A program made the position numbers and the translations under genes. Of a DNA stretch of 64,000 nt, positions 1 to 64,000 are shown piece after piece (position 1 is the stretch's first letter; each line of letters starts with the position of its first letter). The notes below the pieces were generated by a model, which was not told the origin of the DNA, ran no database searches, and worked only from the letters and a program-made list of their open reading frames with translations. This stretch comes from Cystobasidiomycetes sp. EMM_F5 (lineage: Eukaryota): positions 744,001-808,000 of the forward strand of contig JBPGPT010000001.1 of NCBI GenBank assembly GCA_051047955.1, given 5' to 3'.

Positions 1-1420
1 CGCATAGCACCGGAGCAAGAAAGCCGGTGTCTGCTAAGGAGCCAGTCTCAGCTCCGGTTGCTCTAGCACAAGGCTTTTGCTGTATGCCCCATTCGACCGA
101 TGGTCAGGCTGTCTGTGGCTGTCAGGCCAGCGACAAGATCCCAGGATGCACTGCTCATAACGCGACTAATCCAGATACTCCTCCGCGACAAGCTCCGCCC
201 GCTCCACTCATGGAGTCCGCAACACCCCGGAAAGACACGAGTATTCACATCGTCAACGATTCAGCACCTGAAGGCGCTCAAATGCCTTCCAACAAAAACC
301 TGCAGGAGAACGGTGTCATCATATACATCGGCGGAGAGTCTCTGACGTTGTCAAACCTGCTGTTAACGAATTCGACTACCCCAGTCATTTCGTATGACCC
401 AAAGAGCAAGATCTGCAAAGTAGAGTCGGAGCGGACAAACAAGATGCTCATGCGCAGGTACGGTACCATTCAGCGTGCTAAGGATGCGGACGTATTTGGC
501 ATCGTAGTCGGAACATTAGGGGCAGGTAAGCTAACCTCGATATCTGTGCTGCGGTGTTTTGCTGATATGCCGTGTTTAATTCAAGCTGCATACCTCCCAA
601 CACTTGCCTATCTTCGAAAGCTCCTGAGACAGCACCGCAAAAAGTCGTACACCATGGCAGTAGGCAAGCTCACCCCGTCAAAGCTCGCCAATTTCCTCGA
701 AGTGGAGTGTTGGGTACTAGTCGCGTGCGGCGAGAACTCCTTGGTGCAGGGTCACAAGGACTTTTATAAGCCCATCATCACTCCGTATGAACTGGAAGTA
801 GCGCTTGGCGCACGTGGTTGGCTAGGTTCAGCAAGCGACGAGACTTCCACGGCGGGCATCGACGATGGCTATACTCTCGACTTTGCAAGTGTTCTCAAGC
901 AAGCACAAAGTCGGCAGCAGACCATCGAGGATGATGCGGACCCGCATCGTGCTGAGAAAGACAGAGAAGCCGGCGATGATGCCGATGCTCCCGTCTACTC
1001 GACCGTCAGCGGAACGTATCGATATCGGCGAAACTACGGCGATAATAAGGAAATTGCGGGTATGTGGCGCCACTCGATACGCACTGTGTCTTGAACGCTG
1101 ACAGTCTGTATCAGATGCTCACGATCTAGCGAGCCAAGTTTCCGCTCTGGCTATCCGCAACAATGATTCTGCATTGGCCACAGTATTAAACGCTGCGGGC
1201 GGTAAGTAACTTTCGTAATCCACGTCAGTGGGCCACATCTTGATTACTACATCCTCCAGGTCAACACTTGGCTACGAGAATCTACAAAGGCCTCGAACCT
1301 CGGTATGGTCAAGACGAGCCGGCGGTGCTGGAAGTCGGGCGTAGCGGTATTGCAAGCCGGTATAGCGGGGATCTTGAAGCTGCAACGACAAAGTCCGTCT
1401 CGGACGGTCTCGACGAGTAG
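1..1420 (+). CDS. DPH2: Diphthamide biosynthesis protein 2, 5'-truncated by the window, multi-exon
   Basis: Motifs GIVVGTLG, KLANFLEVECWVLVACGENS and FYKPIITPYELEVAL. Last exon reads ...GLEPRYGQDEPAVLEVGRSGIASRY..., with TAG at 1418-1420. Confidence 0.9.
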
Positions 1421-2632
1421 GCCTATTGAATGCCAAGACGAGATGCCGTCATTCAATGGTGGTGTAAGCATTAGAGTTGAGATGACAACCCGTATACAGC
1501 CTAGCTTGGAATTTAGTTGATACCCGTTCAATTGTTGTCCGGCGACAAGGTGTTTGGTGGTCATGAGACGGTCTGTGCAATTTGTTTGGGCGACGAGAAG
1601 GTGGATGCACAAGTTCGGAAGACACGCCGGGTTTTCGTAGCGGGTGTTCGCAGAAACGCGCTTGGTCGGCAGAAGTCGAAGCAGCTGCGGGGCGTCGCAA
1701 ACAGCCTGACAAAGCGATTGCAACTGATTCGCGGGAGCACCGGTGCACGTCGCCGCATGAGCGAAGCGGTGTATCCGTCGTTCTGCGGCTCTCATTAACA
1801 TTGCGATCTGTGAACTCTGCATTTTCTGTCGTCGCCTCCCATATCCGGACATCTCTAAAGTCGGCATCCGCGACAAACTTCGAGCTTAGGCGTCGGCAGA
1901 AACTCTGTCAAAGCAAGTCTCTACGAGGAGGGCTGAACGAGTAAAGAGATTACTTTGCATTGTAGAGTGGGTTGTTGCGCTGCGCGTCGGTCAGTTGCGC
2001 CCTCAGTCTTCGCAATCCCGACCGCCAGCGGTAAACACGACATCCACCTGTAGTGCCGATATACTGTCAACGACACCAGCGTGTACGGTATCAGTTCCCT
2101 GCTGCTTTGGGATTAGTCCACTGCCTGTTCGTATGCTGCCCATCAATCCGATGGTGGATTATGCTGATGTTTGGATGTTTCCGCAACCTCCAAGCTGGAT
2201 TAGTCAACGAGCGATAGTTTGGAAATTGCGACGTGCTGAGCATCGTGCATTCTGGCAGCCTGCTTCAAGCCTCAGGGACCTTATCGTGGTATTGGCCTGT
2301 CAAGATCAAGACATCTGCTCCTTCCAGTTACGGCCTGACCCAGCATTTCCGCAACCTGTATCGGGCGTGCGCTGTATTTGCGACGTGCGATCCAGTGCTG
2401 CCCGACGTGACTGATATCCTGGTCGCATTATCTTTACGGCCGTGGATCGCACGCAAATTCCGCGTACATCGTGTTTGTCGAAAAAGACCAACCAACGGCA
2501 AAGGCAACGAGGCTCTAGTTTACTCCCATACCACCAAACAGACGGCGAGCAGCGACTAAACGCAAAGGAAGCAACCCAGCAACATATAAAACACGTCGAC
2601 AGTCTTTCGCATCGTAGATCTGGCTATTCGCA

Positions 2633-4260
2633 ATGGGCTGCGGTGGATCCAAGGAAGATAGTTCGGCGAGGGAGAGGAGCGATGCTATTGAAGCGCAGCT
2701 GAAGAAGGACCGGATGGCTCTCCGGAATGAAGTCAAGATGTGCGTGTTGATATACTGCTACGACCCTCCATCCACACAGTCTGTGAGGCTACGCCGTGTG
2801 CGAAGCCCGGCTACACGTGCCGACAGTCAGCGCGACGAGATCACCAGAATCCCTTAGCGAGCACTACTACGCGTCTTGGGTTCTGTGTCAAAGGTCTACA
2901 CGCTGTGCTCTTCCGTCTTAGCCTCGACTAAGCTACGGGCAGGCTTTTGTCCTGGGCCGAGTGGCGGGCATAGTAGCAGCGGGCACATCCTTGCAGACAA
3001 CACGAATACACATATAACTTCGGACTGTATCTGACTGAAATGAATCATCTTCCTCACTATGTCATCCATACAGGCTGCTCCTCGGAGCAGGAGAATCCGG
3101 AAAATCCACAGTCTTGAAACAGATGAAGCTCATCAGTAAGCTCTACTTCTGGCTTGTGACTGACATGGAGGGCTGATAGATGTCGGTGCTACATCAGACG
3201 AGGGCTCGTATACTCCAGAAGAACGGGAATCTTATATCGAAATAATTCTGAGTAATACAGGTACGGCTCCGTTGACGTCCGCTGCAAGGCCACGCCAGCT
3301 GAGCTGTCTATCAAACAGTTCAATCAATGCATGTCATTCTAGACGCTATGGAAATGATGGGAATCGCATTGGCCGACCCAAGGAACCAGCAGCGGGCCAA
3401 CGTCATTATGGGCTTGCCGCATCAACTGGAGGGAGATTCACTCACGCCGGACGTGACAGACGCTGTACAAGGGCTATGGAGAGATGCGGGAGTGCGGCAA
3501 TGCTTCGAGCGCAGCAGGGAGTACCAACTCAATGACTCGGCGCAATAGTGAGTCTTGATTGTTCGGTATAATGTGCTCATGCTAAGTGTTCGTCTTTCAC
3601 AGCTACTTCGATTCTATCGACCGGATAGGCCGTAGCGGATACCTGCCGACAGATCAGGACGTTCTCAGATCACGCGTCAAGACGACCGGTATCACGGAAT
3701 CTCATTTCCAGATCGGCGAATTACGGTACAAGCTCTTTGACGTTGGTGGTCAGAGATCTGAGCGCAAAAAGTGGGTGCCATCGCCTGTATTGCTAGTTGA
3801 CCAAATTCTGACTGTTCCTGACAGGTGGATACACTGCTTTGAAAGCGTGACTGCCATCATCTTTTTGGTTGCGATATCAGAATACGATCAATCACTCTAC
3901 GAAGACGAAAGTATCAATCGAATGCAAGAGTCTTTAGCGCTGTTTGACTCAATATGCAATTCGAGATGGTTTGTGAGCACCTCCATCATCCTCTTCCTCA
4001 ACAAAATCGATCTCTTCAAGGCCAAGATTGCTCACTCCAACATCGTCGACTACTTCCCCGACTTTAACGGCATGCCAGGCGATCTGCAAGGCGGCTGCGA
4101 GTACTTCAGCCATCGTTTCCAATCCCTCAATCAGAATCCGCAAAAGCAAGTCTACGTACACCTCACGTGCGCGACAGACACAACGCAGATCAAGTTTGTC
4201 TTGTCGGCGGTCAACGACATTGTCATTCAGCAAAATTTGCGTGATTGCGGCTTGTTATGA
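2633..4260 (+). CDS. Heterotrimeric G-protein alpha subunit, Gi-like fungal class I
   Basis: N-terminal MGCGGS lipidation motif, [38 protein letters not shown] and C-terminal CGLL. First intron 2740-3073. Confidence 0.97.
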
Positions 4261-4661
4261 ACGCGCAAGTCAGATCTTCCAGCGCGCATATAAAGGCCGG
4301 GAGTCAGCATATCCACATCCATGGGTTTGGCGGCAGGGAAATCCATCACTTTAGTATGTATCATGACTATCTTCCGTATTGTTGGCAAAATTACGTTTTA
4401 GCTACGCGATCTTCATACTCGTTGTACTTAGTAATGTTACTGTTCACAGTCGAGTGCAAATAATGATACCACATCACATTTCTCGTTCAAAGCAAAGGTA
4501 GCTTCTGCAGACCTTCTAATGACGCGGTACGTGCTTTTCGATCAGTGTGATGCTGCAAGGACATAGTATCCGTCCCTTCATGTTACGAGCACTCGAGCAT
4601 GTTTGACAAACATGGATGTGTCGCTGGGCGACGCTTCTGATTAACGAATGGTTCTGCAGCC

Positions 4662-7030
4662 ATGCCCGGCGAGCCGCCAACGCTTCCTGCACCGGAGCGA
4701 CGCTCGACAGCTGATCCGCCCAAGCTCAAGATTCGGCTCGGTTCTGGCAGGTCTAGCCAGTCCCAGCTGACGGCAACAACTCCCGGTGGTGGTACTTCTT
4801 CACCGCGTAATAATGGTCCAACCGCACCCTCGCCTTTGGTTGCAAGAGGCATCGTTGCTGCCAGTCCGCTTTCGATATCCACACCGGCAGGAACGCCCGC
4901 TGAAAACGGCCATCATGTGCCGAACGACAATGGGCTGCCAAATCTTCCTGTCAGAGGGGACGATATTATGCAGGATGCCGGGAGGCCGCCATCAGCCAGT
5001 CTCAAGATCAAACTAGGATCCAAAGGCAAACAAAGAGCAGTCGACCAGGACGGCAATAATATCGACGATGGGAATGCGCAAGCAGAGCAATTAAAACGTG
5101 AAGCAGAAGAAATCCTGCGTACTCGTCAACAACTGGAAAATGACCTGCTCGAGTTGCCCGACGTCGCCCGTCAGCATTTGGTACCGTTGTATGAGGTTGT
5201 GCGCAAAGTCGTTGCGCGTTCATTCAGCGAGCTACAGTCACTAGTAGAAATGTGAGTCGATTCAACATGGTCTACGCGCTATCTGATCATGAGTACTTTC
5301 ATATGACATCAATTGAATTACAAACGCAAACGCTTTTCTGTATAATTCCGCGAACGTACAGCTTACCAGCAAAGAACGACGATAATCGAAAACGTGCAAT
5401 CATTGCATACGTCGTATCGAATCGACGACAGATCATTAAGCTGCTCGTTCTGCTACGATGGAGTCGAGACAGCACACAAGAAGTCGAGCGCTGCATGAAT
5501 TTGGTTGCCTTCCTCCAAAGACAGAATTTCCAATTGGAACGCGCGGTGGAAAGTCTGAAAGCAACGCGCGAATCATTGCTTACGGCAAGGGTCAGAAACT
5601 ATGATCTGGTTACTGCTGTTGATGTTTTCAGCGCCGGCACCTACACGCGCCTACCTAACATGTTCAAAGTTAGCACACCACTAGAGACGTCAAGCATCAT
5701 GAGTTCCTTGCTGATCTGCCACCACAGGACACTTTCATTGCTCCCAAGAAAATGTCTGCAACGGAGGTATTGCAGCTTTTGCAAGAGCTAGAGTCCGTCA
5801 TCCGGTATCGATTGCAATTACATGAGTATATACCTCTGCAACTTTTGCAGAATCCTCATCAAATCCGTAAGCTGAGACAGAGCGTATGCGCTGAACCGTC
5901 CCAAACTCATTGCATATCTAGATGACGGCCGAGTGACGTTCCACGCACCTGGGCTATTTAAAGCATCCTTCACGCTTGGCGGGGACACCCTCGACCATCA
6001 GTGGTATCTCGTAGACTTTAGCTTTGACATTCGAGGCAGAAACAGTAAGATCCGCAGGTTGAATTGCGCATGTTCATCACTAATTGCCTACCTCTTGATA
6101 GTCTCTCAGCGACCATCTAGCGTTATGATGGAACATATTGTGCAGCTATCGAACGAAATGTTGAGCAAGTGTGCTTCCCCGGTTCCTCAGGCGGCACCAT
6201 CGATCGAAGCCGAAGGCAAACCGCCAGATCAGCCGCAGAAGACTTGGGCATTTGTTCAAGCATTCGAGATGTTTCGTAAGTTGACGTGACAAGCGCCCGT
6301 ACATCTTTCTGCTGACGCCAATGCCTATTTTAAGAGGACCTGTCGTTATATTATCAGTTAGAAGTGCTTCAGTATCATGTAAGTCTGTATAGTGACACGA
6401 GCTCAACATCGAATCTCAAAAGTTATGCACAGGCTGTCCAAGCCAACACTGCTCCGACTATATGGCAGAACAGGCTGAATATCAGCATGTCAAAAGATAG
6501 GTCTCGTCTAGAGGTATGGTACAACAAGTGAGTTTCCGGAGCTCGAATAAGTTGATTTTAATAGTAATGATGCCGGATGAAGACCGTTTCCTCGACACCC
6601 ATCCCAATATTTTATGCATCCGGATCAGCAATGCGTCTTCACAATTGAAATGACACCAAATCATACTCCTGCTGCTGGCAGGTCCAGCCGAGCAATCACT
6701 ACGATGCTCTCAGCACTGTCCGAGCGGCTGGCGCGAACGTCATTGGCGTCTTCGGCGGCGGCTTCTGCAGCAGCGCCCCTGACGGCATCGTCCGAGCCTC
6801 TTGCAACGACAACCGTCAGCAAAATGATAAGGTGTTCTTTCATACGGACGCCCGTCTGGTACGATTTGAAGGGCAGGCGCTTGACACAACTGCCACCCGC
6901 TTTAGCCGCGCAGATGCAGGTGCAAGCTACGGAAACGAAGGAGATTTCACTATATGCAAATCTTGGCTCTGCGGAACTTTCACCGCAGTTGCGCGATATA
7001 GACTCAATCTTAGATGAGTGCTTTCGTTAG
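4662..7030 (+). CDS. MED14: Mediator subunit 14 (Rgr1)-like, multi-exon
   Basis: Med14 N-terminal domain-like segments LLELPDVARQHLVPL...SELQSLVE|LP, RRQIIKLLVLLRWS, ARVRNYDLVTAVDVFSAGTYTRLP and GRVTFHAPGLF. The 3' exons are approximate. Confidence 0.8.
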
Positions 7031-7240
7031 CCGCGTCTCGATATGGCAATTAAAGACACCATGGGCCTGCTTGATTCCCTTTGATTCCCTTTCTGTATTG
7101 CGCTTTGAAATAAGCATTCACCAGATGCATGATACTGCAACAACAATAATATACCAAAAATAATTCAAACTGAAACAGCAATACGACAGAACAATGCCAA
7201 GTAGGTCATGGCACGAGTAGGCAGTCATTGAACTTTTACG

Positions 7241-10071
7241 CTATCGGCGGAGCCGTGACTCTGGTGGTGGAGGGTGTTACAGCCCTGCGCAGTGACGGGT
7301 ACACAACAAATTGAGCCCAGTCGCGGACTCGAGAAAGGCGGGACTTACGAGCTGTAGACTGTACTAAAGACTATAATGTGGAGCAGGCAAGCGTATACTA
7401 CGAAAACATTCCGCATCACGCGATTTCCCAGGATGACGGTCGACATCGTGAACAAGATTTTCTCGATGGGATTCAAGTTGCTAATTGCCCGACTTTGTTC
7501 CTGAAGCATGGGGCAAGGACATTAGCTGATGCATCGACAAGGTCATGCTTAAACGTACCCGACCCTTGAATGCTTCAAATGGGTTCATGCTGTCTTCGTA
7601 CAGACTCCGATACTTCCCAAGCTCTTCATCGCGCTTGTGATTGCCGACTAGTGAGCGCAAGCTCGACGGCGCTCCGCTGCTGCCACCAGCTACGTTTGAT
7701 GAGTACGATTCAAGGTACCGCACCTTTTCGTACAGCTTCAGATTATCGGCTTGAAGGCTCTTGATTTCGTTTCTCAGCTCATTGATAGTGTCAGATTGCC
7801 GCAGCAATTGCTATAAGGAAACCTCAGTAATGTCGCGGGACTGCGGCGCCAAATTCCTTACTTCTTCCAATTCTGCATTGCGTTGACGGAAGCGATCGCG
7901 TTGGCTAGTGATAATGGGTAATATGGACGTCTCGCTCGACGTGGGAGCCGCAGCTGACGTCGCATCCTGACATGCAGACAGTCAGCGTGATAGGGTCTCG
8001 TCTTCATCTAGCTTACAGATCGCTTAGCAACGAGCGCTGCCAAGGAATCGCTAGTGTTGCCGGCGGTTGCCGATACCGCCCCTGGTCGCGGGGTGCCGGA
8101 TACAGACCTTGCGATTGGCGTACCAGAACCGTTGACGCGCGAAAGATCGCTCTCCAGCTTCTCATTCAGAACTCGCTGCTCGTTGAGTCGCAGGGTGCCC
8201 TCTTCGAGTTCGGTTTGGGTAGTTTGTAATGCAACACTTAATTCTTCGTTGGCGACCTGTTTATATCACCCCTCAGTCAAGGTCGCATCCAGTCGAAACG
8301 GCTAAACCTACGCGAAGTTTCGTCAATTGATCTTGCATCTTGCGATTTTTGCTCATAAGCAGCCCCTCTAGCGGCCGACCATGCTGTCTAGCTTTGTCGG
8401 CATTAGGATTGGGTAATCGAATCGAACTATTGGCATGCCCATGGAAAGAAGAAGCTACATCGTCGTCATCGTCGGCCGCATACTCCGTGAAAGCCCCATC
8501 GGCATCGTTATCGATATCAGATCCAGCAAACTCTATGTACTGCACACGGTGTCAGATGTCAGGTTGCATATGTGGGACAGACACAATGGTAATTTTAATT
8601 ACCTTCATGATTTCCAGCTCTCTTCTTATTTCATCATAGTCGTCGAATTGCTTGACTTTTGCTCTCAAGCTTTGCAATTCGCTCTGCCAGGTCTCCGTGT
8701 TCTTAGCGAGATCGTCGTGCTGCTTTTGCGCCGCCGCTGCTTGATTTTGCGACTCTTCCTTCTGCAGCTCCAACAGACGAAGTAGGCGGGAAGCTTCTGT
8801 TTGCAGCTCGGAATTCTGCGATTCAAGAGAGCGGACACTACGATATGCACCTGTCAACGCTAGATTCGACTTTTCAACACAGAAGATTAACGTACCGTTC
8901 CGCAGACTCGCTCCCACTACGAACGGCTTCAATTTCGGCTCTTAGCTTCTCGTTTCGTCTCTCCACCTCAGCTGCGCGACCGTTGGCGCGCTCGAGATCG
9001 GCAGTAAGCAGGTCCATTTCTTGCAAGCGGGACCCGACTTCTTGGTCTACACGACAAAGTGTTAGCCGCTACGCGAAAAGTGCTTGCTGTTGGTGGATTA
9101 CCTTGTCTGGAGCTGTGATCCAGCAACTTGGCCTGCGTAGACTCATTCGACTGTCGCAGATCCCGAAGTTGGCCTTTTACGAGAGCAACCTGCTTTTGTA
9201 GATCCTTCTCTCGGTCATCGTAGTTTCTCAATCGCTCGTCGTACGTTGCGTGCAACTCTGCTTCCTTGCTGGCGACCTTCTCATTGATCATGTCATCCAT
9301 CTTTGCCTCAAGCTTTTCGTTCTTGTCCTGCAGCTTTTTGCGCTCCTTCTCCACTCCTCGTGCCTCCACCAGTTCCTTCTTCAAATCAGCATTCTCCTCC
9401 TTAAGGCGAGCAACTTCAGACTCCAGAAGCTTGGCTTCGGAAGCTCTGGCTGTTTGGTCCTATAACGAGAGAGCCAGTCAGTGACCATTGCACCTCGATC
9501 GGGTAGAGACTTACCACGGCTGCATCGAGGAGCGGGTACGGATCAGGCGCTTCCGCCAACAGCTTGTATACGTTGAGAAAAGCGTTCTCTGCGATCTTGC
9601 TGCGCTTCGTGAGGTTATCGATTTCCGTTTGATACGCTGGATTAAACATCGCCCCATCAGTATCGATTTCGGTGTAAACTTGCTCGCCCATGTCAGCCGC
9701 ACCTTTCAATAAGGTACGGAAGACTGCCAGTTTCTCGTCGTCAGATACTTTCTTGAAGTCTTTGGCAACAGTCAGTGATGTATTCAATGAACGTTGAATT
9801 GAATGCGGCACCTCGCGTTTGTTCAGCTAGCTTCTTCCGCCCAACCATATTCTCCTTTTGGTTATCGATAATCTCCAAACCCTGCGAGTCGAGCGTTTTC
9901 TGTAAGCCAGCGAGATTGATATCTGCATCATAATGGAGGTTGCCGATGTTAAGCCACGTCTACACCACCGAAATGACACGCCAAATCACCCCTCCACACG
10001 CTCAGAGCCGCCGAGAATGTTGGCTCGCTCGACCGCAAGCCGTCCACAGGGTAGCCTGAAGTTGTCGACAT
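7241..10071 (-). CDS. COY1: Golgi coiled-coil membrane protein CASP/Coy1 (CUX1 N-terminal plus CASP C-terminal domain)
   Basis: N-terminus MSTTSGY...FSAALSVWR|DINL..., YQTEIDNLTKRSKIAENAFLNVYKLLAEAPDPYPLL, LQADNLKLYEKVRYLESY, YEDSMNPFEAF and a C-terminal hydrophobic segment. Confidence 0.9.
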
Positions 10072-10430
10072 TGCTTCGATATATTCTTGCGTGTGTCAAC
10101 TATGCCCGTATGCTAATCATGCGCAGCCCAGGCAGCTGACCCTGGGTCGCGCGCGGTATTGGGTGTTGGCAGCCGCAGCCGCAGCGAGTCTGTAATTCAA
10201 GCAGAACAATGCAGTCTCGAGTTGCAGTGACAGCAGTCCTGGTGGCAGAGTCTGTTGCTTCTCAATTTTTGACGGGTCAAGACATACAGCGCTGTGAATA
10301 CCAGCGTGAATATAGCTGTGATCGGCCTTGATACGATACACGTCGAATGCTACTGAAGCACGCGAGTCATTGATTCCTACTAGAAGACTAATCCCTGCTG
10401 CGCGGCGTTATCGACGGGACAGCCCTTGAT

Positions 10431-11685
10431 TCAATTAAACATCCATTCGCTTGCCCCGCCTTCTGTGATTTCTCGCTGTGGCTCCTCGACGCGGATGAAA
10501 ATCTGCTCATCTTCCATCTGTAATTGCTGCAGCGTGTTTGCCCGCCTTGCATTCCTTTGCTGCTCACTTTCTCTGCTACGGGGAAGAGACAGCACGGGGC
10601 CGCCGGTACTAGATCTATACAGCGTCGATTTGGGCTCTGTCGCCTGACGCGTCTTTTCGGAGAACTTCGCCCAGTCAAGCTGCAGACTCCGTCGTGCAAG
10701 TGAAGATGTTGGTCGAGAAGTGCCTAGCATCCTGCGTGGGGCCGACTGCGGCGTCTGAGCGTTGTTGTTGTTGCACAATCTAAGGCTGCCGCCTGAGAGC
10801 GTGGTGGGCATTCTGAAAGGGGTAGATACTTTGTGCAACGCTTGACCAGCAGAGCCAACGCTGGACCTGACGCTACCAGGACCAGAATCTGGTGTAGGAA
10901 ACGTCCGGCTGTGGAGTACTGGCGTTGTGAAAGCCCTAGGCGACTCACACCCTTGGGAGTGCGCAGCCACAGTGCCATTGAGTCTCTCATTCAACGGCGT
11001 CCGAGACGATGGAATGGTAGACTTCATCAAGCGTGCGATGGCTGGAGTGCGCGACGTAAAAGGATCATCTTGCTGATTGTCGTGATCCATCGCTTTCCGC
11101 TTCTGGCCGGCAAATCGTCTAGCGCTCGCTTCTTGCCTTTCGTCATCGTCATCCGCAAGACAATCAAGGGTGTCGACGGCAATAGGTGCCTTCTTGGCGA
11201 AGAGTTCCGCTACGTCCTGCCCATGCAGCCGTCAGCTCTCTGTGAGACGATACCGTAAGTGTCACAGACTTTCTGCTCCTCATACGTCAGTTCCTCCACA
11301 GTAGCGAAGTGCTTATCGAAATCGACTTGATAGTCGGCGGGGAACATGAACGAGCTTGGCACGTTGGAGAAGCCTTTGATGCCAGGTGCTCTCGCCCGAT
11401 GAAAGACTTCGTCCAATTGAAGCATTGAAGTGTCAAAGAGGAGGCACTTCGAGTTCATGTGGTGATAGACAATGTAGCCATCGTGCCAGGTCTACATTGC
11501 AAGTCGTTAGCGAACGTCGGCCGCACTTGTTTAATCAGCGACGCACCTTGTGCTTCTTTGCAATATCCTTTGTATACATGCAGCGGTACCTGCGCTGGAC
11601 ATTGTTGCTCATTCAAGTGCTGCTCTATGCGGGTGGTCGGCGAGCTTACCATCAACGCCAGCTGTGGTTGATTGGGCGTGGTCAT
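10431..11685 (-). CDS. DUF2439 (ZGRF1 N-terminal / Mte1 / Dbl2-like) protein, 4 exons
   Basis: Manual splicing gives MTTPNQPQLALM|RRYRCMYTKDIAKKHK|TWHDGYIVYHHMNSKCLLFD...EEQK|DVAELFAKK, in frame with the 10431-11090 ORF. The Y-x-C-x-YT...KK-x-K-x-WHDG pattern is the DUF2439 signature. Confidence 0.75.
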
Positions 11686-11993
11686 GTTGAGTGTAGCTGA
11701 TGTCTTATCTCGCTTAAATCCATGCTACGACAACCATATTGGTGAGTGCCAGCCTACATATGAATGGCGTGTGCGAGCACAGTCAAGGATGGCAAGAACG
11801 CGACTGATATGTGGCAAATATGGTCAAAACAGAAGAGTGCGGTAGCAAGTATATTGGCCGAGTCTGTTACATCGAGGTGACTGTGGGTATCGCGCAGTCT
11901 TTGAATAGGTGCAGTATCGCGCTCAGCGCCCACTGTAATGATCTATGCGAGCTCGTCGAGGATGTAAGGACTTCACGCCTTGAAAATGCTCTC

Positions 11994-13141
11994 TCACATC
12001 GAGCCAGGCATAGCGAGCGGCATGTTGCTTGGCTGAGGCCTAGGTGGGCCGGGGAAGAAGTTGTTTCGTGGAGGTGGGGTCGGATCGAATGTATTCTGGC
12101 GTTCGAGCATCCGAACTGGTCCACCTGCACCGGCTCGCATACCTCCTGGATACAGAGTAGTCGGCAAGCCATTTCTAACAGGAGGTTGTGCGGCTGGTGC
12201 GCGACTACCCATCGAGAATATGCCCGATAGCCGATTTGACAAGCGGTTGGCTAAGCTCTCCTTTCTTGTAGGCTGCCGCTGGAGCATACTGCCAGCTGGA
12301 GGAGGGTAGTCATCTGCTCCATCTTGACCGTTTGGTCCATCGAAAGAGTCCGAGCGATCACCTTCGCTTCGAGTAAATGTCATTGGGTCAGAACCCCCTC
12401 TGACCTCCTCCCGTGCTGCTTTCTCATTGGCAGCTTCGACACCATTGGTGTCTGCTAGATCCCAGATATGACTGGCACGCTGAAGGTGGGCGGTCTGCAT
12501 CCTTAGCGATCTTCTCCTTCTCCATCTCAGCATTGCACCTAGCAACATGAGAATGACTCCAGCACCGACAAAGGCGGCTAGTGAGATACCTGTTTGATTT
12601 GTCAGCTGTTTTGCCAGAACTAATCTGGACACTACAGCTACGTGCCTATGATCTGACCAGTTCCAAGTCCGCTATTGTCTGCCTTACCGGAGCCACCAAG
12701 CGACTTCATATTCGAAGACGTTGGCAACTCATTGAAGCTGTCAAACGAGCGCGTCGGTCCATTCGCAGGTCGCTTTGTAGTTGCGGAATCGGAATCCGAT
12801 GAAGTAGACGATGTCGCGGATGTAGAGCTAACACTAGACGACGAGTCGGTAGGAGATGAGGATGAAGATGTACTTTGAGAGGAAGAGCTACTTGACGAGG
12901 ATGTGGAGGAGCTTGAAGTGGAGGAGGTAGTCGGTCGACCACCTGTACGATCGTGAGAGGTAGTACTGGTGACCTCTTCAGTCACCGTCACTCTCGTAGA
13001 AGCAGATTGAGATGCGCTGCTATCTGTCGTTTGCGAATCGGTTGTCGCGTCTTGAGTATGATCTTCACGAGAAGTGCGAGTATTGCTAGCTTGATCAGTC
13101 GCAGACGAGTCAGTACCGGTCGATTGGTTTGCGTCTGCCAT
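11994..13141 (-). CDS. Ser/Thr-rich single-pass membrane protein with Mid2/Wsc-like architecture; ends uncertain
   Basis: S/T-rich N-terminal exon, then GLGTGQIIG|ISLAAFVGAGVILMLLGAML transmembrane segment followed by the basic stretch RWRRRR and a Pro-rich tail. Confidence 0.6.
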
Positions 13142-13832
13142 TGCGGTGTATTGCGATATGTATGGCTGTCGAGCTGAATCAGTGCGGAAGCTTTACGGCT
13201 GCTCTCGCAGCGCAGACAATCGAGAGCAATGTGGAGTCAAGCTAGCGGACTCAGTGCTTAGCCCAGTAACTCTGTCCAGACCTCAGCAGCACATAGCCAA
13301 GGCGAGGACAGGACCGTGAAAGGGAAGACTATGCATGCTCTATTCGGGGTGGAGGGAACGGCCCATAGCCGACGAACGTTTTGCCACTCTACATCGGACA
13401 GGAAGCGTCAGTACAGGTGAGCAGTGACCTCGTTGATTCATTCGATGCTTCCGACGGAAGCGCTTCGAAATGCGTCAGCTGATTCGATAGACTAAGGCGA
13501 GTCTGATCCTCCCGCCAAACGGCAATAAGGTTGCGATACTGAGTCGTTACGGTAGGTAGCCACGGCACACTGATCTACTGGACAAATGTAGCTGCATACT
13601 ATTGTCCATAGAAGATGCCTGACGAAGATCGGTCTCCTTGCAGGACATGCTGTAACCAGAAGCATGGCGATTGCGAGTCGTAACAAAGACTGTAACACGC
13701 CATCATACTTAGTGTCGTGATGCTTAGAAGTTCGTAAATACTGCGTCGTTACGGTATACTGATAATTGAGCAAATCGGAAATGGAAGGAAGAATATCGGG
13801 AGTGGTTGTAGGGTAGATCACCGTAGAGTTGA

Positions 13833-16649
13833 TCACCAGGCTCGAGCAACGGCTATTAAGGCCGCAATCGAGCAGAGCAGGCTGATAGTGCCGGTAACAA
13901 CGGCACCAATGCGATTCGCCCTAACGTACTTGTCGAGTTGTGGCACAAGGGCCTGTCCATTAATGGCGACATTCGATCGGCCTCCAGACAAGCGAATCTG
14001 ATGGTAGACGTTGGCTTGACAAGCGCAAGATGTCGAAGTGCTGGAGCAGCGACATCTGATGCCTTTTACAGACTTATACTCGCCATCAATAGCCCGAAGA
14101 CACCAGCCTCCTACGAAGAAGCACCATGGGCCGAGCACGAATGCAGCAAAGAATAGGAGACGAGCAGGTTGCACATGATCGACACGGTTTCTCAGCTCAA
14201 AACGTTGCGATATCTGAGTTGGTTGCAGTAGAGGGCGATGATTTGAGGCATCGATGACGATGTTGGCGGGTGCTGATAGCGGCATGATGGCGCTATGCTC
14301 ATTAGAACGACGCACTGAGAAACGCGTGATGGTGGGCGGTGCCGATCCAGCAGACACTCGACGGCTGTTTTGTGGCAGAGCGAGCTCTTGTATGACCTCG
14401 ATCGCAACGTCATCCTGAGCCTGAACTACTGCACTCTGTGCCGCGTGATGCTCGTGACCATGACCACTGCTACTTCCCGCATCTTCGGAAGGAGTGGAAA
14501 AAGATAAGACCGGAAGAGTGGATTGTCGCCTCCGCGCCAGCTCGCCGTCCATGACGCTAATACCCAATCCGGTGTTCGGGCCAGGGCGCAACATTGCGCC
14601 GGTGATGACAGTAGATGCGCGACTAGTCGCTCCGAGTCGCGGAGGAGTGGAGGTATTGGAAATTCCATTGGTCGAATGCGATCCATCTGAATGAGCTTCT
14701 GCTGACGAAGCAGGGGAAGCAGATCGACCTTGGATTTGGCCTTGCGCTACTGACGCTGAGGCGTCTGGTGACGATTTCTGACCGTATTCGCCGATCGCCT
14801 CGTTTACGACCGAGGATGGACGGAAAGCGTTTCGGATAGAAGCAAACGGGAAGCGGAAGATGGATGAAGACCTTCGTGAGTGTCCTTTACTTGGTGCCTG
14901 CGGCGTAGCTGCTACTACCGCAGCATCTTGGCTTTGCAGCTGTTGCGGCGTGACAAAGGTAGGCTGTTCTGTTTCACCGATCACTTCCAATTTACTGTGT
15001 TCCCCGTCCTTTGTGAGTACCTCTGCCATACCATGCATCGATGCGCGACTATGTCGTCTATCGAAGTCTGCAGTACGAGGTGTAGGTATCTCATCGTTTG
15101 TCCGTGGACTGTTATATCCGCTAAAGTCTGGACTCAACGTTGGAGGCGCAGCTGGACTTCCTCCTTCAAAACCTTGCGGAAGTTCAGTTTGAGCCGGAGA
15201 GGCATCCGTTGATGCAGGGTGTACAAACGGCGCAACAGGCTGCACAAAGTCATGCGGTAATTGTACCGAAGGTCTGGGCGTGTCGGAATCGCGACTGCTT
15301 GGTCCTGGAGAATGCTGACCAGCAATCCATGGATGATCGAGGAGTGACATCAGCGGGAAACTAGGTCTTCTCCGTCGCAACAGTCTTGAGATGGCACCCT
15401 CGGATCGTGCGCCAGACGAATGAGAATCTCGATTATGATTTCTTGGATTTTCGACAAACGTCGCTAATTCAGCTGGGGAGAGTGGAGGTGTAGCTGCAAA
15501 CGACCATCCTTGCCCAACATCCTTGTAATCAAATGCAGGGTGGACGGAGTACTGGTTGCCGAGAGGAGCTACAAAGTCATCGGCGTGCGAGTAACGACTG
15601 GCCCGGTGCATGCCGCTTTGGCGAGGTGGAGATTGACGAAGATCGACAGCAGAACGAGATTGTCTCTTCTTGCCTGCTAATCTGTATCGTCTCATTGCTT
15701 CTTGCGCATCGTCTATTCCGCCAGAAGGTCCGGGCGTAGCCGCAATGTCAATACCGACGTGCCTGGGCGGAGTGGTCGCTGTTGCGTGGCCTACTGCATG
15801 GTCATTTGCTCGTCCTACCGCTGCCGCTGCAAGTTGTGCGTGCTGTCGATTCTGGGCAACTTCCAGATCCCAAGAGAGGTCCAGGTCGACATCATCTGAA
15901 GAATTTGAGCCTCCAGAGCAGGAAGTGTTGAGATCCGACGCATCCGTCCCGCCACTGACCACGTCTGTTCTCCGCTTGCCATCCTTTCTCTCGTTTTCTG
16001 ACCCAATGGCAGAAAAACTTCTCGACCTATAGCTCCAGCTTTGAGAAGTCTGTGATCGCAATTCTTGCGAAGAAGGCGGTCGAATTTGGCCGTAGCTTGA
16101 TATGGGATGCAATGCAGGGGTTGAAATGGCTGCCGCTGCAGAATTTAGGTACGGGAAACCCGGCAGTTGGGTCCCAAACACGCTGTTTAGACGAATGCGG
16201 TTTTGTGTTTTAGCAATAGGTATCTTGCCATGATTGTGTATATTTGCAAGCAGAGCTCCACCACTCGAGGTGCTCCTCCAGCTATCGCCTTTACGCTTTT
16301 CAACATTATCGGGACTTGCTTGGATATGAATGGTGGCATGGCCGCTGCCTCGAGACGAGGTAGATCCATAATTGTAGGACGAAGGATGGAGTTCAGCGGG
16401 ATTATAAGCATGGCCGGTCGAAGAATGCAGATCCATCGACCCGCCATATAGGTGATTCGAAGTGGCCGACTCAAAGGTCAGATCTGGGGAGGTCAGATCG
16501 TGCTGCACGCTGAGATGACCACTGCTGCTTGCAAGCTCATCAGAGGCATTGGAACTTTTGGGAGTGCGCAGAGAGCCAGCAGAGCGTGTTGACCGGAGTA
16601 GAACGCCCGAAGGCTGGTGTGAAGTCGAGGGTATAGCGAGGGTGTCCAT
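13833..16649 (-). CDS. Hypothetical 938-aa protein, disordered N-terminus with C-terminal membrane segments
   Basis: Long uninterrupted ATG-initiated ORF. C-terminus has LLFFAAFVLGPWCFFVGGW, a Cys cluster (CRC...CAC) and a terminal hydrophobic helix. Confidence 0.75.
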   Translation of the reverse strand: MDTLAIPSTSHQPSGVLLRSTRSAGSLRTPKSSNASDELASSSGHLSVQHDLTSPDLTFESATSNHLYGGSMDLHSSTGHAYNPAELHPSSYNYGSTSSRGSGHATIHIQASPDNVEKRKGDSWRSTSSGGALLANIHNHGKIPIAKTQNRIRLNSVFGTQLPGFPYLNSAAAAISTPALHPISSYGQIRPPSSQELRSQTSQSWSYRSRSFSAIGSENERKDGKRRTDVVSGGTDASDLNTSCSGGSNSSDDVDLDLSWDLEVAQNRQHAQLAAAAVGRANDHAVGHATATTPPRHVGIDIAATPGPSGGIDDAQEAMRRYRLAGKKRQSRSAVDLRQSPPRQSGMHRASRYSHADDFVAPLGNQYSVHPAFDYKDVGQGWSFAATPPLSPAELATFVENPRNHNRDSHSSGARSEGAISRLLRRRRPSFPLMSLLDHPWIAGQHSPGPSSRDSDTPRPSVQLPHDFVQPVAPFVHPASTDASPAQTELPQGFEGGSPAAPPTLSPDFSGYNSPRTNDEIPTPRTADFDRRHSRASMHGMAEVLTKDGEHSKLEVIGETEQPTFVTPQQLQSQDAAVVAATPQAPSKGHSRRSSSIFRFPFASIRNAFRPSSVVNEAIGEYGQKSSPDASASVAQGQIQGRSASPASSAEAHSDGSHSTNGISNTSTPPRLGATSRASTVITGAMLRPGPNTGLGISVMDGELARRRQSTLPVLSFSTPSEDAGSSSGHGHEHHAAQSAVVQAQDDVAIEVIQELALPQNSRRVSAGSAPPTITRFSVRRSNEHSAIMPLSAPANIVIDASNHRPLLQPTQISQRFELRNRVDHVQPARLLFFAAFVLGPWCFFVGGWCLRAIDGEYKSVKGIRCRCSSTSTSCACQANVYHQIRLSGGRSNVAINGQALVPQLDKYVRANRIGAVVTGTISLLCSIAALIAVARAW

Positions 16650-17442
16650 GGCAGACAGGATGGTTCAGATGTGGAAGAGAGTGTGTATATGTATGTGTTT
16701 GTGTAGTGCTGCTCACTCAATCCAAGTCAGTCCTGCGTTATGTTTCGCACAAATAGACCCACCCAAGCGAGAGCGAGCGCGAAGACTAGATTAGGAGATA
16801 AAGAGCGTGGATTGTAGCGAGTGTGGGTATCGAGCCTCGAAGGCAGTCGCCGTCTATTTGACTCCAGCTTGAACAATGGCAGGTCTGTTTTATTTCCTGC
16901 CAGCCGCTCGAGGAAAGGCGGGTCGGCAGAGGCTGACCAGGTTATGCGGCAGTGGGAGTCGCAGCAGTCATGCCATGTCTTCAGACTGCACATCCATCCG
17001 AGAATGCAGCGCTCATGTTGGTATTTGCCAGCAAAGTCAAAATCATCGGTGCATAGTCCCGACGAAAACGGAGGGTCAGAGCTTGCAGTGCATCGACTGC
17101 GGGTGAACAGGCTACGGAGGGGAAGCCATTGGGCTTGGAGTACGAATAAAACTTTGTATATGCGTACGAAAGCTCGAGAGCTGTCTGCTTTCAATGCATA
17201 GCCTGCCCATGAATATTCAAGTCTAAACTTTCGCAACTACTGCAGGCGTTGCTTGAACGAAGTCCCACAGCCCAGTCCCCCAATCTTACTGATACACTCT
17301 ACAGCGCTTACCCTGTCTATGCTGCGACTGCACCTCGCACCTTCCCATCTCGCTGTGCCCACCCTCGCCTTCGCATAAAGTGGTTTGTTTGGACAACTGA
17401 AGCGAAGACGCGTCGACATCACGTGACGCGAGACGGGAGAAA

Positions 17443-19097
17443 CTACATGACAAACAGTAAATTTGTATCGACGGGATGGGACGAGCTCATCTGCGGCTTC
17501 TGCGAGTAGCGTGACGCGAGTTCAGCGCGAATGGAAAGTAGAAGCTGGATGTAAGATTCTGTGGGATTATAGAGAATAATCAGCCTATTTGCGCCCGTTC
17601 CCCGCATCTCCTGCTCGCATGCAGGACTCACGCTGCGGATATTTCGTTAGGGCCGTCAAGAATGCCCAGCTCATCGCTCCTGTAGCCTGACCTGCCTCGG
17701 ACGCGTCTGCAGACGTTTGATCGTCTTTACATCCCGAAAACATAAGCACGTCTGCCGGGCTGAAGTTCATTCTCCGGGCTTGCTCTATGGCTTGCTGATC
17801 GTTATTGTGCATAAATTTCCTGCCAGCCCCAAAGAGTGACGTGACAGCACCAAAGACGTCGCCCCGTAAATAGTCTTCAGCAGCAGTCATGGCTCCACTT
17901 CCTGCTTGTTGCCAAACGTTTGGCTGCTTAATGTTGCCAGTATGGTCATATATGTACGGCAGGTCCATTGCTGTCCCCGAGTGACAGGCTGAAAAAGCTG
18001 AATGTCAGTATCTCCGCTTCATTGACGAGCATGGATTACCTTACAATCGAGAATGGCAGTCAATCTGCACCCTGCCGGAAGGGGTGCAACGAGAAGAGCA
18101 TGTAGCTCATCATCTATGATTTGTCCTGCCTGTTCGAAATCGACAGGACAGATTGTATCGTCGTATCCCGACTCTTCCTCTGGGTTGGCAGACTGGCCTC
18201 CGTGACCTGAATAATGAAAGAATAGCGCATCGTTGGGTCTCGCATCTCCAACGAGCCACTGCATCGCTTCTTCCATGTTCCTCCTCGTCGGCTGTTGGCG
18301 ATAACCGAAATTCGGATCGTCGAGTAGAATGACCATGTCCTCTTCTGCATACCCGTATCGCTGTCGCAGGAAAGTCGATACATTTCGAACGTCATTATGA
18401 CACCCTCGAAGCTCGTTGCGTGAGCCGACATAATTTATACCGATAAAGAGCGCTTTCTTGCGACCGCTTAGATCTGAATACCGATAGTAGAAGGGATCCT
18501 GCGGAGGCGGCCCAGGTGGAGGCTGGAAATGTACAGGGCGACCGTCTTGGATCTGTGAAGGAGGAGCCTGTTGGGCGTATAGAGCGGCATTTGGCGAACC
18601 GTATTCTGCGAAATGAGGCGTGTGTCAGGCTGATGAAGCGCAATCTGGTGTAAGAGACTAGGTCCTTACGCTGAGGCGGAGGTCCAGGAGCTAGATTGAC
18701 GCCCCCAAGTCAGTGAGTAGCCATACAGGACCTCTATACATTCAGAAAGCGCGTATCGACGCACGCGGTGCATGTTGAGCGGGAGGATCTTGGTAAATTG
18801 GAACAATTAGGTCATTGACTAGTCAGAGCGTTAGACGACTCACATGGTCTATAAGGTGCATCCGGACCAGGCTGAACATGCGAATAAACAACATCGACAA
18901 TAGTTAGTTGCGCGTCGGCTCTTCGGTAGGAGTCGAGTGTGCGATATATCGGAGGCAGTGTCACGTTTCTTGGCGGTACAAAGACTCACCTCTACTTGGT
19001 TTGAATGCACAGTCGGGCTTCCGTTCCAGCCGGGAGGAGGACCTTGAGGGATCCAGTTGGGAGGAGGACCAGGCGGAGGAGGGTGATATTGAGTCAT
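17443..19097 (-). CDS. MCA1: Type I metacaspase
   Basis: Pro/Gly-rich prodomain, [18 protein letters not shown] (catalytic His), ILDS|CHSG (catalytic Cys, across an intron), [12 protein letters not shown] and C-terminal [19 protein letters not shown]. Confidence 0.95.
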
Positions 19098-19467
19098 ACT
19101 TTCGATGATGGTACATGTGTAATGGGTTGTAAACCTATAAAAAACAACGTGACAGGTCGACAGGTCGAGACGCAGGAATTCAATCTATTTTGGGAATGAC
19201 AGTGAGCGCGGTCGCGGCGATTCCCAGTGCTGGCAAAACTTCAGCGCAGACTGCGGTAAATGAGATGATGTTGCATCAACAGTAAAGAGTCATAGCGCTG
19301 ACAACAAAGACTGGCTGCAGACTAGACTGCTATCTCCTAGAGAGGCAGGCAGACAAGGCGCCGGTACAGTCGCGAGACATAGTAGAGAAGGATCGAAAGC
19401 AAGTACGCAGTGAGACAGCATACTTGTCGGTGGAAGCCGGAAGCTAACCAAAAGTAATGCTCGAAGT

Positions 19468-20140
19468 CTATACCTGTGACGGGGGCAAGGAATTAGATTG
19501 CGTGACGGCACTGCGGTCATAAAGCCGTCTTACCTCCTGGGAAGCAGCACCCTTGCCGCCAGACTTGCCCTTTCCTCCACCTCGTGGAGCATCCTCGGAA
19601 GTCTTGGCTGGGAGCAGCTCTTGGTGAATGCTAGAGGCAATTCAAAGAAAGTCAGTAATCGGAAGGATTGGGAATGCTAGATGGACTGACTTTGGCAAGA
19701 CACCACCTTGGGAGATGGTAACGTGACCGAGGAGCTTGTTGAGTTCCTCGTCGTTTCGGATGGCGAGTTGCAAGTGACGGGGAATGATACGCGACTTCTT
19801 GTTGTCACGGGCGGCTGTACCCAGAATCAGCGACTGGTGGGAGAAAATCAGGGTACGCAACTCACCGTTACCAGCCAACTCGAGGATCTCGGCCGCGAGG
19901 TATTCGAGGACAGCGGCAAGGTAGACTGCACAAGATGTCATTGTTAGCCATACTCAAACTAAGACCCGAGATTGTGCACACACCTGGTGCACCGGCACCG
20001 ATACGCTGAGCGTAGTTGCCCTTCCTCAACATACGATGGATACGACCGACTGGGAATTGGAGGCCAGCCTTTGACGATCTCGACTGCTGAGCCTTGGACG
20101 CATCTCCAGCCGCTGCTGCTTTTCCACCTTTTCCAGACAT
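19468..20140 (-). CDS. HTA1: Histone H2A with H2A.X-type SQEV C-terminus, 4 introns
   Basis: [57 protein letters not shown], and the tail ...GAASQE|V-stop. Confidence 0.97.
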
Positions 20141-20642
20141 GGTTGGTTGATGAGTTGATGGAGTTTGAGATGTGAGTATAAGAGAGTACTTGGTGTAACT
20201 TAACCGGAGCAGAGGCAAGCGCAGGCGTCTTTGAGCGCAGTCAAGCAATCTGTATGGCCGTAGGATGGACGCGATCGAGAATTTGCCACAATTTAGCAGC
20301 ACGCAATCAGGCAGTAAACAAGTGTTTAAAGGATGAATTGTAATGAAAGGAGATGCTGGCATTTGAATTGTAATGAGCTTGTTAGGCATGTTCGAACATC
20401 AGTATTAGACTGGAATGGAATGCTCGGTAAAAATGGTAAACAATCAACCCGCGTGCTGCAGTGGCGAAGGGATCGGGAATGAAACAGCTCCAAAGCTCTG
20501 ACAAGTTGCAAACGCACCTTGCCTCTGCTCTCTCCACGCGCAATATCTCTTTGAATTTGCCTCAAGTTTAAGGTGAGTACCTTGACTACATATGCCGTAG
20601 CCTGCGTCTTGTGCTGATTGGCCCGTAGACTACATCACTACA

Positions 20643-21225
20643 ATGGCTCCTAAACCAGCATCCAAGGCTCCCGCTTCCACTGGAGGCAAGGCACCAGCCT
20701 CTACCGGCGGCAAAGCTGCCAGTCAGTCTGCTTACCCTACCCCGCTTGTGGATTTACCGCAGCTGACGGCCCGCACCAACGCGCTACCTTTGCAGAGTCT
20801 ACCGGCGGCAAGGCAGGCAAGAAGGCCACAAAGAAGACTTCTGCCTCGACTGGCGGTGACGCCGACAAGAAGAAGCGCAAGAAGAAGCGTACCGAGACTT
20901 ACTCTACCTACATTTACAAGGTCCTCAAGCAGGTCCACCCCGATACCGGTATCTCCAACAAGGCCATGTTGATCTTGAAGTGGGTGCTCATTTCTCATCA
21001 TGACTCTTTACATGCTGACACGACGTCTATCGCAGCTCCTTTGTCAACGACATTTTCGAGCGCATTGCGTCCGAGGCCTCCAAGCTCGCTTCGTACAACA
21101 AGAAGTCGACCATCTCATCCCGAGAGATTCAGACTGCCGTACGCCTCATCCTTCCAGGCGAACTTGCCAAGCACGCCATCTCTGAGGGCACCAAGGGTGT
21201 CACCAAGTACTCTTCTACCAAGTAA
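20643..21225 (+). CDS. HTB1: Histone H2B, divergent from H2A; probable 5' UTR intron near 20573-20628
   Basis: [62 protein letters not shown] at 21223-21225. Confidence 0.97.
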
Positions 21226-21689
21226 TTGGGTACTCTGACTAGACACCCCCGCAAGCCTTTACACGCTGCAAACCATGACTTGGTCGTCGTGCGATATGAC
21301 GTCAAGCTATCTTCGCCTTTCTCTCACTTCGGCAGTGGTGTAGCTGTCCTTACCAGCGTATTCAGGTCTCTCGCTTTCCTGTACTGCGTAGAGGAGCGCC
21401 TCCACTGTTGTCCATTTACTGCCCAAACACTTTACTGGATGATTGAACTGGCTTTGAGTTTGATGGTGCTTGTCTCGCGCTCTGCTCGCACAGAGAGTGT
21501 GCTCTTTTGACTCTTTTAGCGTTTGCAAGACTAGCTTGCCGTTCCAAACACCACTTTACGCGGTTGCGCCTCCCATGTTTATTTTGCTTTGACCAGCTCC
21601 CGCTCTCGTTGGCGCCCCACTGACTATCACGACTACCGCTGATAGTGCTGCTCTTGACCGACGCCAGAGTATACGCCTCCCATGCCATA

Positions 21690-24600
21690 ATGAACGGCGC
21701 CGTCGACTTGTCGCACGTACGGTACTTTATCGACACGAGCGTCCCAGCAAAGATCCAGCCTCAGGTGGGCGTGAAGCTGGCCATTACAGCTCAAGTGTTG
21801 GCGCTGACTGCAGTCCACGCAGCTCGAAGAGATCCTGCAGTCCTACTCTGCGCTTCCGTGCAGCGGCATCAATCCAAACAATGTCCAACCAGGCGCAGAA
21901 AGCAATACTGCAAGCAATTCACAACCGGCAACATTTCCTGAATTTGACATCAACGCAATCACGCACATCATCACAAACTCCGCAACATATCCTGGGCACA
22001 CGCGCGTGCAAACGTACAATTCTAGGGTACTGGACAACTACAAGTCCAATCCAGAACAACAGCAGGAACCACGGCCTAGTACGGCCCCGCTAGCTGCCGG
22101 ACAGAGGGGTGCATGTATTGCGGTTGTTACTGTAAGTTTACGCGCTGATTGTGCAGATTACCATTCACTTACCCTGTGCCCTCTCCTCCGCACCGTTAAA
22201 CACTATAAAACACACTCGATTGAACTGTCCGTCCAGCCGAGATGGGTGACGCGGACACTGGATCTTCGTACAAGACAGGATGAGCAGTTTTACTCACCAG
22301 AACCTGGAATGATCTTTTCCGGCGTAGTAGCATGCACAGAAGATTTGCCGCCAGGTGATTCAGAAGCCATCAAGGGCGTCATTGCCGCGTTCGGGGGACA
22401 ATGGAGGCAGAATCTCGTCATTGAAGTCACCCATCTCTTTTGCACAAAACCCAGTGGGGTAAGTCGCCATTCACAGCTTCTCCAGTGATGAATACAAGCT
22501 GATTTGCGTGGATAAACAGAGAAAGTTCGATAGAGTAATGCAAAGTGGCTACAGGCTGGGAATGAAGGCGGTACTACCACATTGGTGAGGCCTTGACAAT
22601 CGTGCTAGCTCGCTTTAAAGCTAAAACATCAGGCTCTCAGGTTTGATGACTGCGTCAAGCTGAGGTACCGTCTGCAGGAGGATGATTACCTGTTCCCCAA
22701 TCCGCCTGTACTCTCTCAAACCTTACTTCAAGGTCAACAGCCCACCTACTTTGAGCGACTGCAGGCCTATTTGCATCTTCCACCCTTTACACACCTTCCC
22801 TGTCAAACGAGCAGACTACTCGAATCTCGGCGGGCGTCTATCGAAGACACGCGCGAGTATGTAAATGCCTTGAACATACGGGACAATGATATGGGGAGTC
22901 AAGTCATGACTTCAACGCCCAATGGCTTACAGGGTCGCCTTCGTGGTCGCAGAATCTACATTGCAGAGTCGTGCGGATTAACGCAGCAGCGCATTCAAAC
23001 GTTCTGGGACAGCATTAGACTTGCTGGTGGTCATCTTATTCAGGCCGCCACTATTCGCGATAGATTGAAGGCGATCCAGCAAGCACATTATGTCGTCACC
23101 CGTTATCGCGCTGGATGGGAATACTGGAAGGTTGGCAATTTGTACTTTCCCTGTGACATCACGCACTGTTAACCTTTTCTGCAGGCTTTTGACATGCAAA
23201 AGGAGATCGGAAGCATAGATTGGCTGGTATTTGTACTGTTCGGAGCTGCCGGCCAACAGCCTGCTGTGCCTGCTCCAAATGGTCGCCTTTTGCACTATCC
23301 TCTACCGCAAACACACGTTCCAGCTTTCGTCAATACCATCATCACCGTCTCGGGCTACGCCGGACCTACGCGTGACGCGCTTAAACGAATGATTGAAATG
23401 CTGGGCGGAAGTTTCGAGGGCAACATGACCAAAAACAAGACTTCCATAGTCGTGGCTGCAACTTACTCGGGTAGTAAAGTATCACATGCTCAGGCTTGGG
23501 GAATACCAGTAGTCAATCACACTTGGGTTGAAGACTGCTTCGCCTCGTGGAAGTACTGCCAAGTAGCTGTTCCTCAATACACCGATTTTACTGCTGGACA
23601 GAATACCTTTTCCTACAATGATTTTGTAGGAGCGCGAGGCTTGTCGCCAAAAGTCATTCTTGACTGGTCAATGAGGCCAGATGTTATGGCGGAGAAGGCG
23701 AACGCTTTCGCAGTGCTTTCCCGTCTGTGGACTGATACACCCGACGATATCGACGACGACATGCCAGATGGATCTCCTCTCGGATCTGCGGGCACGCTTC
23801 CAACTCTCCCAAGTAATACAGCTAGTACGGCTGCAACCCCTCCAAGACCCACCGCATATCGGGCAGCAGATTCGACCGTGACGCTCACTTCTCGTGCCGC
23901 TGCTACCCCTTCGCGGCCCATCGCACGTACAGTTGCTTCGACCACAACGCTAGACTCTCGTAGAGCTGGTAGCACCATCGGCCGAGATGACGTATCCACC
24001 ACCGCTGCAGATAGTCCCGCGCCGGCTCCCACACCGGCTCCACCTTCCAAACCTTTGCACACTGCTGCAGCGCAGTCGCGGGGAACTCCTGATTCTTCTC
24101 TTGCGCAACATCCCAGCAAAGTTAGTCAAGTCATGGAGACCATGGATTCTGCTATGGATGTAGACCAACCCACAGCCCCACAAGCCAGCGAGGATCGTCG
24201 CGAAGAAGCGGAGAACGTAGCAGCCGCGCTTATAGAAAAGCCCAAGCCGACCTTGAAGAGGAAGGCACCACCTTCACCGCCTGCGCCAGCGACTCCGACA
24301 CCGACTAAAGCGCGGACCTATGCCCCTTCGACGGTCACACCGCTTGATCCAAAGTCTGGTCCGCCACCGACGCAGGGCATTGCAGGGAAGGGCAAGCGCA
24401 AGTCTGAGCTCGACAATCTCAGACTCGATGGTCCCAACGACGTATCGAGGACGTGGAGTGGACGGAAAGCAGCTGAAAATGCAGCACAAAAGCTACGGGA
24501 TGTCATCATGCCAGACGTTAATGCTTATGCTGCTGAAAGGAACGGAGGTGGTAAAAAGCGATTAGACCAGATGTTTGGTGCGAGAGACGACACGCGGCAT

Positions 24601-25739
24601 AGCTCGGGCCAAAAACCGCCTGCTCAGAACCCAGGCAAAATTCGAAACTCGCACAGCGCATCCACCGAAGAGAGCGACGACAGCGATGTCGAAGCGTCCA
24701 AGGCGAATACTAGCTATTCTGCTTTGCCAAAACCCACCCAGAGTATTCGGTTCGCTGAAACTTCGACAAGCTCTGCTGCAATCGCTCCTACTCAAAAATC
24801 AGCAAAGGGACGTGCTCAGCAATTGAAGCGCGACAGTATCCCGGAGGCTTCGAAATCCTCGCAGCCAGCGAATAAGTGAGTGATGATCTGTCCTTGACTA
24901 TCGTAAGCTTAACCTCTTCCGGCGAAGAACAAAATCCAGCCTTCCTCCGTCGAAATCGAAAGTGATGCTAACCGGTCAGACAGTCAAGATTGCGACGACC
25001 GGTGTGGCTCTCGAGGATGACATCCGCCGCGTATGTCAACGAAGTTGCTTGTGCACGTGGATACGTCAGCTGAATGGTCAACAGGCACTGACGAACAAGC
25101 TTGGAGCAAGGCTCCTTGACGAGAAGCTTGACGGCGTCACTCATATTATCGTCAAGAACATCTCGAGGACCGTCAAGTTCCTCGCTGCTATTTCATATGG
25201 TGCATACTTTGTGACCGAGCAATGGGCTATCGATTCCATTAGGTACAACCAATTCTTGGGTGCGCATTTCTATTCATGTTTGCCTGAGATACTCGACTAA
25301 CGCAAAAGAACGCAGACGAAGACAAGTATATGCTCCGCGACAGAGAGGGCGAGGAAAAACACTCTATGGATCTCGCACGGTCCCTGGTCAGAGCCCGCCG
25401 TAGCAAGATTTTCGATGACCATACCTTCTACATCACCGCAGGCGTACAACCGCCATTCGAATCGCTCAAAACTATCGCGGAAGCTGGAGGAGCTAAGGTG
25501 GGTCGCTTCGAGCGAAACCTTAGCTTGCGTCGCTTATTTCAACCATCACACAGGTTCTCCGAAAGCTGCCATCGGCAAAGCACATGCAAGATCGAGCGGA
25601 CGCGCATGTTATTTCGTCGCTAGACGAACGTAGTCTATGGGAGAGTCTATCAAGCCACCACGTCCCGATCTACAGCGGAGAGGCAATAATCCGTGCAGTC
25701 CTGCGTCAAGAAATGGACTTCGAGAAGTACACCTTGTAA
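21690..25739 (+). CDS. Multi-BRCT DNA-damage scaffold (Brc1/Rtt107/PTIP-like)
   Basis: N-terminal BRCT repeats (YSPEPGMIFSGVVAC...FGGQW...VTHL; ITVSGYAG...IEMLGG...VVNHTWVEDCF), a disordered linker, then a C-terminal tandem BRCT pair (VTHIIV..ISRTVKFL..FVTEQW; FYIT..V.P..LK.IAEAGGA). Confidence 0.85.
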
Positions 25740-25888
25740 ACGGATGGGGCTAATTCATACGCCAGCAATGTCCGAGTCTTACTGTCAGTCGGGATAACAG
25801 TAACAGTACATTCGTTGCGTCTGTTAGTTGTAGCATCAACACACATCTACTGCTCCTACTGTATCTCACATTCCATCGATGTCTCCCC

Positions 25889-28220
25889 TCAAGCACCAAC
25901 TTCTGCGCTCATCTCCGCAATTCGAGTCGTCACGTAATCTTTGTCTGTGTATGATAGCATGAGTGCATGCTGGCTTTCTCAATACATGGCTGATGACTCA
26001 CACGAGACCATGGCTTCCAGCTGATGTGCAAATGCTTCCTCGTTATCACGGCGCAGCTTCTCTACGTCGCTGATCAGCTTGTCGTGCTCATTGCGCACGG
26101 CTTGCAAACGCTGCTCTACCGCAAGCATGCCACCCGACATTTCCGTCTTCATCGTAGTGCACTGCTGTTGTAGTCTGTCCAGCTCAGCATACGCTGCCGT
26201 CATTTCTGTGTTCAATGACTGCGGAAATGCTAAGCGAGGAGGCGATGTAGATCAGCTCTCGGGGAGCCTGCTCACCTCCTTCGCCGAATTGAGTTCGGCT
26301 AATAGCGCTCGATATCGAGTTTCAGCTTCTTCACATTCTTCGAAAAGACTACGTGTCTTGTCCTTCAGGTCATTCAACTCCTCCTCTATCGCCAAGACTT
26401 TGTCGGCCTCGTCTCGCCTGGCTGTTACCGTTTCCTGTTTGAGACGGTTGACCGCTGGCTTGATCGTGGTCGTACAGTCTGGGACCATTGCCGCCGGGCT
26501 TACTGCCCCTCCATGTAGCTCTTGGTAAAAGTCAATATGATCATACCCCTGGGGCGGATTCGGTATCAGGCCTAATTTCGTGGCCTTATTCTCGTACTCC
26601 TCGACCAGTCTTTCGATGAGACTGTACGCTTGACTGCGTTTGATTTCGAGATCGTACGTCCTTCTACTCTTTTCCTCTCGTTCACTCCTTGCACGCTTTA
26701 GATTTGCGTCCAATGTTTGGCGGTCAGAGGTTAGGCGATGTATCTCGACTTCTGACAAGTTTTGCTCTTCGACTATCTTTGAGAGCTTTTCGCGTTCCGC
26801 GATCGCAGCCTTTTCTTGTTGTTCAAGCTCCGCAATTTTCTTGCGAAACTCATCACATCGGATGGCACCTTTATTGATTCCATTGTTCAGCCGCTGCAGA
26901 TACTCCTCCATATGACGGAAATCCGCGTCAAGCTTCTTCTGCTCCTTCTTTAGTTTGTCTACAGCGGACTGCACGGCAATATAAGCTATACACCACTTGT
27001 GCGAAAAGAGACCACCTACGCTCTGCGCAGTCATAGCTGCATACTTTGCCTTCAATTTTTCGATCTCTTCCACGTTGCGAAGGGTGTCCTCACGGTTCTG
27101 CTCACTCGCAGCATCGTACCTGCTCAGGAGTCGCTGTTTCTGAGTACCAATGTCGTAGTCTTCGGACGCCAAGAATTGTGGATACGATGTAGAGAGGTAC
27201 TCTCCCCACATTTCCGTTCGGAGATTAGGCCGCATGGCAGCCTCTGGCTCGTCCAATGCGCCCGGATCAACTTGTAATTGCGGAGCTGACACGAAAGCTT
27301 GTTCTCTCATCTGTTGACGGACGCAAGGGATCAGACGAATGCTTGCGAACCGACTGTTGATAGCAACATCACCTCAATAGCGGAGACAAACCAATGCAGC
27401 ATGGCAAGCATGCCTGGCCAACTGTGCTGCGCTCCGATCGCTTGCAAGTGACTCTTGCTGATGTCCGCCGCGAAAGGATATCCAACAGACCGTAATAATA
27501 CAGGCACTTCATCTTCGAACTTCTTTGCTAAAGCATCCTTGCCCAGCGTAGCTATCGGTTTCCCATCATAGTATGCATAGACAAATTTGAATATCTCCTG
27601 AAAGTCCTTTGTCGTTGGTGTGGATAGGGTCCTCTCGGCCAATAACTGGGGATAACCTCGAGTCTCGAGGAACTGGGTGACTTCATCCCGGCACTTTTTC
27701 TGAAATGCACGGTCTTTAACTGGGCGCGGATCTTTCATTGCCCGATTAGCTGGAGCATAAGATCCACCGTGAGGCGTATTGGGTACGAGAGGACCGCCAG
27801 GAAATGTAGATTGTCGTCTGTTTGCCGTCGCGCCGCCAGCGTAAACAGATGTACGTCGCATACTGACAACGCATGAAAAACGACTTCAGCGGGCCTTTGG
27901 TGTATCACTTAAGACTACGAAACATACACGGTGCTTGGTGCGAAGCTGCTTCGTAGGTTGCCTGCATCTCCTCGTGCTCCCGACCACCCGAGCGCAACAC
28001 CTCCGGCACCATAAGTGCTACCCTCTCGAGCTACAGTAGCTGGTGCTATGTATGGTTGACTCGATGGTTGTGATTGCTGAGAGGACTGTAGCTGCTGTGA
28101 CGCGCTCTGCTGGCTCGAGGAAGGTCTAGCTGCCATAGATTGACGATGTCGCTGCGGTCCGCTGGCGCCAGCCGCATTGCTGCTTGAGGCCACAGGCAGC
28201 GCGCTCTGTCGACGATTCAT
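25889..28220 (-). CDS. NDC80: Kinetochore protein Ndc80/Hec1
   Basis: KDPRPVKDRAFQ, PTTKDFQEIFKF, KFEDEVPVLLRSVGYPF..ISKSHLQAIGAQHSWPGMLAMLHW, then a long coiled coil. Confidence 0.95.
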
Positions 28221-28305
28221 GGCTCCAATGCTGCACTATCTGCACATGTTCATGATGATTCGAAAGTTTTTCAGGCAGTCTTTAAAGGAGCAATTGCAAA
28301 AGTAC

Positions 28306-28338
28306 ACGCGACTCAAGATCGCCACCTCATAAACGCGT
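28306..28338. promoter_or_regulatory. Paired MCB-like elements (ACGCGA and ACGCGT) upstream of NDC80
   Basis: ACGCGA at 28306-28311 and ACGCGT at 28333-28338, about 85-120 nt upstream of the ATG. Confidence 0.4.
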
Positions 28339-28429
28339 TACTGTAAGGAGACCGCCGTCAAGACCGATCAAGTACATCCGACAGCTAGAGAGCAAGACTC
28401 GGAGAACGTGAATGCCGCAGAAATGCTCG

Positions 28430-29730
28430 CTATGCCTTCTCGATGTCCGGGCAACTACTTTGGCTTACAGCCGTATTGTTGAGCTTCCCCACCTTCGAGT
28501 GTCGCGTGGAATTGGGAGTGGATGTGATGGTATTGAGCTGAATCACATTGCGAACGAAGCTGTTGCCTGTAGCAGGGCCCATCGTCCGCGCAGCCGCCGC
28601 CGTAGATCTCACATTCAGAACAACACGGCAGACCTGCGAAAGTGCACATGAGCATGTCCCGCTCATGCTAACGTATGCGGGAACCTTCACTCACAGCAAT
28701 ACCCTGCATTGCGCAGGCGAGCGGGCACAGGAGAACTTTGTTCCCGGTCTCCGGTGTCAAGACATGGTGAATCTTGGCCGACGTAAATTAAAAGGTTAGA
28801 TCAGTGGACGTTAAGGAAGCGTGCATACTTACGACGTTCGCGAGGGCAGCAGTAAAGCCAAGTGCGTACAACATCGCTTGGTCGCGCATCAAGACGACCA
28901 CCAATGGAGAGCGGGCTCCTGCTTGCCACTTCTTTGCAGACTTATAAAAGGTCAAACCAAGGACGACGCTGTCAAGGATGAGCGGACAGATCCCTGCAAT
29001 TGAGCCATGATTTAGCAAAATTGCAGACGAGAGCAGGTCAATCCACTTGCAGAACACCCAGTAGTTTTGGAAACCGCCGCCAATACAGCCATTGATGCCA
29101 GGAGGCATCTGCACAGCTGTTCCAGTGTGAGGGTTCCAGAATTGGATCGCGCCTTGCAGTACGACAAGAGTGCTTCGTAGAAACTGTTAGCTCGGATGAG
29201 GCGGGCTCCGATAGAAAGCGACTCACGCCAGCACTCCCAGTACTATACGATCTTTGTTCCAGAGCGCATACGTACGCATTGTCATGATGGCTCCACCAAG
29301 CATGTACATGAGTGGAGGGTAAGTAAATTCGAAACGATAAACATGCGTGCAGCTTTCAAATGAATGTGGCTGTAAGTGCGTTAAGATCAAGAGGGTTAGG
29401 ACAGTGCAAGTGCGAAGCTCTACATACCCAGTACAAAAGGTACTCCACTACCGCGAGTTGGATGATGACACCATATCGCACAGCAAAGTATGCTGCATCG
29501 AGCAGACCAACCGACTTCCTCCACATGAAGCGATACTCGGTTGGAAAGGTGATGAATGCCTCCCATATACATATGGCCAGCAGTGCTGGAGCATACGGCC
29601 GGTCAAGGTTGGTCCGCTTGTTATACATAAATTCCTTGGCAAATGGCTTACCAAAGTTGAACATTCGTGATTCGTCCATCATGCCTTCGATTGTGCGATA
29701 GAGGGTAGCAGTTTCTTCGGGGGTACTCAT
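28430..29730 (-). CDS. Multi-pass membrane protein resembling basidiomycete DUF6533-type proteins
   Basis: LLAICIWEAFITFPTEYRFMW, YFAVRY, PLILDSVVLGLT and LMRDQ...Y; several transmembrane-like exons. Confidence 0.6.
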
Positions 29731-30248
29731 GGTGAGGATATTGTGGTGTTGTAGCGAGTGTGGGCTATTCTCAAGAGCAGGGAAGGTTACGAGTATCGTT
29801 TCTTACGCTGACGGGAGTTGGTAAACCGCCTGGAACCGGTCACATCTTAAGGATTCGTTGACGCTCAGGATCTGTTGGCATATCCACCGGCTCAGAGGTT
29901 TCCGGGAAACGCCCGTACTTCTTCGACCAAATTCTGCCAGTGAGGATGACAGTCGCTGACTGTGACGGAAGGACTACCGGCGCGGCGTTAGTGGAAGTGG
30001 AAGTATCGGGTAAGCACGCGAAGCATAGGTGCGGAAATCGTCAGCGTATAATTTCTCCACACCGCAACATTAGATGAGCGACTGTGTGAGCAAACAAGGT
30101 GGAGCATTTATTCGGACCTGGTGAGTGTGAAGGATTGTAATTGTGCATCTGTGCTGTGGGCTGCTAGGTAACCACAAGCCCTAGCTGCATGCGTGGGGAA
30201 CCGGGCATATATTCCCCGGAAGCAAATTTGCCGTACCTTCACTCTGCA

Positions 30249-30254
30249 TATATA
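30249..30254 (+). promoter_or_regulatory. TATA-like element about 30 nt upstream of the tRNA
   Basis: TATATA at the position typical of fungal Pol III upstream TATA elements. Confidence 0.5.
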
Positions 30255-30282
30255 CGTTACAGATGCCAAACTTAAAGAAAAC

Positions 30283-30410
30283 GACCGCTTGGCCCAATGG
30301 TGAGAAATCTTCAACCAAAATCTAGCGGCCTGTTTCTCATTCCCAGTTCCTTAGGTTAAGGCATCCGACTACGAATCGGAAGATTGTGGGTTCGAATCCC
30401 GTGGTGGTCT
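30283..30410 (+). tRNA. tRNA-Arg (anticodon ACG) split by a 55-nt D-loop insert at 30300-30354
   Basis: Joined sequence GACCGCTTGGCCCAATG|GTTAAGGCATCCGACTACGAATCGGAAGATTGTGGGTTCGAATCCCGTGGTGGTCT folds into a cloverleaf: acceptor GACCGCT/GGTGGTC, D stem GCC/GGC, anticodon stem TCCGA/TCGGA with ACG at 30371-30373, T arm GTGGG-TTCGAAT-CCCGT. A box TGGCCCAATGG and B box GGTTCGAATCC are intact. Confidence 0.93.
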
Positions 30411-30430
30411 ATTGGTGACTAGAAAGTCTC

Positions 30431-30435
30431 TTTTT
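30431..30435 (+). terminator. Pol III oligo-dT terminator
   Basis: TTTTT about 20 nt downstream of the tRNA 3' end. Confidence 0.7.
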
Positions 30436-31063
30436 CTTGTGAGAAAGGCTTCGTTTCTTTTGCTTGGAATGAGTAGATTTGATCTTTTGTAGATTGAGTA
30501 CTTCTATCGCATAAGAAGACGTGCACTCCTGCCGGTCAGCTTCCCAGGCTCCGCCGACAGACGGAGGGCATGCGAATGAATCTGCGGGCAGCTCCGAATC
30601 TCGCGATCCTTTTCATTTCTTCATCATCATACTGAAGACTTCGAGCGATCTGGCAGATTAGCACCTCGAAGAAGATATACTGTATGCCCAGCTCAGATTG
30701 CGCTTGTTAGTCCCGGCAAAAATCTTCTTCAATGTCGCATTCAATGACGTCGACCGAATAGCCCTCGAACGCGTCAATATTCCCAATAACAAGTCAGCAG
30801 TCAGTAACAAGAAGAAAACGAATCTTGCTGGATCCCATTAATATCATCAGCGCTGAGTGCATACGTCACTGTCTGACTGAGCGCCGCGCATTCCAGCGTA
30901 CTTTGCATAGCCCGGGTGTGGCCAAACCGGGCGACTGGTTTTGAAGTGATCAAAAAGCTGCGCGCAGCCGTGGCTGGCTCTCGCAAAGTCACTCAACCAG
31001 CAGTTCTCTCTTCCGCCTACACCAAGACGGCACCAGGTCTGGTCGCTATACAGCACATCCATC

Positions 31064-32700
31064 ATGCTGTCGCACCAGCTGCCCATCCAGCTCGTTCTGC
31101 TGGCCTTCGCAACCGTGTCTGTGGCAAAAGATGGCTCGCAGGAAACACCAGGCTACCTGCACTATGCGCTGGCAAGGAGGGGCACGCTGGCCAGCAAGTA
31201 TGCAGACAGCTTGGGTGTGGTCAGCGATGACGCCCTTCAAAGAGACCGCGACTGGATCGCACAAAAGTACGGCTTGAACAATGAACGGCTAAGGCAGCGT
31301 GGCTTTGAGTCAAGTCAAAGCGGACAAGAGACCCGCTCGATACCCAGCGAGCCGTACGATCTTGCGCTGGAAAGGACACGTAGACGGAAAACTAAGCGTG
31401 GTACTGGCAGTGGTTCAGTCGGATTAACAGACGGTAAGGAATGAGAAGCCGCCACGTTTCCTTGGCAGCGAAGCACCAAGCTAACGGTCATTCGTATACG
31501 ATACAGCATTTTCAAATGGTCTTGATACGCAGTACTTTGGGACAGTCTCCATTGGCACGCCCGCCCAATCCTTCCTACTCACATTCGATACCGGTTCCTC
31601 GGATTTATGGGTACCAACGCAAAGTACAAAGCACACAAACTTTCAGACATCGAAATCATCAACATATCAACGTACCAACATTCCGTGGGATATTCAGTAT
31701 GGCACTGGAGAAACGGAATAAGTTTACATAGGCAATTTAGATGATTTCGCAGAAAGGCTTACCTGTCCTCAATTGCACAGGGTATGTTGCAAGAGACACC
31801 GTCAGTGTCGCTGGCTTGACGGTCACAAACCAAACATTCGCGGTAGCCAACGAGACAAGTTCCATCTTTGAGAGTGCAGCAGCGGACGGCATTATGGGCA
31901 TGGCTTTTCAGTCGATAGCTGCAGACAAGGGCGCAACCTTTTTCGAAAATCTAGTAAAAGCCGGTGCTTTGGCCAGCAACGTATTCAGCTTCTACTTGCA
32001 AACAGCGTACGACCTCACCACCTCATCATCGGGTACTATTGGCGGGGGTCTGCTCACAATTGGTGCCGTCGATTCTGCCAAGTATTCCGGAAGCATCAGC
32101 TACAACCCAGTCACAATTCGCGGCTATTGGGAGGTCAAATCTGACGGATTAGCTATAAATGGGGCTGTTATCAGCGGAACATCGTCCGCAGCTGCAATCG
32201 ACACCGGCACGTCATTGTGGTACGTGCCATCGTCGGTTGCGTCAGCCTTCTACTCTCAGCTCGGCGGCATCTCGTATGGACAAAATGGCTATTATTCTAT
32301 CCCTTGCAATACTCAACGTTTCAACCTTACGGCCGTCTTCAACAATGTTCAATATTCGGTTGATCTCAGCGATTTGTTGATAGGCTTTGCGGACTCGTCC
32401 CGTCAAAACTGCGTTTTTGGCATTGTCGCGCAGGATACGACGGATCCCAACGGCAATCCCATGGCCATCGTTGGAGATGCTTTCCTCAAATCAGTCTACA
32501 CCGTTTTCGACTACGGCAACTCTCGAGTAGGCTTCGCACCGCTTTCAGCGTCAGCTAGCAAGACGTCAAGCACATCAAACATACAAGCGACGGCCGCAGG
32601 TCTAGGAGGCGGGAAAAACGGTGCTGCTGGCAGCTATCGTCTTTCCAGTCTCATAATGGTTGCGACAAGCGCTTTCGCATTCCTCTGTCTTAGTTTATAG
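31064..32700 (+). CDS. Secreted, probably GPI-anchored pepsin-family (A1) aspartic protease
   Basis: Signal peptide, catalytic motifs [10 protein letters not shown] and [38 protein letters not shown], then a S/T linker and hydrophobic C-terminus. Confidence 0.93.
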
Positions 32701-33042
32701 CACATTGACGGTTTGCATCGACATTTTGATGACGGACACTCGCATTCAGTCTTGTGTAGCATTAATGTTCTCATCCCCATGTGGCCCAATACCAGTGTAT
32801 CTTTAGTTGAAGAGCATCCACGCAAGACAGCAGACGCATCATGGTGATTTGTCGGCTTTTGAGCCAAGTCACGCCGACTTGGTGTACGGTTGCCATAATT
32901 GAGCAAGTGACGAGCCGTGACTGGTGACCTAGTCGTTATCTGCTACGTGCGCTCAACCATTACGGTACAACAACAGCTCGTAAGAACGTGACCCAGTTCG
33001 TGATTGGCCTCGAGCGAGTTTGCAAAAACATCAAGCGGGCAT

Positions 33043-36000
33043 CTATAAAGGCTGACCGAAATCTCTTTGAGTGAAGAGTCTTCCAATCTTTTTGAGTCCG
33101 AACTTGCTGACTGCCGAAACTTCTGTATGGCCAAACGCGCCTTGTTCGAGACGAGGTGTCCCGGACCGAGATGCAGTACCGCTTGCAGACGCCGAATTGC
33201 CCATAATTACTGAGTTTGCTCCCGTGGACGTAGTATGCAGCATGGGCAAGCTATGCATGAGCATATTTAGATTGTGAGCTAGAGCAGAGTTGGGCGATGT
33301 GCTGTTTGACATGATTGAAGGGAGCCCAAGGCCAAAGGGCGATGTCGAACTGTTGACAGACGTGGAGTGAAGCTGTTGACTGCTCTGAGATGGATTGTGT
33401 GCTGTGTGTGCGCCCTGAACATCCATTTCAAGACTACTGAGAACAGAGGTGTCGGCGAGATCTCGCAACAGACTGGTCCTTGCGAGGAAAATGTCCAGCA
33501 GATTATTCTGATCGCTTCGCTTGACGCCTTTAAGATCCAGCATCTTCTGAAAGTCACTAAACGACTGACAAGGTATCAAGACGAGGTAGTGGTCAACGAA
33601 GCCTTCGGCGGGGCTTGCGGGTGACATGATGACCTGCAGCATGATATCAACCTTCGCAAGAGACTTTGCCACTACCCGATTGTAGGATGCCAGTGCGGTT
33701 GACGATCCGCTACCTTCGCCCGTTAGTTTTGGTAGATGAAGCAAACAGCTCTTGAGTCGTTGCAGATCGAGTAAAATTTGTTCGGCACCGATTGGAGATA
33801 TAGGTCTGGCTCTAACGATAGCTTGAGTAAAGCGCGTGACAATGAGTCTATACGCGAGGAGGTCAGCTCGTTCTCTCGGTGGTGCAGATCGTGCGTACCC
33901 AACTGCTTTATCGCACCAGTTCCGGAAGTACTTGCGGTGTTCGATTTCCGTCTTGACAAGGTCAGCCACCCGGTTAATTGCACTAACAAGATCTAGTACG
34001 TAGTGTGATTCCGTGGATACTATGCTTGCATCTTTCCACGGCGACCGCAACATAGCAGTAAAGGCGGGCTCCGTCGACATTTCCAACTCTTTCAACATTG
34101 CTAAAATAGCTGTCGAGATGACCCTGCCGAGAGTCTTAGCTCTTATAGCGTTATTGTCACACGCAACCTACGTCGTGAATAGCTCCTTCTCATCCCCGAG
34201 CGATACCCGATCCTTAAAGTCTGGATGTATTCGGTCTTTCAATCGTTGTTCCAGCTGCACTATCGTCTCGGCGCAGTAATCTGCCGTGTTTAGGACAGTA
34301 CAGGCTTGGAGCAGCTCTTGCTGATTGGTCTTACCATCCGTCGACCTTCGATCCGATCTACAGGTTGCTATAACATTTAGCTTGTATCGCCTTTCGTTTA
34401 CATAGCAAAGCTCACTTTGACAGGTATTCTCCCAGGACCTCCTCAGCATACATTTTCAGCCATTTTTTGTAGACATTACAAAGTTCCAGAAAAGTATTCT
34501 TCGTTGATAATTGGGCGCAGCGCTCAAGGGTTTCTCGGTAAAAGTGGAAGAGCTCGGCCGAAGAAGGTAGAACTAATGCAGTTGAGCGTGCACCGGATTC
34601 CCCTTCGCTGCTGGCGCGGTCTCCACCACCTCCCACATTGAGTGCCGCGCCTTCAAGCATAGATTTTGGCTTTGATCGCCAGTTGGAAATCATATCCGCC
34701 AGCAAGCGGTCTTGCGCGTCTACATAGATACCGAGATATGGCTCAAAGACCGCAGAGATTGTCTGCTCGGCGGCTGTACCGTGAGTGATTGGCGAGAGGG
34801 CGGCCAACTGAGCGAATGTCAGACCTGGTTTCCCTTTACTGCTTGGACTTAGCCGGTGCGATATATCTGTCTCAAAGTCGGTTGTTTCCTTCAGCGCTTC
34901 AAGCAGACGTGATACGCCCAGACCAGACGCTACTCGCACAAGCACACTCTTTAGATCGTCGCGCGTGACTGCTGAGAAAGCGCCCAGCAGACAGCCCGGC
35001 AAGTTCCAAGCTTCGGGAAATATCTGGGAGGTCTCGTCTTCATGCTGTTTCAGCGCGCGTCGGAACCACCCAAAACGCCGTGACAGATTGTCAAGCTGTC
35101 CGGCTTCTTCGGTAGGTCTGAAGATACGCCTATACTCCTTCAATTGTAGGTTACAATACCAAGCCAGTAGTGCTTGCCTGTCGAATAAGAATGTCAATCA
35201 TTTTCTGCGGGCAAAGAAGCTGCACAGACGCCTCACTTTGCTTCTGGACCGATAGCCTCCAGTACCAAGCAGGCTTCGCTAAGGCGACCGGTACCAATAT
35301 TCTCTGCGTTACCCGCAAGTCCAGGCTCTCGCCTTCGATTGAATCTGCGCATCGATGTTAGCTCCGTATAATTGAAAGTTGACTTGTACACACGCGATGT
35401 CGAAATCCTTTGTGATTTGTTCGCGCAGGTCACTTTGCGTCTCTTGCAATCCCCGAAGTATAGTGGAAACTCTTTCGATGGAAGTAAAAGTCCTGAAGTG
35501 TGTTGCCATCTCCTTGACAGCCTATGGCGCAAAATATTAGGTTCATTCTGCTCTTCACTGAACACAGTCATGTACCAGCAGCGACTGCGAACACTCTTTG
35601 TAACGCTTGGCTTTCGCATGCTTTCGTAGTTGGTCGAATGCGATATTGAGCATATGAAACCGCTTGATACCAGTGATGCTCGTAACGATATTGCGCTTTG
35701 CCAGATCGAGCGTCCTGATCTCGCGCGTAATCTCGCGAACAATGACTTCCGACTCGGTCGCTCCTGCGCGCAAATGGTTTATTTGCGTAAATAGTTCAGC
35801 AATGGGTTCCTGAGCCGCGTGCATCCTGTCTTGAGCCTGCGCATCGTCCAGTTCCTTCTGAAGAGATGCTATTGTCGCCCTTTGAGCCTGCATCCGTGCA
35901 CGTATAGCTAGCTGGAGTCTTGATAGATTCGCATACGTGTCATGCTGCTGCCGAGCGCGTACAATATCTGGAAAATGCGTGCAGTCCCTTTAGCGAAGCC

Positions 36001-36169
36001 ACGGCTTCGCATCCGTCCATGAAAGCCTACCCTCATTCTCGTCTGATGGGTCTTCCGAGCTGGCTTTGACGGGCTCGCTTCCTCGGAGCAGGTCATTTAG
36101 GGCATCCTCGACGTTGAGCTCGCCGTCGTGTTCAAAGAGCGCATGAGATACGACGGTCTCGGCGGACAT
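33043..36169 (-). CDS. VPS53: GARP complex subunit Vps53
   Basis: ITREIRTLDLAKRNIVTSITGIKRFHML, EAGQLDNLSRRFGWFRR, FEPYLGIYVDAQDR, LNTADYCAETIVQLE, GAEQILLDL and FQKMLDLKG. Confidence 0.95.
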
Positions 36170-36323
36170 GGCATACTGGAACGCGTGCGACAGCCTCGAC
36201 AATAAAAGAGCAGGTAAGTGTCGTTCAAAGATCAAATTATTGTAAGTCTCGGCTATCAATTTAATCGTAAATCAATGGGCTTGTCTGCAAACCAAACACC
36301 GCCCGAGCGAAAGCTGCGATGGG

Positions 36324-38226
36324 ATGGACCATGGCGACCTCGATAATCCGTGGACAGAGTCTGGAATTCTGGTGCCGTCGACGTCCGAATCGCGTTTGAA
36401 CGGAGCAACTAGGCCATCTGATTCGGCTGTTGATCTGGCCTCGGATCCGCTAGTCTTTCCCGTCGACCATAGTATACGAGGCAGCACTAGCGATGCTTTC
36501 GACAAAGTCCTCACCTCGCCTCAGGCTGGTGCTACACGGCCTTCCCTGTCTCGGCTTACTTCGTCAAGCGGTCTGATTTCGACTGCTTCTACGGCGACAG
36601 TCGGACCTGCGTTCCCGTTGCAAGGATTGGAGAGGCTGGCTCTTGCTAATTTATCTCAGGACAGTCTGTCGACCGACGGAGATGGTGCATATGGTCAGAG
36701 ACGCAGCCTCGAAGAGATCCGTCGCCTGAGTATGCTGTCAGGCGGCGGCAAGGGCAAAGGTCGTGCAATTGGTGATCTTGCAGGAGTGCTGGAGAACACC
36801 CTGGTGCAGGCGCCAGGATTTCGCGAGGCTTTGCATCACCCAGTCGAGAAGGACGATACGCTCATCAAGATTGCCTTGTTATATGGCTGCACTGTGTGTA
36901 GAGCGGCAATACGCAAGAGCGCGTACCGATAACTGAGTTCTGTTCCATGAAACATAGGTGCAGGCTATACGCAGCGCAAACAAATTATGGGTTAGCGATT
37001 CCATCCAGCTCCGCAAGTTCCTTTTTATACCGCTAGACAGCTGTACGCAGCCCCCGTCTAGGGAGGTCGAGTTCGTTCAGACAGTCGGAGAGGATTCTAT
37101 TCAACTATACTTGAGGCGATCTAGCGCGTTTCCTACCGACAAGGGCACCACCCTACCCCACAGTCGATCCTTCTCTGCAAAGTCGCAGACACAGGCAATT
37201 GCGCATCAAGCTAGATTGTCACTTGATTATGAGTATCCGAAAGCGTATCGAGACGATGACGGTGAATATATATCGTCGAACCGCTCAAGCATCAGTCAAC
37301 CAGTCCCGCTTCGGCATCCACTCCCCGTATCTTATATTACCGCGACCAATCTGCAATACACTAGCGACAATGCTTCAGTATTCGCTCCATCGCGTACGGA
37401 GTCTGTTACCAGCGGAGGCGGGGTTTCTGTATCGCCTTCAGTCGGGTCACCTGGATTTGCTCGACCGCCTTCCCACTTGGCGACAAGGACCGAAAAGAGA
37501 GTGATCAAGATCGTGCAAATGCCCGGACTCGCGCCAGCTGCGTCCGTAAGTCAGCCGAAGCAGGCGAAGCAGGCAACAAATCGCTCGTCGCCCCTCGTGA
37601 CTTTGGACAGCGACAATGAGAGTCAGGTTGCAGAAGCGGGCAAGATTCCTCGGAATGCATCATTACTGCCAAGTCTGGATACTTCCGTCCCCCCGTTGAC
37701 GTCTCACGACAGACTGGCTTCTCTCAGTGGCAACTCTCCCAATCTTCGTCTAAGACCCAGGACGCCTATACAAGGCTTAGACACGCCTGACAATCGATTC
37801 CAGCCCACTTCACGAGCCTCTCTAGACTCACAGCTCGATACCAAAGGTCAGGGTGGTAACGGTCAGGGTGGTAGACATCCGGTACGCCCATCTGCGTTTC
37901 CGCAACGTCAGCGAAAAGTCAGCAAAGAAGCTGTTCCGCGGTCGATTGTACCAGCCAACTCTGCCTCTTCCAGCAACAGTGGTCAAATTGGTAACTACAT
38001 CTCTGCGGGTGCTGGTTTGCTGTCCTCTCTGCTTGGCACAAGTAATGGGACCGGTCCTGGCAGTAGGTGGCTTGCGCCGGATGAGGAGGAAATGCAATTG
38101 GCTAGAGATTATCGCACTAAAAGACAAGCGTCAAAGCAGCCCATTCCGTCACTGCATAGTCGCAGTGTGACTCGCTCGAAAAGTATCGCAGACCTAGGCA
38201 ATGGGCGTGAAAGAATAACGAGCTAG
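36324..38226 (+). CDS. LysM-domain protein, intracellular type
   Basis: HPVEKDDTLIKIALLYGCT|VQAIRSANKLWVSDSIQLRKFLFIP, spanning one intron, matches a LysM domain. Confidence 0.85.
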
Positions 38227-38396
38227 TCCAGTCTATTCGGTCTATCGAAAGTATGCATCAACAGTACAGTGTAGCATTCAATCAGTACGCAATATTCTTG
38301 TAACGGAGCAATTATACAACAAATGAACAGCCTAGAAGGGTCACTTTACTGCAAATTTCGCGACGACAACCATCAATATGCTCTACTACTCATAGT

Positions 38397-39542
<1,146 letters not shown>

Positions 39543-39628
39543 GATTTCTTCAGATGACGCTGGGTACGGTCGGGTACGGTCAGAATGACAAGGACCGTCC
39601 GTTGTTGTCGAACTTTTCGACCTTGTTT

Positions 39629-39634
39629 ACGCGT
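39629..39634. promoter_or_regulatory. MCB-like element ACGCGT upstream of thymidylate synthase
   Basis: Exact MluI cell-cycle box about 90 nt upstream of the TS start codon; TS is a classic MBF target in yeasts. Confidence 0.5.
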
Positions 39635-40065
39635 CGAGGTAGCCACATTGACAATCGCGATCGAGGCGCGAAGACACAAGCAGCCCAAAGCAAAGCCGGA
39701 GCAAGAAGAATCCAGAACATGAAACAAGACATACATTGCCAATTTTTATTGCTTATATTGAGATGATTGAATTCTAGAACTACAGAAAGTGAAATGATAT
39801 TCATTCAGACGTGGAGTGAAAGGAGAGATGAGAGTTGAGACAGAATGCATGCAAAAGCTAGGTATGGCTACAGGATGTGTATAAAACGACAAATTCCGAG
39901 CGCGCCTTGTATTTGAATGCATAAAGCTACCACCATCTCGAGGGAACGGGGAGGGAGGGAATGAAGTCATTCGAGTGCACACTCCAAAAGCAAAAAAAAC
40001 CACAAGTCGTGTTGAATCCAAAGGTATTATGTGTGAGGGGATTAGAAGATGACCGACCAGCCAGT

Positions 40066-41226
40066 TTAGAGATCAAGACCGACGAGGACAAACTTCTCGC
40101 TGTTGAAGGCGACTGCGCCTGCAGACGGGTGTACGATAGTACCGCCAACATACAGGAGCGAGTGAAGCGTCTCTTCAAGCAGTCCGTTGGACGTCTCGGC
40201 GCGGTCGAGGCAAATGACGAGCGCATTGCAAGCGTGTTCTTCCTCTGCTACTTCCATGAGCTGGACGAGTCGCTCACTGTCTAGCAGAGACAGCTGGGAT
40301 GCAGCGGGTGCAACATACAGCGTCTTGGTGGCGTGGCTCGATGAAGACAGAACCGAAGCAGTCGTAGCTGCTGCCTTCCTGGCAGACGGTGCGCAAGGCA
40401 GGCTGACCGAGGTTGCAGCGACGCCGTTGCGAGCAAACTCGGTAGCGTAGGTACTACCAAACAGCTTGACGAGGAAGGATGGTGCAGGGCAGCTTACGCC
40501 ATCGAGGGGCGAGACTGGCGAAGAAGCATTCGACAAAGCACCGTCGCTGTCGGCAGACGAGGCAGTCGACGAAAAGGACGCTTCAGACGAGTCGTCGGCG
40601 TCGTCCGATGTCGGAGTAGTAGAGATGGTCGAGTAGGACGACGGAAGAGTCGCAACATTTGCCAGGGTGAGTGGCTGCTTGGCCGATGCGACTTCAAGGT
40701 CGTGGTCAGAGGTCAGGATGGCAATGGCTGGTGGTGGGGAAGGGGGATAGATTCCCTGGCCCAGGTTGCCATCCTTGGACAATGTAGATACTTTGGATAA
40801 AACAGACGTGGTGATGACTTTGTTTTCGATGATTCCGGTAGCGCTTGTAACAATAGACGGGTTGATGGCATTGACGTTCTTGGTCCAGCAGGCGGGGCTC
40901 TCACCTCCGCAGCCTGCACCTCTCGAAGACCGTAGAGAGGCATTTGCACCGTAGCCGACGTCAGGGCCACGACCTGTCTACGCTGCCAAACGTAGAGTAG
41001 GAGGGTGTTCTATTAGTTTATGGGATGATTAGTCAGCAATCTAAGGCGATGAATCTCAATACTTGACCCACCCCGCGAGCGCAGTAGCGGCATTGCTGGC
41101 GCTAGATGCAGCAGCACATAGTTGAGCGAGGAGAGGCCCATCTGCAGCGGGAGCCTGTGCGGCTGCTCCCACTACGGGCCGTAGACTAGCTGGATTTGCT
41201 GGATTCGGATTTGGCGAAATCTCCAT
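40066..41226 (-). CDS. OAZ1: Ornithine decarboxylase antizyme, ORF1 plus +1 frameshifted ORF2
   Basis: ORF1 starts at ATG 41226, has an intron at 41071-41010 and ends ...SYSTFGSVDRSWP-TGA (CCC TGA at 40966-40961). The +1 frame is open to 40066 and encodes the antizyme fold (LVQLMEVAEEEHACNALVICLDR...LHSLLYVGG). Confidence 0.92.
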
Positions 41227-41794
41227 GGTGTCCTGCCAGCGGAACTGGTGCTGGGGTGTTTGTGTGTCAGAGTGTGCTTGTGTATATGTATGTGTGTATG
41301 CGCTCACTGTCGTGGTGTGCTGAGGGTGCAGTGTTTGTGCGTGTCTGTGGTTGGGCGAGGGCAGTCCGACAGCGGGTCTGCATTTCTGGAATGGGCGAGC
41401 AATCGGGAGGGCACTCGCGCTGGGAGTGGCGGTGGATGGCAAGAAATGAAGTTGACAAATGGACAGAAGTGATAGCATATTTACACTAATACACGGATTA
41501 TGCGTCTGTATGTAGGTTTATGGACTGTTTCGAGGTCTTGAAGATAAACTGTACAGTTCAACTTTCGTGTCTAAGAACAGCGACATAGACGCACACTAGA
41601 CTGAATGTACAATGTCCATTGCGTTGTGAGAACTCTCTTTCAATTGCCAGCCTAACTGCTACCTCCAATTCCCACCACCCCGCAATCTTCATTTCTTCCA
41701 TCGCGACCCCATTTTTCCAACTCGATTGGTCGAGGGCTGCAATCTTCTAAGTCACGACATGGCATAACCAGTACACCCAGCACATACTGTAAAC

Positions 41795-42703
41795 ATGGCA
41801 GACGCAGCACCAGCAGCAGGAGGACGCGGTGGATTCGGACGAGGAGGACGCGGTGGAAGAGGAGGACGCGGAAGAGGGCGTCGTGGAGCACGCAAGGACG
41901 AGGAGAAGGAGGTGAGTTGGGTACAAGTATTGCATCAATTGGTGCAAATCATACTGACCCGTTCACAAACAAGTGGGTCCCAGTGACCAAGCTCGGACGT
42001 CTGGTCCGCGATGGAAAGATAAAGTCCATCGAGGAAATCTACCTCGCTTCCCTCCCAGTCAAGGAGTACCAGATCATTGACCTGCTCTTGCCAAGCTTGA
42101 AGGGTGTGTGCAGCATCTCCCCTGTCCTCTCTACCTCTACTGACGCCCCATCCCCCCAAATCAGACGAGGTCATGAAGATTATGCCAGTGCAAAAGCAGA
42201 CTCGCGCCGGCCAACGTACACGCTTCAAGGCATTCGTCGCCATTGGTGACTCTGACGGCCATCTCGGACTCGGCGTAAAGTGCGCAAAGGAAGTAGCTAC
42301 CGCTATTCGTGGTGCCATCATTCTCGCAAAACTGTCCATTGTCCCCGTTCGTCGAGGATACTGGGGTGCTAAACTCGGTGACCCCCACACTGTACCGTGC
42401 AAAGTGTCTGGCAAGTGCGCGTCCGTCTACGTCAAGTGCATTCCCGCTCCACGTGGTACCTCAATCGTTGCTGCCCCAGCTTCAAAGCGCATGCTCGAAC
42501 TCGCAGGTATCCAAGACTGCTACACCCAATCTAGAGGAAACACCTCGACAATGGGTAACTTTATCAAGGCTACATACGCTGCCATCACCCAGACCTACGC
42601 TGTACTCACCCCAGACCTATGGCCAAGACTGGCTCTCCCTGCTGCACCGTACGAAGAGCACTCTTCTCATCTCACCCTCACTGCCAAAAAGTTTACTGCG
42701 TAG
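41795..42703 (+). CDS. RPS2: 40S ribosomal protein S2 (uS5)
   Basis: RGG-rich N-terminus, [28 protein letters not shown] and [12 protein letters not shown]. Confidence 0.98.
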
Positions 42704-43053
42704 AGTAGGAGGATGTCCTAGTCCGCATTGGAACGATAGTCGTGCATCTGCTCGTTGTACTCACAAAGGCGACAAGCGAGCCGGTTGATTACATGTGCAG
42801 ACTGCGTAGCGACATGATTCGTTCAATTCAGCCCCAACGTCAGCTGCAGGGGCGGAGACTGACGGATGAGATTGCTGATTGTTCAAGGCAGTCAGCAAGT
42901 CAATCCCACATCAGTGCGGAGTTCCTGACAAGACCGCGTGATGACCATACGTTTCTTTCCAGACTTATTCATTCTGCGACTTTAAACAGACTGACGAGGC
43001 ATCAGGTCCAGCTAAATCGCTAACGAGCAACAACATCTTCCCCGCACTTGCTC

Positions 43054-44252
43054 TCAGTCCAGCAGATCATTTCCAGGACCGTAATTCATATCCGACTGCT
43101 TGAGAAGGACAATATTCCACAGTTGACGGGGATTGGATCCAGGGTCAGCACAATCTACTGCATTGATAGAATCGTCTTTATCGCTCGCAGAAAGACACTT
43201 GCGATTTCCATTCTTGCTGTTTGAGATGATGGCACAATCTCGTGCGACCCATCCGTCTTTGGCGTCCTGTGCGGCATTTGTCTTGTCGCATGGACATTCA
43301 AAACCCCAGAGCTGAGTGTCTTGTTTGTTGTACCTGCGGTTTTGCGTGCACAGATTAGCATGGCTTTTGGCATAAACTCGTTCAGGTGTACCCACCCGAG
43401 TACGTTCCAAACGATGCCGCTGCAACGTCAGAAGCAGTTTAGCACACGTGAGTTTGCATCGTGCATAGCAGGACTGCCCTTACTTGTCTTTCATTTGCCA
43501 GCCAATATTGGAAACAAATGGATGATCATTCTTGTCACCTAGAAATTTGCGGTTGTATGTGTGGTACGTTTGTATGCTACACGGCGCTGGTCAGTGATGA
43601 GCACATCTGGTGACCCGCAGAGGTTGACGCACCTGTACGTTCCGTTTGCTTCCTTGTTGCTCCATATTCCGTCACCCTAAGGACAGACGATGCTTATCAG
43701 CTCTGTTGTAATCCGCCGCCTCAGTCGTACAATATGGCACGTACATTATCTATCCTGAATGTCTGGCAGCGTTTAGCGGCCCATGACAAGGTGCCTCCAG
43801 GGCCTTGATTGAATTGTCTCAAGGGTCGCGACATGTATTCGTCCCATGTGTTGGCCACTTTGCCGGGCGTAACGCAGTCCGTAACCTGCTCAGATCGAAC
43901 ATACAAATCAGATATATCCGCCGAAACACCTGCGGCATTCGTACATCAATCATCTTGGCATTCGTCAAGCCGCGCTTCTTGTTCCAAGAGGATGCCCCGC
44001 GATTGACGAATTGCACGTAACCGTATGTTGTGATATTGTTTCCGTAGTCCTGTCCATGGGTGTGAAGACATCAGATAAACCAGCCGGGCATCATTCAATC
44101 AAGCTTACATGGAAGAAGTCTGGAGAGCATGGCTTATAATCGTTGCGTAAAGCCAGCGATCTATGAGAGGATGATCTGCTCGGAGCTGCCACGCTAAGCT
44201 GTGGAATGAAAGCAACCAGTGCCAGTAGACAGCAGGGCAGATGACTAAGCAT
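43054..44252 (-). CDS. Secreted Cys-containing protein with QxW motifs (ricin-B lectin-like?), paralog A
   Basis: Signal peptide MLSHLPCCLLALVAFIPQLSVA, many small exons, QLWGFEC and QLWNI motifs; clearly homologous to 44963-46151. Confidence 0.7.
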
Positions 44253-44962
44253 GACGAGAGCGTTTTGAAATCTCTTGCGACAGACGAGGCGAGATACTGA
44301 TGAGACGGTAGATGAAGGTATTTGGTTATCAACGCAAGAGCATTTCAGTAGATTGACGCGTTGCCTTAGAGTCGTCTCGCATCGCACTCGGCTGTGTACG
44401 TCAAACTTGAAGGGAACTCCGGTGACCTCGCATGAAAGGACGAGCGAGGCTCGTCATCGACTGTCGTGAAAGGGCGCGAAACCCTTTCATGTCCTGAGGT
44501 GACAATCGCTCACTTTCTGATTGCACGTATTTGGGGCGGCAAGCTGCCATTTTGGTGGACGGCTGCTGCCGTTGTGAAGCGTGTGAGGTTTCATACTGAA
44601 ATCATGATATATAGCTTCAGTGCAGTATTGGAATCAGAATTCTGCAGCGGGCGGTCATCCTCTGCAGTGTCGGCAGGATAGTATAGTAGAGTGGATGAAG
44701 CCATGACATTTGTGCTCTCATAATTCATCAGTAAAATAAGATCTGAGTAAACGAATCCATGCGAGACTTATGATCGCATAAAGGAAGATGCGGGGTTCTG
44801 CGAGTATGCCCTAGAGTGTGCTAAACTACTCATAGCCTATTGATGTATCATTGCGACCCGTCGCAGACGCAAGCAGGCGTAACATCTCTTGTCAAATGCC
44901 CAGATGGCGCTCTATCTAGGTCATACTAGGTACCAGCTCGACTGACGCCCAATGAGGGAGTA

Positions 44963-46151
44963 CTAATCGACAATATCGTTATTGGCTGGAAGCACCATGT
45001 CAGCCTTATTGACCAAAACGATGTTCCACAGTTGCCAGGGGTCCGTCTGAGTAGGCGCGCAGCGAGCTACCGAAATGGCGTCATTATCCTTGTTGAATGA
45101 CATGCAATATCTTCCTCCCTTCGTGCTGTAGTTAACGACAGCACAATCGCGGGCAACCCAACCGGCGGCTGCATCGCCCGCAGCATTTGTCCGATCGCAA
45201 GGGCACTCAAAGGTCCACAATTGCGTGTCTTGTTTCTTGTAACTACAGATTGCGTATCGCAAGGGTACTGCATGTCAGTCGATGGCCTATTTTTTCGGAG
45301 GATACTGTACTCACCCTAGCAGATTCATGCGTATGCCACTGACACACCGATGTCAGAGAGTGTTAGACCAAAGTAGAACATCTCCGTATCAAGTCCTTGC
45401 AACCCACCCGTCGACCATCTGCCATCCGACACCAGAGGTGAACGTTCTGACCGTTCCGTTCAGGTCCGCTACTCTCTGATAAGTATGATATGTTTGTATG
45501 CTGTATGATCCGTGAGCGCTGAGTCTCAGAGCCGTGCTCAGTATCCTCTCGTACCTATATGTATTATTGGCTTCTTGATTGCTCCACATGCCATCACCCT
45601 ACCAACAAATTGAAATTCAGTCGATTTCAGAATAGTAAGTAGGTGGCATCTTACATTGTCGACTCGGAAGGTTTGGCAGCGCTTAGCAGCCCAAGAAGTT
45701 GTGCCTCCAGGGCCTTGCGCTGCCTTTCTCAGAGGCCTCTTTGCATAATCAACCCAAGTGGTTGCCTGCTTGCCAGGTGTTATGCAATCCGTAACCTAGC
45801 GTAAATCACGTACTTTTAGTATTTTTACGGCACTGTCCTACTACACTGTCTCTCACCTCAATCATCTGAGCATTTGTAAGCCCACGCTTGTTCCATGTTG
45901 ATGCTCCTCGATTGACGAATTGGATATGTCCGTATGCTGGGTCCTGATGGCGGACAGGACTTACGTCAGTGGCCGTGCAGTCAGTAATGTACACCGTGGC
46001 TGACCTTGAAGAAGTTAGGAGAGCACGGTTGACTGCTGTTCTGTGTTGGTGGCGGCGTGACGGTATCGGAGGGGGAGGGGGCGGCAGAGCCGAACTTTAC
46101 GAGGAAAGCAGCCAGTACCCACATGCAAGTGCATCGTGAAGGAAAGTACAT
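44963..46151 (-). CDS. Secreted Cys-containing protein with QxW motifs, paralog B
   Basis: Signal peptide MYFPSRCTCMWVLAAFLVKFGSA. Shares PCSP.FF, QFVNRGAS.WN.KRGLTNA.MI, QGPGGT.SWAAKRCQTFR and KQDTQLW.FECPCD.TNAA with paralog A. Confidence 0.7.
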
Positions 46152-46894
46152 AATTGGAAGTATAGTGAGTGGAGCTTTGTCGCGTCTAGCGAACCTGTGA
46201 GCCAAGCTTGTCAAATTAACGAGAGAACGAAAGGCAAGCAGCTGAACGAGGCCCGTAGAGCTGGACATCAGCACAGCGCACAGCTCAGATGCTACAGAGG
46301 AGCATGGGGTGCAGCGTGGCTATGTTGAGGATCAAAGGACGGTTCTGCGCGGATGACCGTCAAAGTGCAACAAAGGGGTGCCTTACAAAGATTGTGTGGA
46401 AGCTGTGTTAAAGCTGTCATCGCCCACGGAAAAACAATGCCGGGTAGTGTTGCATTGGGGATCACGTTCAGCAACGTCAGGTTGAACCGCCAGCTGCGCG
46501 GCTGTCAAGAGCAACGCGTTTATTGCTGGCAGTGGGTGGGTCACAGATTAGCACAAACAGAAGGTCAACATCCTCCTGGAATATAGCGATAGACAGAATT
46601 CTTCGGCAGCTTTCGTATGCCAGCTAAACTGTATTCGTTACAGATATGCTTCAACGCGAAAAGTCGAGGTCATTACGCGTGTTGCACATACACGCCGACA
46701 CGATTGTCGGTGCAGTCATGAGTGTCTCCATCTACAAACCCGGCCAGTCTTGATCCGTCTGAATGACGGACAATGTTGTATTAATATGGTATAAATCTTG
46801 GTCGAAGAGCGCTGAGATCCACTTGAGCGGAGCCAGTCGATGACTGAGAAGCGATACCGCTGGGTTTAGGGCGAAAAGCACGGCTTGACACCGA

Positions 46895-47893
46895 CTACCA
46901 ATCGAGTTCGCCCTGCAGCTTGCTAAAGAGATAGTCTTTCCCGTCTGCTGCAATAATGCCATCTTTGAGCGTGACTTTCCACTTGTTCTTGACTCTTTGG
47001 ACCTTTTCATATAGCGCGACTACCACATCCCCCTCGTGAGGAGCCGAACCATCCTCATCTTCGGCATTCTCGTCAGACAGCAAGTCGTCTTCGTCCGATT
47101 CGTCCAGATCCGACCCTAGTTCATTAGAGTCTGCATTCGGTAGAGGTTTGGGTGTAGACGATGCTTTGGTTTTGGGTGAGACTACTTTGGATGTCGAAGG
47201 AATCTCTGGCTTGACATCCTGAATGCTGAAGTCAGAGACGCGAAAGTATGCACGGATGCCACAAATTACCTGGTTGATGCTCGTTGGGCCATTCGTATTA
47301 CTCGATTCCGCTAGTCCTTTCGAGCCAGATGTCGATGACTCTGCTGGGGGCGACAGCATTTTCTGGTAGGCACCTAGACGAGGGTCATTTGAAAAGTCGG
47401 TAACTCTCGACTGCGCCAGCTTGGCTTCCCAGGCCTATATATTGCCAGACGGAGGCGCCCGTTACAGTAAAGAAGACCAGCCGAGAGGACAGACGAGACA
47501 GGAGAATGACACATGGTCAACTGGCTGTCCTCACGCCCAACCCCAATAAATGGAAGATGTGACGACTCTAGGAGTGGAACGCTCAGGTAGACGCAGATTG
47601 AATGCGTTGTGACACCACTCAGGATGCACTCAGCTCAATCCACGTCGACCTAAACGGACCAACTCCTAAAAGCCCAAACATCAGAGCTTATCCGTAGACT
47701 CGCCTGTTGGAGGTGAACCAGCACAGCTTCCTCGATTCCATTCTCTTCAAAATCTGGCCGTACTCCGTTGACGACCTTGTCGATGATTGCGCGGTACGTC
47801 GGTGTCTTTGATTCGAGGGTTCCAGTATCAGTCATCAGCGTGCATTTTCGCTAGTATCGCGTCTAGCAAACTCACCACTGCCTTGTTGGACAT
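46895..47893 (-). CDS. TOA1: Transcription factor IIA large (alpha/beta) subunit
   Basis: MSNKAV|...YRAIIDKVVNGVRPDFEENGIEEAVL..LQQ|AWEAKL, an acidic region, and YEKVQRVKNKWKVTLKDGI...GELDW. Confidence 0.95.
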
Positions 47894-48133
47894 GCTGGCC
47901 TACTTTCGCAGACTCAGCGTTGTTACAAGGGCAGGGTTGACCAGTTGGTGCAGAGTCAACGTCTGCGGACTAAGATTCATGAAAGAATGGAATTTGAGCA
48001 AGTCGAATTCAGCCCACCCGGGGGAAAGGTCCGCGAAATATCGGGGCTCGCCTTTGACCAGGCTTCTTGCAACGTTACAGCGAACACGCAGCCGAGCTAC
48101 GTTCTTTAGGCCAGCTCACATTCCTGCCATACC

Positions 48134-49013
48134 ATGATGTTCCATGCTGCTCGCACTGCTGCTCGCCGGGCTGCTCTGAGGACGACTGCGGCACCTCGAA
48201 TGGCGGTCCAGCAAAGAGGGTACGCCGAGGCTGTAGACAGCACAAAGATCAAGCTATCTCTGGTGCTTCCACACGAGGTAAGGGCTGCTCTGTACTGGCT
48301 TGCGCAAGGTGGTCGTGATCTCGCCGTGAAACGATGTTGGTTTGGGCTTCTTTCGTATTCAGGCAATCTACACCTCCACCGAGGTAGTTCAAGTCAACAT
48401 TGCAGCAATGTCGGGAGATATGGGTGTGTTGGCAAACCACGTCCCGTCGGTAGAGCCCCTCAAGCCGGGCGTTATCGAAGTCATCGAGTCTGCCGGGCAG
48501 AGCAAAAAGTGGTTTGGTGAGGATTGGAACGCTCTGCTTCGTTTCATCGCCTTTGCTGATGCTCTGTTCGTACAGCATCCGGAGGCTTTGCCAATATTGT
48601 GCGCTTGGTCACGGAACTACATTGTTTTTTGACTGACTCTTCTCCCGGTTCATTTACCTACAACTACCGTTCTCCATCACAGCACCCCTCTAATCTCATC
48701 ACTATCAACGCCGTTGAGGCGTTCCCGCTGGAAGATTTCTCTCCAGAGGTAAGCATCAGCCATAAATGTTCATTCGCAGTTGTGCATTCTAAACATTATC
48801 TACCGTCCATCCCCGCACCCAATTGCAAACAGGCTATCCGATCTGGACTCCAGGAAGCTCAACGTGTGGCTGCTGGGAGTGGATCTGAGGCCGAGAAGGG
48901 TATGTCGACTATTTTATAGGCTTCCCGAGTTGTGGGATTGACATGGGCGACCTTCAGCGGAAGCAAACGTCGAAGTTGAGGTGTTTGAAGCACTCCAAGC
49001 TGCGCTGCGATAA
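48134..49013 (+). CDS. ATP16: Mitochondrial F1 ATP synthase delta subunit
   Basis: Arg-rich presequence, KLSLVLPHE, QVNIAAMSGDMGVLANHVP, micro-exon ASGGFANI and INAVEAFPLEDF. Confidence 0.95.
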
Positions 49014-49418
49014 AGAATGTCCCACAGCCCGAATGAGCAACGGAACTCAGCATAGAATGTAAATGGTGGACGCTAGCCCACACGGGTTGTCGTGTCTGTC
49101 GTAGTCACCCATTCTAAACCCTGATCGATTGCCCAACTTTGCCCATTTGCACCTCGCCCTTACCCGCCTGGCCGACGGTCAGCTTCAATCGGACAGCAAC
49201 ACGCGACGGTCCGTCAACAAACATCTCGACAAAAGTATGTGGGAGCCATTAGCCAAAACTATGTGCAGCAAGGACTGGACTCCGCCTAGCTGCCTGGGAT
49301 CCTGACTGACTGTTGTGCTTTCTGGCCTTCCCACCTCCTCGCTTTCGTGTGCTTCTTTCCGTTGCCTGACGCCGCCAAAAGCAGCTCCAGCATCCCGCTA
49401 CCTCACTGATACATAGCG

Positions 49419-51293
49419 ATGGCACCAAAGAAGAGCAAGACTCAGCCCGAGCCAGAGAAATTTGAGACTGGCGATATCGTCCTATGCAAGGTCAAGGGCT
49501 ATCCAGAGTGGCCAGGCAAGGTGAGGCTGCAGTTGGCAGTTCTGAGCTCAGTAGCACGCATCTGACCATGTCTGACACTCGCGCTCGCCGCATTCGTATC
49601 TGGCGTTGCTGCTATGCCATCCCATTCCCTACTGGACTCCTTCCCGCGCCGCCCATCGATTTGGGGACGAAACGACATTCTGACTGAATGCGTACATGTC
49701 CTCCTGCTCACTATGGCATGGTGCACCTCTGTGTGTTTTGTATAAACGCGCCCTACCCGCTCGGCCTCTCTGCGTCTAGATTGTCGACGCCTCTACGACC
49801 CCGGAGGAAGTGAAAAAGGCAAAACAAGGCAAAGCCTTCTGTGTCCGATTTTTCCCAGATGGAGACTAGTGCGTGCTGGTATACAGTCGTACTCGTGTAC
49901 AAGAGTAGTGTACTGACGTGTGTGCCGCTTGTCTCTCCCGTCTGTCGTTTATGTCGGTGATATCGCTTGCCTCACATCCCTGATCGCAATGGTGCAAATT
50001 GCCGCGTCTGCCCGGCTATTAACGCGACACCTGGTGTACCCATCTCCCTAATGCCCTGCTTCTGTGGCTGTCCGCATCTACTACAGCTACTGGTTTGGTG
50101 CTCGTGAACTGAAGCCTTTGCCTACAAAAGCGATCGACGCATTCCTGTCCGACAACAGCAAGAAAGCCGGCAAACTCCGCGAGGGATACACAATCGCTCG
50201 CGATCCAGCAGAATGGGAGGCTGAGCAGGCGCGACGGGCCACTGAAGAAGAGGAGGACGTGGAGGAGGATGTCGACATGCTCGAAGAGGATGGCGAGGAA
50301 AAGGTCAATGCTGCCGGAAAGAAGAGGAAGCGAGCTGCTGAGCCAAAGAAGAAAGAGACCAAGAAGTCTGATACCGCTGCCAGCAAGAAGCGCAAGGTGA
50401 GCGTCTATTCATTGCGCTACTGTGCTGCTCAGCTTGCGTACAATAATCAACACTGCAGCAAATTGGCTGAATGCTACCGCTTTCGTTATTTGCAGACTGA
50501 TAACAAGGCGGACAAGGCGCCGAAGGAAAAGGCAGCGAAAGGTGCCGCCGCCGCCACTGATAAAGGCAAGAAGGGTGCGGCTGCGTCCACGGGCGCGGAT
50601 GGTAAGGCAAATCCGGCTCTCCCCAGCGTTTACAGTCTAACCATCGATATTGGCAGAGTCCTCAGAGGGTTTCAAGACAGTAAAAGGCTGGAGAGCCACC
50701 TTACAAAAGGCATTCCTTACCAACGGTGTTCCCCCCGCTGAGGTAAGCAGCTGCGGCTTACGTACCCTCGAGGCCATTGGTGCTCACGCAATCATGCAGA
50801 AAATGCCCGAATTCGACACAGTCTTCAAGAATATGGAAGGTTTCGAAATGCAGACAGAATGGCTTACCGTGAGAGATTCTCAATTTACAGACGCGCATGG
50901 AGTTTCGAGCTGAGGTAGAACAATGTGCTGCAGACGAGCAAGCTTGGCAAGGTAGTCAAGCGCATGTCTTTGCTGAATGATATTGCACGGGACGACGAGT
51001 TCAAGATCAAAGAGCGGTCTCACGCCCTGGCCGAAAAGTGGAAGGAAATGATGGTCAAGGAAGGAGGAGAGGAGGCAGCCGCTGCTGGGGACGTCACCAT
51101 GGCCGCAGGCGATGAAGCAGACTCAAAGAAGGAGCCAACTGCGCAAAAGGATGAGCCAGCTGCCGAACCAGAGGCTAATGGAGATAAGAAAGCGGCCAAT
51201 GGCGACTCGCACGCTGAAGACGATAAGATGGAGACAGACGCGCCAGCCGCAGCTACCACCAATGGCGAGCCTGCTGCCGAAGTCAAAGCCTGA
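49419..51293 (+). CDS. PWWP-domain chromatin protein with a C-terminal helical domain
   Basis: GDIVLCKVKGYPEWPGK|IVD...FCVRFFPDGDY|YWF, a Lys-rich linker, and VKGWRATLQKAFL...SKLGKVVKRM. Confidence 0.85.
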
Positions 51294-51682
51294 GCGTAAA
51301 GGCATGGCTTGTCGTCCGGTTGATAGCGGGAGACCGGGCTTATCAACATTCACTTCATCCTTCCGATAGACATGGTGCGAAATAAACTTCGTAGCTCGTC
51401 TGACATTTGCATTCCCCCAATCTTCCAGTGCGAGAAAGCCATTGTCACAACAGATTTTGTTATGTCTGCACGTGTAGATTGAGGGGCCGTCATTGCTTTT
51501 GTTTATGACCGTCGAGCGGTGTTAATGCAAGATAGCGTTAGATACCTGGTACATTTGGCATCCAACGCGATCTGGATAATGGCTATTCGTACAACGACAA
51601 GGCTCCTGCACAATATGGAGACTGCTTACTTCGTATTGCGTGTATTACTGACGACATCTATGAATGCAGCATTTGAGGCTGT

Positions 51683-53310
51683 CTAATAAGGATCCCAATG
51701 CACGCGTCCGAGCAAGCTGGCATATCCACGGTGATCAGCATCAGCCGTCGTCAGAATGTAGCGGGAAAGGAGTGGTCATACTCACGCAAAAGACTCGTAC
51801 GGGGTGTCCTCATAACGCAGTTCCGGGGTGAATTTCTGCAGCTCAGCCCATTTTTGAAACATATATCTCCAGTAGCAGTCGATAGACTGTTTCGATATGT
51901 AATGTTGCCAGAATCGTCGACTGAAAATGGACTCGAGTCAGCATATCAGATCATTCTCTGGCGCAGGATCCTCTACATACGACCTGTCCGCCAGATCTTC
52001 GGCAAAGGCGTCATCGTCAATGAGTGCATCCATGGTCTCTGGCAGGGTCTTCCAATCCATCCCTGGCACGACGACCATATTTTGACCAGGCGCTCCCATA
52101 GTAGAATTAATGAGGTGGTGAAAGTGCTGTATGTACTCCATCTCGTGCGCGACAACGACAGAGCGGCACTGCAGAATATACTTGAGGCGACCCGAATACG
52201 CGAAGCCTTCAACGTGCCCGAGAAACTTGAAACCGCAATGATCGTCCATCGTCATTACCGTCGCCTTGTCACGCCAGTCCACCTCTTCGACTTTTGACCA
52301 AGAGTACTTTTTGCCAATCTCGACTAGCTTGCGCCGGACGTCGACCATGAGTGCACCCTTCCAAAACAGCTGGGGAATCTTCTTGTCCCAAGGATGCCGC
52401 TTCTCATAGTCGTTTGCTTTCCTTACCACCTCACTGTACGTCCCAACCTTGGGTTCTGGCCAACTTCCGAATCCGAAGTCTGGCATGAGCCAGAGGTGAT
52501 GCTGCTTTGTCGTCCTATCGAGTACCCAGAGCGGCAGATGTTCGTTGGCTTCGCCTTGATCGTCCGTGTGAATGACAAATTCGACATTGGGTATTGGCTC
52601 AATTGAAGTCAGAATCGCCTCTTGAATAAGCGCCAAAGTCGCGCGGGACCGCGAGTGTCTTTCCCATTCGAAACGCCGCACATACATCTGTACGCTTATC
52701 CATTCAGCTATCTTTGCTGGGAAACGGCACGACAATTTTCCTCACCTCGCCGTTATAGATGAGAACGCGAGCAGTCTGTCCTCTATCTGCTGATTTCTCA
52801 ATATCTTTCATTGTTACGCCACCCCGTTTTGACCAGTACTTTGCGACACGGTCTGCTTCGCTGCGATGCGGGTAGTATGGTCAGCTCAGCAATCCGAACA
52901 ATGACGAGGTTGCTATAGCCTCACTCGTATAGCCCTGGATATTTTGAAATGCATTGATCCATCGTGATGTGTCTATATCGTGCAGTTTCAATCTGTTCTT
53001 GCGTTATTGGCGGAATTGTCGTATACTCTGGCAGGTATATCCGCGTCAACTTGACGTAATCGACTGTCCTGACGAATCCCCGGATGAACAGGTGCGTAGC
53101 AAGCAGGACTGCGAGAAAAGCCGCCACGGGTCGCCATAAGGGGATATTTGAAGCTTGACGTATCCTATGGGCCCACACGGAGGGGAGTTTGTGCATGAAA
53201 GCGGGCTCGCCAGGAAGAGATGACCCATGAGCAGCGTCGTAATTTAAGTGGCCGTTGCTGAGGTTTTCGTCTTTTCCTGCATTTGAGTGCGATAAGCGGC
53301 GGAAGGGCAT
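51683..53310 (-). CDS. Glycosyltransferase family 90 (CAP10/POGLUT-like), type II membrane protein
   Basis: N-terminal transmembrane segment, WLMPDFGFGSWPEP, PWDKKIPQLFWKG and HCGFKFLGHVEGFAYSGRLKYILQCRSV. 3' end approximate. Confidence 0.88.
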
Positions 53311-54141
53311 TGTTGCGTCTGCTTTGGACGCCCAACCGCGCTGCTTTTAGGGTATGTGGAGCGAGTGCGTAGAACAGTGAGGCATGAGGAACAGTAGAGT
53401 GCACTCCGTTCAGCTCGTCAATGTGTGGAGTATGCCAAAATGTGACATTTATTGTGTTGCCGAAAGTGGCCAGCCGTCGATCAGCTGCATTGGTGGATTT
53501 CAGCGGTTGAGGACGGTAGCTTTTTGCATTCTGACCGTACGTCCACAAGGGTGGTAGCTGCTCAAGATTACGCATTCGCCGAAGAATCGATGTAGCGTAC
53601 TGCTCGGTCATCTTGCTGAGAATGCTTTCATGAGTTACTATTACGTGCTGACGGCTGAATGACGGCACGATGTCCACATGAAAGCACTGATCTGACCAAG
53701 CTGCATCTTGGAGTGGTGGAATAGTGTATACACACATTCGTACTGACATTGAGGCTCATCCTGGACCCTCGAGCCCTCCGCCGGCCTACATCCAGTTCCG
53801 TTGCACAAGTACGCGAACAAAAGCTCGAAAGATGACTCTGGCAGTCTGGCGCGCACATCCAGCTCACATCGGCATCAACGCTGCTGATGCTATTTGGGCA
53901 GGCTGCCATCACATCCAAATCGCATCAACGACGATGTAGTGCTGATGTTTGGGCGAGGCAGGCGGGCTATAAATCAGCAGCGAAATGCAACGACATGTTC
54001 TCTCTACAAACTCTACAGCAGTCTGCGCTTAAGCACACCGTATACTCCGTACCTTATCGACATCTCCCTTTGCCGCGTAAACAGTGAGTCTAGGCATGTT
54101 TGTCATGCATTCACCAAGCATTAACGAACTCCACTCCACAG

Positions 54142-54582
54142 ATGGCTGCAATCCACACGCGCTCAATCTCAGCCTCCTCAAACTCTTCGAGCTCCTCGTC
54201 ATCATCTATATACTCGCTTAAAAAGGCATCGCGCTCATCTCCGTCGCTATCTTCCATATCAAGCGAGAGCTCAAGCTGGCATTTCAGCGAACCCATGCCA
54301 TTCAGCTCCTCTCTCGGCTGCCTGCATCACGCATCTCCTGAGGCTACGTCGTCCATCGTACAACGTCTCATCCCAAAATCGATGCTGGCTAAGCGAATTG
54401 CAAAAGCTCGCAAGGCTGCTCGGGAGTCGTGGCAACATACGTTAGAGCAAGAAATCAGCTACGAATCCAGAAAGCGTGCCATCCAAGCAAGATTTCTACA
54501 GGAGGAGAAGCAATGGAAGCAGGACGCCATCGTGGATCAAACGAAACGCATCATCGAAGGAATGCAACGAATGGGAATCTGA
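54142..54582 (+). CDS. Small hypothetical Ser-rich protein
   Basis: Intronless ORF from ATG (MAAIHTRS...) with a TATAAA near 53968. No recognisable family. Confidence 0.5.
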   Translation: MAAIHTRSISASSNSSSSSSSSIYSLKKASRSSPSLSSISSESSSWHFSEPMPFSSSLGCLHHASPEATSSIVQRLIPKSMLAKRIAKARKAARESWQHTLEQEISYESRKRAIQARFLQEEKQWKQDAIVDQTKRIIEGMQRMGI

Positions 54583-54844
54583 CATGCAAAGGTTCCAGGC
54601 ATCTGTAGATATTGGAAAATAGAGCTGTTGTTGTGTCCATACCGTCCATACTGCAATGGCAAGCCTGCTCGTTCGCATGCACCTCTTCCAACATCGAGTC
54701 TTCCACGTGACCCGTTTACAGCTATTCCCTGCGAAAATTGTTTGCCCAAGGGTTTGCACCAAGTTGACATATTGACCAGGCCGAATATGCTGCTCTGCTG
54801 AATCCTGCCCTACGTCTGGACTGAGCAGACCGTTGACAGAAAAG

Positions 54845-57206
54845 ATGAATCTGTTTGAGGAGAGTGACAGCAGCGCCGACGAGCAACCGGTGGCTGCGAA
54901 TAAGTTGCAGCTGAATCAAGACTTTGCCGCCAAATACGACGCAAAGAAGCGCGGAGAAGAGCTGTCGAAGCGTGAGGGATGCTCATCCCATGAGATGATT
55001 GTCCGTGCTGACGGTGTGCTCGTTGACCAAACGCAATTTCATTGGCGATACAGTCAAGGATAAATACGGCGACGACTTTGATGAAGGCGATGATGATTCC
55101 GAGTCTTCCACTGACTACTCGTCAGAGGATGACGAAGCCGAGTTTATCACGCCTCAAGTTGACGCGGCCATACTTCGCATGATCTCACGGATCCGGTCTG
55201 GAGACGCGCAGCTATACGACGAGAATGCCAAGAAGGACTTTTTCGATGAGGAAGAGCGACGTCTGACCCTCAAGGCATCCGCTGCACAGCCAAAGTCTGC
55301 TGACGAAAAGCCAGCGAAAAAGTCCAAGACAGTCAAACTCAAGGATTTTCAGCGTAATGCCCTACTGGCCGGCGTCAACGATGATCCCAGCGATGGCACG
55401 ATTATTCCAGCTTCAATCGCAGCACCCAAGACGTTTGTTCAGGAGGAAGAAGAGCTCCGCAAAGAAACGAAGGCAGCTTTCTTTGCTTCTGTGGATGATG
55501 TTGACGATGAGGATGGCGATGGCACCTTACTCACCCGTCGAGAGCAAGCAAACGAGGGCGAAAATGATGACGACATGTATCGGAAGTTTCTGCTGGAAAA
55601 TGTCGGGGCAGCCGAACTTGAGATGGCATTATCGCTCCGACCATCTAACGGACCAGCTGCGACCAACGGACAGACATCGGAGCCTCAAGAACTTGAACCA
55701 GAAGACGATAGCAGCGCTGTAGGCGCAAAATTGAAGAAGAAGCGCAAGGACAAGAAGGGCAAGGGTAAACAAACGTCTGAGCAGACTGATAAGGCAGCCG
55801 ACGACGATTTCCTCAAAAACTACATCTTGAATAGAGGGTGGCTTGACAAACGCGCAAAGCATCGCCCGACGTACCGCGAAATTGTTAAGGATACGACCGA
55901 AGAGGAGACATACGAGCCTGCTCCTGGCCCTTCAGGTTCAAACGCTACAGCCCTGGTAGACGAAGACTCCGATGAATTCGAAAAGGCCGAAGAATTCGAG
56001 ACGAAATACAACTTCCGCTTTGAAGAAGCAGAGGGCAACGAGATTACAACTCACGCGCGTGATGCTGGGATAGATAAATCTGTACGCAAGACGGACGAAT
56101 CACGCAAAGTGGCGCGACAGGCGGTCAAAGATCGCAAGGCTGCACTCAAGTTGGAACGAGCTGAGGAGCTGAAACGCCTCAAAAACCTGAAGCGTCAGGA
56201 AATATTGGACAAGTTGGCTCAGATTCGCACTGTAGCCGGTGCGACGGAAGACTTCGATTTCGACGGTGTGGACCTTGAGGGAGAATACGATCCTGATGCG
56301 CACGCAAGCTCTATGGCCAAAGTCTTTGACGAGAGGTTCTATGAAAACAACGTGCGTACCAGGGCAATCACACGCTAGCGAGTGGAAGATTGACTGCATG
56401 CCCATCCCATGTTCTAGGCTGTTGATGATGGCGTTAAGCCGGAATGGGAGGATGACATTGATATCACGGACATTGTTCCAGCGTACGACCGGCACGACGA
56501 GGCATACGCTCCGGGAGGAGAGGCATACGATCCGACGGAGCCAGGCCCCTCGAATAAGCGTAGTCGAGCTGAACGCAAGAAAGACAAGAAGCGTAAACGA
56601 GGAGCGCGGGATGAAGGTGATCTTCAATACGACGGAGATGCCGATACGAACGAGCTGCGAGGGTCGCACGCGGAGATGGACGCTGCTACTCTCGATGCGA
56701 TACAAGATCCGGAAGAGCGAAGGAAACGGGTTGAGCAATACATGGACGAATACTACAAGCTCGATTACGAGGACATGATAGGCGATATGCCCACACGCTT
56801 CAAGTATGTTTCTGGGACAGGGCTGAACACAGCTGGCACGTCAGAGGACCCATATGCGCTCAGTGCCGTAGACATCTTGATGGCAACAGATGCGGAGCTC
56901 AATGCCTATGAGTCGTTACGGCGTTTAGCGCCATATAAGCGGGGCGATGCGCTCAAGGAGAATAAGAAGCGAAAGCGGGTGAAGGAGTTACGGAAAGCCA
57001 TCGCAGCGCGACGATGGGGCGAGGAGCTGCCCGAGGATGGGCAAGAGGCACACTTTGTCGCAAGAGATCAAAAAGCTTCGCATGCGGCCGCAATTGGCAG
57101 CAAACCTAATGAACAGCTAAAGCCAGCTAAACGCAAAGGAGCAAAGGAACGCAAGAAGGCTAAAGCGCGACTGGAGGCAAGTCAGAACGAAGGCAACGAG
57201 GAGTGA
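54845..57206 (+). CDS. KRI1: 40S ribosome biogenesis factor Kri1
   Basis: LNQDFAAKYDAKKRGEELSK, DFLKNYILNRGW, AEEFETKYNFRFEE, YYKLDYEDMIGDMPTRFKY and ILMATDAELN. Confidence 0.95.
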
Positions 57207-57291
57207 ATCAGGTAGTCTACTATGTTGTCACGGGACACGCCTACCTATCTTGCCGCGTAATGATGGCAGCAGTCAAGGTGTGGAGCCTTTA

Positions 57292-59731
57292 TCAGTCCAC
57301 TTGGGTTGAGTGCAGGAGACTGCTTTGAGAAGATTTCAGATCATCCTGCGACTTTACTCGGTTCTTGTTCTTCTTGTTGACCTCTTTGCGCTCTTTGCGG
57401 ACAGCCTTCGCGTCAACAGGGACTGTGGTTTGAAAATGCTTAATATGCGTTGTGATGTATGGCTGCATTGGTACGGGCGGCGATCTTGTTGGTGTTTGCG
57501 CAGACTTGGCCAAAATATTAGTGGCCGGACGCAGCCAGTCTGCAGAAATGGGATTGACACGCGCTTTGACCAGCTTGAGCAGAGTGGCAAAGTGAGACGC
57601 ATCTGTGTCCTGTGGGCGATTGCATGTCTGAGCCGACAAGTTTGCATAGAGAAATAATGAACCTACTGTGATAGCCAAGACTGCAGCTCTGCGTAGGCCC
57701 AGAAGATCTGCTAACCGCTTTTCGGCACCTTTGCCAAGCGGGACCAGATACACGTCCTCAAGCGCAGAGGCACCGGGAGGCACCTCACATTGTGCGCCAG
57801 ATGACTCTGCTGGAGCATTGGCACTGCTGTGAGATGCTGTGGTAGCTAATTGTCGCAAAGTCGCGTTTGTAGCATTTCTCGCTGCCACTGCTGTCAAGAT
57901 GTGCTCCACAATCGCAAGAGGGTTTATGTCGCCTGTGCAGACAAACACGAGCCGGGCGCACGAAGGACGTAATGGTGGTATCATACCTCCGTCTGACGAT
58001 ACCGCCCCTTTCGCTGCGGCTGTTTCCACCTCCTTACGATTCACTCTGTCCTGATTTCGCTGCCATTCAAGCGATTCCGCTCGATTGAATTTTGCTGAAC
58101 TTGTGGCATACATTTCGCGCCACTTTCTGTTGGCTGTGTTGGCAATATCTACAGCCTCTGCCGCTGAAACCGCAGCGATCCATTCTCTGTCAAATTGAGC
58201 CAGGAGGAACATTAGGGTCGACCGAATAGGGCTTATGTAATTCGCTGTATAGTCCTCGGAGCGAGGGCTGAACGGCGAGTACATTGATAGAATGAGCTTG
58301 AGCTCTTGGGTAGGTAGAGACACGAAGCCAGTCTTCTCCGTTGGTAAACTTGGTGGCTCTGTACACGGAAGCCCGCGCTCGCTGACATGACCTGCCTGAA
58401 ACCCGGTTGGCATCGAGGGAGAAGCAGCATCCTGTGCGATACCACCGTTCGATGTGGATATTGGCTCAGCCGCCTCGTGCTCGTCCGCCAAAGATCCATC
58501 GACAATGCTTATCAGTTTGCGTGCTGCCGCTTCCAGGACAGCTATGCCGTTCTTAGAGAGTCTGCTAGACTTTATAGCTGGTGTTGCCGGAAATACTTCT
58601 GCTGCATGTTCTGCCAACTCTGCAGTGTAATCATTCAGGGTATGTAGGAGTACAGCGTCATGCAGGGGAACATTCCGGAGTGGTGGCACTGGGCCTTTAG
58701 AAGAGTCATATTTGTAAGTAATCTCGTCCCCCGACTCCTCGTCTCGTCGTGGACGTTTGCGGGATGCTGCATCTCGTGCTTGTGCGCGCTTCCGCTTGAG
58801 CTGTCGTTCGGCAGGGTGTAACTTCATTCTCAGCTCAGCCCTCTGTTTTCGCGTCGACTTATTCGGTGCAGGTACGAATATGCGGAGATCCGATTTGTCC
58901 TTCTTTACAGATTCCCTAGCTGGTAGCCCGAGTAGCTGTCTTCTGCCATCTTCCACATCATCTTGTATCAGAGAAGTAACCGCATTGATTCCTACAACTA
59001 GTGCCTGACAAATAGCCGGCCTGTTGTCAATCGCTGCCCGCTTATCGAGAAGCAGTGAAGGTTGAAAGCGTTCAGGTGATTCATTATCAGGTATCGCTAC
59101 CTTACGGCCACTGCGTAATGACAGCTCGTGCGATCCGCAAGGAATGCCTCGCGCGCGGAGAGCTGCAGTCGCTCTTTCGGCTCGTGCAAAGTTGACTGCC
59201 TTCTGACGAGCGCGCTTGGATGGATAGGTTTTCTCCTCAGTAAGGGTCGTAAGAGAAGCGGGCGAAGCTTGGGGATCGCTTGAAGGTGTAAGATCTCCCT
59301 CTTGTGTTGGTCTCGGGAGTAACGAGGGTACTGCTTCAGTTGTTACTGTGTTAGAAGCGGCCGAAGCGTCATTTCCGTCGACGGCCATGCCCGGAAACTG
59401 CACGGCGGTGTCGATAACTCCAGCGGACGTTGCTCGTTCCACAATCGTAGCACTGTCTGCAGCATCATTCGCATCACGGCGTCGTAGTTGTGATTCTCGG
59501 GCAATGACGAGCGGCTGCAGGACCTGAGCAAGAGCTGCCTGTATCTGCGCTTCTGCCGCAGGAGCGATACTTGGCCTGGCGTCAATACAACACATTAGCG
59601 CGTTCATTATAACTCTTTTCAGCCATTTCGCACCATTTCAAACTAAATGGATCCGTCAGAACTGGTTTGACTGCAGGTTTCCGTTTACTCTGCGCAGACT
59701 GCTGCTGCGCCTGCTGTCTGAGGGATGTCAT
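57292..59731 (-). CDS. RNase P/MRP subunit Pop3-like protein (L7Ae-type fold) with large insertions
   Basis: Exon 1 MTSLRQ...KPVLTDPFSLKW|PSI, then LVVGINAVT, LVFVCTGDINPLAIVEHI and LVPLGKGAEKRLADLLGLRRAAVLAI. Confidence 0.65.
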
Positions 59732-59857
59732 GATTCATTCATGAGCTGCACAAGTGATAATTGCAATCAGAAGCATTGAATTTTGGTATGAATTCAAGCC
59801 AGTTGCTTCGAATAAATATTGGCCAGACTGGCTTGACTTTATTACATCCATACTTAC

Positions 59858-62109
59858 ATGAAAAGGACTGGGCAGCTCTGGCAGAAGCTACCAGCCGCCC
59901 ACACTGCCGCTACTGCTGCCCGTACACCGCTGCCCCTGCCCTCCGACACTCGCTGGCCGTACAGAAAATCATCGCAATCCAACGCAATCTCTGACGATTT
60001 AGCTGCAGCGAGGGCTACTCCAGCTTACAGTCCTCTCAATGGCCGTACTACGAATATCAATCGCGGAATCCGAAGAGCCGCAGATTCGGGATATCTTGCG
60101 AAAGCGCTGCAATTAGCTGGAGTCCTCAAAACTGGAGACGGTGATGTAGCAGGCTCGAAGCCCGATTCGTCGACCTACGAGGCTCTTGCAGCCGCCTTTG
60201 CGTACCATGGCTTGCACGTCCAGGCTTTGCAGTGTCTGGATGACGCAAAGGATGTCGGCGTAGTGCTAGACACTGCCGTGTACAACGAAGTATTGCGCGT
60301 GAGTAGTGGGACCTTAGCATTCAGTGGAGTGTCGGACTGAATTGAGCAATACAGGCGCATATCAGAGCAGACGTTTCCCCAAGCGGAATATTGGCAAAAA
60401 TAGAGGAAGCAGGTCTTCAGTGGAATAGAGTCACAGTCGCGCATATGCTAGACTACTGCACGCAAAAGAGGAATCTAGAGCTGGCCCTCCAGATACTCTC
60501 GTCAGCAGCCAGCACGGGTGCGCCGATGCCGACCGTAGCAAGCGAAAGCAAATACGAACCGCAGGCTGACCTTGCCGTCGACGATTCCACAATTGGCCTC
60601 GACCAGCACAAGACACACTCGAACTCGCGATCACAACTCCTCAGCCCGAGTAGCCACTTCTCCGTCATGGCATTGGCCGCGGAACGTGGAGAAACGGTAA
60701 TTGCTTCGGATCTGCTGACGGCATGGTTGTCTACCTACCCGACCCCTGAGAAGGCTTTGAAGACCATTCCTCCACGTCTTCTCGCCCAATTGTTGAGCGC
60801 ATGCGCCGGCAACGACGATATCGAGTCTGCCATATCAGTTCTGCAGCACCTAAGAAGTCTCGATGCAGCAGTCCTTCAGGAATCATGTACAGGTGGTGCG
60901 CTGTCAAAGGAAGACGTCATCATCTCTCTCGCCAACTTTTTTGCCCATCATGGCCATGTCGAGGAGACGGAGTGGCTCGTTCTGGTCGTCCTTCCACAAC
61001 TGCTTAATGATGGTCTCGCACAAGCACAAGAATCGCTTTCGATTCTGAAGGAATGGCATATCGCGCCGCTTGTATCAGTGTACACGAGCACTGGTGATTT
61101 CGATAAGGCGATAAACACTTTCAGCGAGTTCGTGATGAAGTTTACCGGAGACGATGCTAGATCTGCTATGGTTGAGGCCCAACCTTCACACCACATATTC
61201 TACGATGCCATGATGACAGATGCGGCGTGCAGCAAGTCCGCTGCTGCCTTTATATCGAGTCGTCTTGAGAAACACAATGAAATGGTGTCACAAACTGCCG
61301 GACCCGACAATCAGCCTAATGCAACTTCGGCATCGCTGTCAAATCCCGGCTCGATGAACAGCGCCAGTCGTACCAATTTCCCGCTGCCTACACAGTTCGT
61401 CAACGCGACTGTCAAGGCTTGCCATTATCATGGCTACTCTGAAGAGGCTGAAGGCATCGCAACAGAGATGCTACGGCCAGACGGTCATTTTCGACCGAAT
61501 ATCGAGACTTTCCATATACTCCTGGCGGCTTGTGCTCCGCAGCGTTCACAAAGTGCTCCTCACGGAGAAGGAGAAGAACCTGATCAACCATATCGTCCAG
61601 GACATCCGAAATTAAGCGAGGTGGAGAGGATACAAACCGTTCTCCAGCGCGACTTTCCTCATCTGATACCAGTAAAGGCTACATATGAGCTGCTCATCGA
61701 TCTTTATACGCAGGCACCGCTCGACGACTCTCGTTGGCAGACGGCTTTCGAATATCTGGAAGAGATGAAGCACTTCAACATGTTGCCCTCGCCCCACACA
61801 TACGCAGCGCTCATGCGTCGCCTGCTTGCCGCCGACGATGACCGCGAGTCCCGTCTAGGAGATATTGAAAGTTTGGCAGGAATGCCGGAAGATCCGAGGA
61901 TTCAGCTGCTTCTGCAGGAGATGGCCACTTTGGGCTACCTGGGCGGCGGGAAGGCGGGACAGCGAGCGAGGTCGGCGCTCAATAGCACTACAAGAGATCG
62001 CCTCGGTCGAGACCGGCTGCGTGATGTAATGCAGACTTCCTTCGCAAGTTCTGACAGGTCGGCCCATCGCAACTCGAGCGGTCCGCAACAACGCTACAAC
62101 GCACGATAA
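59858..62109 (+). CDS. Mitochondrial PPR/helical-repeat protein
   Basis: Presequence-like N-terminus and PPR-like units (KPDSSTYEALAAAF, LDTAVYNEVLR, RPNIETFHILLAAC, YLEEMKHFNMLPSPHTYAALMRRL). Confidence 0.75.
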
Positions 62110-62335
62110 GTTGTTCAGCCAGAAGCTTACGTGTTACGCAAGCGGAATGGATCGAAATGATATTTTTGCTGCACCGATCACTTTCCGTTTTCGCGTTTAC
62201 GCAACTAGCCTTACTACCCGCATTACAACTGCGTTGAATGGGATCACCCTATACTACAATCTGAGAGCTATCTCAAGTCAGGCAAGCATCGTAAAGGCCA
62301 TTCTGTAGTCCGAGAGGCTTCTGTCAGTCGCAGAA

Positions 62336-64000
62336 TCAGATGAACTGCAGGAATAGGCCGAATCAGCACAGACATGGTGCCGAATTTAGCGGGCTGCTCA
62401 CCATATACAGAGCATCGCGCTGGTACTGATTCTTGTCGTCGGATAAGTCGATCCAGTTTGGATAGTACGGCACCATAGCATCCTGTGCACCAAGGTAGCA
62501 CGAGTTGTAGATTCGCCAGTATACCTCTCGGACCTTGCGCGCTGGGTGAGCTAGACCTTGTAGAATGTAGCTCATTAAAACACCGGGACCCAGCCCTACA
62601 CGCATCGCTTCGATGGCGTCCATGACTTGTCCAATGACGTGTGGACTGGTTTCGAAGCAATTTGGCCAGACGAGGTTCATCAAATGCAGCAGTGCATCTT
62701 CGTTGCCAAGACCTGCTGTGCCCAGAGCGAGATGCTTGACGATACCAGCAGAAGTTTGCCGGTGTACGGCATCTCGATCAGTTAACGCATCCTCGAGGCA
62801 GGTCACCACGCTGTGTATGTAGTCTTTGCCCATTTCGCCAATGTACTCAAACAAGAAGGAAAGGGCTTTGAGACATCCATTTCGAACGTTGAGATCTGGC
62901 GTTCGGTATTCATTGAGTATGGCCGGAATGCATGTGAATGGCCCGCAGGTCTCCGCAACGATAGCGATCGCCACTGTCGAGCACACACGGGACTGACGAT
63001 CTTGTACGCGAAGATTGGTAAGTAGAACGCTGAGTACATCCTGAGGACCGATGGCCTTGGCGATGTAACCAAATGAATTCACTGCCGCTCTCCGAATTGC
63101 TTTCTTGTGGGCCTTGAGTAGATCCAGCAGCTCGAAACAGATACGCATCCACTCTCGAGCGGACACGTACTCCGCACCACGATCTGCGATACGGCCAATC
63201 AAGTTGATACAGGCTTCTTGTACCTTTTCATGGCGATTCCGTAAGATCGGCGTTAGGCGAGGTACTATGATAGAGAAGGTTGATAAGCATGACGGTTCCA
63301 GCCAGACGATACTATTATGCACTCACAGAGGTCCTTGACAGGTGGGCTCATCTGAGTCATTCCGACCACGTTCGCGATTGCACCTTCTGCAGCAATAATG
63401 CTACCAAGAGTGTCAGGATATTCTTCACCGAATTGCTCGAATAGAATGACTCCTAGTGTGCCAAGTAAACGGTCTTCTCCACATTCCTTGATAACGACAG
63501 CCAATTTGCTGACTAAGTCCGCTGCCTGTTGACGGACCGCTGCACTCTTGTTTTGCAAGCGATACAAGACACAAGAGACAACTTCTTGCAAATCTTCCTT
63601 CACTCGAATACCTGTTCTATCGCGTCAGCGACCTTTCGTCCGACCAGTCAATGCTTTGCTCACCTAGTGCATTTACTACCGTGCCAAAGCCGTTGAGGAT
63701 AATGTCGTCTTCAGAAACTTGTGACTGGAAAGCGTGTATAACGCCGTCGAGTAGCTGCTTCATCAATCGCTCATCGATGTCGGCAGCACCCAGACTTGAT
63801 ATGACTTGCTGTATGGTCTCCATGACCATTTTGCGATACAGCTCGTTCTCGTCTTTCAGATCATTCACGATACGACCCACAATCTCAGACACGCCAGCCT
63901 TCTGCGCCAGCTCGACTGTCGTTTCCACGACCTGTTTGTAATTCCGTCTGTCTGCAGCCATACGCCTCACCCAGAAGTTTCTGAAAAAGTCGGGCAATAT
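62336..64000 (-). CDS. SF3B1: U2 snRNP splicing factor SF3B1/Hsh155, C-terminal part; 5' end lies outside the window
   Basis: HEAT repeats [36 protein letters not shown] and [11 protein letters not shown]; final exon FI-TGA ends at 62336. Confidence 0.98.

Follow-up and report, generated by a model that had tools for sequence, protein, structure and literature searches.

In the 64-kb stretch of DNA analyzed here (the window), a tRNA-Arg(ACG) gene is split within its D-loop by a 55-nt insert with GT-AG ends. Our best explanation, held tentatively, is that this Pol III tRNA gene, intact in other respects, carries a spliceosomal-type intron, probably acquired via reverse splicing, and that its RNA would need the spliceosome for maturation. 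The parts of this explanation differ in strength. Judged by its sequence, the insert is likely of intron origin; splicing itself we infer, and productive splicing of this particular gene appears somewhat doubtful.

The interrupted tRNA gene and its genomic setting

Joining nucleotides 30283-30299 to 30355-30410 (window coordinates) gives a normal 73-nt tRNA-Arg(ACG). The 5' exon (17 nt, 30283..30299, plus strand) contributes the 5' strand of the acceptor stem, positions 8-9, the 5' strand of the D-stem and the start of the D-loop, as assigned on the ARAGORN cloverleaf after removal of the insert. The insert itself occupies 30300..30354 on the plus strand (55 nt, GTGAGA...TTAG, 44% G+C, longest T run 3 or shorter), as delimited by reading of the sequence, by ARAGORN and by the comparison with introns. 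The 3' exon (30355..30410, plus strand), placed by ARAGORN, Rfam and the alignment, carries the remaining D-loop, the 3' strand of the D-stem, the anticodon arm with ACG, the variable loop, the T arm and the 3' strand of the acceptor stem, and it ends with the discriminator T at 30410 (plus strand). The anticodon loop is uninterrupted; the insert does not sit at position 37/38 but in the D-loop, where in the GT-AG register it falls between G18 and G19 (our numbering of the ARAGORN cloverleaf), in agreement with the original prediction. A GGT repeat at both junctions, which had been pointed out as a source of ambiguity, allows four cut registers with an identical product, and only one of them has GT-AG ends.

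The interrupted gene escaped tRNA detection, as had been anticipated. No tRNA was called by ARAGORN in the whole 64-kb window, nor in the region 30000-30700 with anticodon-loop introns either allowed or disallowed, and Rfam gave no match at the gathering score. A sub-threshold Rfam tRNA match (27.6 bits, cut-off 29) was obtained at 30348-30402, covering model positions 10-63. Between 30000 and 30700 Rfam found no other RNA families, and when the whole window was searched with E up to 1, only one unrelated weak match appeared besides the tRNA match; neither ARAGORN nor Rfam detected any other tRNA in the window. The original prediction had claimed that removal of 30300-30354 restores the tRNA, and had proposed a tRNA finder run on the spliced sequence as a check. 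When these nucleotides were removed in a script, ARAGORN called tRNA-Arg(acg), 73 bases long and folded as a normal cloverleaf, and the claim was thereby borne out.

The condition of the tRNA body was judged against an alignment of 52 distinct intact tRNA-Arg(ACG) sequences, taken from 149 ARAGORN calls among the metagenome loci listed (see below). The exons matched the reference sequences in 41 of the 45 columns with at least 95% conservation. All four deviating columns belonged to base pairs 7-66 and 29-41, and pairing was kept in both; unpaired conserved positions showed no deviation from the 52 sequences, and the promoter boxes were intact. As the deviations are confined to two base pairs that still pair, the tRNA body shows no decay. 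In this respect a recent insertion would look identical.

The upstream TATA element, the A box, the B box and the T5 terminator that the original prediction had listed as intact were all found. The sequence TGGCCCAATGG (30290..30300, plus strand), which we take to be A-box-like in comparison with the consensus, ends with a G that already belongs to the insert, as its first base. This initial G of the insert keeps the A box complete, and therefore a precursor could still arise from the internal promoter. The B box GGTTCGAATCC (30389..30399, plus strand) was the single B-box match in the window when both strands were scanned. The insert widens the gap between A box and B box from 33 to 88 nt; widened spacing of this kind is regarded as tolerated in tRNA genes. 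A run of five T residues (30431..30435, plus strand) that starts 21 nt past the discriminator, leaving a trailer of 20 nt in between, is the likely Pol III terminator. The TATA-like run TATATA (30249..30254, plus strand) was located 29-34 nt upstream of tRNA position 1, and upstream TATA boxes are described as important in certain plants and fungi for the transcription of tRNA genes (PMC3978253).

The palindrome GGCC is present twice at the locus, in the 5' strand of the D-stem (30291-30294) and inside the insert (30327-30330). These two copies are paired with each other in the minimum-energy fold of the precursor, and as long as the insert is present, this pairing would be in competition with the D stem.

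The interrupted gene was also searched for elsewhere. A pattern requiring both halves and a gap of 35-65 nt, but not GT-AG ends, gave 0 matches in metagenome contigs and 0 matches in prokaryote genome contigs, and 26 consecutive bases of the anticodon arm, searched for as an exact match, likewise gave 0 matches in the prokaryote genome contigs. The 3' half alone was found in metagenome contigs at no fewer than 150 loci (at least 152 matches). Among the 152 matches listed, 149 were inside intact ARAGORN tRNAs, one was cut by the end of its contig (L126) and two were degenerate (L033, L135); a D-loop insert was present in none of these 152. For L033 and L135, the upstream sequence gives no normal 5' half and there is no ARAGORN call, and the two look like degenerate tRNA-Arg(ACG)-like copies in unrelated organisms. 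By their sequences the metagenome matches look like tRNAs of other eukaryotes that are not close relatives, and so they say little about the lineage studied here.

The tRNA gene is the sole gene of a 1.3-kb intergenic region flanked by divergent genes for a DUF6533 protein (minus strand) and an aspartic protease (plus strand), with gene starts as read from the open reading frames (ORFs). The aspartic protease ORF showed 65% identity to a Cyphobasidiales protein and 52% to Sporobolomyces johnsonii, and the best relatives of a KRI1 ORF were from Mixia osmundae (43%) and rust fungi (37-40%). With protein relatives in Cyphobasidiales, Sporobolomyces, Mixia and the rusts, it is well supported that the host is a basidiomycete of the Pucciniomycotina without close sequenced relatives. 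Its class is possibly Cystobasidiomycetes, as suggested by one protein at 65% identity. According to a taxonomy lookup, both Cyphobasidiales and Rhodotorula hasegawae (now Erythrobasidium hasegawianum) belong to Cystobasidiomycetes. Elsewhere in the window, two minus-strand ORFs without a Pfam family, of 943 aa (13836-16664) and 781 aa (57295-59637), appear to encode lineage-restricted proteins; when 5.8 billion proteins were searched with the 781-aa ORF, a single relative (35% identity) was obtained.

Comparison of the insert with candidate introns of the same genome

The insert was compared with 30 candidate mRNA introns from the window, a noisy set that is unchecked by RNA or homology. The candidates were collected between paired dominant ORFs with a minimum length of 60 aa using a donor pattern, a YAG end and frame compatibility, with branch motifs left unused; six of the 30 come from two stricter sets (12 and 8 introns). 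One ORF pair in the candidate-intron output, at 21139-21343 (plus strand), gave a histone H2B-like C-terminal translation.

The original prediction had described a GTGAGA start, a TAG end and a length like that of local introns, and all three features were matched among the candidates. The 55 nt of the insert compare with 47-97 nt in the candidates (median 60.5, n = 30). The commonest candidate start was GTGAG (8 of 30), and the 3' ends of the candidates were CAG in 20 and TAG in 10 of the 30 cases. The G+C content of the insert (44%) was close to the mean of the candidates, which was 49%, and a T4 run, seen in 4 of 30 candidates, is missing from the insert. The predicted pyrimidine-rich stretch was found as well: pyrimidines make up 85% of the 20 nt that precede the AG of the insert and on average 56% in the candidates, a feature noticed post hoc. 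Introns identified by eye at ORF junctions also resemble the insert; they are 50-75 nt long, start with GTRAGN or GTATGT, end with YAG and have CTRAY-like motifs 10-25 nt before their end.

The branch site is a weak point of the insert. The branch-like sequence TTCTCAT named in the original prediction is indeed present (30334..30340, plus strand), and the motif scan assigned its core CTCAT (30336-30340) to the YTNAY class, with A30339 at a distance of 15 nt from the insert's last base; a branch motif of the YTRAY or YTRA type, on the other hand, is absent from the insert. Among the candidates, YTRAY occurred in 13 of 30 (24% of random segments) and YTRA in 20 of 30 (42% of random segments). 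CTCAT is the single branch-like match of the insert within range, and its class is found in 40% of random segments. Distances from the branch motif to the intron end were 7-33 nt in the candidates, the shortest of these being uncertain given alternative acceptors.

A CAG nearer to the branch-like motif than the TAG at 30352-30354, which is the 3' end required for a normal tRNA, had been listed among the caveats and was found at 30344..30346 (plus strand). It lies 7 nt past A30339 and 8 nt upstream of the needed TAG, it comes after a strong pyrimidine run and has the sequence that prevails at the 3' ends of the candidates, and its use would enlarge the D-loop by 8 bases. This CAG might be too near A30339 for use. 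In 7 of 20 candidates, AG dinucleotides occurred between the branch motif and the 3' end; since such internal AGs are no rarity, the competing CAG is a difficulty for the spliceosomal reading and not an exclusion of it.

In three candidates that have no YTRA motif, at 25498-25553 (plus strand), 46532-46586 (plus strand) and 63265-63326 (minus strand), the sequence TCAAC was observed 10-20 nt before the 3' end. Judged from these sequences, TCAAC might serve this genome as a secondary branch motif. The tRNA insert contains TTCAAC at 30310-30315, but there the distance to the end of the insert is 40 nt, and an AG comes next at 30324-30325.

No second copy of the insert was found in the window, where the best other match was 11 nt long. 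A repeat or mobile-element origin of the insert was rejected, given that the window holds no second copy.

Competing explanations for the insert

According to the explanation we favor, a free-standing Pol III-type tRNA-Arg(ACG) gene would have had its D-loop interrupted by a U2-type GT-AG intron, probably gained by reverse splicing. Pol III would transcribe the precursor from the internal promoter, the A box being intact. The spliceosome would then use GTGAGA, the weak branch site A30339 and the TAG at 30352-30354, with one cut falling at G30299|G30300 and the other at G30354|G30355, and joining of the two exons would restore a working D-loop. The spliceosomal interpretation given in the original prediction stood in part: splice signals, length, host lineage and the lack of a bulge-helix-bulge motif agree with it, whereas the branch motif is weak and the CAG competes with the needed TAG.

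Removal of the insert might instead follow the path of non-canonical tRNA introns cut by the tRNA splicing endonuclease and sealed by a ligase, as in Cyanidioschyzon merolae and nucleomorphs, eukaryotes in which excised D-loop or D-arm introns of the endonuclease type are known (PMC3978253, PMC4090602). As described in these two papers, the known cases depend on a bulge-helix-bulge at the junction, but here none could be drawn even under relaxed rules. The original prediction had reported no clean motif by eye, and a systematic enumeration, in which central helices 3-5 bp long were tried together with bulges of 2-5 nt in each of the four registers, found none either; a 4-bp helix did not occur, and every hit was a 3-bp helix flanked by helices 0-1 bp long. 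Nor does the precursor have an unusually stable fold, as its -31 kcal/mol (z = 0.60) is no better than that of shuffled sequences. Furthermore, the fungal tRNA splicing endonuclease measures from the mature domain to the anticodon loop. A contact of Sen54 with the D arm is mentioned in PMC4090602. As the known eukaryotic non-canonical introns rely on a bulge-helix-bulge or are very short, the endonuclease route is very improbable for this insert. The main rival is a gene copy disabled by the insertion, and it comes in two forms. If an intron was retro-inserted into one of several gene copies, the locus would be a young, undecayed pseudogene, and its short uncapped Pol III precursor would remain unspliced or be spliced to the wrong AG. 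The intron-like signals expected of such a dead gene are identical to those expected of a functional one, and the weak branch motif together with the well-placed competing CAG speaks for it. tRNA-Arg(ACG) is normally a multi-copy gene, so the loss of one copy would be tolerated; in addition, insertions in the D arm of eukaryotic tRNA genes are usually taken as pseudogenes (PMC4090602). The lack of decay in the tRNA body, the promoter elements and the splice-like ends, however, fits a dead gene only if the event was recent, and the insert contains no T4 run to stop Pol III. We regard this form of a disabled gene as rather unlikely.

The second form of a disabled gene requires no intron at all: an unrelated 55-nt insertion, e.g. 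filler from break repair with a GGT duplication, would resemble an intron by chance. GTRAG...YAG ends were found in 11 of 127,890 55-mers of the window (0.009%), the insert itself counted. However, GGT at both junctions is the expected trace of a 3-nt target duplication, and as this duplication would supply the GT and the final G, a filler needs only an RAG start and a YA end, which is the case for 526 of 127,890 (0.41% of random 52-mers). That frequency is still small; it drops to 166 of 127,890 (0.13%) if a YTNAY motif 8-40 nt from the end is demanded as well, and to 3 of 127,890 with a pyrimidine tail of at least 80%, a criterion added post hoc. Junction repeats of at least 3 nt were also seen in 3 of 30 candidate mRNA introns, compared with 5.5% of random 55-nt blocks, and the repeat is therefore no argument for a duplication. 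Frequencies of 0.009-0.41% put the resemblance above chance at this one locus, but the force of this calculation is reduced because the locus was picked for its GT-AG look among very many windows. The missing consensus branch motif also favors a chance resemblance; against it, 55 nt falls in the middle of the local range of intron lengths, and the coincidence with the introns in snRNA genes of this lineage would be left unexplained. Taken by its sequence features, the intron look of this locus is unlikely to come from chance, and an unrelated insertion that disabled the gene is placed by us among the unlikely explanations. Altogether, the locus represents a credible, although unproven and possible rather than probable, case of a spliceosomal-type intron in a tRNA gene.

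Relation to known spliced RNAs and significance

Spliceosomal introns in small non-coding RNAs are an established phenomenon. The U6 intron, which resides in a Pol III transcript, is spliced in Schizosaccharomyces pombe, U6 introns occur in many fungi (Canzler et al. 2016, cited in PMC5855946), and spliceosomal introns are described also in U1, U2 and U5 snRNA genes and in rRNA genes (PMC5855946). The same paper presents reverse splicing as the proposed origin of introns in non-coding RNAs, with RNA abundance as a possible determinant of which of them gain introns. The U6 genes of S. pombe and other fungi resemble the present locus in that a small structured Pol III RNA with internal promoter elements holds a short intron with a canonical 5' splice site and AG, and reverse splicing has been proposed as the origin of these introns, as here (PMC5855946). 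U6 introns are nevertheless described as having canonical branch sites, which the tRNA insert lacks, and splicing of U6 has been experimentally shown in S. pombe (PMC5855946), while splicing of the tRNA insert is a proposal. A further difference is that U6, unlike a tRNA, sits in the catalytic centre of the spliceosome, and this position accounts for U6 as a target of intron insertion.

Two other systems in fungi bear on the locus. The U1, U2 and U5 snRNA genes are transcribed by Pol II and their products are parts of the spliceosome, which distinguishes them from a tRNA. In Rhodotorula hasegawae, these three genes contain spliceosomal introns (Takahashi et al. 1993, 1996, cited in PMC5855946). 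This yeast shares its class with the nearest named relative of the host, a Cyphobasidiales genome, and its introns, too, interrupt conserved parts of small non-coding RNA genes. The U3 snoRNA of fungi provides another small structured RNA with a spliceosomal-looking intron; U3 introns are described as normal-looking spliceosomal introns that are broadly present in Basidiomycota (PMC5832005). In the account given by PMC5832005, U3 and U6 are so far the sole small structured RNAs for which frequent interruption by an intron is known, and tRNA is absent from that pair.

The closest counterparts by position are tRNA introns of other eukaryotes. C. merolae and the nucleomorphs of cryptophytes and chlorarachniophytes have tRNA introns in the D-loop or D-arm that, as here, are missed by standard finders (PMC3978253, PMC4090602, PMC3728597). 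Those introns are described as having bulge-helix-bulge junctions or as being very short (3-24 nt in Guillardia; PMC3978253, PMC4090602), whereas the insert studied here has no such motif, is 55 nt long and carries GT-AG ends. PMC4090602 also treats eukaryotic tRNA genes with insertions in the D or T arm, which are presumed to be pseudogenes; the trait shared with them is a D-arm insertion in what is possibly one of several synonymous genes. In contrast to such presumed pseudogenes, the present insert has splice-like ends and a pyrimidine tail beyond chance, in an undecayed tRNA body.

A full-text search, with most subscription journals outside its scope, found no publication that describes a tRNA gene with a spliceosomal intron. 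A paper from 2025 treats spliceosomal, tRNA and XBP1/HAC1 introns as completely unrelated types, the spliceosomal ones being assigned to Pol II transcripts, mRNAs among them (PMC12530127). If the favored explanation is true, a tRNA that needs the spliceosome would cross the line between spliceosomal and tRNA introns. It would also extend the short list of spliced Pol III transcripts, which so far holds U6, add a new host class to a known phenomenon, and provide a natural test of reverse splicing as a source of new introns in an abundant RNA from outside the spliceosome. Even if the gene is a dead copy, the locus still records the landing of an intron-like sequence in a tRNA gene.

In its strongest form, which we consider fairly doubtful, the explanation describes a working tRNA gene whose Pol III transcript passes obligatorily through the spliceosome; it would be the first tRNA to mature by mRNA-type splicing and the first known to need the spliceosome, and it would come from a fungal class whose snRNA genes likewise acquired spliceosomal introns. 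Further tRNA genes of this type may form a hidden set with this locus, skipped by finders or called pseudogenes. As genes of this kind are invisible to standard tRNA finders, the tRNA sets of these fungi could be under-counted.
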